Positions 1 to 64,000 of a DNA stretch of 64,000 nt are shown here, in pieces. A program made the position numbers and the translations under genes. The notes below the pieces were generated by a model. It saw only the letters and a list, made by a program, of their open reading frames with translations, did not search any database and was not told the origin of the DNA. This DNA is from Eledone cirrhosa (taxonomy: Eukaryota): positions 68,076,001 through 68,140,000 of the forward strand of contig OZ024744.1 in assembly GCA_964016885.1 (NCBI GenBank). Direction: 5' to 3'. The stretch's first letter is position 1, and every line of letters begins with the position of its first letter.

Positions 1-815
1 CACAATTATTTGCGCAAATGTATCGAACTGGCAAAGTTTGGTCCGTAAAGTAAACCCTTTGCCCATTTTCAAAATGTACCGCAAGCTGTACCGCAAGATG
101 GCGGGGTGACGTTGGTGTAGGGGTAAACCAAATAGGCGCCCAAAAGCTTTATTGCTACTGATGTACCGACCCGCCAGGTATTCTGTGACCTCGTCCCTGC
201 TATTTTCAGTTTGAAATGCGAACATTGCGGCATCAGAGCCCTTATTTACATATTTGCATATGTATTTTATCGACTTGACGGAAATGCAAAACTCAACGTT
301 GATGTGGGCGTTGAACATCTTCAAGAGAAGCGGGCAGTAAGGGACCACCCATCTATTGTCGACTTGACCTCCCCTTACTGTTGTGGTGAAGCCACCGTTC
401 TCGGGCCGTCTCCGCCTGTACAGGGGGTACCAGTCGCCAGCAGTCTGAGTTTGGTCAACAAATTTGTTTGGGTATCCCTTACTGCACGACCCCCCTCCAG
501 ACACGAGTTATGCTCATTAGGACCCGACGCACACGGACCATGTTAGCTTTGACGATGTCATGTAATTCCTGGTCAGTTGCTGGGTTAGGGATTTCAGCCG
601 AAATGAAGCTGTCTATGGCATTTGAATTGATTTTATCAGCTAACTAAATCAAAATATTAGCATGTGGCAGCCCTCGTTTTTGCCATTCGACGGTGAACAT
701 GTCACATTTTACAGGCCCAAATACCTGACTTTTTTTTTATTAAAGCCATGAGTTTAGCCAGTTTCAGTCTGAACACTCTGGCAATGAGGTCATGTCTGTT
801 CGAATAATTTTGCCC
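1..815 (-). pseudogene. Helitron Rep (HUH endonuclease) fragment with stops and frameshifts
   Basis: Manual minus-strand translation: RHDLIARVFRLKL...VEWQKRGLPHANILI*...SAEIPNP...VVPYCPLLLKMFNAHINVEFCISVKSIKYICKYVNKGSD...HFENGQRVYF. These are the HUH-region and two-tyrosine (YxxKY) motifs of Helitron Rep. Confidence 0.92.
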
Positions 816-2019
816 AGGAAAAAGTTCACGGGCTACATTCCGATTCATATGTCTATAGCATTAATCTGTTATATGAAGTGTTATTTTGCGGGTTGTTATT
901 TGCAATAAGCCGATTGAAAATGCCCCAGATAAACCGTATGCCAATACGGAACGCTCAATACGGAACGCTCCACTGCAGTGTTGTCATATAGGGAGTGAAG
1001 AGCGACAGAGAGAGTAAAGCAGTTAAATTATAGAGAGGGGGAATATACGGAACGCTCCACTTGATCATATACATTGTTTCTCTCTCTCTGCAGTGTTGTC
1101 ATATATGGAGTGAAGAGCGACAGAGAGAGTAGAGCAGTTAAACTATAAAGAGGAGGAATGATCATGATCTATTTTTGCCCTTATTGTTGATTGATTTGAA
1201 ATTTTTTTGCTTCTTGACATCTGTTGCTTTTTAATATTTGTTATTTGATGTAAAATGTAAGTACGTGTATGTAAAATGTAACGTTGAGAGAGCAGTATGT
1301 ATTTAGTGTTATCGGCTTTTTAAATTTTGATATTTGATGTATGAGTGTCGCTTAATTATCAAAGTTTTTTTCGCGTTCCCGAACGAAGAGGGGGAATGAT
1401 CTATTATAGAGAGAGGGAAGAGTTACGGAGAGAGTGAAGTTAAGTAGCCATAAGGAGGTGTGTTAAACCTCGAAGCATGAAGAGAGTAAAGCAGTTAAAT
1501 TATAGAGAGGGGGAATAATTTATTGTAGAGAGAGGGAAGAGCGACGGAGAGAGTAAAGCTATGGTTGTTGTATAAATCGATGTGTTGCTTAGGTTTCAAA
1601 GTTTGTGTCGCGTTCCTTCAAAAGAAGTTTTGTCGTTGTTCTAAACTGTAATGGTGATAGGGTAGTAGACGGAGGCAGTAACCTTTTAAAGAGAGTTGCA
1701 GAGGAGATTGAGAATGGAGTAGAGGAAAGGATGAACCTTTTAAAGAGAGTTGCAACATGTATGTAGTTTCATATATTTTTTGATGGTAGTAGTGAGAGGA
1801 ATGAAGCGTGTAAGAGAGAGGGTTACAGCATGTATTTAGTTTTATCGATTTTTTTTATAGAAGCAGGACATTTTTGGCAAAAATAATTACGTATTGACCT
1901 GACTTGGTAAATTTGGAGCACATTGGGGAAACATCATCAAAATCGGTAGAGAAATGTGGAAATGCATAAAAATCATACACACACACAGACAGACATCTAC
2001 CGTTTTATATATAGAGAGA
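1..2019 (-). mobile_element. Helitron, decayed; 5' end inside the window, continues past the left edge
   Basis: Minus strand starts A|TCTCTCTATATATAAAA...GTCTGTCTGTGTGTG...CCGATTTTGATGA at 2019, resembling Helitron 5' termini, upstream of a Rep-coding relic in the same orientation. Short internal repeats at ~945-1560. That both parts belong to one element is inferred. Confidence 0.7.
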
Positions 2020-2530
2020 TTTAAAACATATTTGTTATGTTATTCTACTGTAAATTTATTCATATGTTCTGTTTATATTTTCATTCTGAAAGAATTACAA
2101 ACGATTTGTAATGTTATTTATACAACTGTGAATAAAATATTTTCTTTTATATTTACCTTCGCTAGAACGCTGTCTTGTTGACATGTTGACAAAGTCTCCC
2201 TCTCTCTGTGTTGTCTGACAGTGCTCTCTCTCTCTCTCTTTCTTGTGTTATCCATGTTGAAAGAAATAATAATAATAATGATTTCATTTATTGGTCACAA
2301 GGGCCAACATATAGGGGACAATTCAAAAGACTGGGACAGTGGGGGTTTACATACACAATATGTAAACAATATAAATAACAATAACAAAATAACAAGAAAA
2401 ATACAAGAAAAATTCCCCAATAGGGAGGATAACCACCCAGGGTTCACTCAGGTACCCCACCAATTCTGTATGACCCAACTCTTCGAGAGCACATGGAAAG
2501 GTCACCCTTCTCCTCCTCAAATTCACTCAC

Positions 2531-5500
2531 CTACAGGCGCATGATCAGAGTAGGCCCACTCACATAGGCCATTCTCGCCACATTCACCCACCATTCAGCA
2601 AATGTACTGAGGGGAAGCACTTCTCTCTCCACCCTCACCTTCCTTTCCAAGTGAAACTTGAAAAAGTTGAAAAGTGTCTGCCTTCAGTCCTTTCAACCTG
2701 GTCCACCATACAACCTCTTTCGCTACTGCCACCAGACAGAGGAAAATTGCCTGCCCATTCTTGCCAAAAGAAGGCGGCGGGTCGATCTTCACTATGGACT
2801 CGGCCGATAGCCGGATCCATTCTACACGCGACAACAACTGTTTGACATAACTCCACAAGTCAGTAATGCACAGACACTGTGCAGAATGGTTTCGTCACTA
2901 TGCGCGCATCTCGGACAGGTCCGTCTGACAGCACGTCCGTGCCTGTAGAGTTTATTTCGAACCAGCAGTGCCCCTCGGTAGTACTGCGAAGCGAGGGATT
3001 TTTTGAAATTATCCATCGTCCCCGGCTCGAAAGTCCTCCGGAACTGACTGGTTAGTTCGACTTCATCAACGCCCAGAGCCTCTCCGACTGCGTCGTCGCA
3101 CTTGCCCACCACTAATCCTCTATAGAACTCGAGAGTGGAAGTTCCACTGACCGCATTGCCGGCCTGGTAGAGGGCAGTGGGTGCCTAGCAACATTCCAGA
3201 TGCCAGTCATGCAGTTTCGGTCTCTTCTTCAACCAGGACTGCAGCTCAGTCAAAGAAACGAGCTGCAGAAAGACCTGTCTGACAAACGACGACCACACCT
3301 GTTCACCGTTTAAGCAGAATATCTGGAGATGCCGCAGTCTCAGCGCATGTCTGCGCATCATTAGCCACGGCATGCCCAGCCCCCCACGTAGAGGGTGCTG
3401 GCAGCAGATGGACCACCCTACCAACGGAACATGTCCCCTCTCCTCCACAACAATTTGAAGAGGAACCGTTTCAAGTTGGCAAGGCGCGAACGGGGGCAAG
3501 GGACGATGGTCAGGCGGTAGTAGATTACGGATACGATGTACGCTTTTGCCACCTCCGCCCGACCTTTCCATAAATAGCTTCCTCGCAGCCCATTTCTGGG
3601 TGAGAGTGGCTATCCTGCCCGTCACCTCGTCCCAATTATTATCCACCTGGAGGTCTGGCCTGAACCAAACCCGGAGCAACTTTACTTGTCCGTCCAGCGT
3701 CCAATGACTTGCCTCTCCAGGTGCCGAGTTGCAAGACCACCAACTTTTCCGGTTAAGTTTTGCTCCCGTCAACCTTTCATATTCCTCCAATAAGTTGCCG
3801 ACCACCTCGATTTCCGAGGTGTCCGACACCATTACGGTGATGTCGTCCGTATAAGCCCACACGGCCTTTCTGTGTCCCGGTTTGAGCGGGATGCTCTGCA
3901 AAAGCTCTAGCTTTTGCAGTAAAGGCTCGAGAGTCAATACGTACAGAAGGGAGGAGAGAGGGTACCCTTGATGGACTGATCGGGAGATCTGAAATGGTTC
4001 TGAGAGGTGGCCATTAACTTTGACCACTGAGCAGATGCCGCTATGCATTGCAGCGATCCAGCTTCTGAAAACGGGGCCGAAGCCAGCTGCCTTGAGGACA
4101 GCCTCCAGGTACCAATGGTCGACCCTATCGAATGCTTTCGATTGTTCTAAATTGACCAGTGCCCCTCCGAAGTCAGGTTTACACCCTACCCTCTCTATGA
4201 TGTACCGCATGAGGTGGAGGTTGTCGTGTATGGACCTGGTTGGGATTGCGCAAGTTTGTGGCTCCCCAACCAAATCCTCGATGACAAGTGCCAACATCTT
4301 CACTAACACCTTGGCCAAAATCTTAAACTCTGTGTTGAACAGAGTTATGGGCCTGAAATTGTCTAATGTGTTCCTCTTGTTCTCATCTTTCCTTATCAGC
4401 GTCACTACGCCCCGGCTCACAGAACTGGGAATACTCGCATTCTGCTGCCAGTTGCAGTAGAGCGCTTCGAGGAGATCGGAGAACAAGTCTGGCATATTTA
4501 CGTAAAACTCGTAGGACAGAGCATCCAAACCAGGTGACTTGCGCCTCATGCAGCCGACAAGGGCATCCTGAATCTCGGATGAAGTAATCGGCATTTGCAG
4601 CGCTCAGCATAGGCCATCGAGAGTTTCGGCACGCCATTGAGATAGGGACTGAAGTCCGCCACCTTCTCTGACCCGCCACATCCCCAAAACAACCGAGTAA
4701 AATGTTGGCGAAAGGCCTCACACATTCGCTTGGAATCACTCAGCCGGTGTCCGTCTCGGTCCATCAAAGACCGAATTATGGTTTTATTACCACATTGCGC
4801 CTCCGCCACGCGGGCCCATCAAACAACTTTGGTTCCCTCGTTTCTCAGGGCATGCGCCTTAGCTCTGACAATGCAACCTTGGTGTTTCGCATTGAAGAAA
4901 TGGTCTAATGCCATTCTCGCCGCTAGCACGTCAGTTGCAATGCCACTACAAACAGCCTCGTCTAACTTATCTACCAGCTCCCCCTCCTTTCTAGTTTTCT
5001 CTAAACCCTATCGACATTACTCTAATCTCTGTTGAGAGCTCCCCCACCATCTTTTGTTGACGACTCCCCCTGTCACCTAAATTGTTGACCCGGTCCTTGT
5101 AAGCCTTACGTGCCGGAAACGACATGTTCAGCTTCCAGTAACCAGGTTCTAAACTACGCGTCTTATCTAAGTCGACCATACAGATCACAAACTTGTGATC
5201 TGAATAGGTGACTGTTTTAAACCGTGGACAGCTTACACTATTACTGTCTATTTTCCTAATGAATATCCTGTCTATATACGATCTAGATGACCCTATGCGG
5301 TTGGTCCAGGTCCACATTGGTGCATTAGGGAAATCTAGTCGGTACCTGTCAGACAGTTGGAACTGGCTGATCAAGTACTTGAGGTTTTTGCACCCCACCC
5401 CCACTCCCCGCTCCTATTGGATTCTCCCACACAGTCCCAACGTGCATCTAAGATACCGTTCCAGTCCCCCGCTAACAGTAAAGGGCAAGACGTACCCAGG

Positions 5501-5857
5501 TGTCTAAAGAAGTCCGGCCGTCCTGCCCCAGACGGCCACCAGTTTAAAGGCACCACCTTCGCTATTGTTCACGTCCAGGGCCACCAACTTACCATCCCGG
5601 AAGAGCGACTTTACCTCAAGATCCAGGCCTTTCCTAAACAGCACTTCCACCCCACCTCCCATTCCCGGCCAACTAATAGATGCAAAGATCTGATAGTCGT
5701 CGAAAATGGGAGCTAGTGCGCGCGTGTCGGAAATCCTGGTCTCGCTGACGGCAATTACATCCATTTCTAGAGACCTAAGGTCGTTGAGCAGGTGACCCTG
5801 CTTCCAGGACGATCCCAGGCCTCGAACATTTAAACTTCCTACTCTTAATACGGTCAT
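2531..5857 (-). pseudogene. Tx1 ORF2 (APE endonuclease, reverse transcriptase, CCHC finger), frameshifted
   Basis: ORF pieces MTVLRVGSLNVRG, GDWN, SYIDRIF, YSDH, KSPGLD, FRPITL, EQSKAFDRV, QGYPLS, YTDD, CPRC..ETILH. Confidence 0.92.
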
Positions 5858-5890
5858 GTTGGCAGGCTAAAAGAGAGAGGAAAGGTTTAC

Positions 5891-7826
5891 TTACCTTCCG
5901 GGCTCTTGTGAAGGTCGGGTGGTTCGACCTCTATAGTTGGTGGGGTTTCTTTTGGGAACCCCTTTAAAAGTCTTGAAGTCGGTTTTACGTTCGGAGTTCC
6001 CACGTCCCGAGGAAAGCTGTCTCATATCTCTTTGTATAAATTTGAGCGACATTTGCACCAGAAACAAATCTTCCGGCACGCAATATGTGCTCGATTTTAA
6101 AATTTCCCCCTCTTTTTGTATTTCTTTACTTCGTGCTACAAGGGCCATCGATTCCTTGTTGGCCCGCCTGACAAGCACGAAGTTTTGTATGTTTTGTTGG
6201 TGTGATTTTATTTGTTTGCATGACTATGGTGGTGATGGTTTTGGTGGTGTTGTTTCGGGTGTGTCTGTGTTTGTTGTGAGTGCGATATCTGTGGTTTCAG
6301 ATGTTTGCGTGTGCATTTCTTCTTGCGTCTGTTTAGGTTGTTTGTGTTTGGGGGATTCTGGTGATGGTGGTGTTGAAGTTGGTGTTGTTGGGGGTATGTT
6401 TGCGTGGGTGGTGTCTGAATTTTTTTATTGTGGGTGTTTTTCTGCTTTGTTGAGTTTTTTTTCTTTTTGTGTTTCCTTTTTTGTATTTTTGGCGATTTTG
6501 GTTTTCCCTCATCTTCACAACTGGTAGATGAGGGGTCTGTGTCTGTGTGTTTATGTTTTTATTGTTGTGTGTATTTGTGGGGGAAGGGAAATTTGACAAC
6601 TTTCCTCGTTTCTCCCCTGGGTAGTCAATGTTGGTGGTGGTGTTTCTATTGGTGTTGTTGCTGGTAGTTTTGCCAGTGCTGGTGTTGGTTGTGGTCCTCG
6701 CCCCGGCATTAGCAGCAGTGGAGCCCTTCGACCCCTTGCATCTTTCAGCAGTTGAGGGTAGAATGGTTTTTTTCCCCAGAAACTAAACAATGCGGCCTTC
6801 CGCCCTCAGTCATAATGTGAATTACCGTCCTGTTCTGAAGACAGATGTGGTCCAGAATTGTCTTCACATTCTCGGGCCTGATCTGGAGAAGGATATCCAG
6901 GTCAACCCCGGACCAGTCCTCTCTGGCCATTCTTGTCACTTCTATCGGGACGGTATCCGTCCCCTCCACAATCACACATCACAGAAGCCACCACATGTCA
7001 AGTCCTGGTGGGATACTGGGAATGCGGAGACGAGCTGTTCTATTTCCCATGTGGGAGGGGTACATTATGACCTTGCTGGTTTTGCAAGGGGTCATAGCAT
7101 GTTTCATAATGAGGGCTTCTGACTTAAACAGCACCGAAATGGTGCCATATTGTCTGCCCCTCGCTATGTATTTGGTGTCATCCCTGGTACACCTCAGCGT
7201 GACTTCAACATCTGCTTGTGTAATTAAAGCTGCCCTCTTGGTTTCTGCTGAGATGTATCTGCAATGCACCCTTCCGCGCTCCACTGCTTCAATAGCTTCT
7301 ACCGAGACAGTTAAGTTGGCCCAGGTTTGCTCTTGCTTGATGAGCTTCCAGGCCTGGGCCAACTTTTCATCTTTGTTCAAGAGGTCCATGCTGAAGCATG
7401 GCCTCTTTTTGGCTGTTTCCGCAGCGAAAGTATTTTTGTTGTTTTCGTTGGTGGTGTTGTTGTCGTTGTTCTTGTTGGTGTTGTTGCTGTTATCCCTGTT
7501 GCAGTTGGTTGTGTCTTTGGTGCCGCCGTTGTTGTTCTCGATGCAATTTGTATGTTGCTGTTGTCGCTATTTGTTTTCATATTATTCGAGTTAATATTGT
7601 TGTTGCATCTGTTGTCCTTTTTTCTGATGTCTGTATTTTGGTTGTGATTGGTGTGATCATTTTTTTCAAAATTAGAGTTCTGTGTTGTTGTCATTGCTAT
7701 CTTTGTTCGCGTTGTTTGTGGTGGTGTTTGTTGTATTAATTTCTGTGTTCGCTGTAACTCTCCTCTCAACTTTTACATAACAGCAGACATATTGCTGGGG
7801 GGGGGGGGGGGGGGGGGGCTAGCCAT
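5891..7826 (-). pseudogene. Tx1 ORF1 (gag-like RNA-binding protein), frameshifted
   Basis: AAAAACATGGCT start as in copies B/C, T/N-rich N-terminus, RGRQYGTISVLF matching B's RGKKYATVDVLF, and EGGRPHC knuckle remnant. Stop at 5891. Confidence 0.8.
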
Positions 7827-8003
7827 GTTTTTTTTGTTTTTCGATAATTTTTAAATGTAAATAGTTCAAATATTATACTTGCCCCTTCACAGGGCAAATC
7901 CAAAGGCTTATATCCCTTACACAACAAAAATTTAACAATAAATAATTATGACAGGTAAATAAAGAAACTTACGAGAGCGAGCAAAAAGACATTCGATCAG
8001 ACG

Positions 8004-8240
8004 AATAATAATAATAATAATAATGTTTTCTTTTCTACTATAGGCACAAGGCCAGCAATTTGGGTGGAGAGGAAAGTCAATTAAATTGACCCCAGTGCAT
8101 TACTGGTACTTTATTTTATCGACCTCATAAGGATGAAAGGCAAAGCTAACCTCAGCGGGATTTGAACTCAGAACGTAACGGGCTATAACTCTATACTGTA
8201 AAGCAGGGTGTCATGCTCTACTGATGCTGCCAATCCAGTG
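8004..8240 (-). mobile_element. tRNA-derived SINE with (ATT)n tail
   Basis: Minus strand shows a tRNA-like head with B box GAGTTCAAATCCC, a central GCCTTTCATCCTT..GGTCGATAAAATAAAGTACCAG block (Meta-SINE-like, from memory) and a GGCCTTGTGCC tail. Many copies occur in the window. Confidence 0.8.
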
Positions 8241-8244
8241 AAAT

Positions 8245-9617
8245 GATTAGTGAAATGGAAGGAATTGTATTATCAGATGGACAAGTTATGAGGGAAATTG
8301 ATAACAATGGGTATAAACCAAATAAAAGAGAAGGAAATGCAAGAGCTGTTATCAAAAGAATGTAGGCGGTCACTGTATTTGGTGTTAAAAACAAAGTTAT
8401 GTGGTAGGAATAAGATACTGGCTATGAACATATAGACTCTTGCAGCTCTAAGGTATAGTGCTGGTGTGATGGAGTGGAGATGTGATGAACTTAAGGAAAT
8501 TGATAGAAAGACCAGGAAAATTAATACACTACATGGAGCTCTACACCCTAAATGTGACGTGGACAGGTTGTATCTATCACAACAGAGAGGAAGAAGAGGT
8601 CTCATTAGCTGTGAAATGTGTGTGAAATCAGAGAAAAATAATCTGGCATGGTCTGTAGAGAATTCAAAGAAGAGATTGATGGCAGGAGCAAAAAAAATAA
8701 AGGTCCTTAACAGTGATGAAGCAAAGGAAAAGGGAGAATTTAAGCAAGACAGACAGAATGATACCTTGAATAGATGGAAAGAGAACAAAATGTATGGTTA
8801 ATTCTTGTGTAAAATGCTTGAGACAGTTGACAAAGATAAGAACTGACAATGGACTGGGAAAAGTTACTTAAAAGTTGAAACTGAAGCCCTTATTTTCGCA
8901 GCCCAGGAACAGGCACTGAGAATGAATTATATCAAGTTCGAAATTGACAAATTAGTGAATTCCCCACTTGGTAGGTTGTGTGGTGAGAAAGGTGAAACAA
9001 TAAACCACATTATCAGTGAATGTAAGATGCTTGCTTAGAAAGAGTACGAGAGAAGGCACAACAACATTGTCAGATTGGTTCATTGGAAGCTCTGTCATAA
9101 GTGTGACATGAGCAAAATTGAGAAATAGTATGAACACCAACAGGAAAGGGTGGCTGAAAATGAACAATATAAGATCTTGTGGGACATGACTATCCAGCGT
9201 GACCATTTGTAACATTGTTGTAGTAGAAAAGAAGAATAACAACGCATGTATTATGGATATTGCTTCACCATGGGACCAGATTGTGAATGAGAAGGAAAGT
9301 GAGAAAGTTGAAAAATACCAGGAGCTGAAGAGAAAAATCAGGAAACTATGGAGAATCAGTGGTACAGATTGTGGTTGGAGCACTGGGAATAGTTAGTAAA
9401 AGGTTAGATGCATGGCTTGAGAAGCTAGAATAGGATTGTTGCAGAAAACAGCCTTGCTAGGAACAGCAAGGATCCTAAGGTGGGTGTTGGAAAGTTGACG
9501 GAGAAGGAATGACCCAAAAGACTTTTAGCCATTGGCTATAGTTAGTTATTTTAGTATATCGTTGGTATAACATCTACCAGAGCAAAAGCATTATGAATGA
9601 CAATAATAATAATAATG
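8245..9617 (+). mobile_element. R4/Dong-like RLE non-LTR retrotransposon, 3' fragment, decayed
   Basis: LHPKCDVDRLYL..GRRGL, AAQEQAL, CRLCGEKGETINHIISEC, RRHNNIV, KILWD, MDIASP..EKVEKYQEL, LLGTARILR. This is the RT C-terminus, CCHC and restriction-like endonuclease. Ends in (AAT)n. Confidence 0.88.
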
Positions 9618-9690
9618 AATTCTTTATTAACCACAAAGTGTTTACATCAAGAAAAACATTATGATGACACAGGACAAAAACATATAGTGT
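9602..9690 (-). mobile_element. Tx1-like 3' end stub
   Basis: Reverse complement reads TGATGTAAACACTTTGTGGTTAATAAAGAATTCATTATT, similar to the 3' end of copies B/C. Confidence 0.6.
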
Positions 9691-10129
9691 GTGAATGGTT
9701 AACATAGGTAAAAGACCAGCAATTTTGAGGGAAGTGGAAAATTGATTAAATATATCTCAGTACTTGACTGGTACTTTATATTTAAATCATGCAAGGGTAT
9801 AAGTTGAAGCTAGTTGACCATGAGAGAATTTAAACATAGAATCCAAAGAGTTTAAATAAATACCTCAAGGCTTTTTATTTTCCTGTTTTCATGGCCCTGC
9901 TAACAAATACTAATAAGAATGAGAATGAGAACAAGTTTTGGATAATTGAAGTGGAAGTAGAAGGGGCTCCTTTTATCAGAGGGAAGGAAAACCAAAATTC
10001 TGAGTTGAGGATTGAAATATACAGAATAAATAATTTATTAATAATAAAAATAATAAAAATCATAAACAAATCTATTTCAGATAACAACACTACAGATATT
10101 TAAAAACTGAAAATGAAGGGAAGGGCAAG

Positions 10130-10340
10130 GGCTCTCAAGTTACATAAGAATGGGAGGGGAAGTTGAATTTGAGAAGCACAAAAATGATACCAATAAGGAT
10201 AAGAACATTAGGATTGGTCATCAAACACTTAGGAGTGTTATTTGAAGGGAATTTGCATTTCACCAAAAAAACTGTTTTGTTAGGAACTGCAAGAATTCAG
10301 CACAAAATGGCTTCAATCTGAGGTCATATGACTTTGGGAG
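10130..10340 (+). mobile_element. R4/Dong-like 3' stub
   Basis: QKTVLLGTARI-like terminal coding motif, as at ~9440-9490. Confidence 0.45.
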
Positions 10341-10342
10341 AT

Positions 10343-10569
10343 TTAATCCTTTAATGTTCAAACCACCAAAACCGGCCAGAATTCTCTACCTCTTTCTGTT
10401 GAAACTGGCTGTAACTGGTCGCTCAAACTGATGTTAAGGTATTGTTCTCAAAATAAATACTTTCAAAATCTCATAGATTCGATATTATGTGAGATAATTA
10501 TGTGAGGTAAAGCCTTTGCATTGAAAATATAATAGTTTATATAGAGTAATGTGAATACTAAAGAGTTAA
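10343..10569. mobile_element. piggyBac-type MITE, diverged copy
   Basis: TTAA-flanked with degenerate CCTTTA/TAAAG ends. Alignable along its length to 39361-39577. Confidence 0.7.
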
Positions 10570-10854
10570 AATCATCACCAGTCTAAGAACTGAGCAAAAT
10601 TGGAATAAAAATATAAAATAACAAGATGAAGGATGGTCAAGCACAGAAAATGACTGCAATTACAGTGAGTTGCTATGAAATCATCAGCATTTAACGTCCA
10701 TTTTTCCATACTTGCATGGGTCAGACAGGCCATCCACGCTGAGAGTCAAGTCTGGCCAGGATTGGTTATACTCTACCTTGCTTTGACAGGACAGTAAATT
10801 TGGCCAGGGTTTTTACAGCTGGATGCTCTTCCTAACACCAACCATATTTACAGT

Positions 10855-11172
10855 GTGGGACTGGATGGTCCTGTTATGAGGAGTGACAGGCGAGTTGGCC
10901 ACGCTGAACCCTTTACACAGGGGAACCACAGTTTGGTAGCCTGGAACTGGATGGCACCACTATGAGGGGGGACAGGCCAGTTGGCTGAATGAATCCGTTC
11001 ATCACAGAGGGACTACAGTTTAGTATAGCAACCACATATGCAGAGTGGAACTGGATGGCACCACTATGAGGAGAGACAGGCCAGTTGACTGCACCAGACC
11101 CTTCTCACAGCTGGACCACAGTTTGGGAGCCTGGAACTAGATGGCACAACTATGAGAATAGACAGGTCAGTT
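10855..11172. repeat. About 4 diverged tandem units of ~87 bp
   Basis: CTGGATGG..ACTATGAG..GACAGG..AGTTG recurs at ~10861, 10948, 11051 and 11137, next to a SINE-like tail fragment at 10680-10860. Confidence 0.7.
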
Positions 11173-11173
11173 G

Positions 11174-11317
11174 ATAGCTTATAAAAATCGGGTAAATAAC
11201 CTCAGAGACGGAAAAATGTTGACAGCAGCTGCCACAAAGAACTCTCTATCTCTTTGAAGCAGCCACTGGCAGGAATTTTACACCATTAAGAGTCTCTACC
11301 CGATTTTTATAAGCTAT
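11174..11317. mobile_element. Fold-back MITE with perfect 21-bp terminal inverted repeat
   Basis: ATAGCTTATAAAAATCGGGTA ... TACCCGATTTTTATAAGCTAT. The interior is also imperfectly palindromic. Possible TA target-site duplication. Confidence 0.7.
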
Positions 11318-11557
11318 TATTATAAAAACTGACTTTTCTGTGCTTGAGCATCCTACATCTTATAAATTTATTTCCTAGGCACTTCATAAGTTTGAAAATT
11401 CAAGCCTCACACATGATGTTTGTGTAATAATAATAATAATAATTTCATTCAACCACACTGGTGCATAACTTTGAGGGAAGGTTTTTTTTTTATTGAATTG
11501 ATCCTCTTTATTTTGTTTTTACATAAGAAATCAGAGGTGTCAATGTACACTCTCACA

Positions 11558-11850
11558 GGCATGGCCAGGTGGCAAGGGAGTTGAACTTACGATCATAATG
11601 TTGTGGGCTCAATTCCTGGACCGGGTTGTGTCTTGTTTTCTTGAGCAAAACACTTCATTTTACATTGTTCCAGTATAATCAGGTGAAAATGAGTACCAGC
11701 AATAGCTGGGGGCTTAACTCTATAATTGACTGGCATCCTATCCAGGCAGTGGGTGGGGGTGGGGGGTCTTGTATTCTCAGTTGTTTAATGCCACGAAAAC
11801 CAGGATAAGCACTGGCCCAATGAGCCTCCAGGCTTGAGACAAACTTTAGA
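11558..11850 (+). mobile_element. tRNA-derived SINE of a second family
   Basis: A-box-like TGGCCAGGTGG, B-box-like GGCTCAATTCC, CTTGAGCAAAACACTT core, GACTGGCATCCTATCCAGG tail. Confidence 0.7.
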
Positions 11851-12277
11851 CTTTTTTTTTTAGACACACAATGATATAGTTGATACAGTTAATAATCAGC
11901 AGAGGAAATATGAACAAGAAGGGTGATCCATAGATTTATCATTCTGGGAAGAATTGACTGAGAAATGTATTTTTGTGTGGATTTAAATATGGTAACATTG
12001 ATGAGCAGAGGGAGAGATATTAAGTGACTGGGAGAGGATGAGCTTAGATGGAGTGATGGAGTCCTGCTTTATAGAACTGGTTCAAGAGACAGAGGAGAGA
12101 AGAAGCAGTACTTCTGTATTGTGTCAGTGAATGAGGTTTCAGTTATGTATTCTAGATATGTATATGTGTATATGTATGTAGAGGTGTGTGTGTGTAGGAT
12201 CCAAAGCTCTGCCTCAGATATATATATATATATGAACACTATTTCAGAGTAGACGATAGATGCAGTATTTTGTTATA

Positions 12278-13160
12278 GGTTATGACAAAAAGCACCCAGT
12301 CCACACTGTAAAGTGGTCATGCAGGTGTTATGACAAAAAGCACCCTGCCCACTCTGTACATTGGTCATGTAGGTGTCACGACAAAAAGCACCCAGCCCAC
12401 ACTGTAAAGTGGTCATGTAGGTGTCACGATAAAAAGCACCCAGTCCACACTGTAAAGTGGTCATGCAGGTGTTATGACAAAAAGCACCCTGCCCACTCTG
12501 TACATTGGTCATGTAGGTGTCACGACAAAAAGCACCCAGCCCACACTGTAAAGTGGTCATGTAGGTGTTACGACAAAAAGCACCCAGTCCACACTGTAAA
12601 GTGGTCATGCAGGTGTTATGACAAAAAGCACCTTGCCCACTCTGTACATTGGTCATGTAGGTGTCACGACAAAAAGCACCCAGCCCACACTGTAAAGTGG
12701 TCATGTAGGTGTCACGACAAAAATCACCCAGTCCACACTGTAAAGTGGTCATGTAGGTGTCATGGCAAAAAGCACCCAGCCCACACTGTAAAGTGGTCAT
12801 GCAGGTGTTATGACAAAAAGCACCTAGTCCACACTGTAAAGTGGTCATGTAGGTGTCATGACAAAAAGCACCCAGTCCACACTGTAAAGTGGTCATGTAG
12901 GTATCACGACAAAAAGCACCTAGCCCACACTGTAAAGTGGTCATGTAGGTGTCACGACAAAAAGCACCCAGTCCACACTGTAAAGTGGTCATGTAGGTGT
13001 CATGACAAAAAACACCCAGCCCACACTGTAAAGTGGTCATGTAGGTGTCATGGCAAAAAGCACCCAGCCCACACTGTAAAGTGGTCATGTAGGTGTTATG
13101 ACAAAAAGCACCCAGCCCACACTGTAAAGTGGTCGTGTAGGTGTCATGACAAAAAGCACC
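12278..13160. repeat. 48-bp minisatellite, ~18 copies, inside a SINE-like element (tail 13161-13337 ending in (GAT)n)
   Basis: Unit GTGTCATGACAAAAAGCACCCAGTCCACACTGTAAAGTGGTCATGTAG. About three diverged units occur with the same tail on the - strand at 28415-28600. Confidence 0.95.
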
Positions 13161-13792
13161 GTTATAAATGAGGGTGGCATAAGGAAGGGCATCCAGCTGT
13201 AGAAACCTAACCAGAAATAGTTCTGTATGAGCAAGACGGTCACCTGACTCAACTTGCCTCAAATGGGACAACCTCCCTAACCCATGCTATCTTGGAAAAT
13301 GTACGTTAAACAATGATGATGATGATGATGATGATGAAAGATGTGTATTTACTATAAAAGGTTGTCATGGTTTGCTGACCAAGGAGGATGTAATGTTGAT
13401 GCATTTGATGGTATGCTCAGGAAGAGAAAAAAGTCACAGTGGACATGACTTCTTAAAAAATGACCATAAAAAGAGTGACAAAAGGACACATCACCAGAAA
13501 GAAGCAGACTGATTAAAAAGACACGTTCTCATGTTCTCCACATTCCATTAGGTTTAAAAAAAAAAAAAGGCTTCCACATATGAAATGAGAGAAGACAAGG
13601 TAGGTTAGATGCTACAATTTATGTACACTCTCATACACTAATATAGTTGATACAGTTGGTTATCAACAGAGAAAATATGAACAAGAAGGGTGATCCATAG
13701 ATTTGCTGTTCTGGGATGGATTTATGTAGAAAATTTTTTTTGTGTGGATTTAGATCTGGTAGCTATGATGAGAAGATGGAGATATATTAGAA

Positions 13793-14760
13793 CAAGGGTC
13801 GGCAACCTTTTGGGGTGTGCAGGCCACATAGCTATGCAGTGACTCATCAACAGGCCACATAGCTATGCAGTGACTCGTCAACAGGCCACATAGCTATGCA
13901 GTGACTCATCAACAGGCCACATAGCTATGCAGTGACTCATCAGCAGGCCACATAGCTATGCAGTGACTCGTCAGCAGGCCACATAGCTATGCAGTGACTC
14001 ATCAACAGGCCACATTGCTATGCAGTGTCTCGTCAACAGGCCACATTGCTATGCAGTGTCTCGTCAACAGGCCACATAGCTATGCAGTGTCTCGTCAACA
14101 GGCCACATTGCTATGCAGTGTCTCGTCAACAGGCCACATAGCTATGCAGTGTCTCGTCAGCAGGCCACATAGCTATGCAGTGTCTCGTCAGCAGGCCACA
14201 TAGCTATGCACTGTCTCGTCAACAGGCCACATTGCTATGCAGTGTCTCGTCAACAGGCCACATAGCTATGCAGTGTCTCGTCAGCAGGCCACATAGCTAT
14301 GCAGTGTCTCGTCAGCAGGCCACATAGCTATGCAGTGTTTCGTCACCAGGCCACATTGCTATGCAGTGACTCATCAACAGACCACATATGCAGTGACTCG
14401 TCAGCAGGCCACATTGCTATGCAGTGACTCATCAACAGACCACATAGCTATGCAGTGACTCGTCAGCAGGCCACATAGCTATGCAGTGACTCATCAACAG
14501 ACCACATAGCTATGCAGTGACTCGTCAGCAGGCCACATTGCTATGCAGTGACTCATCAACAGACCACATAGCTATGCAGTGACTCATCAACAGACCACAT
14601 AGCTATGCAGTGACTCGTCAACAGGCCACATAGCTATGCAGTGACTCGTCAACAGGCCACATAGCTATGCAGTGACTCATCAGCAGGCCACATAGCTATG
14701 CAGTGACTCATCAACAGGCCACATAGCTATGCAGTGACTCATCAACAGGCTACATAGCTG
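13793..14760. mobile_element. hAT (Charlie-like) MITE inflated by a 31-bp tandem array
   Basis: Left end CAAGGGTCGGCAAC; 8-bp direct repeat TATTAGAA at 13785-13792 and 14761-14768. The right TIR is eroded to CTG. Confidence 0.7.
13820..14760. repeat. 31-bp minisatellite, ~30 copies
   Basis: Unit CAGGCCACATAGCTATGCAGTGACTCATCAA, contiguous with no spacers. Confidence 0.97.
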
Positions 14761-15049
14761 TATTAGAACAGTCTTAGATACATGTATCACTATCTTCATT
14801 TAATGTCCGTTTTTCTGCTAGCAAGGGCTGGATGGTCCATCATAGACTAAATCAGTACTCAAGAAAAAGGAGGCCTGCATCTCATTTATTTATGTTCCCA
14901 CACTTTATTGGATGCTCAGGCAGGCTGCGAGCCCTCATCTCTCTTACAAAATGTTCCTATGTTTTAACAAGTACATTTTATATGAGCCCCCAGGTTGACA
15001 GGGATCAAATTCTCAACAAAGAGATGTCAATGTATGTGTAGTGGTAAGA

Positions 15050-15990
15050 CAGGAATTAATAATTGTTTCTATTTTTGGCACAAGGCCAGCAATTACCCAG
15101 TACATTACTGGTACTTTATTTTATCGAACCCGTAAGGGTGAAAGACAAAATTAACCTCAGCGGGATTTGAACTCAGAATGGTTCAAAGCCCGCCGAGGTT
15201 AATTTAATAATTGTTTCTACTTTTGGCACAAGGCCAGCAATTACCCAATGCATTACTGGTACTTTATTCTATCGACCCCGGAAGGATGAAAGGCAAAGTT
15301 AACCTCGGCGGGATTAACGAGGTTAACTTAATAATGGTTCCTAATTTATGAGGAGAAAGTGAATTACATCTACCCCCAGTACTTGATCAACCACAAAGGA
15401 TGAAAGGTAAAGTTGACTTCTGCAGGATTTGAACTAAGAATGTAAAAGGCTGTAACTAAAAGCATCAAAGCATTTTGTGTGACGCTCTACTGATACTGCC
15501 AATCCACCACCTTAAGACAGAAATAAATAATTGTTTCTACTTTTGGCACAAGGCCAGCAATCACCCAGTACATTACTGGTACTTTATTTTATCGACCCCG
15601 TAAGGGATGAAAGACAAAGTTAACCTCGGCGGGTAGAAATAAATAATGATTTCTAGTATAGGCACAAGGCCAGTAATTTGGGGGGAGGGAAAAGTCGATT
15701 AAATCGACCCCAGTGCATTACTGGTGCTTGATTTTATCGACCCCGTAAGGATGAGGGCCAAAGTTAACCTTGGAAGGACTTGAACTCAGATCATAAAGGA
15801 CCGTAACTCTATGCTGCAAAGCATGGTATCCGATTCTCTACCGATACTGCTAATCCACCGCCCTAAGACAGGAATTAATAATGTAGATAATTTCTAACTT
15901 TGGCACAAGGCCACAATTATGTAGAGGAGGAGTATAATTGGTTAGTTGATTCACTTGATATCAGTATATTAATGGTACTTTTGCCTGCAA
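15050..15990 (-). mobile_element. Tandem cluster of about six same-orientation SINE copies, full and 5'-truncated
   Basis: GGCACAAGGCCAG..CCCAG..ACTGGTACTTTATTTTATCGACCCC repeated at ~15077, 15225, 15545, 15661 and 15902, plus a diverged copy at ~15340-15510. Confidence 0.85.
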
Positions 15991-16322
15991 AAATTGGCAC
16001 CAAGCCTTAAAAAAAACTTTTTTGAAATCATGTGTAAGACAAATTCTTACACAGATAGAGGTATAGTTAATAAAATTATCATCATTGTTATTATTATTAT
16101 TATTATTGAATGCCATGGTTGACGGAGACTCGGCTCTGTAAGGTATAGTAATTTTTAACCGTTAAAACAATTGTAAATTGTTTAAAACTTGAACCAAATT
16201 GTTGATAAAGACACCCTCCTCCTCGTGAGAGGGGTCTTTCTGTCCGTTATTTGGCCCTTCGGGGTTAAATAACCAGTTATTGGGGTTTTGTACCCAAAAT
16301 TTCATTTTAAACAAAAAACAAC

Positions 16323-18406
16323 ATGGCTACGAAAAAGAAATTTCATACGTCACGCCCACTCATTCCGTCTTCTTCTTCCTCAATCATCACTACAGCAGAG
16401 AGAAGATTGTCTCTCTCCCTCCCTTCTTTAAATGTGTCTCTCTCCCTCTCTTCTCTTTCGCAAGTGACGAAAGAAAAGAAAAGTCTCGTGCAAAGCGTGC
16501 AAGGTTTCTCCACGACGACGACAGCGACGAAACAGGTGTGCGGGAAATACGAAAACCCAGTTCATTCGTCTGACGTCAGGAATAATAGCAGTAGCAGCTG
16601 TAATAACAACAGCAACAGTGACAATGAAAACAACAGTAGCAGCCGCAACAGCATCACCAGCAGCATAAACAACAACAGCATTAGCAGCAGCAACACCAAC
16701 AACAACCACAGCAACAGCGGCGGAGGCAGTAGTCGTAGTACCCGCAGCAACAACAAAAGTACCAGCAGCTCTGACGACAACAACAACAGCAGAGAAAAAC
16801 CAATCTCATTTGCAGGTATTGCGAAAAACTTGGAAACAATCCTCATAACAAATGAGGAATTAGAGGAAGCGAAGAAGATGGTGACAAAGAACGGACACCG
16901 AGCAATCTGCAAGGCAGCGGAAAAATGTTTCGAAACCCAAGAGCACTGTACGGTCACGTACCGTACAGTAAGTACAAAATCCCGTAGGGTGGAAAGAGCC
17001 ACAGAGGCCCAAATACAAAAAGCCTTGGGGTCTGTGTGGCAGCGGAAAACGCACATCACCCGGGGCAAAAAATATGCCACCGTAGACGTACTTTTTGCCA
17101 CACCCCAGGAGGCAAAGGCCCAATCAGTAGTGACCCTAAGGAGCGAGGAAATGGTGTTGGTGCCCTCCTACTGTGGGCAAAAAATTGTGAGGGTCAAACT
17201 GACCCACGTCCCCTCCCGGAATGACCCCTTCTTGGCTGGCCGCGTCTGTCCTCGTCGGAATCGAGGACAAAACAACTGTACTGCAAGTACAGAAAAAAGT
17301 AAGAGAAGATTGGGTCGGCTCCTCCATTGAGATGCTAATCCAAACCAACCAGGAGTGCATCGAAGCTATCCCGGATGTGATAGACTTCGATAACGGCACT
17401 CAACTGCCCATAAGTGTTGAGGGCAAACGCCCGAAATGCTTTCGCTGTGGATCGAAGACTCACCTCAGGGCCTTCTGCAACGAGAAGACCCTGAGAAAGG
17501 AGAAAACCCCCCTCCTTCCGAATCCGGCTCCACGGCTACCAGCAACAGGACAAGCGGCAACCAGGAACGATAGGCCCGTGGCACCCATACCCAGTCCACG
17601 GAAATCAAAAACAGCAGCAGCAGTGGAAATACTAACAACAACAACAGCAATACCAAATGCAGCTGCAACAGAGACTCCAATGCAAACATCACCAACAACA
17701 ACAAGTGAAAGAGTGGAGCTGGTACCCCTCCCCGACCTCACAGAATCAGACATGGAGTGTGAGGTGGGAGAGAGATGGCAAAAGGCACAAACGCAGAAGC
17801 AGCGCATCGTCGCCTTTGAAAAGGGAGGAAAGAAATGAGAAAAGGGTAAAGTCTACTGCAAAGAGACCCACAGCAGCAACAACACCAACACCCTCACCAC
17901 CCACACTAGCACCACCATCACCACCGGCGACAACCCCACCGCCAACAACACCTTCAACACCACCACCACAAGCACCAACATCGCAAACACAACAACAAAA
18001 CACACACACCCAGCAACAACGACAAGAAAATAGCAGAACCACACCCCACCCCCAGAAAAACAAATGCACGGCAATAAATACACACAACAAGAAACTAATG
18101 ACTTACATAATTGAACACACAGACATTTCACAACAGGACTACATAATACCAGCACCAATCAAAACGCCAACTAACATAAGACTGCTAAAAATAGCACAGA
18201 AACAATACACAAATATTAAAACGAAATTCCCCAACGCAGTTGGTGATTTCAGGGACCTAGGAGGAACCATCAATCGAAGAGTATACTCAGATATTCTCTT
18301 AGAAGAGCCGACGACCAGCCGAAGGGACGATTCAACGGTCCCTTCACCAGACGATCAAGTGAAAAGGGATGTAAAAACCATCCCTCCTCTACCAAAAGTA
18401 CGGTAA
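16323..18406 (+). pseudogene. Tx1 ORF1 with CCHC zinc knuckle, two frameshifts
   Basis: Track ORFs 16323-17330, 17221-17838 and 17657-18406 join after correcting a 1-nt insertion (~17213) and a 10-nt deletion (~17784), both seen against copy C. Contains ISFAGIAK and CFRCGSKTHLRAFC. Confidence 0.88.
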
Positions 18407-18441
18407 GTGGTCTTTCCCATCTTTTCCACTCTATTTTAAAC

Positions 18442-21400
18442 ATGACCTCAATCAGAATAGGCAGCATAAATGCGCGTGGCTTGGGGTCATCATGGAAGCA
18501 GGGTCACCTGCTCAACGACCTCAGGTCACTAAACATAGATGTAGTGGCCATCAGCGAGACCAGAATCTCCGAAGCACGGGCCTTCGCACCGATCTTCGGC
18601 GGCTACGATGTGTACGCATCTCCCAGCCGTCCTGGATCGGGTGGAGGAGTTGCTGTGCTTTTTCGGAGAGGTTTGGATCTCGCCATACGGGCCATCTTCC
18701 TGGACCCAGAGGGTAAGCTGGTGGTGCTGGACGTGACCAGCGGAGACGGGCAAGCTTTCAGGCTAGTGGCCGTCTATGCCCCGACAGGAGCAGGGCGGCC
18801 TGATTTCTTCCGGCGTCTGGAGACCTTTCTTGGAACGTCCCGCTCTTTAGTGTTAGTGGGCGACTGGAACGGGATCTTAGATGCACGCTGGGACTGTGTG
18901 GGATTAGCGGATAGGGGTGGAGGGTGCAAGAGCCTCACCAACCTGCTCAGGCGTTTTGAACTGTCTGACAGGTACCGATTGGATTTCCCGAATGTGCCAA
19001 TGTGAACTTGGACAAATCGCATAGGGTCATCCAGATCATATCTAGATAGAGTATTTTGTAGGGAAATAGATAGGTCTAGCATAGGCTGTCCACAATTCAA
19101 GATAGTCAGCTACACGGACCACAAATTCGTGATCTGTGTGCTTGACTTAGATAGGCTTCATAGACGAGGACCCGGCTACTGGAAGCTAAACGCGTCCTTA
19201 CCAGCGCGCAAGGCCTACAGAGACCGGATTAGCGGACTAGTTAAGCGGGCGTTGACGGGGGCCATCGTCAACAACAAGTGGTGGTTTGCTCTGAAAAGAG
19301 CGATTAGAATAGAATCGATTAGGTTTAGTAAGGCTTTAGCAATAGAGAAAAATAGAGCAGAGGGAGAACTAGTTAGAAAATTAGACGAGGCGCTTAGCAA
19401 AGGCATTGCGACCGACGTGCTTGCGGCGAAATTGGCCCTTGACCAATTCTTCAATGCAAAGCACGAAGGCTGCGTTGTCAGAGCAAGGGTGCGTGCTCTC
19501 AGACACGAGGGGACGAAAGCCGTTCAATGGGCCCGAGTGGCGGAGGCGCGTCGTGGCAACAAAGCCACGATCCGGTCTTTGGTGGACCACGACGGGCGCA
19601 TGCTACTCGATCCCGGGCAAATGTGTGAAGCTTTTCAGCGACACTTCGCTCAGCTGTTCGGGGGCAGCGGTGGGCCGGGTAGAGGGATGGACTTTAGTGT
19701 CTACCTCGACGGACTGCCGCGGCTCTCGGCCACTGAGGCGAAGTGTTGCGAAAAGCCGATAACAGCCGCTGAAGTAAGGGAGGCAATGACTGGCTGCACA
19801 AGGGGTAAATCGCCTGGTTTGGATGGTCTGCCCTATGAACTTTACGTACAGATGCCAGACTTGTTCGGAGGCCTCTTGGCGGACGTCTACTGCAACTGGC
19901 AACAGAACGGGAGAATTCCCAGTTCTGTGAGCCGAGGAGCGGTGGCACTGCTGAGAAAGGATCCGAACAAGGGGGATAACATAGAAAATTTCCAGCCCAT
20001 AACTCTGGGAACCTGGCACGGGTGGGTCCTTGATCAATTTAGATCAGTCGAAAGCTTTCGATAGGGTCGACCATCGTTACCTAGCGGCAGTCCTGAGGGC
20101 GGCTGGCTTTGGGCCCGTCTTCAGAGGCTGGATCGCTGCCATGCACAGCGACATCTGCTCTGTAGTGAGAGTGAACGGTCACCTGTCGGAACCGTTCAAC
20201 ATCATGCGCTCGGTCCGCCAAGGATGTCCCCTCTCGTCCCTCTTGTACGTATTGACTCTCGAGCCATTACTGCACAAACTGGAGACGTTGAGGGGAGTCC
20301 CGCGCGAACTAGGATGCGGAAGATCCGTGTCAGCATATGCGGACGATGTCACCGTAGTGGTGTCGAACGCCAAACACATCGAGGCGATCGGCACTACACT
20401 AAGAGAATACGAAGCGGTGACAGGAGCAATGATCAACCAGGAAAAATCAGTGGGCCTGCAGCTCGGCACCTGGAGAGGCAGGTCCATGCCGTCCAACAGC
20501 GTCGTCGGACGCTGGACGGACGGACCGGTTAAATTGCTAGGGGTCTGGTTCGGTCCGGACCTCCAGACGGACAAAAACTGGGACGAGGTGACGAGCAGGG
20601 TGGCTTCTCTCATCCAGAAATGGGCGGAGAGGAAGCTATCCCTGAAAGGTCGAGCGGAGGTGGCTAACGCGTACATCGCGTCTGTCATCTGCTACCGCCT
20701 GACCGTCGTACCTTGTCCTAAGCCTCGCCTGACTGCGCTGGAGCGTTTGCTCTTTCGCTTTTTGTGGAAGGGACGTGCTCCGATGGTCAGGCGGTCCATC
20801 TGTTGTCAACACCCGCTATGTGGAGGGCTGGGCATGCCGTGGCTGATGATGTGCAGGCACGCGCTCAGGCTACGACATCTCTACCTCTTCCTCGACGGTG
20901 ATCAGGTGTGGTCGCCGTTTGCTAGGCGCGTATTTCCCCAGCTCGTTTCCTTGACGGAGCTGCAGTCCTGGGTCAAGCGAAGACCGAGAGGGAGCGCCTG
21001 GTGACTGGAATGTCTTCAGGCGCTCACAGCCCTCGACCGATCGGGCAATGTGATCGGTGGAAACTCCACCTCGGCGTTCTATAGAGGATTAGTGGAGGGT
21101 AAGAGCGACGACGTACTTGGGGAAACTCTAGGCGTCGACGAAAATCAACTAGCCAATCTCTTTGGAAGTACTTTCGGGCCGGGGCCTATGGACAACTTCC
21201 AGAAATCTCTGGCCTGGCAGTGCTACCGAGGAACCTTGCCAGTTCGGGATAAACTCTACAGGCATGGAGGTGCCGTCAGCCGGGCATGTCCGAGATGCGC
21301 GCAGGGCGACGAAACCGTCCTGCACGCACTCGTCCAGTGTCCGAAAATTGCTGACTTGTGGGTTTATGTCGAACACCTGCTGTCGCGTTTAGGACGGATC

Positions 21401-21703
21401 CGGCTATCATCTGAGTCCATCGTGAGGATTGCCCCGCCCTCCTCCTTTAGCCGGGAAGGGCAGGCAGTTTTTATCTGCCTGGTGGCCATGGTGAAAGAGA
21501 TAGTATGGTGGACACGTTTGAAAGGGCTGAAGACGAGCACTTACCTCTTCGGTGATGCTCTGATTGACTTTTTCAAATTTCATTTGAAAAGGAAAATCAG
21601 AGTAGAGAGGGAAGTGCTCTCTTCCCAGCATTTTGTTGAAAGATGGGTGAGAGAAGCAAGAATGGCCCGAGTGAATGGGCCTACTCTGAGTATATATCTG
21701 TAA
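18442..21703 (+). pseudogene. Tx1 ORF2 (APE-RT-CCHC), disrupted
   Basis: GDWN, YLDRVF, TDH, DQSKAFDRV, RQGCPLS, YADD, CPRC..HALVQC. Stops at 19003 and 21002; 158-bp deletion at ~20007 relative to copy C. Confidence 0.95.
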
Positions 21704-21964
21704 ATTAAAGGTGGAAAACTGGGAGAGGGCACTTGCCTTGGTGGTCAGGGTCATTGTGGCTTTTTATTGGGCTTTCTCCACAAATGTCCCTCCGAAGTCT
21801 GCCCCCTATTGGGGAATTTTTCATTGTTATTTTCATTGTTATTTTTGTTACATCCTCTGTTTTTGTTTTTTTACACGCAGAAATGCCCATTTGTACCGTC
21901 CTGTATTGTCCTGTACTGTCCTTAATGTCTACTTTATGTGAACCCTTGTGGTTAATAAAGAAAA

Positions 21965-22001
<37 letters not shown>

Positions 22002-22584
22002 GAATGCCATGGTTGACGGAGGCTCGGCTCTGTAAGGTATAGTAATTTTTAACCGTTATAACAATTGTAAATTGTTTAAAACTTGAACCAAATTGTAGAT
22101 AAAGACACTCTCCTCCTCGTGAGAGGGGTCTTTCTGCCCGTTATTTGGCCCTACGGGGTTAAATAACCAGTTATTGGGGTTTTGTGCCCAATATTCATTT
22201 TAAACCGTAAAAAAACATGGCTACAAAAAAGAATTTTCACAAGTCACTCCCACTCTTTCCGTCATCTTCTTCCTCAATCATCATTACGTCAGAGAAAAGA
22301 TCGTCTCTCTCCCTCCCTTCTCTAAATGTGGTATCGCCTCTGTCGAAAGGGACGCCATTAAAGGAAAAAAAAAATGTAGTTTCTCGTAGCGTTCTTCATC
22401 AAGAGAATGCACGTGCCGTGGAACATTTCTCCACGACAACGACAACGACGAAAGATATGTGCGGTAAATATGGAAAGCCATTTCATTCGTCTGACGTCAT
22501 GAAGAATAGCAGCAGCAGCAGCAGCAACAGTGGCGAGAAAAATACTAGTAGCAGCCGCAACAACATCAGCAGCAGCATAAACAA

Positions 22585-22620
<36 letters not shown>

Positions 22621-25600
22621 CAACAACAACAGCAACAACAGCAGCAGCAACAGCAACAACAACAACAACAACAACGGTGGCGGTGGTCATAGTACCAGCA
22701 GCAACAACAAAAGTAACAGCAGCTCTGACGACAACAACAAGAAAGAAAAACCAATCTCGTTTCTAGGTATCGCAAAGAACCTGGAAACCATCCTTATAAC
22801 AAATGAGGAATTACAGGAAGCAAGGAAGATGGTGACGAAAACCGGACACCGAGCAATCTGCAAGGCTCCGAAGAATTTTTCGAAACCCAACAGCACTGTA
22901 CCGGTCACGTACCGTACAGTAAGCACAAAATCCCGTAGGGTTGAAAGAGCCACAGAGGCTCAAATACAAAAAGCCTTAGGGTCTGTGTGGCAGCGCAAAC
23001 GCATATCACCCGAGGCAAGAAATATGCCACCGTGGACGTGCTTTTTGCCACACCCAAGGAGGCAAAGGCTCAATCCTTAGTGACCCTAAGGAGCGTGGGA
23101 ATGGTGTTGGTGCCCTCCTACTGCGGGCAAAAAATTGTGAGGGTCAAACTGACCCACGTTCCCCCAGGGATGACCCCTTCTTGGCTGGCCGCGTCTGTCC
23201 TCGTCGGAATCGAGGACAAAACAACTGTACTGCAAGTACAGAAAAAAGTACGAGAAGATTGGGTCGGCACCTCCATTGAGATATTAATCCAAACCAACTA
23301 GGAGTGCATCAAAGCTATCACGGATGTGATAGACTTCGATAACGGCACTCAACTACCCATAAGTGTTGAGGGCAAACGCTGGAAATGTTTTCGCTGTGGA
23401 TCGAAGACTCACCTCAGGGCCTTCTGCAATGAGAAGACCCTGAGAAAGGAGAAGACGCCCTCCTTCCGAAACCGGCTCCACTGCTACCAGCAACAGGACA
23501 AGCGGCAAGCAGGAAGGATAGGTCCGTGGCACCCATACCCACGCCACGGAAATCAAGAACAGCAGCAGCAGTGGAAGTATTAACAACAACAACAGTAATA
23601 CCAACTGCAGCTGCAACAGAAACTCCACTGCAATCTTCACCAACAACAACAGAATCGCACATGGAGTGTGAGGTGGGAGAGGTATAGCAAAAGGTCGCAA
23701 GAAGGCACAAACGCAGAAGCAGCGCATCGTCCCCTTCGAAAAGGGAGGAAAGAAATGAAAAAAGGGTAAAGGCTACTGCAAAGAGACTTACAGCAGCAAC
23801 ACCACCAACACCATCACCACCCACACTAACACCACCATCACCACCGGCGGCAACCCCACCGCAAACAACAAAAAAATCTTCAACACCACCACCACAAGCA
23901 CCAACATCGCAAACACAACAACAAAACACACACACCCAGCAACAACGACAAGAAAATAGCAGAACCACATCCCACCCCGAGAAAGAGAAATGCGCAGCAA
24001 TAAATACACACAATAAGAAACTAATGACTTACATAATTGAACACACAGACATTTCACAGCACAACTACATAATACCAGCACCAATCAAAACTCCTACGAA
24101 CATAAGACTGGTAAGAATAGCACAGAAACAATACACAAACATTAAAACGAAATTCCCCAACGCAGTTGGTGATTTCAGAGACCTAGGAGGGACACTCGAC
24201 CGGAGAGTATATTCGGATATACTCACAGAAGAGCCGACGACCAGCCGACCAAGTGAAAAGGGATGGAGAAACCATCCTTCCTCTACGAGAAGTAAGGTAA
24301 GTGGTCTTTCTCATCTTTTCCATTCCATTTCAACATGACCTCACTCAGAATAGGCCGCATAAATGCGCGAGGCTTGGGGTCATCATGGAAGCAGGGCCAC
24401 CTGCTCAACGACCTCAGGTCACTAAACATAGATGTAGTGGCCATCAGCGAGACCAGAATCTCCGAAGCACGGGTCTTCGGCGGCTACGATGTGTACGCAT
24501 CTCCCAGCCGTCCTGGATCGGGGGGAAGGAGTTGCTGTGCTTTTTCGGAGAGGTTTGGATCTCGCCATACGGGCCATCTTCCTGGACCCAGAAGGTAAGT
24601 TGGTGGTGCTAGACGTGACTGGCGGGGACGGGAAAGCTTTCAGGCTAGTGGCCGTCTATGCCTCGACAGGAGCAGGGCGGCCTGATTTCTTCCGGCGTCT
24701 GTAGACCTTTCTAGGAACGTCCCGCTCTTTAGTGTTAGTGGGCGACTGGAGCGGGATCTTAGATGCACGCTGGGACTGTGTGGGATTAGCGGATAGGGAA
24801 GGAGGGTGCAAGAGCCTCACCTACCTGCTCAGACGTTTTGAACTGTCTGACAGGTACCGATTGGAATTCCCGAATGTGCTAATGTGGACTTGGACAAACC
24901 GCATCGGGTCATCCAGATCATATCTAGATAGAGTATTTTGTAGGGAAATAGATAGGTCTAGCATATGCTGTCCACAATTCAAGATAGTCAGCCACAAATT
25001 CGTGATCTGTGTGCTTGACTTAGATAGGCTTCATAGACGAGGACCCGGCTACTGGAAGCTAAACGAGTCCTTATCAGCGCGCAAAGCCTAGAGAGACCGG
25101 ATTAGCGAACTAGTTAAGCGAGTGTTGACGGGGGCCATCGTCAACAACAAGTGGTGGTTTGCTCTGAAAAGAGCGATTAGAATAGAGTCCATTAGGTTTA
25201 GTAAGACTTTAGCTATAGAGAAAAATAGAGCAGAGGGAGAACTAGTTAGAAAATTAGACGAGGCGCTTAGCAAAGGCATCGCGACCGATGTACTTGCGGC
25301 GAAATTGGCCCATGACCAATTCTACAATGCAAAGCACGAAAGCTGCGTTGTCAGAGCTAGGGTGCGTTCTCTCAGACACGAGGGGACGAAAGCCGTTCAA
25401 TGGGCCCGAGTGGCGGAGGCGCGTCGTGGCAACAAAGCCCCGATCCACCTTTGGTGGACCACGACGGGCGCATGCTACTCGATCCCGAGCAAATGTGTGA
25501 AGCTTTTCAGCGACACTTCGCACAGCAGTTCGGGGGCAGCGGCGGGCCAGATCGAGGGATGGACTTTAGTGTCTACCTCGACGGACTGCCACGGCACTCG

Positions 25601-27916
25601 GCCACTGAGGCGGAGTGTTGCGAAAATCCGATAACAGCCGCTGAAGTAAGGGAGGCAATGACTGGCTGCACAAGGGGTAAATCGCCTGGTTTGGATGGTC
25701 TGCCCTATGAACTTTACGTACAGATGCCAGACTTGTTCGGAGGCCTCTTGGCGGACGTCTACTGTAACTGGCAACAGAACGGGAGAATTCCCAGGTCTGT
25801 GAGCCGAGGCGCGGTAGCGCTGCTGAGAAAGGATCCGAACAAGGAGGATAACAGATAATTTCAGGCCCATAACTCTGCTAAACACAGAGTTCAAGATTTT
25901 GGCCAAGGTGCTAGCAAAGAGGTTGGCGCTTGTCGTTAGTGGTCTGGTGGGAGAGGCGCAGACATGCGCCATTCCCGACAGATCCATCCACGACAACCTA
26001 CACCTCATGCGATACATCGTAGAGAGGGTAGCTAGGGAACCTGGCACGGGTGGGTCCTTGATCAATTTAGATCAGTCGAAAGCTTTCGATAGGGTCGACC
26101 ATCGTTACCTAGCGGCAGACCTGAAGGCGGCTGGCTTTGGGCCCGTCTTCAGAGGCTGGATCGCTGCCATGCACAGCAACATCTGCTCTGTGGTGAGAGT
26201 GAACGGTCACCTTTCGGAACCGTTTAACATCATGCGCTCGGTCCGCCAAGGATGTCCCCTCTCGTCCCTCTTGTACGTATTGACTCTCGAGCCATTACTG
26301 CACAAACTGGAGACGTTGAGGGGGGGGGGTGTCCTGCGCGAACTAGGATGCGGAAGATTCGTGTCAGCATATACGGACGATGTCACCGTAGTGGTGTCGA
26401 ACGCCAAACACATCGAGGCGATCGGCACTACACTAAGAGAATACGAAGCGGTGACAGGAGCAGTGATCAACCAGGAAAAGTCAGTGGGCCTGCAGCTCGG
26501 CACCTGGAGAGGCAGGTCCATGCCGTCCAACAGCGTCGTCGGGCGCTGGACGGACGGACTGGTTAAATTGCTAGGCGTCTGGTTTGGTCCGGACCTCCAG
26601 ACGGACAAAAACTGGGACGAGGTGACGAGCAGGGTGGCTTCTCTCACCCAGAAATGGGCGGAGAGGAAGCTATCCCTGAAAGGTCGAGCGGAGGTGGCTA
26701 ACGCGAACATCGCGTCCATCATCTACTACTGCCTAACCGTCGTACCTTGTCCTAAGCCTCGCCTGACTGCGCTGGAGCGTTGGCTCTTTCGCTTTTTGTG
26801 GGAGGGACACGCTCCGATGATCAGGCGATCCATCTGCTGTCAACACCCGCTATGTGGAGGGCTGGACATGCCGTGGCAGATGATGCGCAGACACGCGCTC
26901 AGGCTACGACATCTCCACCTCTTTCTCGACGGTGATCAGGTATGGTCGCCGTTTGCTAGACCCGTCTTTCCCCAGCTCGTCTCCTTGACAGAGCTGCAGT
27001 CCTGGGTCAAGCGAAGACCGAGAGGGAGCGCTTGGAGACTGGAATGTCTTCAGGCACTCACAGCCCACGACCAATCGGGCAATGTGATCGGTGGAAACTC
27101 CACCTTGGCGTTCTATAGAGGATTAGTGGAGTGGAAGAGCGACGACGTACTTGGAGAAACTCTAGGCGTCGATGAAAATCAACTAGCCAATCTCTTCGGA
27201 AGTACTTTCGGGCCGGGGCCTATGGACAACTTCCAGAAATCCCTGGCCTGGCAGTGCTACCGAGGAGCTTTGCCAGTTCGGGATAAACTCTACAGGCATG
27301 GAGGTGCCGTCAGCCGGGCATGTCCGAGATGCGCGCAGGGCGACGAAACCGTCCTGCACGCACTCGTCCAGTGTCCGAGCATTGCTGACTTGTGGGTTTA
27401 TGTCGAACACCTGCTGTCACGTGTAGGACGGATCCAGCTATCAGCTGAGTCCATTGTGAGGATTGCCCCGCCCTCTTCCTTTAGCCGGGAAGGGCAGGCA
27501 GTTTTTATCTGTCTGGTGGCCATGGCGAAAGAGATAGTATGGTGGACACGTTTGAAAGGGCTGAAGACGAGCACTTACCTCTTCGGTGATGCCCTGATTA
27601 ACTTTTTCAAATTTCATTTGAAAAGGAAAATCAGGGTAGAGAGGGAAGTGCTCTGTTCCCAGCATTTTGTTGAAAGATGGGTGAGAGAAGCAAGTATGGC
27701 CCGAGTGAATGGGCTTTCTCTACAAATGTCCCTCGGAAGTCTCTCCCCTATTGGGGAATTTTTCATTGTTATTTTTTCTTACATCCTCTGCTTTTGTTTT
27801 TTTACACGCAGAAATGCCCATTTGTACCGTCCTGTACTGTCCTTAATGTCTACTTTATGTAAACCCTTGTGGTTAATAAAGAAGGCATTATTATTATTAC
27901 TATTATTATTATTATT
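22002..27916 (+). mobile_element. Tx1/L1-clade LINE, full length (copy C), head-to-tail with copy B
   Basis: Same 5' start GAATGCCATGG immediately after copy B's (ATT)n tail; own (ATT)n tail at 27887-27916. Confidence 0.95.
22217..24300 (+). pseudogene. Tx1 ORF1, disrupted
   Basis: Homologous to 16323-18406, with an expanded (CAG/CAA)n tract, a frameshift at ~22998, a stop at 23299 and further lesions. Confidence 0.88.
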
Positions 27917-27953
27917 GACTTTGTCTTTCATCCTTACGGGGTCGATAAAATAA
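24335..27953 (+). pseudogene. Tx1 ORF2, disrupted 5' half; RT half open (25899-27953)
   Basis: Stops at 24702 and 25089, frameshifts at ~24520, 25447 and 25853. YTDD replaces YADD. The natural stop is lost through a 92-bp deletion, so the frame reads into the tail. Confidence 0.93.
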
Positions 27954-28024
27954 AGTACCAGTAATGCATTGGGTAATTGCTGGCCTTGTGCCTATAGTAG
28001 AAACAATTATTATTATTATTATTA
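27917..28024 (+). mobile_element. SINE 3' half with (ATT)n tail, abutting copy C
   Basis: CTTTCATCCTTACGGGGTCGATAAAATAAAGTACCAG...GGCCTTGTGCCTATAGTAGAAACAATTATT. Confidence 0.85.
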
Positions 28025-28883
28025 ACATTTCTCCCAATTAGGAAATAAAAATTCAATGTTTCGATGCCATTCACACCAGTCTTTAGCAACTCTGTGCCTT
28101 GCTTCATGTAACATACATTTCTTTCAGTTCACCTTCAGTTGTTCTACAGCAAGTGGCTATATAGGCTTCCACTTTCCAGCTGGTATCCATCTTAATGCTT
28201 ACTACCTTTGGTGTCCCTTCTTTTGTTCTATTCTGAGTGTATAGCATAGCCAATCTGAACTGCCAATATTCTCTTTCAGGAAACATTATTTACGGTCAGT
28301 TTTCTGAAAGAAGTTCCTAGATTGACATTTTGTTTAGATTTAATTTATCAATTTGAGGAAAAAGCATTAAATCCAGACTATCAAAAAATGATTTACTTAT
28401 GCTGAGTGACATGTTTAGCTCACCCGTGGCAGATTTTGGGTTGGTTTCTAAAGCTGGTGGCCCTTCCTAACGTCAACCACCAGTGTGTGCTTGGTGCTTT
28501 TTGCCATGTCATCGACACGACCACATTACAGTTTGAACTGGGCACTTTTTGTTGTGTCGCTGACATGACCACTTTACAGTGGGGACTGGGCATTTTTGTC
28601 TTGGGACTAGGGGGGGGGGAGACCTTGTGGAAATTGTGGCGGACGTAGATAATAGGGGAGGGATGGTTACTGCAAAGGGAGGTGTATGGGAGGGGAGAAT
28701 GTTGAGGAAGGTGTTACCTACTAGGTATAAGCCTCATCCCAAGAATAATAGAGGATAGGTCTTCTGTAATACTGCATAGCGCCAGAAGTCACAGTCCTGT
28801 GTCATTGTGAGGTGTAATTGTGTAAGGCCTGCCCACACTGCGACTACCATCAACTTTGAGCGCTCTGCACCTTTTTATACAGC

Positions 28884-28958
28884 TGTCATCCTTGTATGTA
28901 TGTTCCCGTAATTATTGATAGAATCAGTAGTTACGGGAACATACATACAAGGATGACA
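28884..28958. repeat. 75-bp near-perfect inverted repeat
   Basis: 36-bp arms with 2 mismatches, a 3-nt loop and flanking TACAGC direct repeats. Confidence 0.9.
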
Positions 28959-28989
28959 TACAGCGTTTCTTAAACATTTTAAACCTTGT

Positions 28990-29200
28990 GGAGCCCATCC
29001 CTTTCCAGGCCTGAGTACATCAGATTTCTTCCAGAGGAGGAATCAACCCTAGTACAGTACTAGACTGGTACTTTTTTTTATCGACCTCAAAAGGATGAAA
29101 GGCAAAGTTGACCACGGCGGGATTTGAATTCACCGAGCAGAGAGCCGGAACGAACACTATAAGGCATTCTATCTGACGTTCCTACGACTTTACCAATTCA
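28990..29200 (-). mobile_element. tRNA-derived SINE (same central block, different tail)
   Basis: ACTGGTACTTTTTTTATCGACC..AGGATGAAAGGCAAAGTTGACCACGGCGGGATTTGAA. Confidence 0.7.
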
Positions 29201-29580
29201 CATATATATATATGTGTGCATATACATTTGTTTTTGCATGTATGTGTATATATATATATGTGTGTGTGAGAGTATGTATTTGTATGAGTGTGCGTATAGT
29301 GTTGAATGTATTAAGGAGCGACTATTAAAGGTTGATGTCAGCTATAAAACATTGCCCCAAAAAGTCCAGTCAAACCCACATCAACATGGAAAATTGATGT
29401 AAAAACAATGATGATATATGTGTGTGTATATATATATATATAATCATCATCATTTTACACCTGCTTTTTCTGCTTGCAAGAGTGGGCTGGGTCCTCTTCA
29501 GCACAGCATCTCCCCATTTGTCACAGTTTTTCATCTCCTCTGAGCTTAAGCGATCTGATGTCACATATATGTGTGTGTGG

Positions 29581-29627
<47 letters not shown>

Positions 29628-29629
29628 CA

Positions 29630-30920
29630 AATAAAACTAATGGGCCAAGGTATGAAAGTGATGGAAAGAGTTATAGCACAACTAATTAGAGAGTCAAATT
29701 AGACGAAAGGTATTTTGGTTTCATGCCTGGAAAAAGTACTACAGATGCCCTCTTTTTAGTGCAGCAGCTACAAGAGAAGTTCTTAAACAAAAATAAACCA
29801 CTATATCTAGCTTTCGTTAACCTAGAAAATGCGTTTGACAGAGTACTCTAATCTTATTATCTGGTGTAGAAGAATGGTTGGTGAGAGCAATGCAAGCCAT
29901 GTACAGAGGATCTGTCAGCAAAGTGAGAGTAGGAAATGAGTTTAATGAGGAATTTAAGGTACCAGTAGGAGTTTATCAAGGTTTGGTTCTTAGCCCACAA
30001 CTATTCATTATAGTTCTCCAGGCAATAACAAAGGAGTTAAAGACCAGCTGTCCATGGGAACTTCTCTATGCAGATGAACTGGTCCTTATAGCCAAATTCA
30101 TTAAAGACCTTGAAAAATGTTGACAATGGAAACAGAATTTATAATGAAAAGACTTAAGAGTAAACTTAACCAAAACTAAAGTGCTAGTGAGTGGGAGAGA
30201 CGATAGGACACTGATTCCTTCAGGAAAGTGGTTCTGCTTAATATGTAGAAAGTCATAAACTCCATTTGATGTACCTAATGTAACTCTTGGGTACACAAGA
30301 GATGTAGTGGATAACAAGTAAGCTAACAGGAAGGGAAGGCTTTGCTTGTAGAAGATGCACAAGGGAAACCAAAGGGAAGATAACTAGTGATGTAAGCCTA
30401 TTTCAGTCACAGGAAGGACCTATAGAAGTGGTGGATAGCTTCTGCTATCTAGGCAACATAATTAGCAATGGGGGAGGGTGCTCTGAGAGTATAATAGCTA
30501 AAATAAGGATAGGATAGAAAAAATTCAGAGAGCTACTTCCACTGTTGACCACAAAAGGTTTCTCCCTACATACATAAGGACAATTGTATGATGCCAGTGT
30601 GTGAAGTGAGGTGCTGCATGGTAGTGAAACAAGGGCTGTGACCAAAGTGGACATGTGTAGACTGGAGAGAAATGAAGCAACAATGTGCAATGTAAGTGTG
30701 AGAGAGAGGCAGAGCTTGGATGAGTTGAAGGATTAGAGGTGGTATGCAGGATAGAAGACTGTGTTGGTTTGGACATGTGATACACGTGGACAATAATTGT
30801 TGGGTGAAGTGCCAGTGGAAGGAAGTTGCGGTAGTGGTAGACCAAGAAAAATCTGGGCAGAGGTTGTGAAGACTGATCTCAAATCATTGAGACAATGACA
30901 AAGGAAGGCGATGAGTGAGA
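29630..30920 (+). mobile_element. RTE-clade LINE, 3' fragment, decayed
   Basis: FGFMPGKSTTDALF, LAFVNLENAFDRV, GVYQGLVLSP, LLYADELVL, a Cys-rich insert (WVHKRCSG), FCYLG, WFGHV. Confidence 0.85.
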
Positions 30921-31105
30921 AAGTAAATGAAGTACATAACTATGGTTATTGTCAATCATGTGGAATAAAGCAATCTTAACTCCTTATATTACAGATGATT
31001 TGGCAGCAGTAGGATATTCAGAGCTGTAAAAAGAATATTCTAAGATATAAAACATCTCATCCTTGCATGCATAGATACGTGTATGTAAAGCAGCAAATAT
31101 ATTTA

Positions 31106-31445
31106 TATGAGGGTTAGTAAAAAAAAAAATTATACACACTTTTGCTATATCATATCTTTAGATTTGTCACAGTTTTCTGCTCATGCGTGCTTATAGTTGA
31201 TACTATTGTGATCACATGATTGAAGTTTGAGTTTAATCACACCAGTTTTTTTTTGCTGTTGTTACAGTGTAAACATGGCAGCTCTGCTAGCAATATGCAC
31301 CAGAATGTTTCCACTCCATACTCTGTATTTTTGATTATGGCTCATAGTGATCGACCCACGTTTCATTTCTTGTAACTATTCTGCTAAAAAATTCTTTGCT
31401 TTCATTGTTGTAGCTTTCAAGTAAATATTGGCAGACCTTCTAAGG
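31106..31445. mobile_element. mariner relic: 5' end on + strand joined to an inverted transposase fragment
   Basis: TA-TGAGGG end and ATGGCAGCTCTGCTAGCAATATGCACC start on +. Minus strand 31310-31440 reads FFSRIVTRNETWVDHYEP*SKIQSMEWK, the mariner IVTGDETW motif region. Confidence 0.75.
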
Positions 31446-32274
31446 TCACAATAAGAGGTACATCCTCTTTCCACCTTTCCCAATCATCAGCTTTCTCCTC
31501 AATTCCACCATCCACCTTCCTGTGTGTTCTTTGATATTAAAATACCATCGAAGTTCTAGTCTTCTTCTTACGTCTGTTTTGTGTTGGAGAAGTTATCCAT
31601 AGATGGCTATATTCACAAGAGGTAGGGTGTCATGGTATATGGATCAGACTTTCATTTTCTGCCAACTGATCAAAGAGTTTCATAATTTAGCCCCCCCCCC
31701 CCCCCCCCCTCAACTGTCAGTTTCCTTTTCACACTGGTTGCCATTGAGACCTCTGAATGGTGTCCTTCGTCCCCACAGTGCCAATTTCCTCCACAAAATC
31801 AGAAAAATCCCGTTGCAGTAAGTGTCAATGGCCACTCTCTGCAGCAATACCTTTGCCATTTTATCTGCAGGACATGCCCAAATCACTGCTCAGACTGAGT
31901 TGTAAAGTCTGTCCCTATCTTTCCTTCATTGCTTTTTGTCTCATTTAAGTATTATTAATTTTCTTATGGTAAATATTATATATTATAGTTTCTATCAACT
32001 TGTCCATGGGAAACATCTTTCTATAACATTTTATTTCAAGTCTTTTTTCTCACTATCAACAATCAATGTCAATGATTCAGAGTGAAAAGTTGAAATCATA
32101 ATTGATTTTAATATATATATATATATATCTGTTGTGCTCAAATTTTTGCCATTAATGTACTGGTTGGATTCCCTTCCTATCACCAGCACTGCTTTATAGC
32201 ATGGACTGGATGCTTTTATTCGTGCCACCAGCACTAGAGAGCTTGTCTTACAGGACTCAGGGGCCCTCTCCACC

Positions 32275-32348
<74 letters not shown>

Positions 32349-35300
32349 CTTCTAACTGTTAATGACAGAAAAAAAATGTAAGTCAAAGATAAACAAATAA
32401 ATAATGATAAAAAGAATACCAAGTTCGAAAAAAGTATATGGATTTTTTTTATTTCATATAGTTTGTCCATTTTTATTTTATTATTATTTTTTTTAAAAAC
32501 AAATTGTCTTAAAAATCGGGAGTTCATTGACAGTGAATGGAGAGATTTGTCTGTATTTCTGAAGATTAGATGATATACATGCTGGCTTAATTTTTTAAAA
32601 TAACAAGAAAAAAAAAAAAGAAAAGAAAAAAATGACAAAATCAGAGATGAAAAAATTCTAAAATATTTTACACCTGTGATCATGTTGATGCCAGTTTCAT
32701 TACCATTTTTTTCTGTGTTATTGTTGTTGTTGTTCCTGTTTTCTAAATGTTTTTGTGCTATGTTATTCAGTTTTATATATTTACTTTTTATTGATAATTT
32801 CAGAAATCTGAGAAAAATGTATTTAAAGTACAAAATCAAAATTGTTCTGAGTATCATGATAATTCCCAAGGACAAACATAACATTATATGTATATAAGCA
32901 TGCATATATATATATATATAAACAATTCTACACATTTGAACATAATTACATAATTGTTATTTCTTAAATAATAGAAATAAGATATGGTTATGATTAAAAA
33001 GGGATGGTGAAACAATCAAGCCTTTCCCAAGTAGGGTAAGATTTTTGTATATAAGCGTGGACCTTTCCATGTGGGTGGCGAATCAAGCCAGTTGCTCACC
33101 ACCTTTATAGTTGTAGTAGTAACTCTTCTATCCTATCCTATTCCTTATTATCAGTCATTTTCCTTCAGTAGAATACAGGGCACATCAATGAAGAAGTTAA
33201 AGGCAATAGTATTTTCTACATGTGTTATCTCATAGAATGTCAACACCAATTCAGTTCAATATATAATAAAACTACATTGCCTGGACCAGACATGCTTTTA
33301 GCAGAGCCCATTCTATTGCAAGAATTCAAGTCATTTTTCTCCAGTCAAAGAAGGATCACTTCCTTGACTCCTCCCACTAATCATGGAGGCCATGAAAATG
33401 CTCATTGATCCTGCCATAAAAAGAACACAAACCTATTTCTAAGCTATGGTTATCTTATACTATAGAATATATTTTTAAGAGTATGTTCCTCAAACACACA
33501 CTTGAAGTGTGTTAGTGATGTCTCCACTCACCATATTTCTTTAATAGTTATTGAGAACTTATTTTCAAAGTAGCATTACATAACTTCTATTAACTTCAAA
33601 TTTATGATTTGATACAAGGTATAAATGTAATTAGTTAGTATACAGAGATCTCACTACTATGTTAGAGAAAGCATTAGAAACTTTCCAATGGAGTTGAGAA
33701 AAATGAGCACTTGAAAAAACTCAGCATTAATTTGTACAATGATGGTAACTCAATGAGAGAAACTGAAAACAAGATACAATTTTGCCCTCAACTGCTATGC
33801 TATAAACATATTTAAACATTATTTGGAGATGTAGTTCCATCACAATAAAGTTTAATATGTACATGTTGCTTGTGGCCCATCTTTTATGGGTCTGAGAGCT
33901 GAAAATGGTTGTTAATATCAAAACAGATCCAGTCTTTCAAGTTAAGGTGATTTTTGAAAGCTTTACTTCGTTTCAGATCCAGAAAACGAAGGTAACAAGT
34001 ATTTTAAAAAGTAGATTTTACTACCAATACAGAGAAACAAAATCATTTCTTTAGGAAAGGTAAAGCACTGACTCAGAATTATCATTCAAGGAACAATTCA
34101 AAGCAACTAAAATCTTAAATTTAAACAAATTCAAGTATGTGAGAAAGTCAGTACATCATCTTTAATATCAAGATCTTTTATCAAAAATATTCTGCACAAG
34201 ATTGCCACAAACATCTCATAGTTAACAAATGTATATATTGTTAATATCATTTACCAGTGTTAAAGAACTGGCAACAACTATTCTTTGCTATTTCTCACTA
34301 GTTGCTAGCCAACTTATTCCATCATTTGTACATAGAAATACAAACAAAAACTATTAACAGTACAAGTTTCTCTTTTTATTAGGTAAACATTCTGTCATTG
34401 AAAGGATTAATGGGGCTATGATATAATGCTCCATTTCTGGTTGATTCCAAGAGAAAAGAAAGGAGTAGGGAGGAATTGACCACTGTACTTTGAAAGGCAC
34501 ATTTGACCTTGGTAGAATTTAGAGTGCAGAAAGCCAGAATATATAATACAAGATATTTTATCTGAAGCTCTAATAGCACTGCCTTAGCAATAAACAAGTA
34601 AGATATAAACAACAAAATACATTCTTTGCATTTTTTTTTCTTCTTCACCAGAAATTAGCCAATGTTATAGAACTGAAGGAGGAATTATCATATTAATGGT
34701 TTTAAGTGCCTAACCGGTATCTGGGAGATATGGGATTTAATTCATCATAGCAACTTCTTTTCCCATCTTTTAAGGGTCTTCACCCTATCTTATAGTATCT
34801 CTACACAAGAGCACACCATTTATTATCATATTTTGTTAACTGAGCATACATTTTTCTTAGGCAAATGTCCAAATTTACAAAAGTAATCCAATACAAATTT
34901 TTAACATGGAAAAGAAAATGTGAAATATGAAAAATTGTTCCTGTATATATTATTTTCAAGCTACAATCTGTTTGTTTCATGAATACTGTTAAATACAGAC
35001 AGACATGATCAATCACTTTAATGTTTGACTTACTTACTGAACAAAAATAATTTATGCATCAAGGTCTAGTTGAGCCTTGATTGACCTTAAGGTTTCAAAG
35101 CAAATGCTTTCACAAGAACTGCAATTTGCATATAGTAAGCAAACTTCCAGGAAAAAAAGAAACAAATTAAAATAAAACAGAAAAATTAAACAAACAAAAA
35201 TATAAACATACAAACTTGCGAAAAAAACAAACAAAAAACAATAATACTAATATTTTTTTTAAATGTCATTCCTATCTGTATGGAAGGAATGAATGAAAGT

Positions 35301-36283
35301 AACGGAACCAATGAAATATACAACAAACATGCACATTTTCCCATCCACCCCAAACATATTCTTCCCTTTACCCCATAAGAATTTTTGTTTTATTTTCTTC
35401 TACGGAGATCAGTTATATTTGGAGAGAATAAGATTGTGCAACAAATAACTACTAAACTCATAATTTATCAAAAAATGCTATTTATTTTCATTTTTATTTA
35501 ATTTGCCTTTATTATTATTATGATTATTATTATTTTTATTATTACCATTATTATAATCATTATTATTATTATTATTAAGCTTAGTTAATTTTTTTTACAG
35601 ACCTCATGTATGTCCATTCTTACGTACAAAACAATTTTTTTAGAGTAAAAGCAACTAGATCAATATTTTTTTTATTGCCTCAAGGAAGGAAAAGCAAAAC
35701 TGCTTCCTAACAGAATTCAAACACACACAATAACTAGGTTGAAATTCAAATACTCGTGCACTTCTACTTTTGGTAATTCAGTGCTTTATTCTAAGAATAA
35801 TTATTGGTCCTTATTTAGACACAAAGCCAAATTCTTTTGGTAGATAATGGGAATATAAAACTGAATAATCTCCTTTATATAAAAACTAACTGCCAGCCAT
35901 TCTCATTCATTAATTCAGAAGGAATAATTGGTAAAATTGAACATCAGACGTATAAGGATAAATGATATACATATATACTACAAAGCATTCATTCTATTTT
36001 AGTCTACCTATTTAACAGTCTGTCAACTGAAACATCATTGCAGTAGTAAAATATAGAAAATAGTTGAAGTGGATGTAAAATATAGTTAAAAAAACAACTA
36101 AGGATGAAGCTTTTTTGTGAAACCTACCAGATTTAACAGTGAATGGTGTCAAGGGTATTAGAATTAGATATACTGAAAATATATTCTTATTTCTGAACTT
36201 TTACTTTTAGAGTGTATTCTAAGAAAAAAACCCAGGAGCATCAAGAGAAAAATAGGCAATGATAAAGATACATATACACACAC

Positions 36284-36351
<68 letters not shown>

Positions 36352-36390
36352 CTATCCATCTATATATATGTGTATATCTTTCTCTCTTTA

Positions 36391-36450
<60 letters not shown>

Positions 36451-36514
36451 ATTCATAAGTTTTATGATTTAATTAAATTATTTTTAGGGATATAACAATG
36501 GTAGTAGTAGTAGT

Positions 36515-36640
36515 AATAATAATAATAATAATAATAATAATAGTAATAATCATAATGATCTTTTATTGGCCACAAGGGCCTAAGATATTGGAAACAGTAA
36601 AAAAAGGGTGAAATACACAAGGAAACAACAAAGACATCAT
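36515..36640 (-). mobile_element. Tx1-like 3' end stub at a (TAA)n microsatellite
   Basis: Reverse complement GGCCCTTGTGGCCAATAAAAGATCATTAT matches the 3' end of copy A. Confidence 0.6.
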
Positions 36641-37439
36641 AATATTTTATGAAAGACTCCCAAAGTTTATAAAACATGCTAAAAAAATGTACACCATAAT
36701 TTTCATATAATCACACACACACACGCATCTATATACATACATACATGTGTCCGTTGTAATTACTTGGATTTTATGACCTAAAATTAAGTAAAAACTCCAT
36801 TCAGTGTTCAAAAGTTTGTTAAGAATCATATTAGACTTTGATACGTTGAATTTTAAGTACATATTTTTATCAGTATTTTCTAAAGTTTAGTTTTAAATTC
36901 TTTTGCTTTCATTCTAAGTAATTATAATAGTAATAATGGCAAATGTTTCAACCCCATTATCATGGCACATCTGAATAATCACACAAGTATGTATTGCAAG
37001 ATGATTTTAAGGGGAAGGTGAGTAAAATAGACCAGGATATAAAAAAAAAAAAAAAGAAATTAGGTGGTTTTAACGTACCACACCAGTTTATGCATATTTC
37101 TTTAAACAAAGTGCAATATATGCTAATTTATTTTTGTTTAAAACAATTTTACCACTTGTTTGGTAGTATTGTTTTTTAGTAAAATTTTAAAGTACTGTAA
37201 AACTTTTAGAGCCTTTTTCAGTGAGCCATACATTGCGAAATGTTGAAGTAAAAAATAAAAAATAAAAGAAGAAAAGAAAAGAATATGTGAGTCAGAGATT
37301 GATTGTACTGTCAGAATTCCAATAACAGATTTAACAGTCTTTCTATTATGACAAACCATACTTGGACCTTGGACGGATTATCTTAACAATGTTGATTTCT
37401 TTAAAATCAATGGACTTTTCTGTAAATACGTTTATGTCA

Positions 37440-37775
37440 AGTGGATTCACCGTTGGCTTTGACGATAGGTATACTTCAGTTGTTAATTAGATCAACTGAA
37501 TTATCTACTCGTATTAATGTGTAAGATGCTGAGTATTCCACAGATATGTGTACCGTTAATGTAATTCTCAGGCAAGCATGACATAGTTAGTGTATAAGAA
37601 AAACTAGCCTTTTGAATTACAGGTACTGACCATCCAACAGGCTTCCAGTTTCCGTCAACCCACTTTTGTTCACAAGACTTGGATTGACCCAAGGCCATGG
37701 TAGATGACACTTGTCCAAGACATCACATAGTGGGACCTCATGATTCAGAAGCAAACTTCTTAACCATCGCGTCAC
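37440..37775 (-). mobile_element. Decayed tRNA-derived SINE
   Basis: Minus strand TGGTTAAGAAGTTTGCTTC head and CTTGGACAAGTGTCATCTACCATGGCCTTGGG core; related segment at 59130-59290. Confidence 0.6.
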
Positions 37776-38470
37776 GTAAATATTGATACACACACACACG
37801 TGTGTATATATATATACATATACATATATATATACATATACATATATATACATATACAAATATATATACATATACATATATATACATATACAAATATATA
37901 CACACACACACACAGATATATATAAATATAAATTGACAGAGTGCGTACTAACTATCATAAATTATAAATTCTTAATTTATTAAAATTTCCTACACAGATA
38001 GAAATGGAAAATAAAAACCCAGGAGTTATTGTTAGCAACTATAAATGTTGAGGGGAGATAATTTTGAGAAGTTAAAACTAGATATATACTACTTAACTAT
38101 GATTTTATAAATATTCTTTATTTCCTTTTAGATCACATTGTTAAATAAATCTATTCCCTTTAATAGTTAATATGCATATCTTGCAGTTTAATCTTAACAG
38201 CTAATGAAGTTTCACTATCTTAAGTCTCTACCAAACCATCAATGTTCTTTATCATAATTTAGCCTAATTATCACTATACTATATTATATATGCTACATAA
38301 TAGTTCTCCATCATCCACTCAGAACTGTATATCAACAAGTAGAGATAAACAGAGATAGAAACTGAGAAGCAATATTCCATCTTTTTGCATGATTTCTAGA
38401 AGGAGCATGCCTCTATCAAATTCATTAGATCATCATCCTAAAATTAACATATAAATATAGATACATATAA

Positions 38471-38507
<37 letters not shown>

Positions 38508-38832
38508 CATACAAACACATGAAAACACACATGACATTAAGCAATATATACATATTTACATATGTAAGGTCTATATAAGTATGTATTCACAACTATTGTT
38601 GTTGGATATATATGTGCTTGTATATAAAATAATTGTATATGAATGTAATATACTAGATATGTGTACTGGTATTATATACACCTAAAATATATACTAAATA
38701 ATATTTCATACATTTACACATACCGATAAATATGTATCAATATATAACACAAGCAAGCATATATACTCCACTGATTGAACTGTCAGTGCATATACTGAAT
38801 GTACTAGTTAGTATTTTACAGATGAATAATGG

Positions 38833-38890
<58 letters not shown>

Positions 38891-39360
38891 CGTGTGCGTG
38901 TGCGTGTAATTCAAAATTAAAAGATATATGTATATACATCTTTTAATTTTGAATTATTATAGCCCCTGACAATGTCTATTGAGCTTTTTTATTGAGAAAC
39001 ACAAAAATCAAACATATTTGATGATTTGATACCTTGTGTTTGTATGTGTACATATATATATATATAAATGAAAGGTATAGAAAACATTGTAGCAAAAAGC
39101 CAACAGTATTCCATAATATATATATATATATATACATATACACATACACACAAATACAAACATTTAGTTATATAACAAAATATATATATAAAAAAAGAAG
39201 AAGAAAAAAGACTAGGTCCTTGTTGCCAAATTAGAATCTAGTTGACTCTATTGTAATAAAGAAGGTGCGTATATTCTGAGTAAATCAAGCATGACAACAA
39301 AAATTTTTAAATAAAAATAAATTTATACACAAAGCAGATTTCTATGATGAAACAGAAACA

Positions 39361-39577
39361 TTAACCCTTTAGCATTTAAACTGTCTGTATCTGACCAGAA
39401 TTCTCTCACTTCTTTCTGTTCAAACTGGACATAACCGGCTGCCACTTATACTGATGTTAAGGTATTGTTCTCAAATTAAATAACATCAAAATCTCAGATT
39501 CGATATTATGTGAGATAAAGCCTTTACCGTGAAAATATAATAGTTAATATAGAGTAAAGTAAATGCTAAAGGGTTAA
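39361..39577. mobile_element. piggyBac-type MITE
   Basis: TTAA|CCCTTTAGCATTTA ... TAAATGCTAAAGGG|TTAA: perfect 14-bp TIR with TTAA duplication. A partial third copy ends at ~44454. Confidence 0.9.
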
Positions 39578-40174
39578 AAAGCAGAGTTGCATATTACTGG
39601 TTATTTGTTTACTTTACATTGCAATTTTTTTTTTTCTGCAAAATTAGAAAGGGTGAATATATGAATTCAACTAAACAAAAGAAACCAGTGAACTAGATGC
39701 TATATGTAAAGCTATCTAGTGGCTATTTGCTATCAACCTGTGCCAAAAATTCATTTAGAAGGCAACAACAACAACAACAACAACAATTTCTTTTTTTTTG
39801 TTTGTTTGTTTGTTTGTTTTGATTTCATATGCATAAAGTTATGATTTAATAGAGAAGTGAAATGGGATTGTGAGGATCATGGCTGTTTTAAGGGCAGTTG
39901 TGGCATAAAGGAAGTAAATTGACTTTAACCGGGAATCAAAACTGGGTGAGTAAATGTCTTGCTGTATGGTTTTTTCCACTGCCATTTTTATTGTAGTAGT
40001 AGTAGTAGCAATAATAAACATAATGATAATTATAATTATAATAATGATATGCCTTAAATGTATAAACAGGAAACATTTTAACATTTATATCTATCCCCAA
40101 ATTATTATAAGCAATATTAGAAGAAAAAAAAAGTTTTAATTAGGAATTGAATTATCATTTACCTCTGAGCTAGA

Positions 40175-40372
40175 TAATAATAATAATAATAATAATGTTT
40201 CTTTTGGCACAAGGCCAGCAATTACCCTAGTGCATTACTGGTGCTTTATTTTATCAACCCTGTAAGGATGAAAGGCAAAGTTAACCACAGGGGGATTTGA
40301 ACTCAGAACCTAAAAGGCCATAACTCTATGCTGCAAAGCATGGTGTCTGACGTTCTACTGATACTGCCAAAC
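40175..40372 (-). mobile_element. tRNA-derived SINE between (AAT)n runs
   Basis: Same family as 8004-8240. Confidence 0.85.
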
Positions 40373-41036
40373 CAATAATAATAATAATAATAATAATTTC
40401 TTTATTATTTATTTATTTATTTAATAATAATAATAATAAATATAATAAAAAATAACTAACAACAATAACATAAGATTTTTAAGTTAGGCATAAGGCCAAC
40501 CAACTATTTGAGGAAGGACAGGAGATAGTCAATTACATCAACACATCCAAGTACAAGAAAAGGAAGTTGAACTCAGATATTGGCAATCGACCCGGCCACC
40601 CCCAATATATGACTAGTGTAACTTATTTCATCAATGCTACAGTGAAGAAATTTTAAGACTGACCATAACATGATTTTAGACATTTCAGTACCAGACACTA
40701 TAAGAATATCCAGTCCAACTCTCCATTGCCTTCACTGGACGCTATAGGTGCATTATGTCACCAATAGAATAATCTCCCCTTAATACAGTGTCAAGGGAAG
40801 CAATTCATAAAAATAACAAGAAGGCTAAAGGTTAATAAATGTCTAATTAGATATCAACTAATTCCAAAGCTTTCATTTATTCTATACTTTTTTTCTTCTT
40901 ATAAATACTATTTATAAATTTCTAATTCAATGATGAAAAGACCTTCTAAGTAAATAAAATATAATTAATATTTAAAAAAATTACACCGGGTAGTCATTTA
41001 AATTTCCCACTTTAAATAGTCTAACTTTCTCTCTGC

Positions 41037-41078
<42 letters not shown>

Positions 41079-41221
41079 ATGTATATATACTTAGATGTAA
41101 TACTTTCAAACATAAGCTAAAAAACCCAAATCACATCATCTAAGTATAAACATTATTTTGGGGTTTGTGTATACACATATTTTCTTGCTTTTCCATTGTA
41201 CAAACAATACATTTGATTGAC

Positions 41222-41264
<43 letters not shown>

Positions 41265-41643
41265 TTAATAATAATAATAATAATAGTAGTAGTAGTAATT
41301 GGAGATAAGATTTGATAAATGTAAAATGAATTGAAACAAGAAATATGGCATTTTCAATATTTCATTTTATAATTTATCATACTTAAGCATTTTTTAAGAC
41401 TACAAATATTTGATAAGATATATATACTTGCATGTATGCATGTATATATCTATCTATCTCTATGTATATACATCATACATACACACACACTTCACAAAAC
41501 AAAATTACTTATATTTTCTTTAGCTGCAGGTTGCATAGACAAGGCAAAGGATTTTTAGGCACCTGATAATATATGCATGTATAATTGTATGTGCGTGTGT
41601 GTAAAATATATATGTATATATTTTACACATACGAATGTATGTG

Positions 41644-41676
<33 letters not shown>

Positions 41677-42187
41677 ATATATATCACACACACATATTAT
41701 AAGAATGTATGATTGAATGTGTATGTGTGTAAAGTACACATATATATATATATATATATACATATAAACACATACACATATACATAAACACATGCACGCA
41801 CATATATAAATACACACTACATACACATACACATACAAATACACACACACATACAATTATACTTATATAAACACGTGTGTGTGAGTGTGTGTATACATTA
41901 CATATTTATTTAATGAATGGGCTTTAAAATATATATTAAAATATAAATTTCTCATAATAAAAATGAAAAAAAAAAAATTGACTTCTCCATTCTGTATAGT
42001 TAAGCATAAAGTAACTGTGCTTGTATGTGTGTGTGTATATATATAATATATATACACACACACACATATATATATATACATACATAATATATACATACAC
42101 ATACATACATATATATACATACACATATACATATATATACATACACATATACACACATATATATATATATATACATATATATACATG

Positions 42188-42277
<90 letters not shown>

Positions 42278-42690
42278 CATACATATATATATATATATAT
42301 ACATATACACATACATATATCAACACACATGTATGTGTGTATATGTGTGTATGTATAAACAAAATAATAAGAAGAACAAGTTTATTTTTTAAATTACATA
42401 GGCATAAAGCCCTAGGAATTATATAAGTGACTGTGAGGTTCATACCTCTCCAAAGTACTTTAGTGATGTAAATGAAATGGTTCCAAACCAATGGGAATCA
42501 AAACTGGATTAATTTGATTTGTTGGGGGAAGGGTATTAAAAAAACATGAATTAACACATCACAGTGCTCATAATTATAATAATGATGATAATAATAATAT
42601 TAATAGAACTAATGATATAATAATAATAATGAAGATGATGATGATGATGGATGTAAATAATTTGTCGTATATATATAGAAGCAAAAAAAA

Positions 42691-42735
<45 letters not shown>

Positions 42736-43425
42736 CAAAAGAAAAGAAAATCAAAATCAAAAATGCCCAGAAATATATATAATTATATAATAATGACTGT
42801 CTTAATTCCTGGACATGTTCTATGCAATCTATTGCTGCATAGTGAAATATACCTTCATTTTTTAGCGGAGGTATATTGTTGTTTTTATTGTTAATTATTA
42901 CATAAAAAAAGAAATATATATATATATATATATATATAATATGTATATAGTATATATAATATATGTATTACATATAATATATATTACATATATAATATAC
43001 ACGCATACGCACACACATATATATATATATATAAATATATATAAATATATATACTTATATATATTCCTTTTAACAAATAGAGGGTGGTGGAAAATTTCAG
43101 CAGTAAAATTTAATATTCTGCCCGATATTTGATGACAATCAAAATTTGAAATCCAGACAGCCGTTTACTCTACTCCAAGACTATAATATACATCAAATCT
43201 ATATTTTGTTAAATTTCATTTATTTATCTCATTTATTCTCTTGCTTCTATGTATAGACTTTCTCTCTTTCTTCTTTTATTTATTTATTTTTGAGAGGTTG
43301 AAAGACCCTCTTCTTCCATTTCAACAGATCTCATTATTCAATCTGATTCAGAGTCCAGTCCTGTGTTCTGTTCTCTTTTGCTTTTTTTTTTTTCTATTTA
43401 TTATCTCATATAGTTTCTCTCAAAT

Positions 43426-43509
43426 TTATAGTGAGGCCAAATACAGTTTACGGTTTTCTGGTAGGACAGGCCCCCAGTTTGGAGCTGGCTTAATCAGTAA
43501 TTTTACTCT
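43426..43509 (-). CDS. SLC6 Na+/Cl- dependent amino-acid transporter, last coding exon
   Basis: ttccag|RVKLLIKPAPNWGPVLPENRKLYLASL*; PxxxWGP is typical of SLC6 C-termini; phase 0. Confidence 0.9.
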   Translation of the reverse strand, partial: RVKLLIKPAPNWGPVLPENRKLYLASL

Positions 43510-43807
43510 CTGGAATTTAAAATAAAAAGAAGTTTAATAGAATTTAAGAAGATAAAAAATGATTATATAACAGGCATAATATATTACATATTTATGTTTC
43601 CACTACACATAAGCCTTTAATTAGTCAATAAAAAGGAAGAATAATTCATTAAACTGAATTTAAAATATTACTGGTTCCTATTTATCAAATGATGCCAGTT
43701 TATATATTATTTTCTGAATACATGAGGTGGTGTAGATATCTCAGATGAATGTTTAAAAGAAAACAGAACTCGTCCATTAAGAGACATTAATTTAGTATTT
43801 ATGTGTG

Positions 43808-43998
<191 letters not shown>

Positions 43999-44041
43999 AA
44001 ATGGAGAAAGAAAGGAAATGAAACAGGCAGAAGCTACATAC

Positions 44042-44209
44042 TTCCATGAACGTTCCTTCAGCTTTGTATATGGAATAAATCATCACCACAGGAACTGGAA
44101 CCAAAGAAACCAATCCAAGAGTCCAGCCAAATCTTATGGCCCATGGCGGGTACTGAATATCACCATATGTCACAGGTCCTAATGTACAAACACTGAACAA
44201 CCAGATAAA
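44042..44209 (-). CDS. SLC6 transporter exon (TM11-TM12)
   Basis: tttag|FIWLFSVCTLGPVTYGDIQYPPWAIRFGWTLGLVSLVPVPVVMIYSIYKAEGTFME|gtatgt; 168 bp. Confidence 0.95.
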
Positions 44210-46313
44210 CTAAACAAGAAAAAGAAAAAAAAAACATTTTCAATAATGATGATAGATGTAAAAATTTTAAACATTAAAACAAGGAAAAAAGCATTTATAA
44301 AAATATTGATTTCTTAACAACACAACATTCCAGTAGATGAAAGGGAAATATAATTTGTGGGCGAGATATGAACTAAATAAAGGGATTGTTAATTATATGA
44401 AATATAGAGTTTACCATGAAAATACAATAGAGTATTATAAATGCTAAAGGGTTAAAAAATATTTAGTCTGACAAAACAATGTGTATAATAAGTGAAAAAT
44501 TATTGGAAATCATCATCATCATCATTAACTTCAACATTTCAATATATATTCTCCCACATTGACATGTCTTGGATAATTTTTGTGTCAACTCTTTTGACTG
44601 CTCTGCCAGACATTGGACGCTTAGCACCATTAAGTTGGTTCCAAAGAGCCGGTCTCGCCACTTTGGTAAGTGTGGTGATATTTTTTCTGAATTTCAACTT
44701 AAAAATGCAAAGAGCTAACATATACAAGGCATTTTATCCAACACTCTTAACCATTCTGGCAATATACTGCCCTAGACTGAATAAGGGAATAACTGAATGA
44801 GAGGAACAAAGGCATACTTAAAATAGTCAATATCAGTATTTTGCTGGTACTAATATTATTTAACAAGTAAGCTTCCATACAGTCGCTCGACTACCTAGAA
44901 ACAGCAGCCAAATCTCCTTCAAATCACATCAAACTCTTTTAAAAGAGAATACATTTGCTAATGTAGTTATTATGGTATCCCCTCACCCAAAAAAGGATGG
45001 GATGGTTACGATTGGAATGCCTTTGACAATAAAGCTGCTGAATAAGAGTTTATTTAGCTAAACAATAAGAGCTGTATTATGAGCATTTGGGATGGGGGTT
45101 TGAACTAAAAACAATTAAATAATGCAAGTTACTGTCTGACACATTAACTACCTTCAGAACATGTCAGGAGCAACTGGGTAACTGAATGAATCAACTCCCA
45201 GTTTATGACTGGTTACTTATTTCATCTACCCATGATTCAAATTCTGAATATAAATGGGAAATAACTGAATACATACGACAAAGAAAAAAATTTCCCTGGT
45301 GCTCTCCCTTGGAATTTTAAGTGTGCAGTGCCCGGATATAAATTAAAATGATTTTTTAATTTTTTATTTATGAGGTAGTGATTACATATGGCAGAATCAG
45401 AAAAGCTTTAATCAAAATGCCTTGCCATGTGTTTATCAGTGTTTCTTCACATCCTGAATTCTAATTTTGCAAAGACCAATTTTTCCTTTCATCCAGCCAG
45501 TGTTGATTGACTATTCTCTCTTCCCAAGAGGACTGTTTCATGATGTATACTATATATAATTATGTGTATATATATTTATATATATATAACTGAAAAGTGG
45601 GTTAGATTTAAAAGGTAACGAGTCAGAAGGGAATTGAGAAAGTTGAGGTAGAAATCAAAAGTGGGAGAAGGAAAGAAAACAAAAAGGAAGAATAGCTGCC
45701 AGGAAGGAAATATATCTAGCCCCTCCCACTCCCTCAATAATGTATAGTTAATCTCCCAAATTTTGAAACTAATAAATTGCTAAAGTAACTTTCAATCATT
45801 CTTCTTTTTCTGTTATTTTCCTTCTCCCACTTTTTGCTTTCTACTTTCTACTCTCAGAACCCTTCCAAATTGTTAGCTTTGTAATCTATCCGACTTACAT
45901 TGAATGGCTTTCTAAACTCACATACCCACTCTTCAGGTTCATATTCCAACAATGCTTCAAGCAAACTATCACACCTTATATGTATATATAATTTTTCCCC
46001 TGACCATCCTAGTTCCATGTAACCAGTCCTTGTAATGTAACCTATATCTGACACACTTGTGGCAAATAAATGAAATCATTATTTCATTGGTTAAGACAAA
46101 ATATTTATCAAATGAGTTATAGTAATGGTCAAATAAAAACTGAAAAATTAACACTTTAGCATACACTATCAAAAATAATACAAAATATCTCACTATCTGC
46201 TTTGAAATATCAATTTTTGCTTTTAGTTTCAACTGCTTTCCCCCAAAGTTAATAAATAACATCAAAATACTAAGTTTGATTAAAGTGATTACACCAATCC
46301 CAGACAATACTTG

Positions 46314-46390
46314 AGAATAGGACCAAGTGTGAGGTATAGAATAGGACCAAGTGTGAGGTATAGAATAGGACCAAGTGTGAGGTATAGAAT
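46314..46390. repeat. 24-bp tandem repeat, ~3 copies
   Basis: GACCAAGTGTGAGGTATAGAATAG repeated. Confidence 0.9.
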
Positions 46391-46461
46391 ATGCCTTTTA
46401 AGATTTAGAAAATGGCATTTTACAATATTAAAAATCCTGAAATAAAAAAAAATCTAGTTAC

Positions 46462-46562
46462 CAGAATGACTGCAGGTGTGATAAAACACCAAGATATCTT
46501 CCACCAACGACACGGTTGGTAACCAATCATAAGTTCAATATCTTTATAAAATCGATCAGCAC
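46462..46562 (-). CDS. SLC6 transporter exon (IL5-TM11), missed by the ORF track
   Basis: ttgcag|(G)[33 protein letters not shown]|gtaact; 101 bp; phases match neighbouring exons. Confidence 0.95.
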
Positions 46563-46744
46563 CTGCAAGTTAAATGAAAGAAATTATGACAGTACTAAAT
46601 TACCAGATAAGAGTAAGTAAATGATAATGTCAAAACCAGTATTCTTATTATACTGTTACATTTATGTATGTGTGTGATTGTATGTATGTATGTATGTATG
46701 TGATATATGTAATTATTGCTTGTTCTTTATTATATATTATCATT

Positions 46745-48305
46745 ATAATAATAATGAAATTATTGTGTAAAGTGCTCAGGTGCACTACAACTCGTCAAAG
46801 GTGCATGTATAGTACATAGAATAATACACAAATGTCAGGGAAGTACATGCGTGTATGTGTTAGCTGTAGTGTTGGCGGATCTCGGGAAGCATGGAGGCCT
46901 TAAAGGATGCAGTGTCTCGACAGCTAACAACTGATGCAGGTAGTTTGTTCCATGCTTCAGCAACTCTGAGCGTGAAAAAATGTTTCCGAAAGTCATGGGA
47001 ACTGTGCTGTTTTCTTACTTTGTGGGCATGTCCACGTGTGTTAGACAACATGGTTAACAATTTTGTGGGTGTTTACCAAGTCAGTTGCCAGGTGTTGGAG
47101 CTTCAATGAATCCATGCCCAGGGAAGCTAGGTGCTCAGAGTATGGTAGATGCCTGATGGAGGGTATTCGCTTGGTTGCACATCTCTGAACAGTTTCCAGG
47201 CGGTCAATGTTCTGAGCAAGATAGGGGTTCCAGACTGGTGATGCAAATTCCAAGTGTGGTCGCACCATAGCTGTGTACAGCCTTAAATAGATACCTGGAG
47301 AGCAGCTGACAAAGGTCTTGCTGAGTGATGCTAAGACACCCTCGGCCCTCTTGACAATTTTAGAGACGTGCCTCGTCCAACGCAAATCGCTGCTGACCGT
47401 AATGCCCAGGTCACGTTCACAGGAAGATTTCTTGATATTAGTGCTGTGGAGGGAGTATGTGGACGCTGGATTTTTCCTCCCAAAATGCATGATGGTGCAC
47501 TTGTCCACAGCTAGCTTGAGTTGCCAGTCTGAGATCCATTGTTGCATTGTGTCCAGGTCAGACTGCAAGCAAGATCTATAGTGTTCAGGATCTGTCCTTT
47601 TTATCTCAAGGTACAGCTTGATGTCGTCTGCGTACTTTAGTACTGTGGCATTCCTTAAGTTGGCATCTATGTCATTAATATATGCCACAAACAAAAGGGG
47701 CCAAGAACAGATCCCTGTGGTACACCAGATGACATCTCATATGGTGAGGAATGCTGTCCCAGAACCGTGACTACCTCTCTTCGACTGAGAATGAAGGACT
47801 TCAGCCAGTTAAAAAGATCATCCTTCACACCCATTGCAGAAAGTTTTGCCATAAGCCTTTTGTGTGGCACAGAATTGAAGGCCTTCGCAAAGTCAAGGTA
47901 AACAACATCCACTCATGAGCTGCCATCAGTGATCCGGGTGGGTGATGTCCTCAAGAAACTCTATAAGTTGATCACAGCAGCTGGAGTTGGGGATAAATCC
48001 AAATTGCGAGGGCCGGATAAGACTGAGAGCTCCAGAAGTTCCAAAGTGTTTCTCTGACACAGGATTCCATCAGTTTGGCGATGCAACTAGTAAGACTGAC
48101 CGGACGATAGTTCACAGGTGATGTGCGGTTACCCTTTTTGAACAAAGGAATGACACTGGCAGTTTTCCACTGTTCTGGAGTAGCACTGTTGTTCAGACAG
48201 AATTGGAAGAAGCGTGATAACTGGTGTAGAAGGAAGTACCCACCACGTTTAAGAAGCAGGTACGTAACACCATCAAGACCAGGAGAGGCATGGTTGCGTT
48301 TATTT
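46745..48305 (-). mobile_element. CR1-clade LINE, 5'-truncated
   Basis: SPGLDG, NYRPVSLT, YLDFAKAF, GVPQGSVLGP, YADD, ERDLG, RPHLEFA..WNP, TRGH..FFTLRV..WNKLP; (ATT)n tail. Confidence 0.92.
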
Positions 48306-48494
48306 TTTATTATTACTGTTGTATTAAAATGAATCAGGTAGTTTTACAATTCAAGCTTCATTAACTTTTTAATGACCTTATGTTTAATGATAATACACTA
48401 TTCCAATTAATTAGAAAACAATTTAGATGATTTACTAAGATTATTAATTCTATTATTAATTCTACAGAAAAAAGCGAAATAAATCTTCTAACCA

Positions 48495-49590
48495 TCTCAA
48501 GCAAGTGACAAAGAAGCAGTGCTTGAATTTGAACAGTGCATAGCAACCAATCCTGACAGTAAGGTGTTCTGGAAATATGTTCATTCAAAGTAGAGACCTC
48601 ACTCTCCAGTTGGTCCTCTTCGCAATTCCCACACAAGCCAGATCACTGATGATCCCAAAGAATGCGCAGAACACATTGCTGAGTGCTATGCAACTATTTT
48701 TACTGTTGAAAACCAGAATGTACCATCTCCACCATCTCTAACATCAAATTCCATAACAACTATGGAATTTACACCTGCAATGTTGCGACGTCACCTTAAG
48801 AATAAGTGCAACTATGCCTCCCCTGGTCTTGATGGTGTTACATACCTGCTTCTCAAATGTGGCGGGTATTTCCTTTTGCGCCAGCTTTCTTTCTTCTTTC
48901 AATACTGTCTCAACAACGGTGCTACTCCGGAGCAGTGTAAATCTGCCAGTGTCATTCCCCTGTTCAAAAAGGGCAACCGCATGTCACCTGTCAACTATCG
49001 TCCAGTCAGTCTTACTAGCTGTATGGCCAAACTGATGGAGCCCTGTGTCAGAGAAACACTTTGGAACTTCTGGAGCTCTCACAGCCTCATCCGGCCCTCA
49101 CAGTTTGGATTTATCCCTAACTCCAGCTGCTCCGACGTCTGGCAATGGACTTGGTAAATACCCACAAAGTTATTAACCATCTCGCCAACAACAACCCTGA
49201 GCACCTTTTTGATCTCCATGTGTCTAACACACGTGGACATGCCTACAAAATCAGAAAACAGCACAGCTCCCATGACTTTCATAGACATTTTTTCACGCTC
49301 AGAGTTGCTGAAGCATGGAACAAACTGCCTGCGTCAGTTGTTAGCTGCCGAGACACTGCATCCCTTAAGACACTCATGCTTCCTGAAATACGCCAAAACT
49401 ACACCTGATGTACCCCTTCCATACACATGCACACATGTGTGTATCATGACTCATGCACTGTTCATTTTCCTGACGTTTATACATTACCTATGTACTATAC
49501 ATACACTTTTTGATGAGTTGTAGTGCATCTGAGCACTGTACACAATATTTCATTATTATTATTATTATTATTATCATTATTATTATCATG
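48495..49590 (+). mobile_element. CR1-clade LINE, internally deleted, inverted relative to 46745-48305
   Basis: SPGLDG and NYRPVSLT joined at ~49130 directly to the TRGH/WNKLP C-terminus, so the RT core is missing; (ATT)n tail. Confidence 0.92.
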
Positions 49591-49888
49591 ATTGTACTTG
49601 TACGGTAACTTATTTATCATCGTTTTAATGCCTGCTTTCCATGCAAGCAAGGGTTCGATAGGTCTACATAGACCAAGTCAGTACTACTGACCTCCCAGAA
49701 AGGCCAGGGATCCGGATCTCACTTGAGTTCGTATATTAAATTTGTGTAAGAAGATCTTAATTAGAAACCTTTTAAACTGAGTGGTTTTGTTTCATAGAAC
49801 CAGAGGCAGTTTTGAGCAGGTTTGTATCAAAAGGGGTAAAACTATATACTCATATCGATCTCTATATATATATAAAGCATATATCTAC

Positions 49889-49988
49889 CATAAATCCATG
49901 CAATGACAACACATTCTGCCAGAGAAATCAACATGAGGGAGAAACTTGCACAATACCAATCCATGATTTGTAATACATAGATACCGCC
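49889..49988 (-). CDS. SLC6 transporter exon (TM10)
   Basis: ttacag|GGIYVLQIMDWYCASFSLMLISLAECVVIAWIYG|gtagat; 100 bp; ends in phase 1. Confidence 0.95.
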
Positions 49989-50149
49989 CTGTAAAATATA
50001 AAACAAAACAAAACAAAAATAAAAATATGACAACATACATTCATTGCATGACTGAGTAATTAAGCTGCTGAGCTATTAATGAATTCTTGACTTCAATATT
50101 ACCACTAACATTATCCATCTTTATCAACATCCCAAATATCCTCATCATT

Positions 50150-50490
50150 ACCATCTTCTTCTTCGCCCACTTATTCCTGAGAGGGTCGTGGGGGCAGAGT
50201 CCTCAAACACTCCTTCCAGTGGGTCCTGTCAGAAACAACCGTCTCCATCTGATCCTACTGGATACCCAAGCATGACTACCCAAGCTCATGGATGTTATCC
50301 AACCATGTTGCTGAAGATCTACCCATGGATCTCATGCCGGCTGCTTTTGCCCATAAAATCTGTCTAGCGATTCTTTTCTGAGATTTTCTAATCACATGCC
50401 CGTAGTATCGGAGTGTGATCTCTCAAGTTGGAGAAGTAGCACAGCTCTATCTGGAGTGATTCTCTGGTCTCCAAGTGATGCACTTTATCG
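50150..50490 (-). mobile_element. RTE-like LINE 3' stub
   Basis: Minus strand LRYYGHVIRK..IARQIL..GRSSATWLD followed by a (GAA)n/(GAT)n-like tail. Confidence 0.6.
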
Positions 50491-50636
50491 AGCGTTCATG
50501 ATATATATACTGGATGCATTTTGTCACGGCACCGCGCCACTACCCCTACACATAACAGGATTTTTTTCGTTCATTTCAAATAAGAAGGAAAACACACACA
50601 CATACACCCACACAAAAAATTCAAAGCAATACGAAC

Positions 50637-50768
50637 CTGAGTGATACAGGGAAGACCAAGCAGGAGCTCAACAAAGCAAGAAACAGCACATATCAATGTT
50701 TTCTTTCCTCGTAAGTAGTCAGGATATTCATCCATGAAGGCACTCAACATCGTCTCAAACATCCCAAA
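50637..50768 (-). CDS. SLC6 transporter exon (TM8 end-TM9); glycine/proline transporter-like subfamily. Upstream exons are not found in the window.
   Basis: tatcag|FGMFETMLSAFMDEYPDYLRGKKTLICAVSCFVELLLGLPCITQ|gttcgt; 132 bp. The five exons splice in frame to a stop. Confidence 0.95.
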
Positions 50769-50955
50769 CTGATAAAATACATTCAAAATTGTATGAGCAA
50801 AAATAGAAAAATAACAATGAATATTAAAAAAAAAAAAAAATAACAAATAATAAACAAATAAATTGAAAAAAAAATGACTTCTGAAAAATAGATCTGACTG
50901 AGAATAAATCCATAATGAAAGGAAAATAATAATAAATAAATAAATAATGATAGTG

Positions 50956-50988
<33 letters not shown>

Positions 50989-50994
50989 GTAATA

Positions 50995-51220
50995 GTAATA
51001 ATAATGGTTTCTGATTTAGGTACAAGGCCAGCAATTTTGAGGGAGAGGGCAAAGTCAATTAAATCGACCCCAGTACATGACTGGTACTTTATTTTATCGA
51101 CCCCCAGAAGGATGAAAGGCAAAGTTGACCTCAGCCAGATTTGAACCCCAAAAACATAAAGATCTGGAACAAATGCTGCAAAGCATTTTGTTCCAACACA
51201 CTAATGATTCCACCAGTTTC
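50995..51220 (-). mobile_element. tRNA-derived SINE at an (AAT)n run
   Basis: Same family as 8004-8240. Confidence 0.85.
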
Positions 51221-51361
51221 TAACAGAGGCAAAAGGTTGGAAATTTGGTGAAAGGGGTTAATTGATTAAATCGACCCCAGTAAAACAATAACAATAATAA
51301 TAATAATAATAACAATAATGATGATAATGATAATAATAATAATAATGATGATGATGATAAT

Positions 51362-51495
51362 CAGACTTGCTAGGTACTGCGCACATTTTAAGGAAAGTAT
51401 CATCTGTCTAAGGCCCTTGTTGTGACTTGACAGATGATTAAATACTCCAGTGCATTAATCATCAACACTGTGATGATGATGACGACGATGATGAT
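51362..51495 (+). mobile_element. R4/Dong-like 3' stub inside an (AAT/GAT)n field
   Basis: LLGTAHILRKV coding end, short UTR and (GAT)n tail. Confidence 0.65.
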
Positions 51496-51598
51496 GATAA
51501 TAAAAATAATAATAATAATAATAATAATAATGTAAATTTAAGTATAATGAATAATAGTCATAATTAAAATGATGAAAATGATGATTCTGATGACGGTG

Positions 51599-51653
<55 letters not shown>

Positions 51654-51850
51654 CAAAGTAAGACTTAAATTACTCATGCTTTATAAGGTAATTACAGAAT
51701 ATAAAAAAAATAAAATAAAGAACAACAACAATCAATTGTGACTTTCTTTGATGGGACTTTGGTTATCTCCCTGCTGAGAACTAGTGTCAAAAGCGATGGG
51801 TAGATAATTCTTTAAAAGTAAATTTCTTTGGGAGAATTATCAGGAATAAT

Positions 51851-51911
<61 letters not shown>

Positions 51912-53470
51912 AGAGTAACAACAGGACCCAGTTAAACAATACCCACCAGCCACCATATATAGAAGAAAAACATATAAAGCAACATTGTGAAATATTCTAA
52001 CTTTTATAAAATTTTCAATGTCAGTATTCAAAATGTTTGTAATGCCATATCTTGTGTTTAATGCATATATACATATTTCCCTTGTCACTCAAGAGAAAAA
52101 AAATAAGGGACAGGGGGAGGAATTGTCCATTAGGCAAGTGATCCTCTGAATGACATTGTTCAACCACTTGCTGATGATTACAGCTCCTATAATTGTCTCT
52201 GCTTTTCTAAGACTGCTGTCTGCCTATCTGACACTATCACACACTATCATACACACACACACACACACACTATCTCTCGTTTTATATTTCATCTTTGGTG
52301 TAAGTACATTTATTCAACCCGCCTCTTCTATTTTACATCATAAGCGCTTCATTGACCACTCTCTCCTGTCCAATCCATTTTTCTTCCAATAATGTATCAG
52401 TTTTCCATGAATTCGCATTTCCTTGCTCTTTTAATTACAAACTCCCAACATCTCAAACTAAACAAATATGTCACGCAAACCATAACTTGGTACAAATTAC
52501 CAAAAATGTAAGACAGGAATTCGCTCTCAATTAATAATACATAAACGCAATGCTTTGTATCAATCAGATCCTTTGACTCTTTTATCCCGGTTTTGTAGGC
52601 CATAACAGATACATACACGCATACACATATATACAGATACTTATGTATACAAACACACAACCACAAAGAAAATTCTATGTTCTACAATTTGAGAACGAAA
52701 GAAAATATATCTTCATTATTTAAATGTCAGCAAGGTAAATCGAAGAAAATTGTCATTTTAAATTTGATACCAGACAGCACACCGATTAGATTAATATAAT
52801 GGAGTTGACACTGGTTCTTAACAAAGATAAGATAACCAAAATCCAATCAAAATACATACATTTTCAACAATGTTTTAAAGTTTGTAACAAAAAAAAAATA
52901 TATATATATATATATGTATATAAACATATACACATATATAAAAATAGATATATATAGGTGAAATCATATTCTGTAGTGGAATAACCAGCTGTGGCATGTT
53001 TTAGAATGTGAACAATTGTGCTTTTGACTTTCCTGTTTGTAAAATGTATTAATTTCTGCCACCCACCAATATATATTTTTTGTTTAGCCTGAAAATGTTT
53101 AGTAATGTATTTTTTTTTTTTTTTGTATTATTTACATAAAGTATTAATCTTTTCACTAAATAAAAAATTGCAGATGGAATTTATTGTATTTATTTATTTA
53201 AATGCTGAATTAAACTAATAGTAAAACTAAAAAAAAAAAATATTCAATTAACCATTATATTATTTAATAGCAAATACAGTCACAAGTTAAAAACGAAAAA
53301 GAACTTTACTATAAAATATGATGCTTAAATTATTCGGTCATTTTTGTAAGAATACTATTATATTTTAGATAACAAGATTCTTTGCTATTTCTAAATTATT
53401 TAAAGAATTTTAAAAACCACAACCAACTCCCTGTATACCAATGTGCATTTATAGAAACACACACACACAC

Positions 53471-53607
<137 letters not shown>

Positions 53608-54742
53608 ATATATGTGTGTGTGAAAGACAGTAAGATTCTCAATACCAAAGCATATTTGTTAAGAAAATTATGTAATATTGTGATTAATTATTGAAACCTG
53701 GTATCAGTAATAAGCTTGCCAAAGTACCAGTAATACACTGGGTAATTGCTGGCCTAACGTACAAACAATTATTGATACTTAATTTCAATAATAAAATAAT
53801 TACATCACTACATTTTTAAAATTATAATAAAATTTTGCATCATCTAGAATCAACAAATTTATTATTAATTTTGTGCTTTTATGGAAAACTTGTTTCCTCT
53901 GTGATACTCTTAATACATATATATTTATTTTTTACATATTTCTTAGGTAGGTGGCTGCACAGAAGAAGGGCAAAATGTAGGGTGAGGTGGGCTAGTAACT
54001 TCTCAAGAATGGAATGTTTTAAAACCGGATGTTTTTAAAATTTCTCTTTTCAATAAAGCAGTTATTTACACGCTCACACACGTGGTTGGGTGTGTATGAG
54101 TGTTTTTACATATGTAAACACACACACATACATATGAAGTGTACATATATATATATGTCAATCAATTTTCAACATAGCTAGATTTTCGCATATCAATTCA
54201 TATTTCCCCTTAATATTCACTGTGAATAATATTCCAGAAGCCATGAAAGTACATGTCAAAATATGAAATAAAATGTGGAAATCCTGCTTTGACGAAATTT
54301 GATGGATTAATATATTTGCACAATTGTGCAAACTAAGAAATATATATACACACACATGTATGTATATATATATATATATGTGAATATAGACATATATTCC
54401 AATATATATATATATATATACATCGAAACGGCTTGAGCTCTGCCGTCGGGGTCTTGAACATTTTCCTATTACCCACTCTACTACCCTAAGTATTGAGTAC
54501 TCTGCTGTGTTATGGTCCATCTGGTTCCTTACCACACTTCCTTCTTTATATATATATATATACACACACACTACATACATATATCATGATTATTTGTCAT
54601 CCATTTTCCCTGAGAGTGAAGGTTGGATGAGCTGTCAAAGACCAAGCCTGTTCTTAATTGGGGTTCCTAATTTCTGAGATGGGTAGGGGCCTGCTTCCCT
54701 CTTACATATGTTCCTGCACAGTCAAAAGACACCAGAACAATT

Positions 54743-54815
<73 letters not shown>

Positions 54816-55019
54816 TGTATATATATGTATATATAATATATATTTATTATATATATATAAATAAATATGTATATAATATGTATATAATATATATATATAA
54901 ATATGTATATATATGTGTATATAATATATATTTATTATATATATATATATATATAAATAAATATGTATATAATATATATATATATATATAATATATATGT
55001 ATGTGGGTGGGTGTGTGAA

Positions 55020-55103
<84 letters not shown>

Positions 55104-56009
55104 TAAATACGCACACAGATACACACATACACTACATAAGGTTAATATGCAAGCTTAAGGATATATTGCATCGCATATTGTTTCCTATTTTAGTCTGTGT
55201 TGTGAATGAAAGCCTATATAATAAATTGATATGAAAATACAATAAATAGTATGTCTAAATAAAACTTAAAGATAAGAAAAATTGTATTTTAACATTAATT
55301 AGGTTAGAGAGAGAAATAAAAACGAAGAAAAAAATAGAAAAATAAAAAATAAGCAAATCAAAAGGGTATTTAAAATAAAAATAAGATAATCATAGTATTA
55401 AAATAAATTTAAAAGGGAGGGAATTAAGAGGGAACACAAAAATACAAGTAAACATGAATATAAAATTCAGAAACTTGGTGTGTTTGAATGCAGATCCTAC
55501 GCAGGTCATATGAGAGTGTGGTTTGAAATAATTTTGGGGGTGGTTCCTAAAAATACAGTTGTCCTCTTAAGTCAATGCATATTTTTTCTGCATCTCAGAA
55601 CAACCTGCAACAAACAACAATCACAGAGTTTGTAGCATAACAAATGAAAAACTAAGAAATTAAAAATAATAAAAATTAACAAACAAAAACAAAAGAAGCT
55701 TCATATTAGATGTCATAGAATGCATTTATATATATATATATATTATATATACGTATATATTATATATATATATATATATATGCACACATATACATACACA
55801 TATATTTATACACAGATATATATATATACACACATATATGCATATAACTAAATACATAGAGACACTCTATGATTGTTTTAAATTATGCATAAAAGCATGC
55901 ATTTCTACATTATACAAATATATATATTTATTTATTTATTTATATATAAATAAATAAATAAATAAATAAATACATATATGCACTTATATATATGCATACA
56001 TATATCTAC

Positions 56010-56069
<60 letters not shown>

Positions 56070-56883
56070 GTACATATATGCATGCACTCACAAACATCAG
56101 TTCCCACCCCCACCCCTTATGTCTTGATTATTTTAATTAAGGAGACGAATTAAAATCAAGCCACTTACATCATTCTTGGGGGGAGGGGGGAGGACATTAG
56201 AAAATGAAAAATCACAATCCCAGTGAAAAAAATTTAGGGGAAGGGTTCTAAATGAAATTAGAAACTGGAAATTTAAACCACCTCACCACACGGCCCACCA
56301 TGTAGACAGACACAAGACAAAGGAAATATCAATATATGTTGTTTGTTAGATCAGAAACAGTTAGCACATTGAGTATCAGGGAGGAAGGTTGTGGCTCATT
56401 GTCTGATGATTTTTTGTTAGTTTTGGGTTTCAAAAATTAAAACATATTTATGATTCTAAGATCCTATTAATACAAAAAATAAAAACGAACCTAGTTTCTA
56501 GGTTGAAAACTAGTTTGTTTTAAAACATTTGTTTCAACTAGAAACTTCCATTATAATTTATTGTAAGAGCCTTTTCTTAAGCTATTCTCTAAATACCAGT
56601 TTTATAATATGAAAGTTAATTATTCCTAAATCCAAAGTTTTAGATTATTTTCAAAATTATTTGGAAATCATAGACAGCATCTTTCATTGGTAACAAAAAG
56701 GTCAAAATTATTAAAATTCTAGATTAAGTAGATTTATATATATAGGTATTAAAGGTACAAATTAATTGCATCCATAGACGAGTATGCCGAATGAGCACTC
56801 GATGCTCTTGAGGAGCAGAGTATCAATAATATTATGTATATGATGCAACACTGATTCTTTGTTCCCTTATATATTAATATTAT

Positions 56884-56959
56884 ATGTGTGTGTGTGTGCG
56901 CGTGTGTGTGTCTGTGTGTCTGTGTGTGTGTCTGTGTGTGTGTCTGTGTGTGTCTGTGT

Positions 56960-57044
<85 letters not shown>

Positions 57045-57059
57045 TGTGTGTGTGTGTCT

Positions 57060-57090
<31 letters not shown>

Positions 57091-57095
57091 CGTGT
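56884..57095. repeat. Compound (TG)n/(TC)/(CG)n microsatellite
   Basis: Visible directly. Many similar (TA)n/(CA)n fields lie at 41.6-43.0, 53.4-57.9 and 60-63 kb. Confidence 0.95.
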
Positions 57096-57322
57096 GCGTT
57101 TGTGTGTCTGTTATTCCAAAATCTATTGCTATAATTAACTAAAGTGATGACTGGCAACTAACAAATTAATTCCAATCATATTTTAGGAATAAATACAAAT
57201 AATGTTTATTATTATATATGCTATCATTTCTATTTTATAACAAGAGAAATATTAAACATATTCTATAAGATAATTACTACAACAATAACTAGATGTAAGT
57301 GACTGAACATATTATATTTATA

Positions 57323-57381
<59 letters not shown>

Positions 57382-57397
57382 ATGTATATATATATGC

Positions 57398-57432
<35 letters not shown>

Positions 57433-58404
57433 TATATTTATTTATATATTTGAAATCTTTAATATAATTTTTCTAAACGTAATATTTAAATCGTTATGGA
57501 ATTTATTTATACTTATATTACATACATGGTTATTTATTTTATCTATTCATTTATTTAGTTTCAATAAATCAAAAGAAATTCTGAGTGATTGAAAAAACTT
57601 TACAAATTCATGTGAACCATATAACTAACACCTAACAGTGCAACTATTTTCAATAATATCTATATAGTGCATTTATATAAGTAAATATGTATGTGTGTGT
57701 GTGTATATATATATATATATACATAAACATACATATATATAATGTATATATGCGTGAATATATATAATGTGTAATATAATGTATATATATAATATATATA
57801 TATATAATATATATATATTATATATATATATATATACACACATATATATACACATATATATATACACACATATATACATACATATATGTTTGTATGTATG
57901 TATATTTGGTGGTGATTCACATTTAAGCTAGATATTACTTTTTTTTAAAGTTCACACCAGCAGACAGAGTAGGAAATAACACATTTAGTATATTATAAAG
58001 TAAAAATTGGCAAAATATAATTTTTATTTTATTTTGGCTAGTTTTCCCTTCTTGTTTTCATTTTTTTTTTTTCTTTCTATATTATAAAAGATTGGATGGG
58101 ACAATTTGTATATGCTTGTGTATATTGGTGAGTGTATTTGGCATGTAAGCATATTGTGAATGTATTCAATGAATATATGATCATAGGTAATGTGCTGAAT
58201 TTATATTATCTGATCTTCAAAATATTGCTATGATAAACCACTACTAAATATATATATATAATTTATTTATTTATATTTGGTATTACTGATACAAGTGTAT
58301 CAGTAGTACCAAACCCTTACTATATATACACAACTGTGGGTATTGAACTAATAATAAATTGTAAATTATAAGGTGAATTTACATATTTTATAATATATAA
58401 TATA

Positions 58405-58730
58405 TGGGTAAAGATCTCTTTGGTCACGAATGACCATGGGATTTGCTCTTAGAAAGTTCCCCTCCGAGGCATAAGTCCAGGAAAGGTTGTTTGAGGAAGA
58501 CCAGCAGTCGCCCATGCATACTGGTCTCCCCTCTCCACACCACCAATGTTGTCCAAGGGAAAGGCTATGGCTGATACATCTTGGCACCAGTGATGTTGCA
58601 ACTTATTTCTACAGCTGAGTAAACCAGAGCAACATGAAATACAGTGTATTGCTCAAGAACACAATGTAATGCCTGGTCTGAGAATCAAACTCATAACCTC
58701 ACGATTGTAAGCTAGACACTCTAACCACTA
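58405..58730 (-). mobile_element. tRNA-derived SINE of another family
   Basis: Minus strand TAGTGGTTAGAGTG (A box), GAGTTTGATTCTC (B box-like) and CTTGAGCAATACACTGTATTTCA core, similar to 11558-11700. Confidence 0.7.
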
Positions 58731-58928
58731 TATATATATATATAATCAATGTGTAACCTAGTTATTTAGAATAAATACACAGTATTTGTGCAGACTGTTG
58801 AGGTGACTTTCAATATGTTAAGCATAGGGGTAAATATATCACATTATATAAAACATGTGGCAGCAATAACATCAGCCTACTTCAGGAAACTAGTTTACCA
58901 TGTGTTTCATATAATATAATATAATATC

Positions 58929-58964
<36 letters not shown>

Positions 58965-59724
58965 GTAATATATACATGTGACTAGAGAGTAGAAATGGTT
59001 TATAAATATATTTTAATAATATAATCAAAGAGAATATAAATAATATTGCCAAACAGAACCTCCATTGGCTTTGACACAGACCATGCAGTTGGTTAATCTA
59101 TATGTGCAACTCAATGAATTGAGTAAGATGTATTGTACATGTGATGGGCTTTCAGTTTGCATCTATCTGATTGGACTCACAAGGCTAAGTTGATCTGAGG
59201 TTATGATAAAGCTACTTGCAGAATGCACCACGCATTAGGATTAAACCCAAGACTTCATGAGTGCAATGCTAAATTAATTACTTGGCCATACCTGTGTCTA
59301 TTATGTATATTGTCTATACACAACATACACACATACATTCAATGTGTGCATGTTTTACTGTTTATGGTTTACAAATGGTGCTATATCTGTCATACATATT
59401 CTATATTTTAAATACAAATTCTGGATATACTGTTATTCACTTATACAATATTTATGCTGTAATCATACATTATGTTATTTAACCTTCAGTACGCTGACTT
59501 TTTTTATGAATTGCTTCTCTTGACATTGCATCGTGTATTAAGGGAAGATTATTGGCGACATTATGCGCCTACAATGCCGAGAACGAGAAGGTTAACAATA
59601 TTCAAAATTCACCTTATCATAATGTACAACATACCATTTTTATTACCCACAGCTATGTGTATTTAGGGTCTATGGCTAATACAATTCTACTATTGTGTGT
59701 ACTTAAATTGAAAATATCAATAAC

Positions 59725-59910
59725 AGTAATAATTGTTTCTGACTTAAGCACATAGTCAGAAATTTGTGGGGTGGAGTTAGCCAATTAAATCGGCCCAAGT
59801 ACTCAATTAGTACCTTATTTTATTGACCAAGGCAGAGATGACCTCAGATCGTAAAGGGCCGTAACTTAATACCACAGAGTATTTTGTCTGGCTCTCTAAC
59901 TATTCTCCCA
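59725..59910 (-). mobile_element. Decayed SINE (8004-type)
   Basis: TTATTTTATTGACC..GACCTCAGATCGTAAAGGGCCGTAACT..ATTTTGTCTG, between AAT runs. Confidence 0.6.
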
Positions 59911-60199
59911 AAAGAATAATAATAATAATAATATTATTGATAATAATATTAATATACATTTAAATGACAACAATGACAGCATTATCATCATTCACTTATT
60001 TATAAACAATAATAAACATTGACAATTTTATAGAAAATTATTTAATAGTCTTTTTTGGTTTGTCAATCAATAAGTGTTCTCTGTATAGTTCTGAGTTTTT
60101 ATGTAAACAAATTATTTTATATTTTGTTTTTTAAAGTTTAAATTTAATCTAAATCTTTTATATATTAATGAGTGTGTGTGTTATTTTATATATATATAT

Positions 60200-60264
<65 letters not shown>

Positions 60265-61446
60265 CATACACACACACACATACATATACTGTCTTGCTTT
60301 GGGTTGTTAACTTTTGGTGGAGTCATAGGGTTGTTGTAGGGGCACACGGTGTGTTTTGAACATCTAAGTCTGAGATCAAACCTCCAGGTTTGATCAGCCA
60401 TTTTTTTTTTTTTTTTTGCCCGAGAGAGTGAAAGTGACAATAATGATCAGTCTGAGTTGAGAGTGCAGAGAACCAAAACTAATACTTGCATGGCATTCTG
60501 ATACTATTAACAAGTCTTCCAACTCAGAGAGCGAGTCATACAACATATTTGCTATATGCAAAATGATTGAGATGCTGAATACATCAAAGTCATTCTGAAA
60601 TAGGTGTGTGTATATAAATATATATATATATCATCATCATCATCATATATATATATACACACACACACACATATACAAGATGTTGCTTTAAGAATCCTGT
60701 AACCCAAAAGACTGATTAGCAACACCTAAGTAGTAAAGTGGCATCTCGAAAGTTTAAACAATTTTAGTATGTGGCACATTTATATGTGTATGTGTTTCTT
60801 TGTGTCTCTGTGTGTATGTTTGTATGTTTGTATGCATATGTGTGTATGTTCACCTTGATAGATGAACTTGAGATAGAGAGAATAAGGCTAGATGGGGTTG
60901 TTTTTGTTTATAATTTTTTTTCTTGTGCTTTGTGTGTTATTGAGATTCTGTCTGCTGGAGGAGGGGGTAAATATTTGACCCTCACAGGTATCACAAAGAA
61001 TTGGAAACAAGACCTAGTATACAGCCGGCCTTGCAGCATTCTCTGTTGCAGCCCACACCACTGTCCTTTAGAAAGTGAAATTAAAGAAAATATTAATGGC
61101 ATGTAAAAAAAAAAACCAGCAGATATCGGTGAAGTATTTACTGTTTTTTTTTTTCTTTTAATTATTGTTAAACTATTTCAAAAATATTAACAACTGGACA
61201 AACATGGATGGATTAAATGAGAGGCAAAAGAAATAGAAACGGAAGGAGAATGGGGCAGAAAAAGACAGGTGTGGAGTAAGAGAGGTGAATGGGAGGAAGG
61301 AGGGAAATAGGACAAGGAGGGTATGTGTATAATTGTGTGAAGAAGAGAGAGATAAGATATAAAATAGAGAAAAAATAGCAGACAAGCTATATAGCCAATT
61401 ATATTAAGCACTGAACCCATTACATATATGTGTTTACATGTGTGTG

Positions 61447-61526
<80 letters not shown>

Positions 61527-61576
61527 TATAAACACACATACATTCACACATGCATATATACACAATATATTTATAA

Positions 61577-61691
<115 letters not shown>

Positions 61692-62025
61692 TATATATAT
61701 ATATATATATATATTAATATATATATATATCAACCACAGCATTACAGTGTGTGTGTTTGTATATATATTTATATACATATATCTCTTTGCATCTATAACG
61801 CTTTAAAATTTAAAATGTACATACAGATAATGTATTTCCCATCTCAGTTCAGTGATATTGCTACAATAGGTTTAGAATTAAGTTTAGTCATGACAGGAAA
61901 AAAAAAATTAATTCATTTGATATATCTAGTGACAAATGAACCTTTTTTTTTTTTTTTACTGCCATGATTAAATTTAATTCTGAAAATATTATAGCAACAT
62001 GACTGAGATTGGATGTACTTATGCA

Positions 62026-62095
<70 letters not shown>

Positions 62096-62884
62096 TATGT
62101 ATGGATGTATGTGTGTACATATGCGTGTATAGTTATATGTCAAAGCATGTGATCAGAGCAGAGAATGAGAGAAATGTTGAGAATGTGTGTAGGAGTTGGA
62201 GTTTGAATGTTTGCCTTCGTATATAACTGTGTGCGTGTGTGTGTGTGTGTGTGTATGCGTGCGCGCGCATGCGCATATGTGTATGTCTGTATGTCTGTGT
62301 GATTGGCCAGTGAAAGTGAACAGAATAGTGATGCAAAAAGATAGACAGGATCAAGAGAGAAGTGGGAATAGAGGGAGGGGGAGGGAGGGAGGAAAAGAGA
62401 CAATGCAAAATAGAGAGAGGAATTAATATAAAGAGTTGGGTGCACAAAATGACAGCTTAAACATAAAGATATGATTTAAGTAAGACGATACAAAAAACTC
62501 CCATGTACATACACCCTTCCCCGCACTCCCTCTCACCCATACACAGAAGCTTTCACTGAGAGGTTAAGACAAATTAAGTTGCAGAGAAAATTAGATGATG
62601 GAGAAAGAAAGAGAGGATTGGGGGGGAGGGAGGGCAAAGAGAAAACAACACCACCACCACTATGACAAAAAATAAAAAAAAGATAAAAAATGAAATTATG
62701 ACACACACACACACACAAACACAAACATCATTGTTACTGACTATTTTTTTTTTTTATTGTTTATATTCTGGGGGGCATCTGCTTAATGAATGACTTACAA
62801 CACACACACACACACACTCATATATATGTATCATCAACAATGATAATGACATACATATATACATGCAGACATATTTTATATACC

Positions 62885-62944
<60 letters not shown>

Positions 62945-64000
62945 TATATACAAACATTCACACACACACACACACGCACATACTTACATTCATTCACATA
63001 CAAATATCCATACACACACACACAGACCTACTTCCATGCATGCATGCATACATGCATGCATGCTCAGAAAATGGTTAACTTTATTCCTGTGAAAAAAAAA
63101 ATAATCAATTGGCATTATTTACATAATCAACAAAAAATATACAAATAATATAATTAGAAAAAAAATAATACTTTAATGAATCTTTTTCGAACATGTTTCA
63201 AGTTTCAAACATGTTTTTTCTCTACTTCGTTAGGTTTTGTCAAATTTGGGTTTATAATATGACAATATTATATATAATATATAATATATAATATATATAA
63301 TATATATATATATAATAGATTCTTCACACTATGTGTATTGTGGTTTACATGCGCAAATATTAAAAGTGCTCAATATATGCTGTGGTAAAGTGATGTGTTA
63401 AGTCCATCAATGCGAGTGTGTATATATTATAATATTGTATTCATCACCCATACCATGGTTTCACGCAAGCAATTTGGTAGATGTTAGTTATCCACATGGA
63501 ATTGCTGTATGGAACTATGGTATGGATATAATTACATTTGTAATTTTCACACTCATGCACTATATATTATACACTAAATGTATATATATCATGGCAGTGC
63601 CCCAGTATGATCACAGCTGAAATTAGTAATATATATATAGTGTTGAAAATAAAAATAAAAATAAAAAAATATTAAAAACATTTTTATAAAGAAAAATGTT
63701 TCACCATTATTTTCAAGAATCCCTCCCTACTTTCTTTAATCAATTTCTTCGATCATGATACATATTAATGTTTATCATGTAAGGAAGAAATTATTATATC
63801 TCTTTTTTACCATACACACCCACAGCTGTATCTATCATGCCATTTTGGTGTGTACATCCCCTAAGCTCATAACCCAAAATGGCTACCATCAAATCATGTG
63901 CCTAAAGTGCAGTAGCTCTCAGGTCAGAATTGACCTGATTAGCCACACAACACAACATAGCCCCCCATGTACCCCAAAACTGACTGACATTCATTAAAGA

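What the first reader, a model, noticed from the sequence alone, without database searches (positions are those of the whole stretch)
18395..18460. 5' splice-site consensus on the Tx1 ORF1 stop codon; splicing would fuse ORF1 to ORF2 in frame in all three copies
Seen: the ORF1 TAA lies inside G|GTAAGT in every copy (B CG|GTAAGT at 18403, C AG|GTAAGT at 24297, diverged copy A AG|GTAAGT at 5894 on the - strand), followed by a pyrimidine tract, although the surrounding sequence of A differs from B/C. The donor is in phase 2 of ORF1. ORF2 codon 5 is AG|A in all three (TCAG in B and C, TAAG in A), also phase 2. Removing 53, 52 or 51 nt respectively gives an in-frame ORF1-ORF2 fusion. Established: L1-type ORF2 is normally translated from unspliced bicistronic RNA by re-initiation. 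Inference: this family may make ORF2 by splicing a mini-intron, or use the site for U1 binding or a subgenomic RNA. Caveats: 51-53 nt is short for an intron, the Arg codon may be conserved for protein reasons, and A has an earlier TTTTAG that would be out of frame.
Basis: partly seen in the sequence, partly recalled or inferred. Interest (0 to 1): 0.75.

Follow-up and report, generated by a model that had tools for sequence, protein, structure and literature searches.

The report
Conserved splice donor ending LINE ORF1
A group of LINE jumping genes keeps a perfect splice-donor motif at the end of its first gene, even in a very distant relative, but not to fuse its two genes as first proposed; it likely lets some transcripts splice out the enzyme gene to make a first-gene-only message, which is untested.

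Summary
The G|GTAAGT motif is real at all three coordinates. It is kept in 9 LINE families of this genome (GTAATT in one). It also sits 1 nt after the ORF1 stop, non-coding, in 43 of 43 loci of a distant relative whose silent sites are saturated, so it is likely a selected donor. The proposed fusing mini-intron is not supported. Donor phase is 0, 1 or 2 by family, and in the distant relative the stop precedes the donor. The Arg5 AG is unremarkable. No spliced copy was found among 67 aberrant-donor copies inspected, against about 4,200 exact intact donors. No RNA holder was listed. New here: copies B and C are hybrids whose ORF1 switches family exactly at another family's donor cut and resumes after an AG (18359|18360), possibly a splicing fossil. 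Best reading: ORF2 is made from unspliced RNA at its own AUG, and the donor likely splices ORF2 out for an ORF1-only mRNA, as in copia; rival: U1 docking only. The scan reported this motif and hybrid before, on other windows of this genome.

The parts
16108..22001 (+). Copy B: full-length, decayed two-ORF L1-group (Tx1-like) LINE with AATAAA and (ATT)n tail; hybrid of G-type ORF1 and I-type tail/ORF2
16323..18406 (+). ORF1 of B (frameshifted in this copy; 697 aa in intact copies); stop TAA 18404-18406
18353..18365 (+). Hybrid junction 18359|18360: left side ends exactly at the family-G donor cut; right side is the family-I ORF1 tail following CAG
18400..18408 (+). 5' splice-site consensus CG|GTAAGT of B (cut 18402|18403), phase 2, overlapping the ORF1 stop
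18409..18441 (+). Pyrimidine-rich inter-ORF spacer ending in AAC before the ORF2 ATG; holds no AG in B
18442..21703 (+). ORF2 of B (APE endonuclease, RT, zf-RVT; broken in this copy, 1139 aa in intact copies); the proposed acceptor AG 18454-18455 is the Arg5 codon
21855..21880 (+). T-rich tract plus CAG in the 3' UTR: candidate acceptor for an ORF1-only RNA; shared by the B, I and F 3' UTRs only
22002..27916 (+). Copy C, head-to-tail with B; same hybrid family, junction 24253|24254; 3' UTR CAG at 27811
24294..24302 (+). Donor AG|GTAAGT of C (cut 24296|24297), phase 2
2265..8003 (-). Copy A: decayed full-length element of the A family, 1-nt insertion near 6043; ORF2 ATG at 5857
5887..5897 (-). 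Donor AG|GTAAGT of A (cut 5895|5894); the family ORF1 reads Gly-Lys-stop through it (phase 1; stop 5889-5887)

Best explanation
These LINEs keep a perfect splice-donor motif at the end of ORF1 in every reading phase and in a very distant relative; ORF2 is likely translated from unspliced RNA at its own AUG, and the donor likely splices ORF2 out of some transcripts to give an ORF1-only mRNA. Shown: position, conservation, phase diversity, and the hybrid junction at a donor. Inferred: that U1 binds the site and that it is used; that the partner acceptor lies late in ORF2 or in the 3' UTR and turns over between families; that the cut sits next to the stop so that ORF1 stays whole whichever acceptor is used; and that read-through of head-to-tail copies once let a G-family donor splice into a neighbouring I-family copy, founding the B/C family. 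I put about 0.85 on the motif being selected and about 0.45 on this particular use.
For: Distant relative (L343-L386; ORF2 42% identical; four-fold sites 0.26-0.29 identical against 0.26 at random): TAA then G|GTAAGT, non-coding, in 43 of 43 loci that reach the junction, with position +7 varying. In this genome the motif is kept in phases 0, 1 and 2, while only 25 of 80 four-fold sites are invariant across 8 families. ATG with an AAC/AGC/AAT context is kept in all families although it lies inside the proposed mini-intron. The distant relative has a pyrimidine tract plus YAG in its 3' UTR, kept in 54 of 54 pattern-located occurrences (8 variants; overlapping loci) while the tract sequence turns over; B, I and F have a T-tract plus CAG in theirs. 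Hybrid: B is 84-100% identical to G in most bins (one copy 57% in one bin) up to 43 nt before its donor and 84-99% identical to I from there on; the switch is exactly at G's donor cut and after an AG of I. No two-step intermediate among 3 candidates. Precedent: Ty1/copia shGAG RNA (PMC5580714, passages read).
Against: No spliced RNA was seen. The B/I/F 3' UTR acceptor is absent at that place in G, A, D, E and H. No strong orthologous acceptor stands out across 11 elements; the shared YAGs score 0.5-0.75 pyrimidine and lie in ORF2 coding sequence. No ORF2-less copy among 67 aberrant-donor copies, nor by spacing among 64 units in G001; this is weak for an RNA that would need ORF2 in trans. The AG used in the hybrid has no pyrimidine tract, the junction shares a 2-nt AG microhomology, and B has one more G than family I next to it. 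Five-nt slips at the donor repeat occur in 2 of 30 I-type copies, so template switching can give the same join. I found one hybrid at a donor, not two. Only one distant lineage carries the motif; 0 of 18 more remote L1-like junctions do.
Confidence: 0.45

Rival explanations
1. The motif is a U1 docking site that is almost never spliced. Bound U1 would protect the full-length RNA from premature cleavage or decay, or affect its export or ORF2 re-initiation.
For: Deep non-coding conservation with no conserved acceptor; no spliced copies. The distant relative has a second GTRAGT just after the ORF2 stop in 45 of 45 pattern-located occurrences, which hints at a stop-linked role. U1 suppresses premature termination in EVD (PMC5580714, passages).
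Against: There is little to suppress: B has no AATAAA or ATTAAA inside ORF2 and D has one. The hybrid junction at a donor suggests the site can be used.
Confidence: 0.3
2. One reading: a 48-67 nt mini-intron is removed to fuse ORF1 to ORF2 at the Arg codon.
For: The arithmetic works for B, C, I and F. Introns of 37-65 nt exist in human (PMC4463651, abstract). The spacer is pyrimidine-rich.
Against: Out of frame for A, D, E, G and H. Impossible in the distant relative, where the stop comes before the donor. 9 of 22 invariant Arg columns are AGR in all 8 families, so the AG is ordinary. Where a YAG closes the tract before the ATG (A subtypes, D, E1, F) the join would be out of frame (my frame count). 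An RNA that makes ORF2 would be copied in cis and lose the intron, yet 0 of 22, 0 of 3 against 815 intact and 0 of 30 inspected of 32 copies lack it, against 3,384 intact B/C/I donors. No such joint in contigs of 4 runs (2 samples, 1 study).
Confidence: 0.04
3. Neutral inheritance: an ancestral Gly-Lys-stop ending spells GGTAAGT and persists by descent; the hybrid join is a template switch.
For: If Gly-Lys were fixed by the protein, only two silent sites would be free within this genome (31 of 84 four-fold and 7 of 12 two-fold sites invariant; joint about 0.2). F has lost +5G. Human L1 keeps a donor for another reason, a RUNX3 site (PMC5860796, passages).
Against: The motif is non-coding and exact in a lineage with saturated silent sites (p about 0.0014). 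ORF1 ends differ (VR*, HR*, GK*, TE*), so Gly-Lys is not required.
Confidence: 0.08
4. The functional part is the spacer's pyrimidine tract plus AG, used as an acceptor by a 5' UTR donor to make an ORF2-only RNA (SpORF2-like), or a translation element such as a hairpin at the stop.
For: The spacer YAG is the top-scoring acceptor in D and F. A and D have GTRAGT in the 5' UTR. Human SpORF2 exists (PMC2896524, passages).
Against: No AG before the ATG in B, C, I, G or most H; no tract at all in the distant relative; the single D copy with a changed acceptor side is a point mutant. Hairpins over the donor beat spacer shuffles at p<0.01 in 1 of 14 copies.
Confidence: 0.08

Closest known systems
Tx1-clade / L1-group non-LTR retrotransposons, e.g. 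microsatellite-targeting Kibi and Koshi (PMC4494074, passages)
   Same: Two ORFs, APE endonuclease plus RT plus zf-RVT, CCHC-type ORF1, insertion in a microsatellite, tandem copies.
   Different: Target and tail are (ATT)n; a conserved donor at the ORF1 end was not found in print in my searches. Clade placement by tree was not tested.
Ty1/copia shGAG subgenomic RNA, Arabidopsis EVD (PMC5580714, passages)
   Same: A conserved U1-type donor near the end of the structural-protein ORF, proposed to yield a structural-protein-only mRNA and to guard full-length RNA.
   Different: EVD is an LTR element with one GAG-POL frame, a short conserved intron and a proximal poly(A) site. Here the element is a bicistronic LINE, the acceptor is not conserved and no RNA is shown.
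Human L1 splicing: SpORF2 (PMC2896524) and SpIREs (PMC5860796); passages
   Same: An L1-group element with retained splice sites; spliced RNAs can be re-inserted.
   Different: The human donor is in the 5' UTR and SpIREs are mostly dead on arrival. Here the donor is at the ORF1 end, and the candidate splice-born product is an abundant family with intact copies.
ORF2 translation by re-initiation in L1 and SART1 (review PMC5972666, passages)
   Same: Separate ORF2 AUG after a short spacer; likely the route to ORF2 here.
   Different: Neither is described in those passages with a donor on the stop.

Membership tests
L1-group / Tx1-clade LINE | ORF2 with N-terminal APE endonuclease, RT and C-terminal zinc domain | tested here: met
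   PF03372, PF00078, PF13966 on intact L083; best solved relative is human L1 ORF2p, E 5e-52
L1-group / Tx1-clade LINE | Separate ORF1 with a CCHC knuckle | tested here: met
   zf-CCHC just passes the Pfam cut-off in the distant relative only; the aligned CxxC-H-C motif is seen in B (23% identity over 190 aa)
L1-group / Tx1-clade LINE | Sequence-specific target | tested here: met
   (ATT)n directly 5' of 3 of 4 intact copies checked and of window copies A, B and C
L1-group / Tx1-clade LINE | RT groups with named Tx1 elements in a tree | not tested
Spliceosomal mini-intron fusing two ORFs | Consensus 5' splice site | tested here: met
Spliceosomal mini-intron fusing two ORFs | Conserved acceptor giving an in-frame join | tested here: not met
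   Phases 0, 1 and 2 by family; stop before the donor in the distant relative
Spliceosomal mini-intron fusing two ORFs | Intron-less retrotransposed copies | tested here: not met
   0 of 67 aberrant-donor copies inspected; no joint
Spliceosomal mini-intron fusing two ORFs | Junction reads in RNA | not testable with these tools
   No RNA holder listed
Copia-type subgenomic structural mRNA | Conserved donor at the end of the structural ORF | tested here: met
Copia-type subgenomic structural mRNA | Conserved acceptor downstream | tested here: inconclusive
   Present in the distant relative and in the B/I/F 3' UTRs, absent at that place in G, A, D, E and H
Copia-type subgenomic structural mRNA | Spliced RNA on polysomes; U1-dependent 3' end control | not testable with these tools
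   Needs RNA data or mutants
Splice-born hybrid element (SpIRE-like) | Left break at a donor cut, right break after an AG | tested here: met
   2-nt AG ambiguity
Splice-born hybrid element (SpIRE-like) | Acceptor with a pyrimidine tract | tested here: not met
   The sequence before the family-I CAG is purine-rich

The most novel reading that the evidence does not exclude
A whole lineage of LINEs uses a retrovirus/copia-like splicing strategy: a donor on the ORF1 stop turns ORF2 into an intron to make ORF1-only mRNA, and in head-to-tail arrays the same donor splices into the next copy, swaps ORF1 modules and founds new autonomous families such as the B/C family of this window.
Probability: 0.3. 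Interest if true: 0.75.

Novelty: new variant of a known kind. Interest (0 to 1): 0.5.

Why it matters
How LINEs make far more ORF1p than ORF2p, and how they swap ORF1 and 5' modules between families, are open questions usually answered by re-initiation and template switching (recalled). A deeply conserved donor at the ORF1 end would add splicing to both, in a class where splicing is reported mainly as harmful (PMC5860796). Young intact families exist here, so one RNA-seq look-up or one point mutant tests it. As it stands, the motif is solid and its use is unproven.

Tried and rejected
RNA: no RNA holder listed; the one guessed-RNA run laid 44 contigs, none over the junction. This is no evidence either way. 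Whole-element joint table: 15 of 447 joints shown, none from the donor, so it cannot exclude an 18402 to 21881 joint. Hairpin over the donor: folds in most copies (script stopped part-way) but beats spacer shuffles in 1 of 14; rejected as compositional; one search timed out. A universal 3' UTR acceptor: rejected (family H was skipped, and some copies there carry deletions). ORF2-only spliced copies in D: 1 hit, a point mutant. A second hybrid at a donor: none for A/D (3 hits), B (22), I (30 of 32), F (2), E (0) or the A/C class of G (10 inspected: 9 B-type, one of them with a short deletion after the G cut, and 1 G point mutant); H and the T class of G were not examined. L040 joins at the B donor through ACG microhomology, not an AG (my reading). 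More distant families in this genome: degenerate patterns gave 5 hits (control 13) and 0 hits. Viral contigs: none. Longer ORF2 homologues nearly all start at the endonuclease, so no clear natural ORF1-ORF2 fusion stood out among 44 proteins (that search is weak for long proteins). PMC7192593 and PMC2911113 (passages) did not bear on the question. Supplements were not read; Repbase entries could not be seen and may note the motif.
Full report
Setting. The window lies in a 3.0-Gb animal genome, likely an octopod (recall and earlier notes; not tested). It holds three decayed full-length LINEs: B and C head-to-tail on the plus strand and A on the minus strand, each with AATAAA and an (ATT)n tail. 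Intact relatives have a 636-697 aa ORF1 and an 1139 aa ORF2 with APE endonuclease, RT and zf-RVT. The closest solved protein is human L1 ORF2p.

Observation. The motif, the tract and the distances are as described. In B the TAA inside GTAAGT is the ORF1 stop (6 of 30 copies open to the locus edge; intact L083-L085). In the A family and in intact family D, ORF1 reads Gly-Lys-stop through the motif and ends at the next TAA. Window copy A has a 1-nt insertion about 149 nt upstream that shifts its frame. The claimed in-frame fusion therefore fails for A's family, and B and C are one family, so three cases shrink to one.

Families. Searches of the genome (best 40-150 candidates scored each, 20-30 fetched each) gave nine families, which I label A, B/C, D, E1, E0, F, G, H and I. 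All carry the motif 36-53 nt before the ORF2 ATG; F has GTAATT. Donor phase is 1 in A, D, E1, G and H, 2 in B/C, I and F, and 0 in E0, where 5 of 6 copies read on to a TAG 28 nt in. E0, F and H copies are old, so their phase rests on homology of the ORF1 tail. Across 8 families only 25 of 80 four-fold sites are invariant, and 9 of 22 invariant Arg columns are AGR throughout, so the proposed acceptor is ordinary. Within this genome alone the donor's conservation would be weak evidence (joint about 0.2) if Gly-Lys were fixed by the protein.

Distant relative. In 43 of 43 loci reaching the junction, the ORF1 stop is followed at once by G|GTAAGT and 7 nt later by the ORF2 ATG; there is no tract, and residue 4 is Asn. 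These are tandem copies of a few subfamilies and count as one lineage. ORF2 is 42% identical to B and D, and four-fold sites are at the random level (0.26-0.29 against 0.26). The motif occurs once per unit; chance at this place is about 0.0014. This shows nucleotide-level retention independent of the stop codon and rules out a fusion there. The same element has a second GTRAGT just after the ORF2 stop (45 of 45 pattern-located occurrences) and a tract plus YAG in the 3' UTR (54 of 54, 8 variants; loci overlap). Of 20 more remote metagenome loci (24-29% identity), 18 were examined and none has the motif at the stop.

Spliced copies. L1 proteins mainly copy their own RNA (PMC5860796, passages), so a fusion RNA that made ORF2 should lose the intron. 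Patterns that catch any copy whose ORF1 end is not followed by the donor gave 22 B-type, 3 A/D-type, 32 I/C-type (30 inspected), 2 F-type and 0 E-type hits, plus 10 G-side hits; none of the 67 inspected is spliced. Intact donors number 815 (A/D) and 3,384 (B/C/I). Contigs of 4 runs (2 samples, 1 study) show only one joint over the junction, with AC..TA ends. No RNA run could be examined.

Hybrid junction. Tested here with single copies: B matches G at 84-100% in most bins (one copy 57% in one bin) up to 43 nt before its donor and I at 84-99% from there on. The switch, window 18359|18360 (24253|24254 in C), is exactly at G's donor cut and just after a CAG of family I. No intermediate was found. 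Against: the AG has no tract, a 2-nt microhomology fits template switching as well, B has one extra G nearby, slips occur at these repeats (2 of 30), and one copy (L035) shows an ambiguous 4-nt extra piece. I found no second such hybrid.

Acceptors and structure. The T-tract plus CAG at 21855-21880 is shared by B, I and F but not by G, A, D, E or H, which limits the generality of note e1-9542715. No strong orthologous acceptor emerges from 11 elements. Hairpins over the donor are compositional (1 of 14). B has no poly(A) hexamer inside ORF2 and D has one.

Mechanism. Shown: a selected-looking donor within a few bases of the ORF1 stop in any phase, a retained ORF2 AUG, and one family joined at a donor. 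Inferred: ORF2 from unspliced RNA, as reviewed for L1 and SART1 (PMC5972666, passages), and minority splicing from the donor that removes ORF2 and leaves ORF1 whole, as for copia shGAG (PMC5580714, passages): 0.45. Docking of U1 without splicing: 0.3. Neutral inheritance 0.08, acceptor or translation element 0.08, fusion 0.04.

Novelty. No paper describing a donor at a Tx1 or LINE ORF1 stop appeared or 104 (listings only; open-access library). Splicing-based structural-protein RNAs are known in copia, and retained splice sites in human L1, so this would be a new variant of a known kind. The scan has reported the same motif and hybrid from other windows of this genome; those notes are unreviewed and are not counted as support. 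Interest 0.5: the finding as written is wrong in its mechanism, but the motif is real, unexplained and directly testable.

Noticed in passing
G000, e.g. L231, L232 (C1:80978500-80988499; C4:157081000-157090999): Family D is very young: well over 100 copies with identical scores, most with an open 1150-codon frame, often in head-to-tail arrays with a period of about 5,840 bp.
   Followed up: partly
L345:6470-6500 and 6705-6735 (G001): The distant relative has a second donor just after the ORF2 stop and a conserved 3' UTR acceptor, which together could be a 3' UTR intron of about 250 nt; conserved inverted repeats follow.
   Followed up: partly
G001 contigs (L343-L386): A bacterial genome record holds 64 tandem units of a eukaryotic LINE on many contigs, most likely host DNA in the bin.
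   Followed up: no
window 2532-2520, minus strand: Copy A has AG|GTGAGT right at its ORF2 stop; other A copies have weaker donor-like letters there, and B has none.
   Followed up: partly
L191-L210 (family F): F has its own ORF1 end and spacer, but its ORF2 is 95-96% identical to B/I beyond the first 100 nt, which suggests a further recombination inside ORF2 rather than at the donor.
   Followed up: no
L232 5' UTR; L095 5' UTR: Families D and A carry GTRAGT about 30 nt from the 5' end, a possible second donor.
   Followed up: partly
window 12282-13160 and 13820-14759: Minisatellites with 48-bp (18 copies) and 31-bp (30 copies) units between copies A and B.
   Followed up: no
window 47041-47547: Fragment of another LINE ORF2 C-terminus (RTE/CR1-like by recall).
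   Followed up: no
run X3, loose end at window 18434: Two contigs show a variant donor GTGAGT, which keeps both a stop codon and the donor consensus; copy number unknown.
   Followed up: no
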